Source of the DNA: Curvularia clavata
Taxonomy: Eukaryota
Direction: 5' to 3'
NCBI GenBank assembly: GCA_023920165.1
Contig: CP089277.1
Location: forward strand, 868,001-932,000
Length of the DNA stretch: 64,000 bases
The position numbers were made by a program, and so were the translations under genes. The notes below the pieces were generated by a model. It was not told the DNA's origin, did not search any database, and was given only the letters and a program-made list of their open reading frames with translations. Below, piece after piece: positions 1 to 64,000 of this stretch; within the stretch, counting starts at the first letter, position 1, and every line of letters begins with the position of its first letter.

Positions 1-2188
1 GGAGATAAATAAGGGTCAAAACAGAGGGGAAATAGTGCGAGCTAGCAATGATAGCGGTTGTTTTGGAGATCAAGCTTCTGAGAAAGCTGTTTTCATGAAG
101 CCTGTGCACTGAGAGGTTATTCTCTGCAGCAGCCTGCTATGTTCTGCTATCCTGCTCTTAGATGGACAAAATACCCGGGACTTGACGCTACCAAAATCAA
201 TGAAATTTACCAAGTTCAACACCCTGTATCTGTAATGCTGCAAAATATCTCTCAACAATTTAATCATATCTATCTTGTAGTATCTGAACGTAGCTGTCAT
301 CAATACGATATATTGTTTGGGTAGACTTGTGCGGTGTTGTGGTGGGCCAAGCCATTTCAGAGTCCTGGTGCCTCGTCGTGTATGTGCTCTAGCAGAACTG
401 GTTCAATTACGTATAGAAGCTCAGCCGACTCGATGAACAGATGGTCCAATCTGAACAAGAACAGTGACGTAAGGAGTGATTTCTGTGTTCTCAAGGGTAT
501 AGGAAGCTCCCCATAGCATGAGTAAAACTATGTAATAATGATGACAGTGTAAAGATCATCGCAAACGATCCTTTAGAATGATCCATTGTCTACGTCCACA
601 TTTACTTTAGGATGGGTGTAAATCATCTTACCTTGCCTAGCTAGAGTCCGCGGACCCTTTGATGTTCACTCAAAGGGCGATCAAGCCACAAAAAGCAGAG
701 ACCCGAGAAACCGTCCCGCCCTGTATGACAGCACAGTGACAAAGCAAAAGTAAAGGGAAGGGATGGGAAGAGGTAAGGGATAAAAAGAAAATGAATCTCG
801 ACATGGTGTTTGCGATAGCTTTGGTATAACAAACACGTCTAGTCACGATTTGAAAGCCTCTCGGATGAACGGTAACCCAAAGAAATGGTGGTCTACAAAG
901 AACAATGCAAGCTCAACTACTATTGTAATATACTCACTGCCTCTGTGCATTGTTACACTAGCTTGCATAATCAGCTTCCGGTTCGAATGCAGCTCAGAAG
1001 TTTGATGCTGCAGGGATCTATTTTACGCTAAGCCAGTTTGCTGCCATAGCAAGCTGAGCAGGCCATTGACCAAACCGGGCACAACAAAAGCTGTCTAATC
1101 CTGCGCCACCAAAACACTTCAATAACAATAGTTGACTAGTTGTACAGTTTATTACATCAGTTGTATCTTTATCGCTAGGTGCTGTACCTTGCTAGAATGA
1201 TATATCTCTTGGCAGCATGGTGATTCAAAACTTCATCATCATCGCTCTGCGCTTTTTTCGCGATCTACGCAAGGCTGCAGAAGCAATGACTTCAACTAAG
1301 TCAAAGCAACAAGACACAGTAACGGCAACAAAAATGCACCACATCAACAAGAAAAAGCAACGACTATACACCACAGATGAAAGAAGATGGTAGATAGCGA
1401 AACAACACAGATCAATTCAACTGCATCCAGACGTGCGACAGCTTTCTTTGTTATTGGAAACGGATACTGAAAGAATAATGAAGGCAGCTGTTGACGCTGT
1501 AGTTGTTGCATGTCCAATGGCCTTGGCTATCAGTATCATTCTCTAGCACAACCACCGCTACTGTCTACTAGCGATAGATCCAAGGTTTTCGCTATTACTC
1601 CTGGCTTCTCGTGATAGCCTCCAATACTTAAAAGCCTGCAAGTACTCGTGGAGTTAGCGTCGGAACGGGTCGGTCCGCAATCGTGTCCCTAGGTCTCGCT
1701 CTCAAGGAACGGGAGGTTCAGCAGTTGCGAAGTCTTGAAATGACGGAAGCCAGGAAGCGCAGTACTAGCAATTTAGCATTTGCGAAAGGCATTGTCCGAG
1801 TGTGTACAGCCCAAAGGTTTGTGGTTTAAGAGTCAAGTAAGCACAGCGACAACAACGCAACAAACATAACTAGAGCTATTCTAAAGCCCACTGGCGGCAC
1901 TGACAATGGGGTATAATCTCAACGGAACTATGTCAGCCTTGTGTAGGGACATTATGGATGAGGGAGTTGTACTCACAACGAGGGTACAATTGATAGTTCA
2001 TGCTACACACTCAAAGTTGTAATTCCTATCCTCGCTATCCCATCCGTGCATTAGGATGCAACAAATTGTGAAAGTCGACAATGCCATGCCCCATGCGCCC
2101 ATTTCAGTGCCGTATCCTCGACCCAACGTCCCATCACCGTCCCGCAAAGCTCACAGCACAGGGCCCCCGGCTTCCGGCTAACGCGGGA

Positions 2189-2210
2189 GCGGCGCGGCGC
2201 GGCGCGGCGC
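2189..2210. repeat. (GCGGC)4 pentanucleotide repeat in a short GC-rich patch upstream of the NLR
   Basis: gcggcgcggcgcggcgcggcgc read directly. Confidence 0.8.
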
Positions 2211-2634
2211 AGTGCAGCTCGGCCCAGCGAGGGCTCGTTGACCAGGTTGAGGCGACAACAGCTTTCTCTTTCATTCACTTTGTCAGAGCAGGCCATGACT
2301 TGATTTCACCCTTCCTTCTTGCGCAGGGCTGAGGGTACGTGCTGATGGTCTCTGCTAGGTGAGGTGAAGTTATGACCAACTCTGATAATGCAAGCGAGAG
2401 TTGTGCCACGGGCATGCATGAACGAGCCGCTGTAACATTAACCGCACCACTGTGCGTTCGCCATGGCAACATGTAGGCAACAGGCTGCAGCTTCGGCTAC
2501 AAGGCTGAAGCTTAGCGACAACAGACTCCGAAAGCGCTGCTGCTGCGAGACTATTAATCAATCCCTCTTTTCCGCATGCATTGACTCCCAACAAGCATAC
2601 ATTCATCCTTCCCTCGACCTTGTAATCGCCTCAA

Positions 2635-5600
2635 ATGCCACGCCAACTACGCCGCGAAGACTACACCGTAGGGTGGGTGTGCGCCCTCCCGGTCGAGCTA
2701 GCTGCGGCACAGGAGATGCTCGACGAACAACACGCCGCCCTCGACCAAGGTCCTCACGATGGAAACATATACTCCCTTGGCTCGGTGGCCGGACACAACG
2801 TCGTTATTGTGTGCCTTCCAGCGGGCCACATCGGAAACAACCCAGCAGCAGCTGTGGCGACACAGATGTGGGCAGCGTTCAAGGGAATCCGGTTTGGACT
2901 GATGGTAGGCATTGGCGGAGGCGTTCCAAGTGCTGGCGCAGACATACGACTTGGGGACGTAGTGGTGAGCCAGCCACAGGGGACTTTCGGCGGAGTAGTG
3001 CAGTACGACTTTCGGAGAGCGACGCCAAACAGCCTTGAGCGGATTGGATCGCTGAATTCCCCACCTCAGATACTACTTAGTGCTGTAAGCACTGTACAGG
3101 CAAATGCGATAGTCAACAAGAGCACGCTGTTAAACCACCTATCAATACTCGAGCGCTTCTCTACCTTCCAGCGCTGCAATACGGGGCCCGATCTTCTATT
3201 CAAGGCGACTTATACTCATAAACATGGCGCCACATGCGACAAGTGTAGCGTTAGGAGCCGACAACCACGACCAGAACGCGAGAGCGGAGCAGAGGTGATG
3301 GTACACTACGGCACGATTGCTTCTGGCAATCAGGTGATAGAAGATGCTGCTCAGAGGGACAGAGTTAGCGCGGAACTTAGTGGGATATTGTGCTTTGAGA
3401 CGGAGGCAGCGGGGCTAATGAATAACTTCCCATGCATTGTTATTCGTGGCATCTCTGACTACGCCGACACACATAAGAACCACAAATGGCGGGCCTATGG
3501 GGCAGGGACGGCAGCGGCATATGCGAAGGAGCTATTATCGGTGATACCACCAGCAGATGTAATGAACACACGCTGCGCAGAAGATGCTATGAAAGGCACA
3601 AATAGTCAGTATAGCGATAATGTTGCTATCTAATGTGCATTCCAACTAATGTTGTAATAGAACGGGGCCTTCAGCTACCATCTCCTAAGCAAGCTTCCTA
3701 CAAGCGCACAAAGATCGACGCTTCTAGTGGTTCGGACTGTGATTATGGAGAGTGAGTCGTTCATGCTCCTAAGTGACACTCCTCCACCAAAGCTTTACTG
3801 ATCGTAACAGGGAACGAACTCTCACGCGTACGTAGCCTCAATAGTGCCCAAATGCACACCTGACCTGTTCTTACTATCCCAGTCTCTATTCACCGCCAGA
3901 AACCCTTCCAGATACCCCTCAACAGTGAGCAAAGGCAGAGTCTATTAAATTCACTAAGATTTGAGCAGATTGATGCGCACCAGATGACAATTAAAACTGC
4001 ACATGCTAAGACGTGCAGGTGGCTCCTAAAGAGTGAGCAATACCTTGACTGGCTTGACACGACAACGCTAGATAAACATCATGGCTTCCTGTGGATCAAG
4101 GGAAAGGCTGGAACAGGAAAGTCAACACTAATGAAGTTCGCGTTGGTTAATGCTCGTCAGACGATGAAGGACCATGTCATACTCTCCTTCTTCTTCAACG
4201 CGCGCGGCGAAGATATGGAGAAGTCTACTATTGGGACATACCGTTCGCTGTTGCTGCAGCTTCTAGAGCGTCTTCCGGTGCTCTACAACGTCTTTGATTC
4301 ACCTAGCTTCTTATCACCAAGCTTCAGCGCAGACTACCAGTGGAATACTGAGTCGCTAAAAACGCTCCTAGAGCAAGCTATACGGAACTTGGGAGATGTA
4401 TCTGTTATATGCTTGATTGATGCGCTTGATGAGTGTGAAGAGGAGCAGATTCGGGACATGATCCAGTTCTTCGAGCGCATTAGCGATCTAGTCGTTTCAA
4501 ATAGTATCCGCTTCCGGGTGTGCTTCTCGAGTAGACACTACCCACATATTACAATTCGGAATGGGCTAGAGCTAGTGCTAGAGGGGCAAGAGGGGCACTC
4601 GCAAGACATTACCAACTACGTTAAGACTGAGCTGAAGATTGGGAACAGCAAGGCCGCACAGCAAGTCCGAGCCGAGCTTCAGGAGAAGGCGTCGGGGATT
4701 TTTATGTGGGTTATTCTCGTCGTGGGTATCCTAAACAAAGAGTCAGATCGCGGACAGGTTCATACGCTCCAGCGAAAACTACGAGAGATTCCTGGGGACT
4801 TGCATAAGCTATTCCACAATATCTTGACGCGAGACACACATAACAAAGACAGGCTAGTCTTATGTATCCAGTGGGTACTTTTTGCAAAGCAGCCACTCAG
4901 TCCAGAGCAGCTGTATTATGCCATCTTATTAGGCGTCGATCTCGAAGCGGTGACAGAATGGGACCCTGAGGAAATCACGAAGGACGTGATTAAACGGTTT
5001 ATCCTCGATTCGTCCAAAGGTCTTGCTGAGGTCACCTTTTCTAAAGGGCAAAGGGTTCAATTCATACACGAGTCAGTAAGGGACTTTTTGCTCAAGGAGA
5101 ATGGCCTTGGTAAGATCTGGCCCGAGTTTAGGAGTAACTTCCAGGGCCAGAGCCATGAAAAACTAAAGCAGTGCTGTGTTGATTACATTAGCGTTGACAT
5201 CACAACACGCTTAAAGATACCCAACGACTTACCAAAAGCATCCTCACAACAAGCAGCAAGCTTGCGCAAGTTAGCAACCCAGAGACTCCCGTTTCTAGAG
5301 TATGCTACACGTAATGTGCTATATCATGCTGACGCAGCAGAAGAAGGGGGCATTTCTCAGGTGAATTTCCTTGATAGCTTCCCACTCCCTGCATGGGTCA
5401 AGCTTAACAACCTGTTTGAAAAGCGTGAGGTGCGGAGACACACGGAACGCGTCAGTCTACTATACATACTAGCCGAGCTCAATAGAGCAAATCTGATTAG
5501 GGTTCACCCTTTAGTCAATTTATGTCTGGATTTGGAGGGTGAACGTTACGGTTGTGCCTTCTTCGCAGCCAATGCCACTGGAAGCCAGGAGGCTATGCAG

Positions 5601-8600
5601 GCATGTATCGAAGGCATCGAATCTGCTCAATCAGTGGCTGAGCATAGCAGGAGCCGACCTGAAGAAAATTCTATGCATGAGATGATAGAAGGTAGCCTAG
5701 GTCGCGACTTCAAGTACTCTAAAAGAGGAGGAATACTCGTATATGCAGTGGAGACTGGTAGTGTACCCGTATGTTCTTATCTGATCGGATTAGGGACCTT
5801 AGACCTTGACTCAAAAGATTCAAAAGGCCGAACGGCGCTGTACGTAGCCGCAGAGAAGGGAGCAAGTGTTCTCACTCAAATGCTGCTTGACAAAGGCGCC
5901 GACGTTAATGCTCAGGGCGGAGAATACGGCAGCGCAATTCAAGTGGCTTCAGCTAAAGGCCATAAGGACGTTGTAACGCTACTACTCGACAAAGGCGCCG
6001 ACGTCAATGCGCGGAGTGGATGTTACGGCAACGCACTTGAGGTGGCTTTAGCTAGAGGCCACAAAGACGTCGTGACTCTGCTGCTTGACAAAGGCGCTAA
6101 CGTCAACGCGCAGGGCGGAGATTACAGCAGCGTACTTTATGCGGCTTCAGATGGAAACTATGGAGACGTCGTGACGCTACTACTAGGCAAGAGCGCTAGC
6201 ACCAACGCGCAGGGCGGAGAACATAGCAATATACTCCAAGCGGCTTTAATTGGAGACTATGAAGAGGTTGCGATATTGCTTCTAGATAAAGGCGCCAACG
6301 TCAATGCGCAGAGTGGGTGGTACGGTAACGCACTTCAGGCAGCTTCAGCTCGAGGCTGCAAAGATATTATCACACTACTGCTAGACAAAGGCGCCAACGT
6401 TAACGCCCAGGGTGGACAATACGGCAGCGCACTCCAGGCAGCTTCGGCTGGAGGCTATAAAGACGTGGTGACCCTGCTACTCAACAAAGGCGCCAACGTC
6501 AACGCCCAAGATGGAAAACACGGCAGCGCACTCCAGGCAGCTTCGGCTAGAGGCTATAAAGACGTGGTGACCCTGCTGCTCAACAAAGGCGCCAACGTCA
6601 ACGCCCAAGATGGAGAACACGGCAGCGCACTCCAGGCAGCTTCGGCTAGAGGCTATAAAGACATCGTAACGTTGGTGCTCGACAAGGGCGCCAAAGTTAA
6701 CGCACAGAGTGGAAAGTACAGTACTGCACTCCAGGCGGCTTCAGCTAGAGGCCACAAGGACGTCGTAACGCTACTACTTGACAATGGCGCCAACGTTAAC
6801 GCGCAGGGTGGTTTCTATAGAAACCCACTCCAGGCAGCTTCGGCTGGAGGCTACAAAGACATCGTAACGCTGCTGCTCGACAAGGGCGCCAAAGTTAACG
6901 CACAGAGTGGAAAGTACAGTACTGCACTCCAGGCGGCTTCAGCTAGAGGCCAAAAAGACGTTGTGACGCTACTACTCGACAAAGGCGCCGACATTAACGC
7001 CCAAGGCGGAGAATATGGTAGCGCGCTCCAGGCAGCTTCGGCTAGAGGTTTTAAAGACGTTATAACTCTACTGCTTAATAGAGGTGCCAATATCAACGCG
7101 CAGTGTAGGAAATATGGCAACGTACTCCAGGCAGCTTCGCTTGAAGGCCACAAAGACGTTGTGACTCTGCTACTTGACAAAGGCGCTGACGTCAACGCCC
7201 AGGGTGGACAATACGGCAACGCGCTCCAAGCAGCTTTAGCTAGAGGCCAAAAAGACGTGGTGACCCTGTTGCTCGACAAAGGCGCCAACGTCAACGCTCA
7301 GAGCGGGGAATACGGCAACGCGCTCCAGACGGCTTTAGCTCAAGACTATGAAGAGCTTGCAATGCTGCTACTAGACAAAGGTGCTGACGTTAATGCCCAG
7401 GGCGGAAAATATGGCAACGCACTCCAGGCAGCTTCGTTTAAAGGCAATAGAAAAGTCGTAATCCTACTACTAGACAAAGGCGCCAACGTTAACGCCCAGG
7501 GCGGAGTATACGGCAACGCACTTCAGGCAGCTGTAGTTGGAGGGTACAAAAAGATCGTGACCCTACTGCTCAATAAAGGCGCCAACGTCAACGCCCAAGG
7601 CGGAGAATACGGTAGCGCGCTCCAGGCGGCTTTAGCTGGAGGTCATAAAGACGTGGTGACCCTACTGCTCGACAAAGGTGCTGACATCAATACCCAAGGC
7701 GGAGAGTACATTAGCGCACTCCAGACGGCTTCAGCTAGAGGTTTCAAAGACGTTGTAATCCTACTGCTCGACAAAGGTGCCGATATCAATGCCCAAGGCG
7801 GAGAATATGGTAGCGCGCTCCAGGCGGCTTCAGCTAGAGGCCAAAAAGACGTTGTGACGCTACTACTCGACAAAGGTGCCGACATTAACGTCCAAGGTGG
7901 AGAATACAGCAATGCACTTCAGGCAGCTTCAGTTAGAGGCTATAAAGACATTGTGACCCTGCTGCTTGACAAAGGCGCTAACGTCAACGCCCAGGGTGGA
8001 CAATACGGCAGCGTACTCCAGGCAGCTTTGGCTAGAGGTCATATAGACGTGGTGACCCTGCTGCTTGAAAAAGGCGCCAACGTTAACGCCCAAGGCGGAG
8101 TATACGGCAACGCGCTCCAGGCGGCTTTAGCTAGAGGCTATAAAGACGTCATAACGCTGCTGCTCGACAAAGGCGCCAACGTCAACGCCCAAGATGGAGA
8201 ACACGGTAGCGCGCTCCAGGCGGCTTCAGCTGGAGGTCATAAAGACGTGGTGACCCTACTGCTCAATAAAGGCGCCAACGTCAACGCCCAAGGCGGAGAA
8301 TACGGTAGCGCGCTCCGGGCGGCTTCAGCTAGAGGGTTTAAAGACGTTGTGATTCTACTGCTTGACAAAGGTGCCGACATTAACGCCCAAGGCGGAGAAT
8401 ATGGTAGCGCGCTCCAGACAGCTTCAGCTAGAGGTTTTAAAGACGTTGTGACCCTGCTGCTTAATAGAGGTGCCAATATCAACGCGCAGTGTAGGAAATA
8501 TGGCAACGTACTCCAGGCAGCTTTGCTTGAAGGCCACAAAGACGTTGTGACTCTGCTACTTAACAAAGGCGCTGACGTCAACGCCCAGGGCGGAAAATAT

Positions 8601-8987
8601 GGCAACGCACTCCAAACAGCTTCGTTCAAAGGTAATAGAAAAGTCGTAATCCTGCTACTGGACAAAGGCGCCCGCGTTAACGCCCAGGGCGGAGTATACG
8701 GCAACGCACTTCAGGCGGCTGCAGTTAGAGGGTACAAAAAGATCGTGACCCTGCTGCTCGACAAAGGCGCCAACGTCAACGCCCAAGGCGGAAAATACGG
8801 TAGCGCGGTCCAGGCGGCTTCGGCCAGAGGCCGCAAAGACGTTGTGACCCTGCTGCTCGACAAAGGTGCCGACATCAATGTCCAAGGCGGAGAATATGGT
8901 AGCGCACTCCGGGCGGCTTCAGTTAGAGGTTTCGAAGATGTCGTGACGATATTGCTGCAACAGAGCACCCCAGAAGCATCTGAGTAG
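2635..8987 (+). CDS. Fungal NLR (STAND) protein: N-terminal PNP_UDP (purine/uridine phosphorylase-like) effector, NACHT NTPase, C-terminal ankyrin array; about 2060 aa; exons 2635-3604, 3661-3751, 3811-3827, 3883-8987
   Basis: ORF 2635 has PNP_UDP motifs (DYTVGWVCALPVE, LMVGIGGGVP, IRLGDVVVS, IRGISDYAD). ORF 3984 has P-loop GKAGTGKS, Walker B CLIDALDEC and 33-aa ankyrin repeats. Three GT..AG introns with branch sites join the two ORFs in frame, giving the typical pre-NACHT linker SLRFEQIDAHQMTIKTAHAKTCRWLL. Confidence 0.93.
5901..8969 (+). repeat. Coding tandem array of 31 highly conserved 99-bp ankyrin repeat units
   Basis: Counted 31 consecutive 33-aa units with consensus (D/N)VNAQGGEYGSALQAASARGHKDVVTLLLDKGA; 31 x 99 bp from 5901. 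Confidence 0.95.
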
Positions 8988-10341
8988 CCTGTTCATTATT
9001 GGCTCTATTAGGTACTGTGATCAAGGAATCAATTCGTCGCGTGTATCCCTAGTAGTCAATCTAACAATAAGTTGGATGCTTGATCTTGACAGCACTGTTG
9101 TCAATCGATGAAAACGATCTGGCAAAGCTGAGCATCATTATCCTATTTCCCTAACAAAGCCCATCATGCATATTTCATGGAAATCAGGAAATATTTTGTT
9201 CAGTTACTAGAGAGTATGTAGTAGCAGTACCTGATTGAAGTAACATGCAGTGGTTGAGAAATTAAGAAAGCGTGTTTGTTACGCAGGATTAGAGCACTTT
9301 TGCGGGTTGCGGTACATATCGGGATACGATTGTATGCTATAACTACCCTCTCTAGAAAAGATAATTCTTAGCAGTGCAAGAATCCCTGCAGGGCCAACAT
9401 ATAGGGTACGCCAAAGCCGGAAGCCGATTGTGCAAGCGAGTGTAGGTATTTTATATTAACTAGATACATTTAAAGTCTTATTTAGTATAGTTCTGCTATA
9501 TTCAAGACAGTCTAGAAATCCTTTGTTGTATTTTGAAGCATCAAGTCCCATGAAGTTGTAAAAACCAAGACTGACTGCGATTCTCAGCCCTACCCTCTGG
9601 ATCAAAAGGCGACGCTAGCTCGCGAAAGGCCGCTACCGTAAGCGAACGCCACTCTAGCGGCCGAACTATGGGACCCGGTGCTGACAGTTTTCGAAACATT
9701 GCACTACCGACCGTCACTTGTATCCGAATCCGAAAAGGGATCTGGATGGTCTCCTTTAGCCTCTTCTACCAAAGATCCAGATCGCCTGGTTGACCCCCGA
9801 ACGCCTGGTTGCCTTGACTCCAAGAAGGTAACTTTGGGACGCCGCGTGATGCTAAGTACATTCTGAGATTGAGATCCAGGCCACGGAGAATCACGAGTCA
9901 TGGCACCACTCAGGCGAAATTACTATTCCAGGACTTGGTTAGCCCATTTCAGGGGCAATGACGAAAGGCCCGATCTTGGTATTGCGCACCAAATTAGGTG
10001 ACAAACGTGACGTGGTGTGACTGACGGCTCCGGACTCACACATTGGGGGTTTTTTTAAACTCTCGCCATACCAGAGGGCCGGACAAGTGCGATGCAGATG
10101 CCGTCGTATCGGAACACCGTCCGCTTCAAAGCTGTAGCCCTGCCATGTCAGCTCAGGCGGTAAGCAACCCGTTTCGGCTTATACGATGAAAATCCGAAGC
10201 TTAACAATGACGACGGCATGGAAGAAGGTGCTTGTACTTCGTATATTTGTTGGCGACCTAACACGGCGTCTCTCTCACCTCATCTTTTTCCGCGGAGAGA
10301 AAATCAAGTATTTTAGTAGATTAGAATTGCCGGTCGCCCAT

Positions 10342-10363
10342 GCTGCTGCTGCTGCTGCTGCTG
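10342..10363. repeat. (TGC)7 microsatellite
   Basis: tgctgctgctgctgctgctgct read directly. Confidence 0.85.
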
Positions 10364-10866
10364 GAGATGATTCAGCAGAAGCAACCGTATAGACCCATCT
10401 GTCCTGCTGGATCCGGTATACAATAGTTTTCCATAAATAATATGCAAGGTTTTGTGCGAGCAACGATATATGGCATGTGGAGGTGCTGTCGGTTCCGTGC
10501 ACCCGTAATTCGTACTTGCTTGTACAACGTGCGACAGGCTCAGCCCTCTATTAGTTTATAAGGCCATCAGCCCGAGAGATCGTCAGTCACGCCGGTTGAC
10601 CTGAAGAGCAACGTGCATTTCTCCATCTCACCGCATCAGGTCCACCAGTGCTTCGGAACATAGCGAACTGCATGTCTTCACTGCCTCACTACTGGAGCCG
10701 GTGCATCCCCCGTACCCACATATTCTCGGGATGGGGATGCTGTGTTCGTATTGGGACATGATATTACTCTCGAGCTCCGTATGATGTGTTACCATCTACG
10801 TCAATGGCCCTCCCAAAGTCGATCTGAGTACAACCATTTTGCCTAATCCGAGCAATGCTACTTACT

Positions 10867-11466
10867 CTAGTTTGCTGTATCCTACACGCTCATTAGCTAG
10901 AGTCCACCTAAATCAATGGAGTATGATGAGGCTAAGTGTCGTACCAAGTACACCTGGTAAAAGTCCATCATAACGGTGCCTTCCCCGTCCTTTACCAGGT
11001 GTGCCCTTGCAGCCCAGTCCTTGCTTGACTCCCCCCCTGCTTTCAGGCCGTATTTGACCGTCCCATACAACATGACTTCGTTAGCGTTTGGTCCGAACGG
11101 AAATATCTTAAGTGGTGCGTGCGCTCTGCTGGAGATCTTTTCCCACATCGCCTTCCGCAGGGCCAGGATCTCTGTCGCCAAGAATCAGCCTGATGGAAAG
11201 AATTTTGCGTGACAGACTTGCAGCCGAACGTAAAGGGGGTAGGGCAAAGTTGCCCTGGGGCTAACAATAAAAGCAATGCCTGACGAACCATCTCGGCCCA
11301 TGGCTACTTTCGAAGCCATGATTAGCGTGGCATCTCTCGTAAAATACTTGACGTAATCTTCATGCGCATCCGGTGCGTCGGACGTAGCGTAGAAGCGCTC
11401 GAAGAACTCCTTGTATGATGAATCGACAGCAATAGCTGGGGGATACTCAGAGGAATATGCGCTCAT
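10867..11466 (-). CDS. Small SnoaL/NTF2-like fold conserved fungal protein (3 exons)
   Basis: Joined translation MSAYSSEYP..FFERFYATSD..YVKYFTRDATLIMASK..|EILALRKAMWEKISSRAH..LYGTVKYGLK..WAARAHLV..FYQVYL|DTAN*; two GT..AG introns. Fold assignment is from family recognition. Confidence 0.75.
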
Positions 11467-13230
11467 GGTGTGTTTTAATTGCTCGAAGGAACAAAGGGTG
11501 AACGATGTCAATGATTTTGACATCTCAAACGCCCATCGAAGCCTCTTTCATCTATTGCGGGGCTGACGTAATTTACTTTTTTAGAACGCCTCACGGCGGC
11601 ATAACACACGGGCCGGCGGGAGAGGCGCCTGCAGAGTTGTAAAACCCGACCTCATCAACACACTCATCGTGTTCAGTTTCATTTACACATAGATTGCAGT
11701 CCTGCCAAGTGCTGCACATATATGGAGCTGTATTTATTGTTCTTGATGGAGAACGATGGCAATCGGCATGCTATACCTATGAAGTTTGGACGTCTTTAGT
11801 GAACGAACGGTACGCCACCGAAGCGGCGCTGGCATGCAACAGCACTACAGTAGTGTCTACCAGAAAAACAAAACGACGAACACTGGCTGTGCAGCTCCGC
11901 GGTCCAGGAATGGCCCTCAAGTCACTCTAAAGTACGACTAAAACCTAATACGTATTACCGCCGTGCCTGTTCGGGCTGTTCGGGGTCTCATTGACCCAAC
12001 GAGTACATTCTAAGGCACCTTCGCAAGGGTAGTCAGGTCCTGCAGTGTAACCCGGAGCCCACGTGTCATGGGAGAATACTGGGTATTTGCGTCCGCCTAG
12101 GATTTCGATGACCCGAGAGTGCATGGAAAAATTCTTCTCGGGCGCTATTCTCCATCAGCATCACCTTGCACGGGCTCTACGGCGTACGGATCAAGGCTTC
12201 CGTCTCGATCACGATCCACAGCAGTCGGAGTAATTACAATTTTCTTGGACACCAGGACAAACACTAGAGCAGGTGTACCCTCTAGGTTGAAAGGGGGAAT
12301 ATCTCAAATCTTTGGATTTTCCCTGTTTCACGTAACAGTGGTACTCTAGATTCAGGTTCCCGGAGGCATGCAGGTCCATGTGGCTGAGTTCCAGGCCACA
12401 GCCATGCGGCTACACCGTGAACTGCTTTCTACGTAAGACCTAAGGAACGGGCCAGGGCCCATTCTTTCAGCTTCCCCTACACTAGCTAGGGTCTCCGCCC
12501 ACTTGGCTCACCCTGAGACCTTATTTCGATCTGTCGGGCTGACAGCTTGTGTTTCAAGTTTTAGAATGCAGTCTGTATGCACGTTTGTATTGAAGAGACC
12601 CTGTCGAAACAATGCCCGAGCTTTCAGACGTTGTTCACGTCCTATAGTACACGATCAGCTCGTAAATGAGCCACATCGTCATTATTGGATGTTCTCGTGG
12701 ACGGGATATCGTCAAATCGTCAATCATGAGGTCAAGTCGATTTAGGATGTGTTTTTTTAGGCAGTTCATCTGCTCAAACTTTGACTATTTTGGTAGGAGT
12801 CGTTCGAAGGGCTGAGGCCTTGCCACCACAGATCTTGCCCTTGGGCCAGGATCCGACGGGAGGTGTCTAGCCTAGGTCGCCCTTGAGAAACGTGGGTACT
12901 CCTTTGGTCCAGGCTCCGCCATGAACGTCAGAGTAGCCTTCACTGTGGCGCACAAGCCAGCCAATCCCAAAATGTGGGCGAAGCACTCCGTATCGATCGA
13001 CTCCGGGATACTGGCACTTCACGAGCTATGGGCCATTAGTACGGTTTGGTGAATCCAGAACCTAATGGCGCTATGAGGGCATCCGGCTACCCGCCTGAGA
13101 GTGCGAAGTACAAGATCTGGAGTATGGCCCCCGCCCTCACTGGGATTCATCACCATCGCCTTCGCCTGAGTGCAACTAATAGTGAATACTAACAGCCTTT
13201 AATTCATTAATTCACTCGCACCCATTCGCC

Positions 13231-15804
13231 ATGGTGTCTCCTTCAGACTATCCGTCTGGACCCTACCCGACCGCAGACTATGTCACTGGAGCCCGGCGCT
13301 CCAGTGAGATCGTACCCGCCTCACAGGATGTTGCGGTTCCTGCTCACCTCCTCCGTGCCACTGGCAATCTTGGATCCAAGCGAGACAAACAGCACACCGC
13401 ACACACTGGTGGATGGAACCCTCTACCAGAGAATCCTTTCCTCGACTCAGAACAGATAGGAGGTATTCGACGAAACGGTACTCTCAGCTCATCCATCCGA
13501 CGAAATGGTACTCAGCGCTCAGCCGTGCGACAAAACAGCAATCGTGTACACCGTAATGACACTCAACGATCTACCAACATCGACAGGACACCAAGCGAAA
13601 GCGACCATAGAAGAAGTGTTCGCTTCTCTATCAATCAACCTAGCAACACAACTTCACACCGTAACGTAACCGTAGCTCCAGCCAACGACAACGGGCCATT
13701 CTATCACAGACTCTCTTATGTAGCAGGCTCGACTGATGTCCTCGACGTCACACCCCGACAGAGCCGAGCACCAACACCCACCCTTGATGGAAGGAGCAGC
13801 GTAGGCTCAAACTATTCCAATGAAAACCCTTTCGAATCCAAGGCAGACTCAATCAAAAGCGATCCTTTTGCGACAGAGAACAACACGCCACGAGCATCAT
13901 TCGACGCAACACCTCAACAGCCTGAGATTGCTCATCAGAGTTCGCTGAGGCGGAAGAACACTTTGCAATCAGTGGTTGGTGGTCTGCAGAGATCAGTCAC
14001 AAACGCCTCTTACTTCAAAAGGAGCGAGCTGTTCGGAACATACGAGAAGGCCAAGAAGAAGGGTGTCGAGATCCAGCGCAAGAAATGGGTCCAGATCACT
14101 TTCGAGTACAGCCTATACCTCATCATGATCCTCTTCATCTACTTTGTCCTCATCGGTATGCCGCTCTGGAAGGGTGCAGTCTGGTGGATGTACTGGGTTG
14201 TACAAACCAAGTTTGTCCTTCCTGGTGGATTCGGTATCACGCTCGGTATTGCGCTATTGTAAGTTTGACTCTGGGATACGATCTTGGCTTTGCACTAACT
14301 TAGCCTTAGCTACGCCTTCGCTCCTCTTTGCATCCTATTCGAGAAGGACCCTCCACCTGCCGACTTCACTACCGAGACCAAGACCGCGTCTAATGTTGCC
14401 GACACATGTCTTATGATTCCCTGCTACAAGTCCGCAGGTCTCATCGCCAATACTCTTGAAGCTGCTTTGAAGATCTTCCCTCCTTCTCACATCTTCGTCA
14501 TTGCCAATGGCAACAGCCCCACGCCCCTCGATAACACTGAAGAAATCTGCCGCCCATATGGAGTCAACCACATCTGGTCCCCCATCGGTTCCAAGATCGT
14601 CGCCCAGTTCGTCGGCTGCTATGCCGCCAAGAACTTCAAGAACGTCCTGCTCATCGATGACGACTGCGCTCTTCCCGAGAACTTCCCCGTCGTCACTGAC
14701 CGCATGACTGACAAGGTCAAGTGCATCGGCTACACCATCAAGTCCGTCGGCCCCAACGGCTCCAAGGGAAACCTGTGCCAGCAAGCCCAGGATCTCGAGT
14801 ACAAGCTCAGCGGTATTCAACGTGAGTTTGCCGGCAAGATCGGCTCTGCCACGTTCCCCCACGGCGCCATCTCCCTCTGGGACCGCGAACTCCTGATCAA
14901 GACCTTCCACGAGCACCCTGGTTTCAGTGTCTCTGAGGACTGGTTCTTCGGCCACGTCGCACGCCAACTCGGATCCCGCATCAAGATGTGCTCTCAGGTC
15001 TTCGTCGAGACCGAAACCCCCACTGCTGTCTTCTTCGCTGGCGGCGGCTCGCGTGGTGGCTTCGGTGAAATGACCATCTTCTCTCAACGATTCAAGCGCT
15101 GGAACTTCTTCTTCGTCAATGGCATGTACTACAACATGGCCTACATCCTCTGCGACTGGAAGCTCGGCTGGTGGGAAATCGGCGCAAAGATCTTTGTCTT
15201 CCAAGAGGTCTACGAAACGCTGCTTTACCTTCTCACTCCCTTTATCCTTCCCATTTCCTTCATCGTCCGCCCTGACTTCTGTGGTTACCTTCTCGCTGCC
15301 ACCGTGGTCATGTACCTGATCAACGTCATCATCTTCAACGAAGTGCATCTCCGCCGCAAGAACGAGCGCGTCGGCTGGGTCCTGCTCTACGGCTACTACC
15401 TTCCCTACAAGATCGTCCTGACCTTCGTCAACGTCGCCAGCTGCTACTGGTCACTGTACAAGTACGCCCGCTACTTCGCCAAGCGCCACCCTAAGGTCAT
15501 CGAGGACGAGAAGGCTGTTGAAGTCGTCATTCGTCTCGAAGAGGACCAACACTCGAATGAGTGTGGTCTTGGCAGGCGCCTGACTGTGCGCACAGTTGGT
15601 GGCCGCCCCAGCGTTGACGAGGATGATGTGGATACGAGCGCTGCTGCGCATGAAGTCCTCACTCCACCAGAGCCTATCTGCAGCCCTGGTCTGAGGCAGG
15701 ATTCAAGGCCTAGCAGCAGTGCGCTCAGACAAGAGGGTGTCGCTGCGAAGGACTATTTTAACCGCGCGCAGACTAACACTGCGGTACCACCTGAATGGGT
15801 CTAA
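13231..15804 (+). CDS. Processive family-2 glycosyltransferase (polysaccharide synthase-like membrane protein), about 840 aa; intron 14259-14309
   Basis: Intron GTAAGT..CTAAC..TAG joins ORFs 13231 and 14413 in frame. Motifs IPCYK, LIDDD, SED and QRFKRW (D,D,D,QxxRW-like); transmembrane segments flank the catalytic domain; long low-complexity N-terminus. Confidence 0.88.
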
Positions 15805-16158
15805 CTTCGTACCCGTATCCTTCATTTCATCCTTCTCCTTCTTTACTTTCACTTCTTTGATTCTTCTTTCCTTTTATACTCTTCTACACATATACTTCTT
15901 CCCATACTCTACTGCTTCAACCTTCATTGTATACTTATCTTAACCATTTTCCTTTCTTCTTTCATCATACTTTAGCTGTTCGGCCCCCTTTTTTGTTTCC
16001 TTTGTTGAAATCACATAGACTAGGGTTCTTGTGGCCGATAAAAAACTGCTTGACGGATATGTCGCTGATATACCTATTTCCTTAACTGTATAATCAGTAT
16101 CACGATTGCAATGTTGGATTGGATACATATTTTGGTTACTCAATCGAATACATACTTC

Positions 16159-17279
16159 TTATGCCTCGTTTGTCGCACTTTGTGAATGCTCCTGTGCTCT
16201 TTCTTTTCCACCTCTTCCACCACCACGACCTCCTCTGCCGCCACCGCCTCGCCCACCCCTTGCACCCCTCTTGCCCTTCTGAACATCTCCAACATCCTTC
16301 TCCCACCCCTCAATATCAACGGTCACGCCCTCGGGCAACTTCCCATCGCTCATCAGCACCTCGCCATCCTTCTTCCTGCTCTCCACTCGCTTGAAGAACT
16401 CATACGGCAAGCACCCCTGCTCATTCCCCTCCGTCAAAATGACACCATTCTCCGAGAGAAAGAACTTGATCCCCGCTGCAAGCGCAGCGTTGATATCAAT
16501 GTACACCAACACTGATGAACTCTTTCGCATTCCAGAAATAACCGGTGCGGCTTCCTTCTCCTCCGTAGACTCAGACGCAGACTGCAGAGGCTTGAAACCA
16601 GCAGGTAGTCCAGAGGCAAAGTGAATGTGGTTTCTTCCCATGCGGCGCAGACCGCCACTCTTGAGAATCAGGTTCCAGGATCGCTCGTCGGTGCCGTGAA
16701 CGACGACGTCGGGGACGTTGGCTGATTCGGCGGTGATGGGGACGAGAAGACCTTCGTTGTCGAGTTTGATGGAGTGACCTTGGTTTGCGCGGATAAGGTA
16801 GTCGGCTGGGTCGTCTGATTCGGATATACTTTGCAATGCCTCGGATGCAGGCTGGTCGGGGGCATCAGACGATTCATTTTCGAGTGATGATGCCGGAATC
16901 ATGGAAAAGCGCTGTTTGTCGTTGTTTGCAACTATGTCGCGGAGTTCTGGGAAGGTGACTTTTAGACTGTGGAGAGCCTTGGTGTTGAGCTAGGCATTGT
17001 TAGTTTGTTGTTTTATCGCAACCAACCGAGCTGGTGTACTACGATTTAGAATTTCAAAGAATGTTTAAAAATTTGCCTCTTGATGAATTTTTGAGGGTCA
17101 ACGTGATGTGAGACCAAACTTACCGCATCCCGAACATTGACATACCCACCCTTTCCTAGCTTGAGTCCCTCCTGACCGGCCCCATGCCTCAGCAACCAAC
17201 TGACTTTTCTCGAGACCTGAACTTCTCTTGGCTGGTTCGCTGGATTGCGACTACCGCCGCCGCGACCACCTCTGGCCAT
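16159..17279 (-). CDS. TPT1: tRNA 2'-phosphotransferase (KptA/Tpt1 family); intron 16990-17123
   Basis: Motifs SRKVSWLLRH, DKQRF, IRANQGHS, HGT, GLRRMGRNHIH and SENGVILT; RGG-rich N- and C-termini. Confidence 0.93.
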
Positions 17280-18194
17280 ATTTTTGATAGTGGTGAATAC
17301 GCGGAGAATAATTGTGGAGAAAATTATTTGCTAGGAGAAGCACTGATGGTATATTTACAGAAGGTGTGATTGCACTCTGAGTCGAAATGAGTAACGTATG
17401 ATGAGTCAGGCACGACGGTTTGAGAAGGGCGGAGTGTAGTAATAGTAGTAGGGCTGAAAGGTTAGCGCGAGATTTGTGCGCCGTGACCCCGCAGTCATTG
17501 GTTGTGTTTGTGTTTGCAGAGACCACTTTGGATGCGTCACTTGTACCTCACTTCCAAAACTGGTATCATCTGCCTCGACGACAGACACAGCTAAAATCTT
17601 ACTTTTGCCCGTACTGTGACGGTACATGTGCAAGTGTACTTCGTCTGAGCAGTAGTCTCTACAAACACAATCTCCTTGATTACATGTTATCATTTCGTTC
17701 TGCTTACGGAAATGCGCTTGGTTATGTCCTATCTAATTCACCACAATACCGTGCATTGAATGTTGTGTTGTACGTGTTGGGAGGAGTTTTGCTTCTTCGC
17801 AGCTGACATGGATCTCTCTTAACGATGGAATCAGCCCACATTGTGCAGTTTGGACGCAAGTGTATTAGCTTCTATAGCATACTAGTCATTTCTCTTTCAT
17901 TGCTTCCTCTCGCCTCACACTGTAAGTTACTTGTCTCAACAAGCCCTTGCAAGGTACGAACATATCCGACTCAAGCATGATTTCTCGAAGCAAGTCTCTA
18001 GTCTTCGATGCATCGTTAGACAGTGGTATTGATAGGTAAAGTAATATCATGCCATCCCCTTATGCAACGCCCACTAAAGATAAGGAGAGAGAGAACGAAA
18101 AATTGTCATAAATCCGCGATGAACACTCAAGCAATCTAGATCTCCAGTGTCTTCGCCCATTAACATGGAATTCAAGCTCAACGCCAAAATCATA

Positions 18195-19051
18195 TCAGCA
18201 TGCACAACCCTCTTTGGCGCCCTGGGGCTGTGCACTGCCCAGGTTTACCCGGTCAGCGTCTTGCCTGGCCAGGTTTGTCTGGCCGCCTACATGGCGCGGG
18301 CCCTTTAGGCTTGCCTCTGGAATCGCGTTTGCGATAGCAGTGAAAACCTCGGCAACATTGTGTCCGGTCTTTGCACTCGTTTCGAAGAACAGTAAACTCT
18401 CCTCGTCGGCATATGCCTTTGCAGTCTTGCTAGGTACTCTCCTCGAGTCTTGGTCGTCTTGTGCCTGCTCCTCCTCTCCCTCAGCTACAGGAGCAGCGTC
18501 TCCATCTTCTGGGCTCTCTTCGTCGCCGGCGGTAGCGAGATCGAATTTGTTTCCTACAAGCGCAATGACGATACCGGGCGAGGCTTGGCGGTGCAGCTCA
18601 GCGACCCAGTGCTGTGCTTTTGTGAGTGATGAGGGCTTGGTGATATCGTAGACAACGAGGGCGGCTTGGGCGTTGCGGTAGTACATGGGGGCGAGTGAGG
18701 CGAAACGTTCCTGGCCTGCGGTATCCCAGATCTCAAACTTGATGGTGCGGCTTGGTAGATTGCATTTCTGGGTGAGGAAGGCAGCTTTTGCGCATCATGT
18801 TAGCCCAAGATGTTTGCTTGAGAGTTGGACATGACGGATGGAGTGGCTGTGTACCTACCTCCGATGGTTGGTTCCTTGTTCTCTTGAAAGTCATTGTTGA
18901 CGAAGCGCATGACGAGGGAAGACTGGAATTGGTATCAGTACGTGTCCGAAATGGCCGTACTAGTATTGCGCACCTTTCCAACAGCTGCCTCTCCCAGCAG
19001 CACGAGCTTGACGCTGCTGCTTGGCTTGGGTTGCGCGGATGTGTCCGCCAT
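18195..19051 (-). CDS. VPS21: Rab5-family GTPase (Vps21/Ypt51-like), 3 exons
   Basis: [66 protein letters not shown] and C-terminal CAC prenylation motif. Confidence 0.92.
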
Positions 19052-22000
19052 TGTGGATGGGGTAGAGGTTTGCGAATTAGGGCTTTCGGAGTACACAGAA
19101 GCTTAGGGGGTTATGTCGAGATGTTCCGCAACGTTCCAATATCGTGCGCGATGTCGATGTGCTGTTAGGTTAAGGCTGCAGCGTTACCGGCAGGTGGGTT
19201 AGAGGTCGCCGAGCGCAATGACGAACGTCGAGCCACGTGAGCTGCTGACTAAGATCGTCGTTGGTGCTTTTGTGTAGGTACATGATGTCTTACTAATCAT
19301 ACCAACCATAATTCAAGGTCTCTACAATGTTTACGGATATAAACATTCAAATATCGCAGTCTGTCATACAGTTCAATGTGCTCATTATGGGCATCAGGGG
19401 TCGAGTGCCTTGTGGCATAGGAGGCCTAGCTTGCGTCCCAGTCTTGTCAGGAGTTATCGTACAAGTGATCTGGTTTTGTGCTCTGGTCACAAAGCATCGG
19501 CTGCTCGTTCGTGCACTGCAATCATGGCTTGTGAGGCCCTGGTTGTAAAATTGACAACTCAGTCATACGATGTTTGATGACCAGCCACGCAACTAGATTC
19601 ACTGTACGAAGCTCCAGCCTCTGCCTGAACCATTCGAGTGGCCACTATACACACACTTGACGAACGTAGCCGAGGACGACTCGCGCATTGTTTTTTGCAT
19701 AGAAACGTTTGATCAAGAGTTGTTTCAAACACCACAGGGCCCGACCCGTACTGCCAACCCAAAATCCTTTAATTTTTCTTTTACATGTCACGAGCAAGGT
19801 GCACCGGCTAGCACTGCGAGACTGCTCAACAATTTCACTGTCTTATACCGCCATCGACCGATATTTTTGCGGTCAGATTTACTTGTGCCCAAGGACAGAC
19901 CGCAACTCTGTCCGACCTAGGAGGAGGCGTAGGCGACAACGCATACCGATCTTCAAACATGTCACAGCCAACACTGTAAGTGGGTCTTTGCCCAAGTGTG
20001 CACCCGTTCCTCAACGGCAGTTTCGAAGGCCCGATTCTAGGAGACGTCAAACTGGGTTGTTGGTGGTTTTGAGTATTGCACCAAGGAGACTACCAGCGTG
20101 CGTTACGTTATGGTCCGTCGCTTAGTCACGGACGACGGGCTTTTTCTGGCTTTGCAGCGGGCCGAAGCTGGCCATGTCATTGTGAAATCCATTGTCGCGG
20201 CATGTACATGGGTGTATTGCTGGCCGATTGAAATAATTTTTGTACAGGCATCTGAATCTGACGTCACATCGATGACATGAAACCTGCTGGGTTTGGATGA
20301 AATTGGCACTGGTGGTGGGAGTGGAGCCCTGACTCAGCCACGACACACACGTTCCGTCCGGATTGAGGCGGACGTGTTGCCCGTAGGAGTCCCCGGTCCG
20401 CCCACAATACTGGAATATTTGTGAGAAAACGAAAAAGATGGTGGGCGATGAGGGCGATGCGCTTGCGATGGTTACCTCGCTACAGGCATGCAAAGCGCCA
20501 ATGTGGCGTCTTCGACCCCTCAGCCAAACGAGCAGGCGGCCTTGTGCCAATGGAGGCGCGGCGACGCCACTGGGGACCTGAAGCGGCAGGCGCAATGGAA
20601 TCCTCTTTCTGCGTCTGCACACATATGTGCATGTCTGCATGGAATGAAGACACGACACCGGACGGGCTTGTGAGACTAGGATGGCGAGCTCGAGAGCGTT
20701 GTCCACCCCACAGCACTGATGGGAACCGGCTCCTCAACCAAGAGCCGCGATTGGACGCGAGCGCAACACGCCCACACCGACAAGGAAGCAGCCACGGGTA
20801 TGATCAGGGCACCGTTGTGACCGGAGCGAGCAAGCGTGGGCCATAGCGGCGGAGTGCGAGGGGTGGTGAATGTAGAGTATGTAATACTGTATGTAGAGTA
20901 CCGTATACATGCAGTGTATGTAAGGAAGTAGAGTAGGTACATGGGTGGGCGATTTCAGGCTGACCATGGACGACGATCGGGCCTCAGGCTGGACAGAGAA
21001 ACAGCAGGGCAAGCGGTCCAGACAGCGAGGACACACAAGCGGCCGTCATGTGGCGCTGATTGTGTGGTTGCAGGCGGCATGGGCATGGCCCAACAGTGCG
21101 CGACTCCACCGTAGCGAATGGCAGGACGGGGCCGTGGGTTGCGCGATAATACCCAGCACAGACGCCAGGCGTGCGACCGATCGTGATGATGCCAAGCGGC
21201 AGTGTGGCAGCCCTCGGAGCGGTGGTGAGTGGGCGCGGTGGAGGGTGGAGTCTGGCTCGCTGGCGTGCAAGTTATAGACAAACACCTGTTGGCAGTGAAG
21301 GACAGAAAGCAGCAGCGATCGGCTGGCGGGCGGCTTAGTCAGGCGTCTCGTCTCCTCCAGACCAGAGGCGACGTGCGTGCGACGACACGCCAGGCGGTCC
21401 AAAGACAAGCGCTCGGTTCCCCGTGTCCTTGATCCGCCCGAACCGGACTGGCCCAAGCGGCCATGGCAAAGCAGCTGGAGATCGGCATTCCCCAATCCGG
21501 GCCTAGCTATCTTGACGTGAATCCATGCTCGAATCACAGAGGCGGGGATGCACTCTAGAAGACGCACTAGCCGTGGTCCCCTTGGATAACCCGCCCTGCG
21601 CCAGGAACCACGCACAAAAAGTTTTGGACAATTTGGCTGCGCCAGCGCCCCCTGAGCGCGAGGGCTGGCGACAGAGCAGTGCAGTGCTGGCCGGGTCCCA
21701 AGCAGAGGGCCGCTCTAGGACGCGTGTGTGGCCGCTGAAACACGCAGCCAGTCGAGTGCGCGCGGGGAAATGCCGCACCCAGATCTCCCCAGGGCCTTTG
21801 CAGCCTTCCCATCGAATGCACAAGGGAAAAGGGAAAGGGGCCAGCCACTGCACTGCACTGCATGCGCGGGAACTCGACGAGGGCGGCCATGCCGGGGGTC
21901 GACTTACGGGCCTTAGTTATTACTTATCAGTCACGTTGCTCGGCCTGTGGGATGGCGAGCGTCCGGCTGACCCCAGATGCCGCGTGCCATGTTTGCGACC

Positions 22001-22511
22001 AAATAATAAAAAAGTTGCTACGTCTGTTAATTACTACACTGACAGTCTGACATCCCTCCCTCTCTCTCTCTCCATCCCCCCTTCTCTCCCTTTCCGCACA
22101 CCCCCTGCCCGCGCTGCAATCGCCCTCTGCATTGGCATTCGCGGCATCCGGTCCCTTTTACCAGGCTGCGCAATCGAGACCTTAGATCCGACACAGGAAC
22201 TCCATATCAGAAGCTCGGGCGTCACCCCACCTGTCGAATAGCATCCCGAGACCTGTCCACACGCCGTATTTTGAGCAACCGCCTCGTCCTGTTAGTAGAC
22301 GCCTCCCGCACACTCTCACTCTTAAATATTCCCACGCCCGGCTCCCTGCGCTGCCCTGCATTGTCTCGTTCGTCGCCGTTTCAGCCGCATCTCCCTTTCT
22401 AGCCCCGACTCATCGGAGGCTGTGCAACCGCTATTCGGCGTGTGCTGACCAAGCCCCAAGAACAAAGCAACCACTTTGTTGGCAACTTTTTTTTTGGGTG
22501 GGATCCCAAAC

Positions 22512-24088
22512 ATGACTGTACACAAGGTACCTATCCTGCCTCCTGCCGCAATCGCTGCACCCCCATAAGAGTTGCACTGACTCGACGTCCCCCTTTCCAG
22601 GAACCCATCAACGTCCGCCCTGCCAGCCAACAACGGCACTCGACCAGCACCATGGCTGGCTCGCTCCCCAAGAACCGCACCCACTCGCACTCGATATCCG
22701 CTGCCAACCTCAACCCAGCGCATCGCGTTACACGCAGGAAAAGCATGAGCCAGACGCCCGTCACCAACATCGCGGCCATTGCTGCCGCAGCCAAGGGCAT
22801 GTCCGGGGCTCCGCTGGAGGGTGGTAGCAGCAGCGGCAGTGGCAGTGGACCGCGCCGCTCGTCGAAGCCGGCCTCGCAGTTCAGGGGCCCCAGCATGGCC
22901 TTGGGTGCGAACATGGCCTCGAGTATGCCGGGCAATGGTGCGCACTTTGGCGCCAGCAGTTACGGTGGTGTTGGTGGTAGTGCTGCCGCCAAGAGTGAAG
23001 CGCTCACGGATGGGCCCACGCTCGCAACCATGCTGGAGCAGGACAAGGCAAACGCAAAATCGCGGAACCGTCGCGCGAGCGAGGGCTCTCGTCTGTCCAA
23101 GGGTGACGGCAAGCGAAGTGGTAGCGAACTGAGATGTGAAAAATGTGGGAAAGGCTACAAGCACAGCAGCTGTCTGACCAAGCACCTGTTAGTAACCCTT
23201 AGCCTCCCACGGCCCTCCCACATACTTTCATGCCTCATGACGAATGCCCTTTCCTTCACTCGCATGCAAACATGAACACGCCGTGGTTTTTTCCTTTCTT
23301 TACGTTCTGCGTTGACTTTTCTATCTAGATGGGAGCACACGCCAGAATGGCAGTACACGTCTAAGCTGCTCATCTCCAAGCACCAGCAGGTGCAGCTACT
23401 CGAGGCCGCCTCGGTCCTCGTTGCCATGAACAAGGAGAGCGACGGCGAGCACAGCGACCGCTCCTCTCCTCCCGCTTCCGGCTCGTCTGACCTGCGTGAG
23501 GAGTTGAGCTCCACTGAAACTACCCCGCCCCCGCAGCTCGACGACCATGCCGTAGGCTCTTATCCTCACTCCCACTTTGGCACCCGCTCCATCAAGCGCT
23601 ACTCAACCAATAGCTCAGCCTACAGCCAATCCTACCAGTCGACCGTCTTCTCCGAAAACGGCAATGCGCACGGCCATTTCCGCCAGTGGAGTAATGTCTC
23701 GGACCGCCCCACCACCTCTGGCACCTCGGTTGCCGGTTCATATCACGACGAGACTACTAACGACCATGCCGACCTGGCTGCTGCCGTCGGCTTGCTAAGC
23801 TGCTCCTACGGCACCCCGAAGACGGGGCCTGTTGCTCTACCCCCAGACGCACCGCCCGTGCCCCCGCTACCTGCCAAGTACTTTGACCTGAATGCCCGCA
23901 CCCTGTCTGGTAGCACTACTGTCACGGCCCAGCAGTCGAGTATACGCAACAGCTACCGCGAAGACAAAGACGTCGACATGGACTACGACCACTTTGCCGA
24001 CGAAGAGGACCATCGTTACTCCAACGCGCGCAGTCGCAGCCGCATTGATGAGGACGACGACGAAATCTTCGGAAGAATGGAGGAGTAG
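22512..24088 (+). CDS. Single C2H2 zinc-finger protein (putative transcription factor); likely exons 22512-22526, 22601-23187, 23329-24088; alternative start 22652
   Basis: CEKCGKGYKHSSCLTKHL|WEH finger is completed across intron 23188-23328 and followed by the block TSKLLISKHQQVQLLEAA. The 5-codon first exon is less certain. Confidence 0.82.
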
Positions 24089-24776
24089 TCCAACATGTCG
24101 CTCCACCACGCCCCGACCTCATTTACCCGATACTCCCGTCCGTGCGTTCCACTACTATTTCCCCCTTCTGTACCACAAACGAAATATTTGGTTATTTAGC
24201 GATCTATCTCCGCATAGTAAACAGACCCAGCCTGCACACCGATGAGAGGGCCCTCAACCGGAAGAACCCCCAAACACCCATGACAAGTGGTTGTCGATGC
24301 CCTTGAGGTTGAAGTACAGGCTTTGAATAATCCCCATCTGGCGTCTTTTATCGTCTGCGTCGAGAGCCTAGCAAACATCTTAACATATCTATTACCCATA
24401 TTAGCGGGAGTACATTCCTCCTTTTTTTTTCGGATTCGCAACTTTTTTTGTCGTTTTATTCTTTTGCTCTTCGGCCTACCTTCAAACAACAAACATATAA
24501 AACCTGGCACAACTTTCTTGTTATGGATTGGGGAGAGAGTGGAGGCGGAGGTTGGAGGTACACTGCATAGGGTGGCCTCTTTGTATATTTGGATAGTGTG
24601 GAAGGCAAGGGAAGAGATGTGTATGGTGTAAATAGGAAAGCACCATGTGCGTAGCCAAGGCGTGTGTAAAGTGGAAGCAGGAATGAATGCACGATATGTT
24701 GAGAAGAAGTCAAGATACCCTTGAAACGTATACGTGACTGTTAAAAATGGATGAAATGAATGGGGATTGTTGGACC

Positions 24777-24888
24777 GGACTGAGACTGGAGACTAGGACT
24801 GGAGATTGTGAGACTGAGAGAAAGAAATCAAGCGACAGAGAAGAGACGGGGGGAGGAAGACACCGAGTGACAGAGACAGAGACAGAGT
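24777..24888. repeat. Degenerate purine-rich short repeats (GAGACT / GACAGA units)
   Basis: ggactgagactggagactaggactggagattgtgagactgag and gacagagacagagacagag read directly. Confidence 0.6.
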
Positions 24889-26572
24889 GAATGAGGACAG
24901 AGCGAGGATAAGAAGGAAAAAAGCCCACCGGTGGTTTTAAACGTACTCGGGCCCCATCTCCACACCCCATACCGCTCAAACTCGCCGAAATCTCCAACGG
25001 GAACGTGACCCTTTTCCTTGGCCCCAAATCTTAAAACGAGCCCACCTGCCTCACCAACCTACTAACAGACGTGCCCGTATATATATTGTGTAAAACAATC
25101 CCAAGAACAGATGATCAAACAATATGCTTATATATGCGAGCGTAACAACCCAAAAAACGGGGATAAGAAGGAATATGAGAAACGCGACCTAAGCCCCCCT
25201 TTATACCCACGCGACATAGCTACATTTTTTACCGCAGCCGTGTACATCTATGTAGGATAAACAAACAGCATCTCCAAGAAGGGAAGGTAGCGTCTGTTAC
25301 AACGCGCGTTCGTACATAATCACCCACCCGCTTGTTTTGCCCACAGAGGGAGGGATTGGCGGTTTTTGGCGGGTTTATCTTCTTCATCTCCGATCCTTTT
25401 CTGGGTTTCTTACCATAGGGATGGATGGATCACCCCCGTGTAACCAGACTCCAGGAATCTGGATGGAAGGAATTTGTGGGATTCGTGTTGGTGGTGGGAT
25501 GATGGAGCTGTTTTTCGTATTTTCTTGTAGGCTGGTGGTTGTTTTGGTGGGTGGGGGATGATGATCATTGTCCTTTTTTGGGGCGCGAGGGGCGGGATGG
25601 GTTATATTATGGAGGATTGAGGGTGGGGTGGGTATGACGATAGGATGATTGGGAGGCGTGTGGTTGGATACGTGTGGTTTTAATGCGAGTGTGTGTTTGT
25701 TTTTGATAGAGAGAAGGAGGGGAGGGTCGGACAGATGGGTCAGGCGGGCCTTTTGGTCCTCGGAGTATATACATTTGTAGGGCCTTTCTGCAGTACTGTG
25801 TACTGAAATCGTAAGGCTGATTGGAGATAGTGGGAGATGGTCTGAACCATTTGGAGTTTACGTCTTTTCTGTGTACATGTGAGCTCATACCCTGTTAGCT
25901 TCCTCTTGAACACTTTACCCCCTCGCCTAACCGTAAATGTTGCTCTCACAACAGTAAACAATATGACGAGCAAGCTTCGGGGCACGTGAAATGCTTTTTC
26001 TGGAAAACTACCATGTCATCTCTAATATTCCGCAAAGTAGAGCTTCCACTATCCAGAAGGTCTATGTCATGGCATCGCCGTCAATGCACAAAATATCGTT
26101 TGAAACAGATTGAATATCGAGAGGAGACTTCCAAATTCAATGCACCAAAATTTCCCTAGCTTGTACTACATTACTCCAGATCCAAGACATGGTTGCAGGG
26201 CCATGCGAAGACGTTCTCGTTGCATGTACTAAACACGTGGTCGACTTAGCCCTTGCAGACTGCACGTCTGAATCGCAGGTCAGCGACGGTTTGTAAAACC
26301 AACAGAACACAGCTGATCGTTGTTATGCTTGGTTAGGTGGCCATATTAACATGCTACCAAGAGCGCTGGGATGAGCTGGGTAAATAGCAGGGGAATGGTC
26401 GAGGGTTGGTGGAAGCTATGGCGTCACCCTGCGAACCCTGAAGATCGGCCGCGACGGGCTCGTTCGGCGGTGTCTCCCAGCCCGTGAACCAACAACGAGA
26501 TGCCCTCACCGGCTCGACGAATACCAGACATTTCGATGCCCTCGGACGAGCGCTGACCCACCCTCTGCTCCA

Positions 26573-29500
26573 ATGCACCCAGCCCTCTCTACATTGGCCG
26601 ATCATGTCGTCAAATACCGTGACGCCCTCTTCTTGCTCGCGCCGCCGCTCTACGTCGCCCTCACAGCTGTCGCGGCTCTCTACACGCCTACCCACCACTC
26701 GCTTCTCGTGACGGCCGTTTCATGGCTCATAGTATGGGTTCCTGCAGTATTCTGGGTCGGGATATACTCCAATAGCAGCAAAGCGCAGAGGAAGGCGGGC
26801 TGGCTGGCTGGAGCACTTCTGGGTCTATCAGCGATATGCGACCGCGCAGCGTGCGACAAACATGGCATTTGGGCAACAAAGGTAACCTTTTGTGCAACAT
26901 CAAGCTTGACTTCCCGTTCTCTGACGCTCTACAGGCTCTCTTACTCTTTTTTGCCAACCTCTTCGCAGACAATGAGCTCCTGGCCAGACGTCTGGCACTA
27001 CCTACCTACACTCCCCTCGAGGACCATGCGACTGAGAAGAAAGTTTCTACCGAAAGTGCAGGCCACGTAGACCATACTGGGACCTTGGTGGTGTTAACCA
27101 TCTGCGCGAGCGGCGCTTTGGGCGTCTACACTACACCCACCACCTTCGTGCTTGGACTCAGCAGTGCTATATTTGCCGCGGTTGGCCTTGTCATGTTCAA
27201 GTCCATAATTATGGCTGCGGCACCTGAGGAAGGCGAAGACACAAAGCGCAAACTCACGTCTGGGACTGTGGACCTTCGCGCTGCAATCACTGGTGTTCAC
27301 AAGGCACAGCGCCTGGCTGCGCTGAGAGACGTCGCCGTAGCTATTGCCGTCGTGTGCGGCATTGCATCTATCCTCATGGAGTCTTCTGTTTCCGCGAGTA
27401 ACATCTCATGGGAACCCACATATCAGGAATACGAACGAGAATGGAGAGATGTGCACAATTTTCGCATCCTCCAACATTTCTTGTGGATGTTACCTGTTAA
27501 CGCGATTGTAAATCTTCTGACTTTTATCATGGTACGGCATTTTTGAAATATTTTCAGAAAAAGAAACAGTTTCTCGACCGGCCTAGCTAACTCAGCACAG
27601 ATCTATCTTATAGGCGCTGGACACCTTACCCTAGTGACTGTGTTTTCACTTCTCGGGATGAGACTTTTTTCTGCACCATCCTACTCCTTCGTCCTCTTCA
27701 TGCTCATATTCGATTCAACTGCGTTGATTTATGTCTCTGAGAAACTCTTACGTGGAACTGGTGAGATGCGGCGTTTCCGGGGATTGAGAATCGTCGCCTT
27801 TGTCGCCACGGCTGCTGTAGTTGGGAGCTTGCTATTCGGACGCTATAGTGCACAGCGAACAGTACCAGTCAGATCAGACGGGTTTTTTGTTCCCCCTGAC
27901 ATGGCGTCCAGCGCATCGTTGGATCCAATCCCGATGGACATGAGCAAGGGGCACCCGGCTGCCCAGCTGATCGATGCGGCAGAAGCGGAATTTCAAAAAA
28001 TTCTCAACCGGCAGTCCAAATCCCTGGCCGAGGCTGTGTCAGAATATCGTCGTAGACACGGGATATCGCCACCTCCCCATTTCGACAAATGGTACGAGTT
28101 TGCCAGACGGAACGGCGTTGTCATGATCGACGAATATGACATGATAAACGAGATGTTGCTACCATTTTGGGCGCTAAAGCCAGCAACAATTCGGTCACGA
28201 ATTGCGAGTGCACTTGGTCATGAAGATAGTGCGTTGCTGGCTGTTGCGATAAGGCATGGGGCTGTGGAGAACTTCCAAAATGGCGAGGAATGGCAACAGC
28301 AAGCGACCGTCGGTATGATGAAGGATTTCGTGCAGTATCTGCCTGATATGGACCTAGGCTTCAACTTACACGACGAACCACGAGTTATCGTGCCCAACAA
28401 TCTGCTTTCTTCAATGATTGCCAAAGCAAGGAATGAAGTACTTCCGCGCGCTGCAAAGAATGCCTCGCCTCGCAATGGGTTTTCTGAGCATCCGGCGGAT
28501 CTGAACGATGGTACTCGGTTCGTTGAAAGCAGTACAACAAAGTTTAATCGCTTTGCTCATCAGCAGACCTGGACTCACTCGAGACTGTCTTGTCCTGCTG
28601 ATTCCCAGGCCCAGACGTTTGAAGACGAGGCTGCCGATAACCGTAAGGCCTATGCTACCAGTGATCTGGGCTTCATTTATAATATGACCGCCTTTTCCGA
28701 TATCTGTAACTCGCCGTCCCTTTCTTCGACGTATGGCTTTTTCGAACGACCAAACGCTTTCAATATCATCCACGAGCTCACACCTGTGTTCTCGCAATCC
28801 AAGATATCTAGCTTCCAGGATATCCTATATCCTAGTCCATGGTACTGGATGGGCAAGGTAGGCTACGATGAAACGCGTGACACAACCTGGGAAAACAAGA
28901 CAAATAGTCTCTACTGGCGTGGTTCTACAACTGGAGGCTTCAGTCGCAATGGAGGCTGGAGACGCCAACACCGCCAGCATGTTGTTCGGCGCCTTAATGC
29001 ACCCGATACAGCTAAAATCCTCGAACCGGTTCGCAGTCCATCAAAGGACAAAAATCCCATCACCAATTACACCGTCGCCGAAGTTGATCGCATGGCTTTC
29101 AAAGACCTCATTGACGTACGTTTCTCCCACATCGGACAGTGCGATCCAGGCGACTGCGACGCCCAAAAAGAGTTTTTCAAAGTCACCGAGCGCGTCGATG
29201 GCCAAGATGCATGGTACTACAAGCACCTCCTCGACATGGACGGCAACGCCTTCTCTGGCCGCTTCTACAGCTTCCTCAAAAGCCGCAGCCTAACATACAA
29301 AATGGCCCTCTTCCGCGAATGGCACGCCGAGTGGCTCATGCCCTGGGTCCACTACATTCCGCTCAGTCTCCGCGGCGACGAACACCTCGATCTCGTGCGC
29401 TGGTTCAGCGGCACAAAAGTATTCGACAAGGATGGCGACGGTAAGCTGGATCACAGCGACGCGGATGGCGGGAAGAAGGGGGGTAATGGGAACAGCGAGG

Positions 29501-29658
29501 GGGAGAAGAGGGCAAGGCAGATTGCGATAAGGAGTACAGAGTGGCATGATAAGGTGCTGCGTAATGTGGATTTTGAAGCGTGGTTCTTTAGGCTGCTGCT
29601 GGAGTATGGGCGCGTGGTGGATGACAATAGAGAGGAAATTGGGTTTCCGGGACCGTGA
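26573..29658 (+). CDS. Glycosyltransferase family 90 (CAP10/Cxt1 xylosyltransferase-like) with N-terminal multi-pass membrane region, about 987 aa; exons 26573-26881, 26935-27531, 27601-29658
   Basis: Motifs AVSEYRRRHGISPPPHFDKWY, FNLHDEPRV, PVFSQSK, LYWRGSTTGG, DMDGNAFSGRF and PWVHYIP; two phase-0 introns join the upstream hydrophobic ORFs. Confidence 0.9.
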
Positions 29659-31077
29659 GGATAGATGAAAGTGTGGGTCCAAGGGAATGGGGGGGAGGTT
29701 TTTGCTTTCAATTGTTCTTTTCTTGTCCTTTTTTTTGGCGCCTGAAATTGGTAGAAATAGATGGTGAGTGGAAAGAGGAGTTGGGGGTAATGTAAATATG
29801 TGGCGCAAGATGGGCCTCGCCTGGAAACGAGAATAAAAAAAAGAGCTTGTGAGAAGTTGAGATAAATTTTCATGAGATGATCCATCCGCCAGTGAGCTAC
29901 TCTAGCCAAAGAGTTTGAGATATGTATAGTTGACTGGGAGTGAGCTGTAGAAGGCAAGGGCTAGACCTGACAGTTACTATACTATCCAAGGGCCGTGGTG
30001 CCTTTATATATTGGGTTCTCTTTTGTGTTCAGAATAACAATAAACTCACGCATACAATGTGTGCTACAACCATGCTGTGAGCCTTTAATACTATCTGAGC
30101 TCAGTGCAAACATGGGTAATGTTCCTGGAGAGTACATCTGCACTTGCGGTCTCTCACTTTTACTTCTTTTGCTATGGAAATACACACATCGCACGCCCTA
30201 CGGAGAGCTTGTTGCATTTCTTTTCTTCGGTAGGATTCTCTTCTACAGCTATGGAATGTCTTTCTCAACACGGCGGTACTTGATTTGATAATTAGTGTTG
30301 GCTTGATCTAGGCTTGTGTTTATATCTGTAAATGATTCTGGGCCCGGTTTCTTGATTTCTTGTGAACCTGGATAGAGAAACTCTCTTGACAGACGTCTAC
30401 CGCTTTTTTAGATACGGGAGCACGATATAATGCTGGGAATCGTTATATTGAGACGGAAGAACAAGGTACTTTACTTCGTCTGCTGCTAATTCAAGCCAAT
30501 ATACTGAAACGAATAGAAAAGGAATAAGAGGCTGGCGGATATATTGGTTTCGTCTGGATGGCTCGTGACGGAGTTCGGCACGTCAGACCGAAGTCGTGTA
30601 TTTCTCATGATATTATAGAGGAGACTGTGTTCATGATTCAACTGCAATGTGGTTATTCGACGTCCATTTTTAAGAATGCGTGACAAGCTCCTGTTAACAC
30701 TCTTAAAAAATCCCGAAGAGCATAACAAGCTACAACATTAGCAAACCAGATTATGTTGGATCTTCTTATACTTCTTCTTTGTCTGTAAAGAGCGAAAGAA
30801 GGAGACATGGTACGAGCCCTTAGTGCCTGGTGGTGAGGCATGAGACAACACAGCGAAGCACTAATAAGCTCGAGATGAATAAAATGCAATGCCATTAAAA
30901 ACAAACTCCTTTACAGAACGCCAGCCAAGTTCGTTCAGGTCGTTGCTCCCAATTTGTATCCCTCAGACCTCACAACAATACTCCCCTATGCTAGTAATCC
31001 CGCAATTCATTTGAATTCATAAAAAAGGGTTCAGAACCATGAACACGGCTTCAAGCCAATATTTTCCCATCTCTTTT

Positions 31078-32084
31078 TCAGTCCCTGGTCACCTTGACAC
31101 CGTACTCGGAAAAGAAGTGGCACTGCTTGTTATGGACAATGCCAGAATTTTCCTCGTTGAACACATTGCATCCGTACGTAGCCGCATTGGGTGGTGTGTA
31201 TACTTGGATTGGTTAGCTAAAGATTTGACATTGATATTCACAGTCCGATCTTACAGTGCAAAGAAACAGCGTATTCGGTCGGATCCGGGTTGGAAATGCG
31301 ATGGGTTCCCAGGGTGTCCGCCATGTACGTGACTTGGTTCTCCGAGTATGTAGTCTCGCAAGTTTTGGTCATAGGACGTTGGTTTTGAACATCTTCGTCC
31401 GTAGGCGTAGCGAACCGGGTTTCGGTGAGGCGGCCCCTGAGGACCTTCATGATGCAGTGCGCATTGGCGTGGCTATGCAACGTTAGCATCCGGTTCCGAT
31501 TTGTCGAGCCATGTGTATCGGTGGATTCAAAGTTGACATGTAAAGCGTTTCTTTTGGAAGTGTTGTTGGGCTTATCGGAGTGTGGTCGTCTTACCGGCTT
31601 GTCTCCTGTACTGACGCAACGATCAATAGATCGGCGAACACAGTCGCTTCGTCGTGCAGAAGACTGGGGCCATGGATTGCGATTTGGATTCGGAATCATC
31701 GGAGAAATAAAGAGTACACAGCGAGCACTATCGTTAATCACCAGAGGATATGTTACTTACTCATGAATTGGGCTCTTTTTACCGGGTCCCCAGACCAGAA
31801 TGAGCTATATTGTTAGCATATCATAGTATGTAGAATAGTGCAAATCATACCAGATTGCTCTTTCCATTGCCCTTGTCGACCAAATTGCGAGTATAAGGTA
31901 TTTTGTCCGAAGCAAAAAAGTATCTGCTCCATTCTGACTCATTGGAGGTATAGGCTTCCATCAATTGTTGAAGCTCATTTTCGTCTACATCGGCAGAGTC
32001 AATGCCACGACTGGGCCCGAGTTTCTCATTGATGGCCTGGACAAGAGCGTGGAATTCATCGATTTCGGTGTTGCGGCCAATCAT
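31078..32084 (-). CDS. CDO1: Cysteine dioxygenase; introns 31805-31850, 31473-31760, 31203-31254
   Basis: YTRNLVDKGNGKSNL|LILVWGPGKKSPIHD|HANAHCIMKVL..LGTHRISN..AVSLH|LYTPP cupin motifs. Confidence 0.93.
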
Positions 32085-32657
32085 GCTGACAGTATGTGAT
32101 TTTCAAAACGCGAGTTGCGAAAGATGTTTGTTAGTTGCTCGGATGGACGACGGATAGCAGAGCTGAAGATGAAGTAGCTCGGATGCAGAGATAAGATAGC
32201 GAGCGCGGAGTTGATATGGAAAGGGCGGTCTGAACAGGGTTATCGGGTTGGCTGTTCAACGGATACGTGTGTGTGCAGGACACGGTGAGTTTATTATGTA
32301 ATTTGCTGCGGGCTTTAAAGCTCGTGACATGTGGAGCGGTCAGTTATTCGCCGTCTTAGGATGCACCTCATACGACGCTTTTTGGACGGGAGGGTGTTGT
32401 CGGCGATTCAAACCTCACCAGCGGCTTCTATCGGGCATATCAGCTTGGAGAAGGAACCATGGAAGCGTATATGGAAGGCCGAATAGAAGGATTCTACATA
32501 TGACGCTAACCACATACAGTGGCGGTGAAAAGTACTGCCGGAATGCCGTGCCCCGCTTCGTCATTGGCGGACTGGCGTCACTCATCAAATTTCTGAACGA
32601 CAACATCGCCTCTCTACATTGACGGCGGAGTAAGACAAGTGTAGACAATACGGCAAC

Positions 32658-34071
32658 ATGGCGACTACAGTAGACAAGGTTGGTATTGGCTCCGGAAAAA
32701 CGATGCTATGTCGCTTGCTAACAGTATGGCATAGATCAAAGAGATCGAGGCCGAAGTAAGGCACATTCAACCTGCGATTGTAGCACCATCACTTACACCA
32801 GCTGTAGATGGCCAAGACTCAAAAGAACAAGGCGACGTCTTTCCATCTTGGTATGGCGATCGATAGAACATGGCATGTTAGCATGCTTACGGATGAATAG
32901 GACAACTGAAGGCAAAGCTCGCCAAACTGAAGAGGGAGCTGCTTGAGCCCTCGAGTGGCGGTGGTGGCGGTGGTGTAGGATTCGATGTTGCCAGAACTGG
33001 TGTTGCCAGTGTTGGCTTTATTGGGTTCCCCTCGGTGGGCAAGAGTACGCTCATGAGCAGGCTGACAGGACAGCACTCCGAAGCTGCCGCCTACGAGTTT
33101 ACAACGGTATGTCAAGCAAATATGCTGCATTGACCAAAGCTGACTGTGGACAGCTTACTACTGTGCCTGGCCAAGTTATATACAACGGAGCGAAAATCCA
33201 GATTCTTGATCTTCCCGGTATCATTCAGGGTGCAAAGGACGGCAAAGGTCGTGGACGACAGGTCATTGCCGTGGCAAAGACTTGCCACTTGATCTTTATT
33301 GTTTTGGACGTCAACAAGCCCCTGACAGACAAACGCGTTATCGAGAATGAATTAGAAGGCTTTGGCATTCGGATCAACAAGAGCCCGCCAAACATTGTCT
33401 TGAAGAAGAAAGACAAGGGCGGTATCAATATCACCGCCACGGTTCCACTTACGCACATCGATCACGGCGAGATCAAGGCTGTATTGAACGAGTATCGAAT
33501 GGCGAACGCGGACGTGGCCATCCGATGCGACGCCACAGTCGACGACCTGATTGACGTGATCGAGGCGAAGAGTCGGAGCTATATTCCGGTTATCTACGCG
33601 CTCAACAAGATTGACGCCATTAGTATCGAGGAGCTCGACCTGCTGTATCGAATCCCGAACGCCTGCCCTATCAGCTCTGAGCATGGCTGGAACATTGACG
33701 AGCTTCTCGAGCAGATGTGGGAGAAGCTGAACCTTGTGCGGGTGTACACGAAGCCGAAGGGCAAGATGCCGGACTATTCTGCGCCAGTGGTATTGCGATC
33801 AACAGCATGCACCGTTGAAGACTTCGTATGTCTTTTATTTGCAATCAAAGGAGAAGACGCTAGCTAACTGGAGATAGTGTAATTCGATCCACAAGACGAT
33901 TGTGGACAACTTCAAGCATGCCATTGTCTACGGCAAATCTTGCAAGCATCAGCCCCAGCGAGTGGGACTGTCACATGAACTTGCAGACGAGGATATCGGT
34001 ACGTATAAGTCGCTCTCAGTGGAGTATTCTTTTGGCTCACGTGTTGGCCAGTGACGATTGTCAAACGCTAG
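32658..34071 (+). CDS. RBG1: Developmentally regulated GTP-binding protein DRG1/Rbg1 (multi-exon)
   Basis: [58 protein letters not shown] and a C-terminal TGS domain ending VTIVKR*. Confidence 0.94.
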
Positions 34072-35785
34072 AAAAGGTCTCGTGAGAGAGTGTGATAGCA
34101 TGGGGAGAGGGCATGGGAGTAGTGGATCCGGTCTTGCCATTGCGTGAGTAGAGTGGAGGCGACATGTGGATGGCTGAGTTGTGTCTCACTGGGATACCAA
34201 TATTAGGTGGCAGCAGAAAGGATGACGAGGAACAGAGGCTTGGAGCCGACATGGCGACTTGTATTGGCCAAGAGGATGATCCAGTAGCACGACGGACGAC
34301 AGCAAAGACGGCACTAGTCGGTGGGCAAGGCCGCTTACGGCGCGGATCGTACCTGCCAATCGCTAAGAGTCAAGGGACTGGTGGCGGTCCGATACCGTCC
34401 GCGGGCACCTCAGCAGCATGGACCGGACCCCTAAGGCGAGGGTGTGGCCCACGATGCCGTCTGTCGCGGAGGGCTGTGGGTGGTGACGACAAGTGCAGGT
34501 GGTACCGGAAGCGTGTCAGTGGGACTTGGCCGCGAAGAATCAGGACGAGTGGTTTGCTTTTTTTCTTCCATATTTGTCGAGTCGGAATTTGATGGAATCA
34601 GATCAGCATTGCCTGGCCCCAGTTTTTGTGCATGGCATGGATTTCCGTTATTGGCTTCGAGTGCTAACGGACATAGCGGACGATTCAGAACAAATGGACA
34701 GGGATTGGGGGCAGACTGGCGACTCAGAGGGCAGGCTGTCAGTCGGGCGCTAAAGTATTCTGGCTGCCGGAGCGTGAGTGGCTGGTCGGCAAAAGCTAGT
34801 GCGGACAAGAGAAGCTCATGGGCGCGATTATCGCAGCTTTCCGAAAGCGTTTCAGCCGTCGACACTTTCTGTCTCTCCTTTATGCACAGGCGATGATTGA
34901 CGACAAGCCCCTGGGGCGTGGGAATCGCCACTGGCTCGCGTACCTGAGCAGCGCTGAATCAGTTTCCGATGTTTGGCGCCACGAGGGCACGGCAACGGCC
35001 AGGAAAGCTGGCGCGCCAGGCGGACGAGGCGGAGACGGAGGCGGAGACGCCAAAAAGGCGACGACAGATTAGCCGGAGACTTGGACACGAAGAGGAGGAG
35101 GATCCTGCGAGCCGGCGGCGGCGGCATCGCGACAGCATTTGGCCCTGGGCAGGGCAGGCAGGGCCGTCGACGTACAAGCATCCCACATCCATCGCAGGTG
35201 GCCGCATAACTCTGGCCCGCGCAGTGCCTAGGGGCGCATCCCCGATGAGGCGCTAAGCCCAACGTTGCAGCTCGTCGCTTGGCCGGCTGGCGGCCAGGAT
35301 CAGCGTGTCTGTGTGTCTGTGCCGGCAACCTTGGGCTCGAAACAAACAGGGCGCCCTCCCGCCAGCTGCGCTAGGCCGCGCCCGCATCGCACAGCCAGGG
35401 CCTGCTACCACCGTCCCCAGACTTAGACTCAAGTACGCGCTGCAGGCCCGTCGCGCCAGCCTTTCCCTGCAGTCTCTTGCCTTGCCTCGCCTTGCCGCGC
35501 CTGGTGGGTGTGCCTCTGTCGCTATTTGGCTCTTGTACCCAGCGCTTTTCACTGCCTTATCCCCGCCCTCCCCCAAGCTGCATTGCGTCGTTGCAAGTTT
35601 CGCCTCAGGAACCCCAATCTCATCTCATGCATACATGCATGTATGCCTGCCCTCGACCTTTCTGACCTCATCCGGAATACCATCTCGACCGTGTAGATGC
35701 ATATCTCCGTATAACTCCCTCGCCTGCCCCCCCGACAAGTACCCCCGTATCGCTTCCACTGCCTTTTACCGCTCCTCTCTCCGAC

Positions 35786-37572
35786 ATGAGCCAGCTGCAC
35801 ATGGATCACGAGCACCATCTCCACCAGGAGCCCTTTGAGGACCAACATGCTGCCTGGCGTCCAGACGCTGCATACAACACCCATCACCAATCCCCAGTTC
35901 AAGATTACAATGCCTTCTCCACCTACCCACCACTTCCCATGGAACCCCTCTATGCCACCGGAATGCATCCACCACCACAACACCAATCCCACCCAACCCC
36001 AAGGAACACGCACCCGCAACTCCAGCCGCTGATCATGCCCCAAATGCCACAATGGCCCAGCATGCTCACCAGCCAGTCGACATACCAAGCTCCCATCTTC
36101 CCCTCCGCCCCACCACCCATAACACCAGCATCAGCAACCCCAGTGTCTGCCACTTCAACCCAGTCCCGCACGTCATCCACACCTCGCAAGACTCTCACAG
36201 ACGCAGACCGCAGGCGTATGTGCCAGTACCATGAGGACAATCCCACTGTCAAGCAAACGGAAATTGGAGGTACGCCAACTTTGAGTCCAATCTCTTCTAT
36301 GCAAACATCACTGACGTTAATCCTAGCAATGTTTGGAGTGGAGCGAAGGTACCACTGCATACGCCTTCATGTATCTTGCCGTGCTGACAGCTGTGTAGTA
36401 CCGTTTCAAAAGTCCTGCGCCAAAAAGAAAAGTACCTTTACCAGGACGATGGCAGCCGGTCCCCTATCAAAAGATCAAAGGGCAAATTCCCAGACATTGA
36501 ACGCGCCCTCTCCAACTGGGCAAGAAACCACCAAAGGCAAGGGTTGCCGCTATCAGATGCCATCATCCGCGACAAGGCACGTTTCTTTGCCCAGACAGTC
36601 GGCAACTCGGACAGCCACCTCAAGGCCAACAGCACGAGCTGGCTGGAAAAGTTTAAGCAAAAGAACCACCTCATGGGTGCAAAATCAAGAAAAGGTTCCA
36701 TAGCAGAAGAGTCTGAGGGAACCTCGAATCCGCCCTCGAATGTGCATACGCCGGGCGCTATCTCGCCCACCTCACCAGGCGGAGGAGTATCGCCAGGCAC
36801 TGCAACTATGAAAGCTAAGAAGAGCGAAGAAAACCTCAAAACAGAAAGCCCAGATACGTTTGATTTCTCAGACCACCGCAGACCGTTTCATTCGCAGAGC
36901 AGCACTTCGTTGTCCAGTGTCTTCACCGACAATGCACCATCGACCTTTTCAGCTGGCCCTACCAGCCCTACATCGCTCTCTTCTCCCTTCTTCACACCAG
37001 ACTCAGCCTGTGGACCAAATCCGTTCATGGGCAACCGCCAGCCCGGCAACGGGCAGCCAGGGAGCAGCAACTTTCAACGACCACGAAGCCAGACCTTCCC
37101 GATGCTTGTGGGCGTGGAACAGTACATGTCACCTCCGGGTTCGTCAGATGCACTTACTCCAAAGTACGTGAGCAGCGGCAACCTCGACTCTCCTATGGCA
37201 GATATGCCTGGAAATCTACCCGCCATCGACGAATCCATGTCACTGTCACCAACACAAGTTCCCAACTCGATGCAGCCACCTCCCCTACCAAGTACCTCTG
37301 GCCAAACGGATGACAACTCTGCTCGTCCAGACCTTTCGCCCATGACACCGTCTCAGGAAGAAGCTGCGCGCGCGCTCGAGCTAGTCATGAGCTTCTTCCA
37401 GTCGCAGAATGCCGGTTTTGTAGTCGAGCCACAAGAGTATGTGACCATCGGCAAGCTGATGGAGAAGCTGCGAATCAAGCGTGGTTCCGAGAGCTTGTCC
37501 TCTGATATGCGACGGGTGTCAGAGTCCAACTTTGTCACCAGCAAGCTGGAGAGTGTCGATGCCATCCACTGA
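35786..37572 (+). CDS. CENP-B-type (pogo/Tc5-like) tandem HTH DNA-binding protein without DDE domain; exons 35786-36269, 36327-36348, 36399-37572
   Basis: RKTLTDADRRRMC..KQTEIG|AMFGVER|STVSKVL (first HTH) and GKFPDIERALSNW..PLSDAIIRDKARFFA..SWLEKFK (second HTH), then an S/P-rich tail. Confidence 0.85.
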
Positions 37573-40500
37573 TGGGGCGGCTGCGTCACTTGGTGGGAAG
37601 CCTGGCCCCCTACAGACCCATGCGGCACGCGTACGCCTTTGGTTTAGCTTATTCTGTGCAACGACCTTTTTCCGTTGCTGGATCATGAGGCCAGCGGATT
37701 CAATACACACAGCCAGACGGCTAACATTGCTCATTGGAGCCACTTTTTGGATTTTCTTTCTGTTTCTCTTTTGCGCCGCATCGCTGCCTTCGCCTCCGCA
37801 TCGTTAGCATTTCTTTTCTTGTTTCTCTTTCTTTTCTTTCTTCGACTATTCTTTCCTTCGCTACTTTGCGCTATTCGCTTGTCTTTTCTTTTTTTTCCTT
37901 ACTCGACGAACTACTATACCCCCCTTTAGCAGCGAGCAGCAGCCGCACAACAGCAATCACTGCCGCAACACACCGGCACTACACCATTTTCATCTCATTC
38001 CTTTCGTAAAAGATTGTAACCGCTCGCGCGGGCCATTACCCTGTACGCTTCACTCTAGTGTCTCGATTATTGGTTTTCTATTTGCCTGGTACAGCACCCA
38101 AGGTTTGGAGTAACAGGGTCTGGAAGGGGGCAACGGGTCTCGTACATGACGCTGTAACCCATAAGTGGCTCGATATAGTTGCTCAACCCCTTGCCGACAC
38201 GACGGGCTCAACGTAAGGGCGTTTTTATGTTTTGCAATGCTATTAATGCGTCGTTGGACAAACGTACGATTGTGCCTTCCCACGCTTCTGCTAGTCATTT
38301 TCCTTGACATTATTGATAAGTCAGGGCGCTGGGATGTTTGGTGCGGGCACGGGAGCAGCACTGACGCGCTGACGCACTGAGCAGATCGCCATGGCCTGCG
38401 CTTGTGAACAGATGGTACTTGCCGCTCCGCTTGGGGCCCGTGCGCTTGCCCACCGTCTCGAACACGCAGGGCCCCCCGTTTGCACCAAGGATGCGCCCCG
38501 GTCGCAGACGTCGACCTCACAAAGTACCGACGTGTGCGCTCCGAAATTACAAGGCGCTTTTCTCACAGTCTGACGGGTAGCGGCTGCGTTGGCCCCAAGA
38601 AGCAAAAAAAAAAAACATGGACTCAACATGGGAAATGCACACCTAACAATCCTAGGCGCCGTTCAAACACGCCGCTGGCGCATAGCGGCCTTTTTCATTC
38701 TCCCGCAGCCGCCGCCTCGAGCACAGCCCAAACGGAGCTTAGGCCCTTTTGCGCACTGATAAGCCATGGCTGCATGCTACCTACTCTTTCTTCTTGTGCG
38801 TTGTGGAGAAAGCGAGGAAAAAGTAGGAGAGAAAGCAACAAAGAAAACGAAATTGTAGGGGCACCAGCGGGGAGAGGGACATGACTAAAGATGCTGCTAC
38901 AAAACACACTATTGCACGAAGACGATACCGATACGACACAAGTTAGTCGGTTCTGTGCTATACTAAGCCCCCTTCAGACAATGACATCGATGACGCCAGC
39001 GTTTCTCCTCAAACACATCCACATGTCAAAAATAGCGGAAGGACGGCAAGTGGATATTCAGCAATGCAAATCACGTACATATGTACGTAATGTTCTGTCT
39101 CTGTCTCTCTCTGGCTGTGTGTCATGTTCATATCTATGATCCTCACCATGGACCTGAAGTATGTGTGCGTGTACCTGAATACAACAAGAAAGATCTAGAC
39201 CACGCACGAATATGCAGTTTCTTGAAAAGACAAGTAAGGAAGAAAGAAAGAAAGTAGAATCCAAGAAAATTCGCCTCATCCTTCCACATTCTTCAATGTC
39301 CATGTCCCCATCCCTTCCCCCACGCCGCCTCCTCGCTCTACCCATTCACTCGGGTCTGCCCTCCCTCTCGTCTCAAACCCACCCTCAAACCTAACACACG
39401 AAAAGAGCCTCTCCTATCAGCCTCCTCCCTTTTCATCATCATCACAAGCCCTCCCGCAACTTAGTCTTTCGCACCTACCCGCCCATCCGCCCTGCATTCT
39501 CGCTTCCCTTTTCTACATCCTATATCCTCTGCATGCTTAAACTTTGCGGCCGTACGAAGGGCACCCGCTTCCCCCCCGGTTTTTTCTCGCCTAGCCGAGT
39601 TGGCGGTACGTGCAGCGCAAAACCCTTTGTATGAATGGGTGTAAGCAAAAGGGAGGCGCAAGGCCAGATACGTGTACGTGTTCTATGTGTCTGTGTGTTG
39701 GCTTGGGTTGGGTTGAGCATATGCACGATGATCCTATCCGTTTTCTCGTTCGTCTCCACGGGGAATGCGTGCCAGCGCGGATGTGGGCGCCGGTGCCGGC
39801 CGCGACGGATTAGGTCCGCCCCGGTTGAGAGGGAAGGGGGGCCTTTAGGGCGTAGTAGGCGTGGCGTTTTTCTCGCAGCGTTTATTTTATTTTTTGTCAG
39901 CCACGACCGTCTTCCAAATCCTTTTCCTGCTATCTGTTAGGGTCCCCGCAGGTACAAGTCGCGTTTGGGAAATCCGGGTCGTCATTCTTTTTCGGCCTGG
40001 TTTATTTTCTTTTTGGGGTGCCTTGCCTCGACTTTTACTAGTTTAGGATGCGCGCGAGTCAAGATTAGGCCGAGGTTTGATTTCAGCTATCAGATGCTTA
40101 CAGGGCTTTTCGTAGATCGTTTTTTATCGCATTTAGAGATTGGAATGAAGGGGTGGGGGGGTCCAATGGTGAGACGAAAAGGGATGTGTGTGTGAGCGTA
40201 TTGATTGCAACAGTCGAATATGCAATGCGGTGCCGCTGAACTCCGCAGAAGCAAAACGCGTTCATTGCCGTGCTTTTGCTTTGTTTTTTATGCTTAGTTC
40301 TCGTACTTGCTTTCTTCTTCCCGCGCTCGCTCGTTACCGGCGGGATAGAGGTCTAGATTGAGCAAAAACCACTGTATCGCTAATGCAGGTAGCCCGTTTA
40401 TCTTGTCTTCTTTTTGCTTTTCCCTTTTACTCTCGCTCTCTAGCTAATGCTTCATTTTCGTCTCACCTTTCCCATCTTCTCTTTTTTCTTGCTCGCTTTT

Positions 40501-43500
40501 TTGCTTTCTTATTTGTCGCAGTGTACCCTGTAGTCGGAACTTGTTTCAACGTCTAATTGGGTATGCGCTGCGAGCGTAGTAAAAAATAAAGAAAAATGTA
40601 TTAAACGTATGCTTGTTCGACTACTGTTACTCCGCGCGGCTGTACTTGCGCAGGAAAAGACAAGACGTTAAAAAGAAACGCCGAAAGCAGCTAACAGGCT
40701 TCCACAAGCCGACTTTCCGCCAACCTTGTCCTCGTTCGGCATCTCTCTCGGCATGGTATGCGGTCTTTCTTTTTCCCCTTGTTCCCCGGCGCAGCAGAGT
40801 GGGAGATGGCACATCGCATTTCTACTGTTCGTTTTCGTACTGGTGGAGTTTCTTTTTCGCATTTCCTAGTACTCGGCTTTCTGGGATGATTGGAACCCTT
40901 TGTGGTCTATACAAAACCGGTTACGGTACGGTCCGACGCCGGAAGCAGTAGGCACGACCATACCGTATGGGGGCGAGATCTTCATGTCGCCTAAATGGTA
41001 GATGTCTCTGAACTTGAACTATGAAGCAGTTAAATGCAAACCTATTGAAACCGTCTGACAAACCCAACTGGCTCTTTGTTACGACGGATAGGGTTTGACA
41101 CATGCGAAGGATACGTCATGCATTTAATTACCTGACATTGCGGTGCAACAGTGGCGGATACTCGTACGACATACCTGTCGCAACCAGTCCACCGATCACG
41201 GTTGGAACACGGGCGAGATGCGCATCGCCAATCTCCTTTTCCAAAAAAATCCGTAGCACGCATTTTTAAACTTTGTACTTTTTTTCCCTTATCGTATCAG
41301 GTGGAGATGACACATTTCCGTCCTTATGCGAAAGTCTCTAATGCGCAGCACTCGCTCGGACTATGTACAAGTTATGTTCTCGCGATATGCGTCCTAGACC
41401 ATACACCGCGATGATCGAGGAAGCGCCCCAAAAACGCCCTGAGTGCAAACTACAGTACACTATGATTTTGGCTTTGGCTTTGGGGAGGCACCAAAATGGA
41501 ACTTTGCGGGAAATGCTGCAGGAAAAGACGGAAGCGTTTCTCTTGGCTAACGTACTACGCTTCCTAAGCCTTGAGAAAAAGCCCATTGTCGTCATCTCGC
41601 TTCTTTCTCCACAGCTCCGTTGGTCTAGTTTGTTTTGTTGTTCGGAGGCGTATCTCCGCTTTACGCCAAAATAGCCAATGGGTTTCTTGCACAAAAGTAA
41701 AATGATACAAGAATGTCCGTTCCGATCTAGGCTCCCCCGCATTCAGTGGGGTCTAGATGGTCCGCGATGCGCAATGCACAATGCGCTGGCAGATCGGAAT
41801 AGGGACACAGATGGCAAAACCTCCCAATTGCCATGCTCTTTTTGGGTTGACTTTCTCATGTTGTGGTACCTGCGTGTGCTGGATACTCACGTGATCAACT
41901 TTCAATGCTGTGTAACGTCGCATGGGGATGAGGGGCTTGGGCAGAACCGGCTAACAATCAGGATTTCTGGGAGCAACAGGATCCAGGCCTATGGATTATC
42001 TTCTCGGATAATACACTGACCAGTAAGCGCATGTCACACGGACAAGTTTCTAGCCTTGCCCTTAGCTACGTACGGTAACATTCGTGTGGTTTTGGGTGTG
42101 CACTTAAAGCAGTGTCATGTGTCGCGGGAAAGCGACAGATCGGTAGCTGCAGAATTCACGGCAAAATATGACAGCTAGAAGGGCTGGAATCTTTGTATAG
42201 AATCTAGGGACTGCATAAGCAATATAGACTGTTGTTGCATGTGAAGAAAATAATTCTATCCTCTTGCCGGTTGCTGACGTCTACATTCTGTCTTACACTC
42301 CCTGTCAAACCTACTCTTCTGTTGCCCGGAATCCATCGCTCAGTTGTCAACCAAAGTATATTGCATGAACCGGTCCGGTAAGCGGAATCTACGGAGTATT
42401 CAACAGAGGCACGACTCGATATCATGCAGCAACGCACTTGGCGGTAAGGTTTTGCATTGACGAATGTGCGTCATGTGTACGTTGACTGCTGTCAAGACGC
42501 TGATTGCCATCATACGATTCTCTGTAAGCGACGATCTCATCCCTCGCTCTTCCAGCATCATACTTGGGTTGATAACAGAGGCGTGAGTTAAGACTAGCAA
42601 TACCGTGGCTGCTTGTTTCATCCGAATTGGCTGGCACGAGTTTGCCGTACGACGCACTATTGAAATATCATGCTCACCCCACGTAGGATAGCGACTCACC
42701 GATTCTGCACGGCCATGATTGCCCGCTACGGGTGATGTTTTGCATCGCCCGAGTCAACTTCCCCGCTCCCGTCCCAAAATGGGTTTGCAAGCTGTTTAAC
42801 CGTTGAAACACGGGTCGAGGTGGAAGCGTTGATGCCCATTTATGGCCCCTGATCACCAATCGGCTAGCGAGAGAGCATGGTAGATGCTGGAGTGTTCATT
42901 ACGCTAGGGTTGTGAGAAAGAAGGGTTGCTAACCCCCAAAGATCCCTGCCGCGAGCGCCACTCAGGGACAGGCGACGTTGCATCCTGCGATACCCTGAGT
43001 AGCGAGTGCTTCAGGATCATGGCTCTTTTCGTAGTGCGCATCGCGCGGCCTCCGAATGAATTACCGCAAAAGGATTCCTTGTCTGCCTCGAGAGTCTAGA
43101 GGATCGAGGTTTCAAGACCATCCCTGGGAAACGAGTCAGTCACAGCGGATATAGCCTCGGAGCAAAATTCTACGCACGCGCCCTCAACGCGCGCGTTATA
43201 CCATAGGGCCAGAAATGATGAAAGCGTCAGGATGCAGAAAAACTGCGCCGTAAGAGGCGGCAGCTCCGGGCATTGTGGTTCTTCGTCCAACTGGTGCCCA
43301 ACCGGATAGGGAATACTTTGAAACGGTTTCATCACACCATTAGGCTATTCGGGCATGAACTGTCAGGTACCGTGCGGTAATCCTGGTGAGAGCGATAAGT
43401 GATAGTCGAGTAATAAGGACTGTCAGTGCATGCGGGGTAGCCTTTGGAGAGACTGAAATTTACACAGCCCACTACAGAGTACATACTACGGCGTCGGGCA

Positions 43501-44581
43501 AAAACTAGTTGTAGCGGTTGCACGGTCGAAACTTGGTCTGAAGGTAGAGCTGTGTGTTTGAAGTTGAAACAGCTTGGGCTCGCTGGCAGTATTCGGGAAT
43601 AAACAAGTGGCGATATAGTAAACGTTCCGCGGCCAGCGATGGTTCACAGCTGCACCCCAAACCAAATTTGCTGGCATACACATGTTGTCTAGTGGGGCTT
43701 CAATGTAAGAAGTAGCGGGACCGGGACAAACTAATTTTGGCGCATGAAAATGTGTTGGAATTTCACAGGCTGCTCTGATTGAACTAGAAAACAGTCGATG
43801 TCATCTTTGCGTCGTTTGTCATCCAATATCAATGGCTGAGAGAGGGCTACCGGTTGTATGCGATTTGTCCCCGCACAGTCATCGAGCTGACACGGACCGT
43901 CGCGCTCCCCGAGCGGCTGAGAGACGGCTTGTTAAAGCGCTCTTCGTACACGTGCACTAGACTGGTTTTTCCCTGCTCCATGATGAGATATTTGCTAGCA
44001 TGAGCTCTGCACCAGGCGTAGTGGAGGGTTGGCTTGGGTCGAGGCTGGTTCGGGGGTAATGTATGTAGGGTAATACTGTGGGGTATCTCGTGGTACGGTT
44101 CTCGTAGAATCCCCTCGGCAATACCCCGAATAGTCAGGTGGTCGCTGCGGCATGCAGGCAGGCTGCAGTCTGAACGCCATGTGCCTCAACAATCCCTGCG
44201 AATGAATTTTTTAATTGGTCAAACCCCCTCTTTTACAAGAGCAGCGGTGTATGTATCTACTACAACTCGGTATGGGACGCGCGATGAGTTGGTAATACAT
44301 ACATGACTGTACATCATGTAGCTGCGCTCTGGTCGCTGTTGCCACTGCCATAGGGCAAACCCCTGCAGAGGAAGTATGCACACAACGAGGAACTTAAACC
44401 TGAATCCTGAGCCATCTGAACACGGTACAAGCAGTGACAAGTGCGCGACGGGCCGTGCCCAGCAGTTCGCCCACACTTAGCGGTGAGACTTCTTAAGCGC
44501 CAGCGAGGGTCGGGCCTTGCCAGCCAAAGGTGTGCGGTCCGCAACATCGATTGTCAGATTCCAAACAGTGCAGACGTCATC

Positions 44582-47308
44582 TCAGCTGATACGTTCCTCC
44601 AAAAGATCCTTCACGCTTTGTTCCCCCAACTCCGGGAAGAGACGCAGAACAATCAATTCCACAATCTGGAAGATCAGATGCTTGTTGAGGTACGTGTCAT
44701 CGAGACAGCCTAGAACCTCTTCGACCTGTTGAATCTGGGCTTCGCGATCGTCGCTCGCGAAGAAGGTTGCGGCTATCTTAGCTGGGACTAGGTTGAGGAG
44801 CGTGGCGGCACAACAGTGCTTGATGCTCTCGATCTCTTCGTCAGTTGGGACTTGACGTGGGGGCCCAAGCGCGTTATTGGGAAAAAGTGTTGCACGGAGA
44901 GTGCGAAGCGCCACTGGGAGGAAAGCGGGGTTCAGAATCCTGGTGTGTATAGTGCGGGAGAGAAATCTGCAGATGCTCATGGTTAGTGTCTGAATTATGA
45001 TGTTGACAGATGAAGCCCATTGGTGCGAAACAGAGCAAATGCGCGTGTAGTGTCCTCGACAGCTAGGCCAGTCTGCGGGACAGTCAATTGGTGGTTGAAC
45101 ATGACGGAGACGGCAGTGCATGGGGCTAATCGGTCGGACGAGGTGGAGAAGGATATTGATGTGGTCCACAAAGTGAGGCGTATGCCCATGTCAAGCGAGA
45201 TTGACTGGTCGTACCAGAGCGCAACTGAAAGACTTCGCAGCCAGCCCAAACCATAACCAAAAGTCCGGGTCATTCGTCATTCGTCGATTGTTTCAACAAG
45301 GGCGCACCGGGCGAGTGAAGCGTATGCTTGCTAGGATGGCTACTCCGGCAAGATGACAGCAGCAGTGTTGCAGGTCGCTAAGGCGTAAAGAACGAAAAAC
45401 GAGGCGATGTCAGCTGGTGGCATGGTCGGAATCTTGGGCTAATGCTGTAACCCAGGCGCAGTTCGGCCAGTCTTGGGATGAAAGATCGGTGAGACGGCTC
45501 AGGGTATGCCGACCCTGTGTAGGCTCCCCAGCACGCCCTGTACGCCGACGGAAAGCTGTGCTGCAGAATTGTCTCGGCCCAACTGTAAGCATCGTGCATT
45601 CCATGGTGGTGTTTGGCAAGACTGTGTCCAAAACGTGTCGACTTGCCGCCCGGAACGGGTGCTGAGGCTTGCATGAGTCGATGCGCCACGGCAGGGATAA
45701 TCCAGTGTGTGAGCCTGCGGGCCGTCGCATTCGCTGAAGCGAAGTCAAGTGACTGAAATCGTATGCGAAGCCATCTCACCCTGTCTCGCACGGACCAGTG
45801 ACGCCCCGACGACTGGCCAACCACGGCATCAACATCAAGAAGAGGAGATTGTCGCCACTCACCTGTCCAATACACCGTCCGTCTCACCCACCCTGCCTGG
45901 ACCGACCAAGGCTCCACGATGGAGCATTGAGGTGAAACCTGATAGCCAAGGCATGCGGACATCTAACTCAACAACCTGTGCTGCACAGCTCCACAAAGCC
46001 ATACTCACTACGGGCCGTTTGCCTCCCAACGGGCGCTTTGAGGTCATAGTCTTGGTTTGCGGCATTTGCAATTGGTCAGAAACTTGACCCGATGACTGCT
46101 CGCTTGTGACATATCTTGACGGCAGAGAAGATGATGTCGCCAGACACAAAATCGCCGCGCGCGCCGCAGTAAACGCCAAAAACGCATATTGGATGACGGC
46201 CCAAAAGAGCCCAGTCGTGGATACTAGCAGCTGCCGAGGGTGCTGCTGCTCAGCATCTAGTCGCTCACTCGCCCTGGCTTCCGTCCCCTGCTGTGGTAAA
46301 AGGCCGTAGCGTTCCAGCCGGTTCAGCGATTGCTCTCCGTTAGGACCTTCTGATTCGAGACCAGTCTCTTTCGCATCATCGGTTTGCAATACTTCGGCGA
46401 TTCTTGTAATACCCTCCCATAGCACCCACCCCTCACACGCTTTCCCGCTGATCCCGTTTCCGAGAATCATCTCTGCAAAGATCTCAGCCACCAGTGCCCG
46501 AAGGCAACCATTCTTTAGATCCTCAGTTGGTAGCAGCAGAGCCAATACCCCGTGAACAAGCAGTTGACGCCACGCGGACTCGCTTTCCCGTTGTTCGAGA
46601 ACTGAAGCCGGGATGATATCGGTTGGGACAGGAGAAAGTGCAGGGTGTGGGTGGAGCGTATGGTAAATCGTACGGGGGTCTGATGTTAGTGAATTGCATG
46701 AGGTGGCTTGACGCTTCGCTATGCGAAAAGCTGGCCATAGAGCATTAGACACACTCAATGCAATAACCCAGGGATCGGAACCACCTACAGCTTAGATGGG
46801 ACTGGAGTATTTCAGGGATCTCGTCTAGTAACAACGATTCCAAATCAACTTTTCTTAAGCGCTGCTCAAGACCCCTGGTGCAATGAGCAATAATTTGAAT
46901 CACCTCGTTGACAAACACTTGGTTCGGAGTGATCTTTGAGTACCACGTCTGTACAAATTCTTTGATGATCACAGAAATGATGCCATAAAGCTGGAGGTCG
47001 ATCGCATTTGAGCTTGTCAAAGGTGGTAGTACGTCTTCAATAGGCCGTGGTGTGCTGCGTCCTTTCTCGCCGTTCCCAAGTAGTACGTTGTGGGAGCACA
47101 GGGTGCGTCGAATAAAAGCCGCAGTTGCTTTGTCCGAGGTAGTATCTGTTTGAAACTTCTGAGAGTCGACTAGTCGAGTTGGACTCGTAGCACGAGCATG
47201 ATTCGGCAGTTTGCCGCCTGCATTCCCTGGAGTAGATGGCATTGGGGCTTGAAGGGCTGGCGGCTGCGAAAGGGGGATATCAAAATCCCGGTTCATGCTT
47301 TCTGACAT
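44582..47308 (-). CDS. PXA-domain protein; exons 47308-46789, 46730-45863, 44966-44582 (second intron 896 nt)
   Basis: LPPLTSSNAIDLQLY..IIKEFVQTWYSKIT..SLLLDEIP (PXA), YHTLHPHPALSP, LLLPTEDLKN and C-terminal LNKHLIFQIVELIVLRLFPEL. GTGAGT donor at 45862 and CTAAC..CAG acceptor at 44967 keep the frame (DR|FLSR). Confidence 0.85.
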
Positions 47309-47534
47309 CGCAGGGTAGTTTTCATCATTGTCTATGCTCAGCAATGATTTGGCCACAACGTGAAAGACTGTTATGCGGTCGCGGTGAAGGTCGTTGTTGA
47401 GGGTAACTGGAATGTGAGCTATGACGACAGCTGACCGCTGAGGCAAGGAAAGTTTAACCGAGACTTGGCACCAACTCTCGTGACACCTTGACACGCGCCA
47501 ACGCCTCTTCACGGTCCTCATTATTCACAACAAC

Positions 47535-48064
47535 ATGGCGACCCTAAGCCCTGAAGGTGCGTGATCGAACACGGTTCTTTGGATTTATGCTCACGTATCT
47601 GGAAGCGGCGATAATCGAGGTTGAGGCCCAACTCAAAGACATTGTTCAGAACCTTTACAACCTTATTGTGCAAGGATATGATCATCATGGCAACACTACG
47701 CAAGAGGCTATGAAACGTGAGATGTATGTCTAAATCGCTTGTTCGTAGTTCAACGTATCCCTGACGAGTGTACAGTCAATCGCTGGTTCAAAATCTAGTG
47801 AAACTGTCGAGAACCGCACCTTCCGTGCAAATCGACATACCACCTGAAGTCATGTCCTATGTCGAGAATTCCAGGAATCCTGATATTTTCACTCGCGAGT
47901 TTGTGGAGACTGTTCAGCGAATGAACCAGATGCTGAACGGCCGTATCGATGCATATCGCATGCTACAGGAGCAACTGGCATGGCAAGTCTCCAATGCTAT
48001 TCCGGAGCTCAAAGAAGACGTTATCTCTGTAGTGGAATCTACGGGGGGAAAAGTACCAGTATAA
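47535..48064 (+). CDS. MED10: Mediator subunit Med10/Nut2 (3 exons)
   Basis: QLKDIVQNLYNL..IPPEVMSYVENSRNPDIFTREFVE signature; divergent from the PXA gene across about 226 bp. Confidence 0.9.
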
Positions 48065-51000
48065 GAATATCAGCTTCATCCTCACGCTTACCAAAGCTGG
48101 CATTCGGAGTCGAGATCATCGCAGGCGCAGATCCATAATTTAACCCCGACCTGTGCTACTTGAGTATTTGATCGATTTGACAGACAAAAGTCTCTCGTCA
48201 AAGCACCACGTCTCAAATGAAAGAATGAGGATGTGAGGGATCACTTGCGGCAGTTACCCGATGACATAAGGAATGGACAGAATTTGCTGCCAAGTTGATA
48301 CGCAATGGGACGCCAGAAAGAGTAACGACATTTGGAACACACCCTTCAAAAGCATTGAAGAAGCTTGTTGGACCGATCTTTTAGCACAGGCATTCATACG
48401 ATCTGTGAGGAAGGTACTGATCAGTTTTGAATCATTCAAAACATTGGCTTTCTGTCATGATCGATTGTTTGCGTATCAATACGCTCAGACATAATGAGCA
48501 ATAATTATAATTTCAGCTGCCATGGATTCGTTGTCTTGAGTCGCCTTTTTTTTGCGCACTGAATCATACTTTGTATTACTCGCATCACCCCTTACTCGTA
48601 TTAGCCATACGGGGTATCTCGATTTCATTATCATCACAACTTAGTGTGATACGACTCATGTTGACTCCTGACTGCGATCTACTTCCAGGCCATCTCCCTT
48701 GATGTTCTTTCTTGTTAAGCCAATGCATAATTCTTCTCAGAATTTAGGTGATGTATTAAAACATAACATATATTGCACAGTTTTCCTCTGAGACGAATAA
48801 GTATAGCAAGAGTGGACAAATCGGAAGTGAACGGAGATCTGGCATAGGAACTGTAGCCGTGACGCTGTGACTTTCGGGCCGATAAGAACATTTCATACAT
48901 AAAAGTGTCTCTCCAGGCCGGTATTACGCCGTGCGAAACCTTGTCTCCACCGATTAGCGATGATATTGACTGGGGCTTGCGCGTACATACATATAACAGG
49001 TGGCCTAAGCAATCTACTAGTCGTAAGCAAAATTTCCACATTTCCGTTCATACAAGTGTTGGAGAGTTGTTGTATAACCAAGGAGTAGATCACTAGGTTA
49101 TGATCTTCCAGGCGGGGTTCATACTTTTCAGAACAGTATAGACCTTTGGAGGATATCTGGAGTATAGAGCTTTTGTTTCGTATCAAACCTGATCCTTGTG
49201 ACTCGGTCTTACAATGTCATCATATTACCTCCTCTCAGGCAGCGAAGTAAGTTTGTGCACCGTGAATCAGAAATGAGATCCTGGTATTGGATATGTATTG
49301 TTACCAATCTTTCATATTCATATATCTAAAACAAGACACGGAAACGCCTCTATTTTGGAAAACGCTGTAGGCTATACACCTTCACACACTTGAAACACAA
49401 GGAGTTGTAACAATATTCAGAGGAAACAACAGTTGAGACCAAGCCATTGTATGATCACAGCAGGATTTCTCACCCTTCAGATCATGTAAATCAGATCGTT
49501 GTTTGCATTTCCTTTTGCCTAAAATCTCCACACATGCACTAGCTTCTGCAGGATCCCAGAGATGACATGGTTTGAAATCATTCTAGTCTCTGCTGAGTAC
49601 ATCAAGCAATCTCGAATACGCTGTGGTAGACACGGCTCTTGTTAGTAACAAACTGATAGCACCAATTTTCAGGACCAAGCAGATTTCGGGACTGATAACC
49701 ACAACCAAAAAGGCGAAACTGTTGCTCAAAAACTTCATCTCATTTCATTTATAACTTTTTCAATGAAATCAGATTTGCGAGAAAGAAAAAGAGATATCAA
49801 CTCAGTGACAGATAATGCAGATCGAAAAGGAACTGATGGGATTGGGTCATTGACGACACCGAGTATAACACTTAAACTGATGGTCGCGGCAGCAGCCCAC
49901 ACGAAGGTAGATCCTATTCACCGCTATTCAGTGTGGCCCTTCTAGCCTCCATATGAAACTCAAGCGCCAAAGCAACCAAATGGTATCCTTGGTCCTAAGT
50001 AAGTGTTGATTAGATTATACAATATCGCATCCGACCACAAAACATGAATATCAACTATTTATGTGAACCAACAAGTTAGATGGGAAGCAGACTAAATATT
50101 CCACAATGTGTACATATTTGAGGAGCTCCAATATAGCATTTTCCTGGATTCGATAATCTAAATATTCATGGGATGGATTTCTAGGTGTTTCAATTCACGA
50201 TCATGCTTTGCACGCCCACTATACAAGGTGTTCAAAGTTGGATCACTTATTACTTGTAGAGAGCTTCCATTGAATATTTATAAACCTGGGTATGAATGAA
50301 ACCCTATACCAATGGTTCAAATGGCAGCTACAAGTGGTAATATTGCGTTGGTGTTATTTACAAGATAGCATAGTACTAATACATCCAATTCTCGTTACAA
50401 CAAATTACAGAGATCAGAGATCAAAGAAATATCAGAATAATTTCAAGGCATTCACAGAGAGGACTCTGATGAATAGCCAGCGGCAATATGATTAGAGCCC
50501 AAAACATGATCGTCATAGTCCTGACCTTCTCGTCCGAGCAGTGCTACCCGATTCTTGACACAGAAGTAATTTAGTCGTCCACCTTTACTATGACATCCAA
50601 TCTCAAAGCAAGACAAGCTACAGCTAGCTCTGTACAACAGGTATCGTGTTTGAAAAGAACCAAGGCCGTGAGCCCAGCCAGAAGCTAAAAACACCTTTTT
50701 GTAGCACATGTGCTACTGACATCATACAACAGCGCATTTCTTCGTTGCACCATGTCATTTTCTGTCCTATCTTCTTATCATTAAATAGAAATGACGGGGG
50801 CCTTGTCAATGATGGGTTTATTTTGAATGAAGCTGGGCTATAGGATATAATGAGCCTGACGCTGGGCATAATTTGCTGAGAAATGGATGTGTTAAACCGC
50901 TAGCTGAATTGAACTGAATCATTTGTCAAGAGAAACAATTTGTTCGATTTTTGAGGATTGTCACGATGTCTTCTACTTCTGAATGTTCCAGCCCCGGGAG

Positions 51001-51575
51001 GCGGTGAGCCCAGAGCGGAGGGTGTTGAGCGTGGCAGAAGTGTGCCTTTTGAGGACGCGAAGAGGTAGCAGACTGGTGGGTGGTATTCAAGTCAACGGAA
51101 CGAGTTTATGTATTCAAAAGCATTAAGGTAACTGGTAGTGTTGAGATTTATTGATCTAATGCATTGTAAGGGCGCGGCCCCTCGACAGTGCCGGGATATC
51201 GGCGCACTGGTGGATCATTGGATACAAAGGCTCCAGAGACCTGTGGGTAGACTACTCAGCCCACCACTAAGGGTACTACGCACCCATGGCGTAGTGAGGG
51301 CGTTAAGCAGGCATCATATGGGAACGTGTTACTTGATCATATAAATCGATAGCTAGGAACCCTAGACGGGCTTGAGTCAATCTTACACTTTACCCACTCA
51401 TTGCTCGCTGCTATCAGTCTTCTTACATCTATTATCTTCTCACAGTTCATTCGTAGTCGTGAAACCCAAGCTCTTTTCAAACTCTCTTCTAACTCTATGA
51501 ATCTACACTCAACTTTTATTTCCCGAATATGACGTAATCCTTGAAAGCCAGCTTTGGCTCCTCCTAAGCCGTTTT

Positions 51576-53593
51576 CTATCTGTGAAGGCTACCGGCACGC
51601 TGTCGAGTAGCGCTTGGTGGCCTGCTTTGTGACCCAGAACTATCTACTTTCTCCAAATCGCCCTGTTCCTCATCTCGTGTTGCTTCGCTGACGCCAACGT
51701 CTTTCATACCTCCTGGTGTTCCCCCGAAGCTGACTAGTACAGCCGGATTGTCGGCAGTTAGCGCATCTAAAACTTTCAGTTCGTGCTCCGAGAACCATTT
51801 GGGCATCCAGAAGGCGCGTAAGGGAATAAGAGCGATAATCAGCACTGGGAACCCGATCGCAGCAATGGTTTGGGAGATGGCAACTGTGCAGGCAACGCCA
51901 AATATTTGGAGACCGATGAAGAGACGAATTTTCTTGCGGGCGATGGAATTGAGGGGGTCTTGTGGATCGAGGAAACGTCTTTCGGAAACCAGGTACCGGA
52001 GTTTGGCCAGGATACCATTGGATTCTATGGAGCCCCACTAGACAGGAGTCAGTTACTGTGCGGAGAATAACATGAAATCTAAATGGCAGATGCTTACACC
52101 GACAACAAAGAACACGCCCGCAAAAACTGCTGCTGGCATAGTATGAAGGACAACAAGTAGAGGGCCCGTCATGGTGCCCCAAATGCCCATGCCCATTAAG
52201 AAGTGGCTAATGCGCTGTTCAACTACCGCAGTAGCTACAACCTCTGGCTTACGAATCTCGTGCCCATCTTTAGTTTCAGTCACATTGAGCCTTGTTTCAT
52301 AGACGGTCAAAGAATCGGTATGCACTGGTGCTTGAGGTACCAGACCGTTCGGGAGCGGAAGACCAATGACGCCACTAACGAAGCAGGTGCAGCCCAGCAA
52401 AAAGAAATCCCAGTGAAATCCAGCAGGCTTTTTGAGGGGATACTGGCGGGCTTGTGCGGTAAGAGAGGAAACATTCTATCATGAGATGTTAGCTCAAATA
52501 AACACATAAACGGCAAGTCGACTTACATGATCGTAGTAGAAGAGCAACATCATCAAAAACCCGAATGGCAATGCCACAAACACCCATTTGACATCGAGAT
52601 TCCAAAATTCAATTACCCAGTGGCGATTCTGGGTAGGTTGAAAGGCTCCTGCAACTGGGACACGATACAAAGCTGTATTTTTCAAGCGCCCGGGAATATG
52701 CGAAAATCCGACCCAGAAGAGCGTGGGAAAGACGAAAGAGTAATCAGCTAAGATACCACGCACGAATGGGTTAAATACGGTGCTGCCACCAAGCTTCTCG
52801 AGACCGTACACCGAGCCGAAATAGAGGATTGCGATAACGATAGAGAGATAGCCTCCCTCAAATTCCGAGACCTCAAAGAGATAGACCAACTCCTCGACAC
52901 CTTTGACTGTGTAGGAGTTAGCAGTACCTTTAATGAAAAGATTTTAATGTTTACATACCACAGTAAATGATGCCAACATACATGCCGAATGTCTCGCTTG
53001 AGAAGTCGGTAACGTATGCCATGTAGTCGCAATAGTTCCCGAATGATACAATCCAGTGAAAAATGGCAGCCCATATACCAACCCAGGCTGTAAATTCCGG
53101 ATATATGTTTGGTTCGTAGAGTGTGATAATGTCGTAGATGGTATAGTTGAACAGCGCGATTAGACCGGTCACACCAACGATGGTCAGCGGTTGACATGAC
53201 AGCAGGCTAAAGACCATTGCTGCCAAAGCGGATGAGAACAGAGCTTCATTGATGCCGAAGAACCCACCAGTCCGGCGATACATGTCGAGCGTGAAGGCGA
53301 TGGCAGGTAAGACACTGCGCTTGTAAGTACATCACTTGGCCTTCGATTGGATTTACTTACTTGACGAAGTACATGCGCACCGTACTTGCGAAAGCACGGT
53401 AGGTAAAGGCATCTCTGATATCGCTCCAGTAGTATGGTAGTCTCCGTTTAACATCGTGATACATGCCCCGTCCAGGTCGTAACATGCGCCATCTGCGCCA
53501 TCCTTTTTGTCCTTGAAAGGTATAAGATTCGTGTGTCGCAGTTCTTTCCAATGTCTTTTCTTGGTTTAGCCTTGTCCCTTCTGGCGACTCCAT
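51576..53593 (-). CDS. BOR1: SLC4/HCO3- cotransporter family anion exchanger (Bor1 boron transporter-like), multi-exon
   Basis: DVKRRLPYYWSD, QPLTIVGVTG, TDFSSETFG, LLFYYDH, GFHWDFFLLG, NGLVPQAPVHT and VVEQRISH motifs spread over consecutive minus-strand ORFs. Confidence 0.9.
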
Positions 53594-54711
53594 GGCTAGG
53601 ACAGATGACGCAAGCTCACAAGAGATGCACTACAATCTGGTGGAATGAAACCAAAGAATGTGAACGCTAAACGGGATGGACGATCCCTGAGCTTCCAACG
53701 GTATATATACGCCACAACGGTCAATTACGATGCCCGTTCCGCCACGATCGCGAGCGCCATGGCGCATATTGGTAATTGTGGGTAACCAAGTTTTACATAC
53801 TTGTAGTACATCACTCAAGCGTTTCGCCAGGGCTCGCCATTGATCTGATGAAGCCGTATTAACACTATCAAGAACCAAAAAAGAAGACGATAACACGGTG
53901 CAGCAACCATTCCTCATGGATGCGCTTTTCTGATACTGGATTTGTATTGAGAGTACATGTATTGATACGCATCTGGTGGCTTGGTGACGTTCGCCAGAGA
54001 ACGGGAGATCGAGTTCGGGTAGTTAGACATTAGTCTCCGTCTGCCATGTTAGCTAGAGACAAGGGGGGGGGGCACCTGGAAACGCTGCCCAAGCATCATC
54101 GAGCTGCAAGCGCGATAATCCAGACCGAAGAAACATGTTTGCAACAATAGTCTGCGGAAAAAAGAATGCTTTTGCTTGCATTCTGCATGTACGCTACTCT
54201 CTGAGTGGCTGGAACTGCCATGCCATACCAGTTCAACAGCGGTTTCGATGACGCGAAAATAGGCCGAGAGTATGTCCGAAGCCAAGCTTGATCCGCAAAT
54301 TCTCGAAGGGCCTTTCGCGCTGCGCAGCTTCTTCTGCTTGAGCAGAATTTCCATCTACACCCCCATCGATTCTGCCCAGCCCATTTCCCCCATGCCATCA
54401 TGTCATTTAGTCTGCTGGGATCACTTTAGACGAACCAGTTGTTGAGCAGCGCGGAGCCTCGCGTCAAGTTTACCCACCCCTAGCCTGTCGGACGTACCCC
54501 CGCGGACTCTCGCCATCACTGCAAGTTCATCTTGCACAACTGCCGTCATCAGACGCAGGTACCTGTACAACCAAAACTTCGTGTCTGACGCGGTGGCTAC
54601 CAGCTTACTTTCACATGCCGTTCATCTAGTAGCTAAGCCGCATTGGTGTTGAGTGATATTCCTGCAGGCTTGTCTGGGTGTAAGCGAGATCGAACAACGA
54701 GAACTACCAAG

Positions 54712-56843
54712 ATGGCTGCAATACCAGACATTGAAGGCCTTTCAGAATGTATCAGTCGAGCTATACAAGAACATCTTGCCAAGTCCAACATCGACGGCGT
54801 ATGGCCGCAGCTTGACAATCTTAATCACCCCGTCCTTCGCATTGAAGCTTTCCTCGAGGAAGCTGGCAATGACAATGCAACAAGAACTCGATCTGAAAGA
54901 ATAGCGTCGGTACGTTGAGATAACTGCTCCCATCGCAATTATGCATGTGTAATGGCGCATTTTGACACATAGGCAGCAAACATTGGACTTGACGGGCATG
55001 AGGACACCTGCTCCCACTCAGAGCCCGGCCGTTGAGGAACGAGAATTTGATGACACACCAACGGCAGATGAAACTCGTCCTCAGGAAATTCCCTATCCTT
55101 CGAAAGAGGAATCACAGGAGAACCGCAGAAAGGGAACTGGTGGTTTAAGGGTATCGCAAAAGCAATCTTCGTTCCAGGAAGATCTTAGCGAACACCAGCG
55201 ACAGATGCAGATTGACAGCCGGAGTTTCCCAAAAAGGAAAAAAGTACGTATGTGTTATCGTAAAGAAACGGCTGCGCTATCTGCCTGTTTGTTGATGGTG
55301 TAACCCAACTTTGCCTAGTGACTATTCACTATTGTTAGCAATACGACGTGCAGATCGATGTATACTGACAGCTCAAAAGGTCGCCTCAGATAAATTTGTC
55401 TTTCAGCCATCTACTCTAGACAAACTCATCATTGGAATCTGGGAGCAGGTACACGGTTCGATCAACTTGGACCCGAAAGCGATATTCGAACAATTTCAAG
55501 TCGCACCAAATGGATCATCAATGGATATCGTTCGACATGTACAATCAGACCCCGCATCTGCTTCGATGACCGTACTCAATAGTGCAGCGAACACAGCGTG
55601 CGACTCGTTCAGCCAAATGAACATGTTTTGCCGAAAAGTCACACAAGCTAGCCGAGTATGCCGGTCAATTGAGATGATCGTGCAAGCCCGGTGGACGGAA
55701 CTGTTTGAGGACCAAGTGGCTTATCGTAGTCAAACGAGACCAGAATTATCGACGACGAAACACCGAAAGGCTGTTTTCATGGAAGCATGCCAAGATTTTG
55801 CTTGGTCGGAGTAAGTAGAAGGTATCCAATTTGTGCTCACAGAGTATCGAGACCCACTGAGCAGTAGCTTGAATAGTAATCGCTAACAACGCTACTACAG
55901 AAAAGAATTACGCAACAAGATGGCAATCTGGCGAGGGTACAAGGAAGTGAAAGATGCAGCCGGTTGGGCAGCGCTCGTATTTGCCGGCATGGGCATCTAC
56001 CGCTTCTGCAAGTACCGTGTTGGATTCGACAACGACGCCATGCGGCGCCTGAGGAACCTGCGAAAACGGCTAGAAGTAGCTGCTGACACTCTACATCCCC
56101 ACTGGCGCCAGCTGTTGGCAATCGTAGGCGAATCCTCAACGCCTCAATACCCTGGACATCCACACGAATGGGTCGTTTTCGAAGACGGGTCTGATCCGAT
56201 ACCTTTACGTCAGACATATCTGACACAAGACCCGTACTTTGCTTTCGAACACATCGATGAGTCTGTCATTGATGAGTCAGTCTGGGGATGCGAAGACCCC
56301 AGGTGGACGCCGCAAACAAATGTCGTCGCAAAACCAGGTGGTGCATATGTTTGTGCACTGTGCAACGAGCATCAGTCGGACGATCCAAAGGAAAATTCCT
56401 GCTTTTGTTTCCCATCGTTGTTCGGCTGTGTGAAACGCAAGCCGCCTCCAGTTCAGGTATACCGCACGCCCGATGGCAAGAACAATGGCCTCATGGCTCT
56501 GACTTCTTTCGATCGTGGTACTGGCATTGGCGAGCTTGTTGGCCTAATCACAAAAGGCATGAGGCATCTCGACGTGATGGACAGCTCAACACAATCAACT
56601 AGCTATCAAATTTGGCAAGGAAGAGTGGGGAACTATACGCGTTTTGTTAACCACAGTTGCAAGCCCAATGCGCAATGCTCGACGTTTACCTGGTTGGATA
56701 CCCAGAGGGTGGTGCTGGTCAGTAAAGGAATAGAGGCTGGTTCGGAAATCACATTGGACTATGGCGACAAGTACTGGGCTGGATTGGACAAGGCATGCCT
56801 CTGTGGGGAGAGTTGTTGTAGATACAAGAGGGATGGCAAATAA
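54712..56843 (+). CDS. SET-domain protein with Cys-rich pre-SET and post-SET segments; exons 54712-54909, 54977-55243, 55380-55810, 55901-56843
   Basis: RFVNHSCKPN, EITLDYG and post-SET CLCGESCC; exons join in frame (WSE|KELRNKMAIWRGY). The 5' end is less certain. Confidence 0.85.
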
Positions 56844-57538
56844 GTAATAGAGGAAGTCTTCGATTCGTCCTCAGATCTCATTCATCGAAACGCTTATACT
56901 ATCATACATGAGGTTGGGCACAGGGGATAAAGGATCGTGGGAGGTGTAAATAAAGATCCAAATGGTCTATTAGGGATATGGAAGTGTAACGACAATGCGT
57001 CATCAGCGCAATGTTGTGACAACTCTTTGTATACATGATTTAAAATTAGACCCGTAGCTGGATCTAGATTATTTTCCACCTAAATTGACCGAAATACGAG
57101 ACTAAAATTGTGATATGGTGGGGCCTCTTGGTCAAATCAAACAGTGGAAGAGAGACTACCTCTAAGACAGTAGGACGACGCTAATAAAGTGCACTTTCTA
57201 GCTTTTACAGATGGGAAATAGCTACTATCATAGAAATTAAAGGAGATTCAGTCATAATTCAAGTTCATTCTATCATATCCAATGCTGTTTGTAATGACTG
57301 TGCTTATGAGTTGAGCAGTTTTCGCTGATCGAGTTGTATTTCGCTATTGTAGTTGGACGAAGACTAGAGAACAACGATATAAATAAACGAATGTTAGATA
57401 GTGTTAGTTAATCACGCTTTCCTACATACTGTTCAGAACCCTTGCCACCATCTTTCATATGTCGCGTGTCCTCACGGATAGAGGTGTTTGTAAAACCGCA
57501 ACTTCTTACACCTTGGTATTCAACGGCTCATCGAATAT

Positions 57539-58676
57539 CTAGGGAAGTTGTGCTAGATGTGCTTCATGAGCATCAACCGTCTTCTGGGTTGATGAACAAG
57601 GCGGCTGGTACGGAGGTGTTGGACTTGACGGGTTCGCGACTGGTACGACTCCCTTCGTATCGACCGTCTGACTCGCAGTCGGGACTGGATTTGGATATTG
57701 AGTCGTTTCTGGAACTACTGTAAGAGTTGGACGACTTTGACCAGCCGTATACACGGATTGATCGTATGGCATAGGCCCGGATACGGCTGTTCTCTTCCGA
57801 CGCATGAGAAAGAACGTGCCAAATCCGATGAGGGCCAAGGCGGCAATACCACCGAGGACTCCACCTACTATGGCACCAACTGGAGTAGGATTCTTGGGGC
57901 TTGGGGCTGGTGAAGATGTTGTGGGTGAAGGCGTTATAGAGGAAATCGTAGACGTAGAAACAGGCGTAGGTGACACAGAGGTAACTGAAGACCCAGGAGT
58001 GCTTGTGGCGTCATAGTATAGATATGCTGGGCCACCTGAAACAGCACATTCATAATTGGTGTACGTAAAATCCTTGTCGATCCGTACGTTCAGATATGTC
58101 AAGCATTCGGTCGAGGCGCCATCGTTACTATGGTCAGTTAGAAAGTACTACAGGAAGCAGGCGATTTATAACTGTGTGAAGACCAGACTCAGAGTTTGCG
58201 TACCAGGTCAATGTAGAGATCCTCTCAATTGTATTTGACATACTTCTTTTGGGAACACACCAGGTCCATACATCATCGCAGGCGTCTTCATCAACGCAGC
58301 AACCAAATCATGAGAGAGTCTTGCCGAAGAGGCAGCTCAATCCGTCGCTGCAAGTGACAGGCTTATCTGCATCATGTCAGGCCTGACTTCTGGAAACGAG
58401 ACGAGTGCGTAACACGTGTAGCCCAGAAGAAAACAGGTGTGCCTTACTCCAATCTCCCCTTGAGAACCCACAGGTCTCAACACCGATTGAGACTTCAGCT
58501 TGACGTTTGAAAAGGCTTGCTGGGTCCCGCTTTCTTGGTGCAGGCGTTGGCACCGGACTCGTGCCTTTCATGGCCATCTCCTCATTGCTAAGGAGGTGGA
58601 ACTGTGTCACAATCAGACCTAGAGACATAGAAAAAGCTACCTGCAACAAAGCCGCGATGGTGAATGTGAGGTACAT
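57539..58676 (-). pseudogene. Signal peptide + Cys-rich ectodomain + S/T stalk + single transmembrane protein gene with one in-frame TGA (58308-58310); exons 58676-58448, 58366-58204, 58127-57539
   Basis: Spliced frame reads ..ETCGFSRGDW|NKPVTCSDGLSCLFGKTLS*FGCCVDEDACDDVWTWC..|CNDGASTECLTY..GAIVGGVLGGIAALALIGFGTFFLMRRKR. Both introns have GT, CTGAC/CTAAC and AG signals. Confidence 0.68.
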
Positions 58677-59866
58677 TTTCAAGGAGGAGATGAAATTCAT
58701 ATGTTTTGCAAGGCTCGAGGCACGAAGCAGCATCATTATAAATCTTCTACACTGACCAACTACGACGCTTGCCGATTCAAGAGCTGAATCTGAATTTGAC
58801 CCAGGGTTGTTCCTCAGCCAACCCAGCCACTCGCATTCGAGCGCCTTATTCTTGCCATCATGATCTGTCTGGTAGCGTGAGAGTCGGTCCGTTAGGCACA
58901 CGCGTGTTCTTGCAGCTCGATAAATCTTACCGGCAAGCTTTAGTGATGAAAACACATGAAGTATGTGTGGCTGTGAAATCCAGAGTGAAGACACTTCATC
59001 TAAGCGCGAACTTCATCTACAATATCAATTGACAACCGAAGCAGAAATGAAGATCCAAGTCTCCTAAAGATTTCAAACACAGGCTGCGCACTTGCAGCTG
59101 AGATAAGAGGATCATAATGCACCCACCAAACCAGACCATTCTTCAATACTCCTCTATCAAAGCCATCGTTCATTTTTGTCGTATTCAGCTTATGGCTGAA
59201 TTCAAAACCTGCACCTGGGAAATACGAGCAGCTCTTGCTTTTTCTTGATAGGCGAAAGGCTGAAATTTAGCGATACGGCCCCACCTTCGGTTTCCTGATA
59301 TAGGCAGTATAGCTGAGATCTAGTCTTCCTAAGAGATGACGGAGTGCATATGTCTTTTCATGTTTCAAAGCCTCTCATAGCTTCCGCGGAGGCACGAATG
59401 GACACTATGCCGTATACCTTCAGCCCAAGTACCAGATCCTGTGCACAGAAGAACTGGACAGTCGCGTAAGCTTTGGTAATGCCATAACATCTTCATCTGT
59501 TATTTACATGTGACTGATGTTTTACTCCAGATACTCGATAGTTCTCAATTCAGTAGCGTTTCCGAAATACGTCTTGACTTGTTGCGCAATTCCGGGTCGA
59601 ACAGTGATATCTACGACGGCGCTCTTAGGAAGACGCTCAAACCTAGTTAGAGGAGATAAACGAGAAAAGGAGTGCAAGAACTGTGTAAAATGTGAGAACG
59701 CAGTATATTGAATGGTGAGTTGTGCACAGTTGTGTTGTCCAATGTTCAGCCCTAATAGATCCCGTGGTGTTATCGATAACAGTTAGCGCAAGACACCCCT
59801 GCATAAAATTTCGGAACCATCCAGCTCGAACGTCGGCTGTTGAGAACAACCAACAATCACAACAAA

Positions 59867-61501
59867 ATGAGTAGCGACTACAGCGATTCCGGAGCATCTG
59901 ACCAGGAGATATTAGAAGCCCAGTCTGGGGCAAGAAAAAGGAGGAGACTCTCGCCTGTCGATGGTGACGAAATTTCTGCTTCAGAGGCTGAAGCTCCACC
60001 CGCTCCAAAGCCACTCCAAGTGGCTCCTCCAACAATTTCGCGCATCAAAGCAAGAAACAGTGGTGCGCAAAGTAACGCCAAACCATCTGGAGCTACGAAC
60101 ACCCCAGCGGTCAACCAAAAGCTCAGCTTTGCGTCACTCAATGTGGCGCCATGGCTCGTTGCCTCACTCGCCAGTATGGAGATCAAGCGACCGACCGGCA
60201 TTCAAGCATCCTGTATCCCCGAGATCTTGAAGGGAAAGGACTGTATAGGAGGCTCACGAACGGGTACGGGTAAGACTATAGCGTTTTCGGTACCCATTAT
60301 GCAAAAGTGGGCAGAGGATCCGAGTGGTATCTTTGCAGTTATTATCACGTGAGTACCGCCTTTTGATGTTGTTAATTCGGCACGAACGATGTTGTGTAGA
60401 CCAACGACAGCAGCATACTAATGGCCATTCAGACCTACACGCGAACTTGCAATCCAGATCTACGAGCAAGTCAAGGCCATTTCGGCTCCTCAGTCTATGA
60501 AACCCATTCTTATTACTGGAGGCTCAGACCAACGTGCCCAGGCTATTGAGCTTGCTTCGCGCCCTCATGTCGTAATTGCGACGCCAGGCCGACTGGCCGA
60601 GCACATTCGAACCTCGGGCGAAGACACCATCTGCGGTCTGCGCCGCGTACGATTTGTTGTTTTTGACGAAGCCGACCGTCTGCTCACACCAGGAAAAGGC
60701 TCCATGCTGCCCGATCTTGAGACGTGCTTGTCTGTGCTCCCGCCCAAAGAAACCCGACAAACCCTCTTGTTTACTGCGACAGTAACACCAGAGGTACTAG
60801 CTTTGAAAGATCAGCCGCGCGCACCGGGCCGTCTGCCAATTTTCGTCTCAGAAGTAGACACCGAGGATCTAGCGATCCCTCCGCGCCTCCAACAACAGTA
60901 CCTCCAAACGCCCGTCACACACAAAGAGTGCTACCTTCATGTGCTTCTTAACACACCCGTCAACAGCCAGAAAAGTGTAATCATTTTCTGCAACCGGACC
61001 AAAACAGCTACTTTGCTCGAATACATGCTGCGTCTCCTTGAGCACCGTGTCACCGCTCTGCACTCGGGTCTCAAGCAATCTGATCGTGTAAACAACCTAG
61101 CACGTTTCCGTGCGCAAGCAGCTCGTATTCTTGTGGCAACTGACGTTGCGGCTCGTGGTCTTGATATCCCAGAGGTAGCGCTTGTCATCAATTTCGACGT
61201 CCCACGTGATCCGGATGATTACATCCACCGTGTTGGTCGTACAGCGCGTGCGGGTCGTACGGGTACGGCTATCACACTGATTGGACAGAGAGATGTAGAG
61301 CTTGTGCTCGCGATTGAAGCCCGAGTTGGCAAGAAGATGGAAGAGTTTGAAGAAGAGGGCGTTAGTGTCGAGGGCAGAGTTGTAAGGGATGCATTGAAGC
61401 CGGTCACAGAGAAGAAGAGAGAGGCGATGCTGAGTATCGAGGAGGGGAGGGATGTGCTGGGGAAGAGAAAGGTGGGTATGCAGAAGAGGAGGGCTGAGTA
61501 A
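59867..61501 (+). CDS. DBP8: DEAD-box RNA helicase Dbp8; intron 60349-60432
   Basis: Q motif [45 protein letters not shown] and [26 protein letters not shown] is typical of Dbp8/DDX49. Confidence 0.92.
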
Positions 61502-61680
61502 CGTTTACGAGAAGTTGCCATTTTCTCTCTACGCTCGGTTATTCTTTCCGTAAGCTAGGTGTATTTACACGGGCAAAACAAGAGCAGATTGAATAGAATG
61601 TTTAATTAAATAACATTTTGTCATAAAAACTCCAAAAGTGAAACCTACAAACTAATTAAACTTCATGTCCATCCATCGAA

Positions 61681-62615
61681 TTACTTCTCCGCCGCCTCAA
61701 ACGCCTCTTGCTTGACCTTACTATTCTCACTCACCCTCCAGCTCTCAATATACTCCTCCACCTCCTCACGCCCATTCTCCTTCCCGGGTACAGGCTCGCC
61801 CCAAGTGCCCCAATACGGCACGACTCCTGTCCACGTCTTCTTCACAAGCTCCTTATTCTTCAAATCCGCACGATCTTCACTCGGACCTCCCGCCCTAATC
61901 TTCGCCGATGCCTAGAATTTATACCGTTACTAAAATGCCACGTCCCAAACGAGAATGAGAACAAGAGAGGAGGCAGGGAAGAAGAAAAAGAAAAAACTTA
62001 CCGAACTAATCTTGACCTTCAACACACTCGTACTCTTCACCTCGGCCTGTGTAGGCGGAACCCTACTCCCCTCCCACCTCCCCGGCAGCATATTCTCCGT
62101 AATCAACTTCATAGCCCACATTGCCTCTTCCTCGTCCTCCACCACATTTGCGTACCCATACACAACCGCAGACCGATAATTGCACGAATTATGGAACGGC
62201 GTGAGACTCAGGACCAGGCCGTCGAGGAACGAGGCGGCGATGGTGACGGGGAGGCCAGGGTTATCATCTTGAGGCGAGGCTTTCTTGAAAAGTCGTCCGG
62301 ACACGTAGCCGTGGATGTAGACGTCCCGGTCTGGGCTGCTGGGAGAGGAAAAGTTGCCGGTGCAGCCGAGCATGGGGAGCACGACTGGGAAGGGGTGGGA
62401 GGGATCGTTGAAGGAAACATGTAGGATGGGACAGCTGTCGAGGAGAGTGTGGATAGTTGTGTAGTCGTATTGGCCTGAGTTTAAGAGTGTTAGATTTGGG
62501 TAAGTGGGCGAGAGAGAGAGAGAGAGAGAGAGAGATGCATGCCTCTGTTTGGTAACCGGCCGAGTTTGTTGACGGCAGTTTTTGGGTATTCTGGTGAAGA
62601 CGACGAGGAAGACAT
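61681..62615 (-). CDS. Flavin-nucleotide-binding protein (pyridoxamine 5'-phosphate oxidase / NimA-like split barrel), 3 exons
   Basis: NR|GQYDYTTIH..ILHVSF..LPMLG..YIHGYVSGRL..DGLVLSLTPFHNSCNYRSAVVYG..GRWEGSRVPPT..|ASAKIRAGGP..WTGVVP. Confidence 0.87.
62511..62535. repeat. (AG)12 microsatellite inside intron 1 of the flavin-binding protein gene
   Basis: Read directly. Confidence 0.9.
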
Positions 62616-63352
62616 GTTTGGTTTCTGTGGTTTCTCCTGCTCTTTGCGAAAAGTCGAGTAGTGTCTTCTTTCCTGATTGCTTTCACAGTGAATTTATAAA
62701 GATACTAGCTAGTCCTGCTAAAAGAGAAAAAAACCGATTTCCTTGTGTTCTTTGTCTCTGCTCTATATCCAACAATTCAAGTCAAGCTGCATTTATGTAT
62801 CTCCTGTTAAAGTCTGACTCCAACCACAGGCTGGAAAAGCGGGGGGCCTGAATTACTATTTCCGCCTCTCCTATTGGCTATTTCGATATGCGAACTCGCG
62901 TATATAGCGTCTATACAAGTATGACTGGCAACACCCAAGCTCCGCGCTGGGTAGTGATGGGTAATCGTGGCTACACAAGGAATTGGCAAATCCAGCATCA
63001 GCCTTAATTGTGCAATTGACATGTCAGATAATTAGCGTGATAAAAAGGTCGTGATGTGTATATTCTGAATAATGTTTGCCCCTGATTCCGTTCATGACTC
63101 TATCCAATCCACCGGGAAAAATACGAATCAAGGAAAAACACGCCCCAATGAGCCTCAATGGCCATTGCTATGACACCGAATATCCAGACGGCGAGATTAG
63201 CCAAACTCTCCAAAGGAACTCCCAAACACCCAAAATAATGCATAATACAGAATACAGGTGTCGCGCCCGTCGTCTTGAAACATGCTCTCCTCCATGTCCA
63301 AACACAGACCCTCCTCTCTTCCTATCCCACGCTTCATGTTCTCAAATCCTCA

Positions 63353-64000
63353 CTACCTAAAACCCCATGCACTCCGCAGTCCACCCCTCACGCTCTCCAG
63401 CTTCAGGCACTGGTAGGGACTACTCTGCGGGTCGTAGTATAATCCCTCCAGCTTGCCGCTTGTCCGATTCAGAGCAACATAGTAGAATCCGCTTATGGTA
63501 AGACCGCAACCCGAGTCGTCAAACGTGGCATGTTCGGCGTCGTTTGCAGAAGAAGAGTTGAAGAGGGGCTGGGGTGTGATTTCAACTTCGGCGCGACCGG
63601 TTTGCGCATTACGGACGATACGGTAGGGCGAGGGCTGGATTTGAGACATGTGGACGGAAGTGGATGCTGGGCCATCTGAATAGAATGGCGCTGTTGTAGT
63701 GGAGGGTGGCGGTTGCACGGGATCTGATGTACTGCGATTTAAGCTCTTGACAAAGCAGCGTTCTTTCCAACGCATGAGGATCCATTCCTGGCTCAAGACT
63801 TCGGTAAACCATTTCTTGCTCGTCAAAGCCCTGATGACTTCTTCATCGGTCATCTTTTGGAAAGGCGGAAGCTTCCGCCAGTATGTCGCATCGTTTGCAG
63901 CGCTGGATTTGAACGATTCGGTAAGAAGAGTGTGGTTGTTGAAGTCGAGTATCTCGCCTTCCAGGTATGTGGTGATGGAGGATGTGCGCGTCACTGGCGG
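63353..64000 (-). CDS. GID4: GID complex substrate receptor Gid4/Vid24, 3' part (gene runs off the window)
   Basis: ITTYLEGEILDF, DATYWRKLPPF, WILMRWKERCF and GLTISGFYYVALNRTSGKLEGLYYDPQSSPYQ. Confidence 0.88.
   Translation of the reverse strand, partial: PPVTRTSSITTYLEGEILDFNNHTLLTESFKSSAANDATYWRKLPPFQKMTDEEVIRALTSKKWFTEVLSQEWILMRWKERCFVKSLNRSTSDPVQPPPSTTTAPFYSDGPASTSVHMSQIQPSPYRIVRNAQTGRAEVEITPQPLFNSSSANDAEHATFDDSGCGLTISGFYYVALNRTSGKLEGLYYDPQSSPYQCLKLESVRGGLRSAWGFR

Follow-up and report, generated by a model that had tools for sequence, protein, structure and literature searches.

A conserved non-coding block beside the 5′ splice site of an exceptionally long intron in a fungal PXA-domain gene

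Introduction

Why does a gene for a PXA-domain protein carry an intron of close to one kilobase, and what does the sequence inside that intron do? Introns of filamentous ascomycetes are typically short, and the other intron of the gene studied here (intron 1, 46731-46788, minus strand) has 58 nt. The terminal intron (44967..45862, minus strand) has 896 nt, lies in phase 2 and reads GTGAGT...CTAAC...CAG, with the branch-point consensus CTAAC (44982..44986, minus strand) placed 15 nt upstream of the 3′ splice-site AG. We analysed it within a window of 64,000 nt, the whole stretch of DNA under study, to which all positions refer. A sequence-only reading of the same DNA had already singled out this intron as exceptionally long, which is borne out here, and had interpreted its 5′ half as a selected RNA structure.

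An intron of about 1 kb at the same codon in Pleosporales and lichen-forming fungi, containing a block conserved above the level of the exons, is a case of deep non-coding constraint that is rare in fungi. It raises the questions of whether full-length and C-terminally truncated versions of the PXA-domain protein both exist, and whether there are ancient fungal non-coding elements outside the known RNA families. With a 24-nt core and a 200-nt block, the locus offers a small and concrete target for work on the splicing and regulation of exceptional fungal introns.

Results

The locus is that of a Pleosporaceae fungus, and the nearest named proteins are from Bipolaris (86% identity). Exon 2 (45863..46730, minus strand) encodes the second half of the PXA domain (Pfam PF02194, E 4.8e-21) and a linker, as placed by orthologue alignment. 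The last exon (44582..44966, minus strand) has 127 codons and a stop; it shows no Pfam match and forms a conserved C-terminal region in the orthologue alignment. The 896-nt intron between them is genuine. Orthologous proteins are continuous over the exon 2/last exon junction (...GVLDR|FLS... in the protein alignment), and L026, a contig from an Alternaria relative that resembles a spliced transcript and is 98.7% identical to the genomic locus L001, lacks precisely the orthologous intron of ~995 nt. Three further contigs (L004, L005 and L015) are contiguous and cDNA-like. The joining of the last exon to the upstream exon, on which the earlier gene model depended, is thus upheld by orthologous proteins and by the contig of a relative.

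For this species, contigs from two runs that we guess to be RNA (X4 and X6) cover 44400 to 46405 without a break and include the whole intron; intron 1 is also unspliced in them. None of them joins exon 2 to the last exon; since such contigs drop rare variants, we do not conclude that splicing is absent in this species. The sole joint inside the gene in X4 and X6 is a plus-strand GT..AG joint (46405>46465, intron 46406-46464), which occurs beside the unspliced form. Together, the unspliced contigs and the opposite-strand joint suggest that much of the RNA over the locus may be antisense, in contigs that show neither transcript starts nor strand.

Among the 42 related loci that span both sides of the junction, 41 have an intron of 913-1461 nt at the same codon. 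The single exception, L033, has an intron of 49 nt. In the alignments of the relatives' introns the branch point is kept as GCTAAC/GCTGAC. By this comparison the long intron is ancient, and its position and length are conserved among distant fungi.

Inside the intron, a non-coding block of ~200 nt (45625..45830, minus strand), which begins ~35 nt after the 5′ splice site, is conserved Pleosporales-wide in blastn and nhmmer searches. In blastn, the part 45796..45625 matches L001/L002 at 90.7% identity and L007/L012/L013 at 87%, with values of 77-85% for L006/L010/L016/L019/L023. The nhmmer match (45824..45629, E 5e-54) occurs as one copy per locus and in gene-sense orientation only, and nhmmer finds no second copy elsewhere in the 64-kb window. 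Over all 15 relatives compared, block identity is 71-91% versus 64-82% for the exons; within Pleosporales the values are 81-91% for the block and 67-82% for the flanking exons, and against L001 90.7% and ~80%. In 12 of the 15 relatives, counting 4 for which the exon-3 figure was not returned, the block surpasses the exon pieces on either side, and it ties with or falls below the exons in L006, L024 and L031. Conservation above that of neighbouring coding sequence, in distant taxa and in a syntenic position, characterises it as a conserved non-coding element. The earlier proposal of an unclassified intronic non-coding element therefore stands through primary-sequence conservation, but its description as a structured RNA is not supported.

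The deep core of the block, CGCATACGATTTCAGTCACTTGAC (45744..45767, minus strand), follows the pattern YGCAT-N5-12-R-D-TCA-NN-TGAY. We find the core consensus CGCAU-N(8-10)-RTCA-NN-TGAC at 67-98 nt after the 5′ splice site in 48 of the 55 loci for which 120 nt or more of the intron is available, a set that includes contigs nearest to Lecanoromycetes proteins. Cross-class blastn matches are confined to this core, and ~35 nt are common to both classes. Seven of the 55 loci lack it, so the element is not indispensable to the gene: in L039, L041, L045 and L059 the intron is long or is covered over at least 219 nt, L014 ends at 121 nt, L033 has its 49-nt intron, and in L048 one tblastn match continues past the junction to about residue 485.

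Inspection of the alignments by eye places the start of conservation at the splice site itself, where GTRAGT-YRCGAY is followed by a pyrimidine tract and then GTTGG. This pyrimidine-rich tract, TCTCCTCTTCTTG (45836..45848, minus strand), recurs directly after the 5′ splice site of relatives in versions such as TCTCTTTCTTC and GTCTCTTCTGC. The distance from the core to the 5′ splice site is likewise kept across classes. As a whole, the block consists of short invariant blocks of 6-20 bases joined by spacers of variable length, and CAGCTGAC, TCCCGCGGA and GCRCCAAT-like blocks are retained farther along the Pleosporales introns.

Several identities for the block can be set aside. A protein-coding exon or nested gene is rejected by tblastx matches in all six frames and by indels that are not multiples of three; the alignments contain single-base indels and invariant runs of 12-44 nt, long runs being free of third-position variation, and the 194-aa open reading frame at 45381-45962 has no Pfam match. 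A transposon remnant or introner-like element is rejected because there is no other copy in the 64-kb window, where repeats of the intron do not exceed chance, and because position and size are the same in 41 of 42 loci. Introner-like elements of Dothideomycetes, with which the locus shares an unusually long Dothideomycete intron, are reportedly multi-copy and recent insertions (a finding attributed to van der Burgt et al. in 2012), unlike an intron at one orthologous codon in distant lineages. On inspection by eye we dropped a 3′ splice site within the core, whose UUUCAG is not preserved. Likewise dropped, none being conserved across groups, were an AGNN tetraloop, GCAU clusters (Whi3-type), Nab3/Nrd1-type sites and resemblance to U3, U2 or U6, and a GATA site in CCCGTTATCG is absent in Pleosporales.

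On neither strand do we find evidence of a fold that is conserved or exceptionally stable, and the description as a structured RNA is for this reason not supported. The minimum free energy of the 443-nt span examined is -156.1 against -158.6 +/- 6.4 for dinucleotide shuffles (z +0.40), a stability matched by 66 of 100 shuffles; the plus strand gives z +0.19 and the whole intron z +0.83, so that the excess stability expected of the earlier model is seen on neither strand. Over 20 orthologous elements the mean z is +0.01 in sense and -0.35 in antisense. RNAalifold on 17 sequences yields -6.0 kcal in sense and -13.9 kcal in antisense, with 2 compensated pairs each. A helix scan revealed no convincing covarying helix. 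In three local core helices, two-sided changes affect none of the 12 pairs, and the covariation score of these helices is attained by 418 of 500 shuffles. Pairing between the pyrimidine tract and a purine-rich stretch before the core has a median P of 0.31 over 20 loci and is significant solely in three closely related Alternaria-like loci. The orthologous introns are long, as the earlier model required, but we found no conserved secondary structure in the block.

The two long-range helices on which that model was built exist where they had been placed and are properly nested. Helix 1 joins 45811..45820 (5′ arm, minus strand), which overlaps the conserved TGGTTGGCC block, to 45463..45472 (3′ arm, GACTGGCCGA, minus strand), which lies within a block conserved in the four closest relatives; it has 10 bp with one G-U pair. 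Helix 2 joins 45768..45780 (5′ arm, minus strand) to 45488..45500 (3′ arm, minus strand) in 13 bp with two G-U pairs. The 3′ arms of both lie outside the widely conserved block. The G-U pairs of the minus strand are A-C mismatches on the plus strand, as had been observed, but the helices themselves are at chance level. In 200 dinucleotide shuffles of the 443-nt span, stems of at least 10 bp number 3.76 on average against 2 observed, a stem of at least 13 bp arises in 17.5% and a nested pair (at least 13 bp plus at least 10 bp) in 11%. The enclosed hairpins cagggt/accctg, ggcaag/cttgcc and ttcgc/gcgaa are present too, at chance level and decaying, with just 2-4 of 6 pairs kept in the four relatives.

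Pair counts in these relatives were taken from a MAFFT alignment, an alternative alignment (A5) having misplaced the GACTGGCCG block. Helix 1 keeps 8 of 10 pairs with one-sided changes only, and seven contiguous pairs persist, with G-U pairs where C>U and A>G changes have occurred. Helix 2 keeps 8, 8, 10 and 10 of 13 pairs, broken at 3-5 positions without compensation. Two single-nucleotide variants, each in 4 of 4 runs, preserve minus-strand pairing, at 45463 (T>C on the plus strand, U-A to U-G in helix 1) and at 45768 (A>G on the plus strand, U-G to C-G in helix 2), but both fall on terminal pairs. Beyond Pleosporaceae, no covarying partner for the helix 1 arm was found in the 17 of 21 introns with a locatable arm; its best partners form 9-12 of 12 pairs at inconsistent places, which we judged no better than chance without a shuffle control. 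The two long-range helices are fortuitous. Nested helices of 10-13 bp with strand-specific wobbles in a GC-rich span of 450 nt are a product of chance, and this serves as a caution.

The absence of a match to TPP riboswitch, SRP, RNase P/MRP and snoRNA motifs, in turn, agrees with our searches. Rfam 15, at E up to 10 over 44500-46300, gives no match within the intron; the sole match in that interval, SNORD53 (15.9 bits), covers 44521-44588, which is not part of the intron. Five related loci searched at E up to 5 likewise give nothing in their introns. A C/D snoRNA has a C box (RUGAUGA) and a D box (CUGA) joined by a terminal stem within ~70-120 nt. We reject this class, as no conserved RUGAUGA/CUGA box set is seen by eye in the alignments and there is no terminal stem: relatives do not preserve the UGAUG-like strings that the intron in the window has close to its 5′ end, and AGAUGA, present in some Lecanoromycetes-like cores, is replaced elsewhere by CACUUGA or CAUAUGA. 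An H/ACA snoRNA follows the order hairpin-hinge (ANANNA)-hairpin-ACA, with ACA 3 nt from the 3′ end. Here there is no conserved double-hairpin fold, and the candidate ACA in CGACACGTTT reads AUA, AGG or ACG in relatives by eye.

Non-coding conserved blocks also occur in the ~1.9 kb 3′ of the stop codon. A small conserved open reading frame was sought there, and the region is regarded as non-coding because matches spread over all frames. The relatives' mRNA-like contigs extend 0.5-1.3 kb beyond the stop codon, as expected of a message under heavy post-transcriptional control.

Discussion

Taking these results together, we tentatively favour, at somewhat less than even confidence, a reading in which the block is a protein-bound element of the pre-mRNA that is read as sequence and controls the removal of this intron. 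The block would be recognised as sequence and not as a fold, and would offer sequence-specific splicing factors or RNA-binding proteins a place to dock on the pre-mRNA. The bound factors would then decide whether and how fast the exceptionally long intron is removed. With an intron in phase 2 that starts with GTRAGT, an unspliced transcript stops right after ...GVLDR; its product would lack the conserved C-terminal 127 residues, or would be degraded. Action on RNA, in the control of splicing or retention, is inferred. The start of conservation at the splice site and the kept distance to that site fit an RNA element tied to use of the 5′ splice site better than a free-standing DNA site.

Two palindromes count against a reading at the RNA level. 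By eye, GTCA-NN-TGAC is a palindrome that contains CANNTG and leaves the central dinucleotide free, and CGG-N-CCG is a second palindrome that recurs; the spacers of both are too short for RNA hairpins, and both look like dimeric DNA-binding sites. It is accordingly possible, though on balance unlikely, that the block is a regulatory module at the DNA level, a cluster of transcription-factor sites acting as an intronic enhancer or promoter. Short invariant blocks with variable spacers, the lack of fold and covariation, the one universally kept motif being palindromic and the downstream blocks kept in Pleosporales are all in line with such a module. A candidate target is the plus-strand antisense transcript that crosses exon 2, whose splice joint in both X4 and X6 lies ~600 nt from the block; the element could serve this transcript or its promoter. 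Palindromes (4+4, gap 0-2), however, are not enriched overall: 20 orthologues together contain 75 against an expectation of 59.5 (42 versus 56.7 in a control region), and most orthologues taken singly show no significant excess. Moreover, the block abuts the 5′ splice site in an orientation and at a distance kept across classes, for which a DNA site has no need. The idea that it serves the divergent neighbour Med10 as a possible target is weakened, since Med10 is not beside the gene in Lecanoromycetes-like loci that keep the core.

Intronic conserved elements acting as enhancers or promoters are well known in animals and plants. The block resembles them in its 6-20 invariant bases, flexible spacers, palindromic core and lack of fold, and differs in its fixed position beside the 5′ splice site, which is unexpected for an enhancer. 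To our knowledge no such ancient intronic DNA element has been established for filamentous fungi, and full-text searches of the literature found none.

The block may instead be the conserved heart of a new and ancient fungal family of intron-resident RNAs, either a splicing switch responsive to a protein or small molecule or a stable hosted RNA; we consider this rather unlikely. If true, it would explain why an intron of ~1 kb has been kept at one codon of a lipid-contact-site (PXA) gene, with a retention that predates the divergence of Dothideomycetes and Lecanoromycetes. A splicing switch could involve tertiary contacts that covariation on ~30 sequences cannot reveal. Among the closest known systems are the intron RNA motifs of fungi, namely the TPP riboswitch and the ribosomal-protein and other motifs treated by Li and Breaker 2017 (PMC5640933). 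Like them, the present element is non-coding, resides in a spliceosomal intron of one orthologous gene in many fungi, lies close to the splice site and is plausibly tied to splicing control. These motifs are defined by covarying stems; in the element of the PXA gene no such stems were found, and it gives no Rfam match. A passage search of the main text of PMC5640933 gave no occurrence of PXA, phox or sorting nexin, and neither full-text searches nor passages of that article yielded a description of this intron or element.

Bridging of the intron ends is a further alternative, which we regard as quite unlikely. Here conserved complementary stretches, one close to the 5′ splice site and one close to the branch point, would pair over ~750 nt and so shorten the effective distance; such pairing would contribute to splicing of the long intron without being the whole meaning of the block. 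The candidate 5′ half is a GUGCGA block (45786..45791, minus strand) and its partner a UCGCAC block (45023..45028, minus strand), ~60 nt before the 3′ splice site. They form the first 6 bp, at the base, of a 17-bp stem that includes G-U pairs. All four close relatives retain these 6 bp, L007 with a two-sided change from G-C to A-U and L013 with a G-U intermediate; over 11 Pleosporales loci the variable pair, tallied by eye, is G-C in 4, A-U in 5, G-U in 2 and A-C in none, which is weak evidence. The one-sided Fisher estimate for this pair is ~0.045, for related loci and without correction for phylogeny, and the rest of the stem decays to 11-15 of 17 pairs kept. Against mononucleotide shuffles, the best duplex of 5′ and 3′ regions reaches P 0.005-0.12 in five Pleosporaceae and 0.0 in L006, but P 0.105-0.835, not significant, in 8 other loci. 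A homologous 3′ block is not seen in Lecanoromycetes-like introns, and the folding energy of the whole intron, given above, also speaks against this proposal.

End pairing has reportedly been described in some long yeast introns, in work attributed to Goguel and Rosbash in 1993, Libri et al. in 1995 and Rogic et al. in 2008, and helices that bridge the 5′ splice site and the branch point are said to be known from the studies of Rosbash and colleagues on RP51B/RPS17B. The PXA-gene intron is similar in being far above the genome norm and in having an end pair with one compensated change. It differs in that support is limited to 6 bp and to Pleosporales, and most of the block is unexplained by pairing.

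That a stable RNA, belonging to a family not yet described, is processed from the excised intron, and that this hosted RNA is the reason why the long intron survives, seems very unlikely to us. The block is single-copy, has the sense orientation, sits in an intron whose removal is demonstrated in a relative, and exceeds the host exons in nucleotide conservation; in these respects it resembles the intronic snoRNAs of filamentous fungi, and many fungal snoRNAs are intronic, as the abstract of PMC3596301 also indicates. It is unlike them in lacking conserved boxes by eye, a terminal stem or hairpin-hinge-hairpin fold and an intronic Rfam match. Furthermore, no stable or covarying fold would protect the ends of such an RNA, ~35 nt alone are common to the two classes, and conservation starts right at the splice site, so that the block is not embedded with flanks.

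The selected minus-strand fold on two nested helices is largely refuted and retains hardly any probability: the strand-specific wobbles, the two variants that preserve pairing and the seven persistent pairs of helix 1 are outweighed by stems at shuffle level and by the lack of two-sided compensation in either helix among the four close relatives.

A last observation concerns run X12, in which one contig of low likeness has a joint 45767>45853; this is consistent with a diverged orthologue in which exon end and core are retained but the spacer differs.

Gene model and age of the long intron

The PXA-domain protein is encoded on the minus strand from about 47.3 to 44.58 kb, and Pfam PF02194 is divided between two exons (E = 9e-26 and 4.8e-21). 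Among named proteins, exon 2 (45863-46730) is closest to those of Bipolaris, at 86% identity, followed by other Pleosporales. The sequence-only reading had described an exceptionally long intron in this gene. Its gene model is correct, as is the contrast in length, since orthologous proteins of about 590 residues continue without interruption from GVLDR into FLS(H/R)TIHTRILN, where the window inserts 896 nt running from GTGAGT to CAG, and the other intron of the gene, intron 1 (46788..46731, minus strand), has 58 nt. The long intron (45862..44967, minus strand) is in phase 2 and carries CTAAC 15 nt ahead of its final CAG. P0003, a Pyrenophora teres protein model with a shortened N-terminus, contains about 85 extra residues precisely at the junction of GVLDR and FLS (alignment columns 473-557), apparently a portion of the orthologous long intron that the gene caller translated.

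The long intron is ancient. A search of metagenome contigs, based on 28 aligned orthologues, gave 74 loci, many of them near-duplicates, with 32 distinct intron 5' parts including that of the window. An intron of 913-1461 nt is found at the same codon and phase in 41 of the 42 loci whose sequence covers the junction on both sides, and the sole short intron, in locus L033, has 49 nt. The long introns start with GTAAGT or GTGAGT, and with GTAGGT in L059. By similarity to named proteins the loci form two main groups. One comprises several families of Pleosporales (similar to Alternaria, Pyrenophora, Parastagonospora, Paraphoma, Lentithecium and Pleomassaria), the other is a large set nearest to Lecanoromycetes proteins (Stereocaulon, Letrouitia, Sticta, Schaereria).

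Splicing and antisense RNA

A splice of the orthologous intron is directly observed in an Alternaria-like relative. Locus L026 is 98.7% identical to the genomic locus L001, which is itself 99% identical to a named Alternaria alternata protein, and lacks exactly positions 7445-8436 of L001, so that GGACAG is joined to GTTCCTC. Three further loci (L004, L005, L015) are also contiguous through the junction. For the window's own species the evidence for splicing is indirect. Two sequencing runs with the same organism label, X4 and X6, contain spliced joints and are guessed to be RNA. Between 44400 and 46405 their contigs are unbroken, through the whole long intron, and they continue to about 42685; the 58-nt intron 1 is likewise unspliced in them. 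No contig in X4 or X6 joins exon 2 to the last exon (44582-44966); rare variants are dropped from contigs, so absence of the sense junction is not concluded. In run X12, one contig of low likeness matches the end of the exon together with the start of the intron (45853-45905) and resumes at the core of the conserved block (45705-45767) after skipping 85 nt, as expected if a diverged orthologue had a spacer of another length.

The joints found in X4 and X6 are GT..AG on the plus strand. One (47552>47602) lies within the divergent Med10 gene (Pfam PF09748), the other (46405>46465) inside PXA exon 2, in spliced and unspliced forms in both runs. In each run, one contig skips the 59 nt of 46406-46464 (plus strand; GTAATA...GCTGAT...GAG) and another keeps them. 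The joint inside exon 2 indicates a spliced natural antisense transcript that crosses the PXA coding region. This transcript probably dominates the assembled RNA at the locus.

Helices proposed from the single sequence

The helices proposed for the intron were described accurately. Helix 1 (45811-45820 with 45463-45472; UUGGCCAGUC/GACUGGCCGA) has 10 bp with one G-U, and helix 2 (45768-45780 with 45488-45500; GGUGAGAUGGCUU/GAGCCGUCUCACC) has 13 bp with two G-U. Helix 2 is nested within helix 1, and every wobble in them would be a mismatch on the plus strand. Yet they stand at chance level, and shuffles, folding energy and decay in relatives do not support their interpretation as a selected structure. 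When the 443-nt span was dinucleotide-shuffled 200 times, stems of at least 10 bp averaged 3.76 against 2 observed, a stem of at least 13 bp occurred in 17.5% of the shuffles and a comparable nested pair in 11%. MFE z-scores are +0.40 for the minus strand, where 66 of 100 shuffles do no worse, +0.19 for the plus strand, and +0.83 for the whole intron. On an alignment of five Pleosporaceae introns, each of the four relatives preserves 8 of the 10 pairs of helix 1; for helix 2 the counts are 8, 8, 10 and 10 of 13, and in the cagggt and ggcaag hairpins 2-4 of 6 pairs survive. The 3' arm of helix 1 is an invariant block; in its 5' arm C>U and A>G changes give G-U, and one U>C breaks the pair. No pair in these helices or hairpins shows two-sided change in the five introns, and beyond Pleosporaceae no partner of the helix 1 5' arm was found above chance or at a consistent place. 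Two SNPs, found in 4 of 4 runs mapped, hit terminal pairs of helices 1 and 2; both are compatible with minus-strand pairing and, as two transitions, are uninformative. The region is nonetheless genuinely unusual: the intron, and within it a block of sequence, are deeply conserved, which was invisible to the sequence-only reading.

The conserved block

The block spans about 200 nt (45625-45830, minus strand). Intron positions 67-238 (45796..45625) are 90.7% identical to loci L001/L002, 87% to L007, L012 and L013, and 77-85% to L006, L010, L016-19 and L023; flanking exon pieces in these relatives are 67-82% identical. A block profile gives one match per Pleosporales-like locus, every time in gene orientation (E 1e-32 to 1e-56), and a single match in the window (45824..45629). 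With Lecanoromycetes-like introns the blastn overlap is only about 35 nt. The pattern YGCAT-N5-12-R-D-TCA-NN-TGAY occurs 67-98 nt past the junction in 48 of the 55 loci with at least 120 nt of intron. The misses are L014 (sequence cut off), L033 (short intron), L048 (one tblastn match continues past the junction to about residue 485), and the distant relatives L039, L041, L045 and L059 (38-47% identity). By eye, both groups share the order GTRAGT-YRCGAY, pyrimidine tract, GTTGG, CGG-N-CCG, CCCGTT, CACGTT.

A coding origin of the block was rejected: tblastx matches occur in all six frames, there are single-base indels, and invariant runs of 12-44 nt lack third-position variation. A 194-aa ORF overlapping the block has no Pfam match. 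A repeat was rejected, as the profile finds no other copy in the 64-kb window. Rfam 15 at E up to 10 returned nothing in the intron, there was no match in five relatives either, and a known RNA family was rejected for the window and these relatives. For 17 distinct Pleosporales sequences, RNAalifold reaches -6.0 kcal on the sense strand and -13.9 kcal on the antisense strand, and either fold has two compensated pairs. No convincing covarying helix emerged when every pair of columns was scanned, and the mean MFE z of 20 orthologous elements is +0.01 sense and -0.35 antisense. Three local helices can be drawn in the core (45744-45767, minus strand): CGCAU/AUGCG, GUC/GAC and the previously noted UCGC/GCGA. 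Two-sided change occurs in 0 of their 12 pairs, their variable columns lead to broken pairs (in 4, 3 and 6 sequences), and the core covariation score is matched by 418 of 500 shuffles. From these alignments the block is not detectably structured. Since it carries no coding, repeat, known-RNA or detectable fold signal, the constraint acts on the letters themselves.

Possible roles of the block

We tentatively favor, at somewhat less than even odds, a role of the block as an RNA platform linked to splicing. Conservation starts at the splice site, orientation and splice-site distance are constant across classes, and the long non-coding tail of the message is conserved block-wise, with relatives' transcripts extending 0.5-1.3 kb past the stop codon. 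An element acting at the DNA level is rather unlikely. In its favor are short invariant blocks separated by flexible spacers, a single universal motif that is a palindrome with a 2-nt free center, the CAGCTGAC, TCCCGCGGA and GCRCCAAT-like blocks farther down Pleosporales introns and the antisense transcript nearby. Palindrome enrichment overall is not significant.

Bridging of the intron ends, as a contributing mechanism, is improbable. GUGCGA (45791-45786), about 70 nt past the 5' splice site, pairs with UCGCAC (45023-45028), about 60 nt short of the 3' splice site, and this is the only place with a hint of compensation. The 6 bp are kept in 4 of 4 close relatives, with G-C changed to A-U in L007 and to G-U in L013. 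Among 11 Pleosporales loci inspected by eye, the varying pair is G-C in 4, A-U in 5, G-U in 2 and A-C in 0. When the 5' region was tested for duplex formation with the 3' region, P was low in Pleosporaceae and L006 but not in eight other loci, and no counterpart was seen in Lecanoromycetes-like introns. The pairing is a weak lead for end-bridging of the long intron, and it is no explanation of the block. Separately, two copies of GACTGGCC lie on the minus strand of the intron, and a single copy of the complementary GGCCAGTC lies close to the 5' end (45459-45473, 45060-45074, 45805-45818; repeat family D2, inverted pairs I2 and I3), and therefore the 5' copy is able to pair with either downstream copy. 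The GACTGGCC copy near the 3' end falls within a conserved CCCGCGGACT block of relatives.

We know of no description of the long intron, and full-text literature searching found none. Among known elements, those closest to the block are motifs conserved in introns of fungal pre-mRNAs (TPP-riboswitch introns, and the motifs of PMC5640933 from ribosomal-protein and other genes); intronic snoRNAs come next. The text of PMC5640933 mentions neither PXA nor phox nor sorting nexin. The block lacks what defines both kinds: a covarying fold and box motifs are absent, and Rfam gives no match. An RNA hosted by the intron is an improbable reading. We assign the block, as a new member, to the broad group of conserved non-coding elements within introns.

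Neighborhood of the PXA gene

The gene for the Mediator subunit Med10 (47552-47602 and 47765-48064, plus strand) is divergent from the PXA gene, and its 49-nt intron is confirmed by contigs. The head-to-head arrangement persists in Pleosporales-like loci as well as in L033, L039, L041 and L047; none was seen in Lecanoromycetes-like loci. Upstream of a region of about 7 kb that has no long ORFs (38-44.5 kb) is a gene (35666-37572, plus strand) whose product has a Tc5-transposase-type HTH DNA-binding domain (PF03221, E = 9.6e-17). Past the PXA stop codon, about 1.9 kb (approximately 42620-44581, minus strand) is poor in ORFs and contains several blocks conserved among Pleosporales, including 44325-44075 (72-77%), 43915-43847 (80-83%) and 43207-43166 (90%), all on the minus strand. 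This stretch, probably a long conserved 3' UTR, gives tblastx matches in all frames and has the same extent as the RNA contig ending near 42685.
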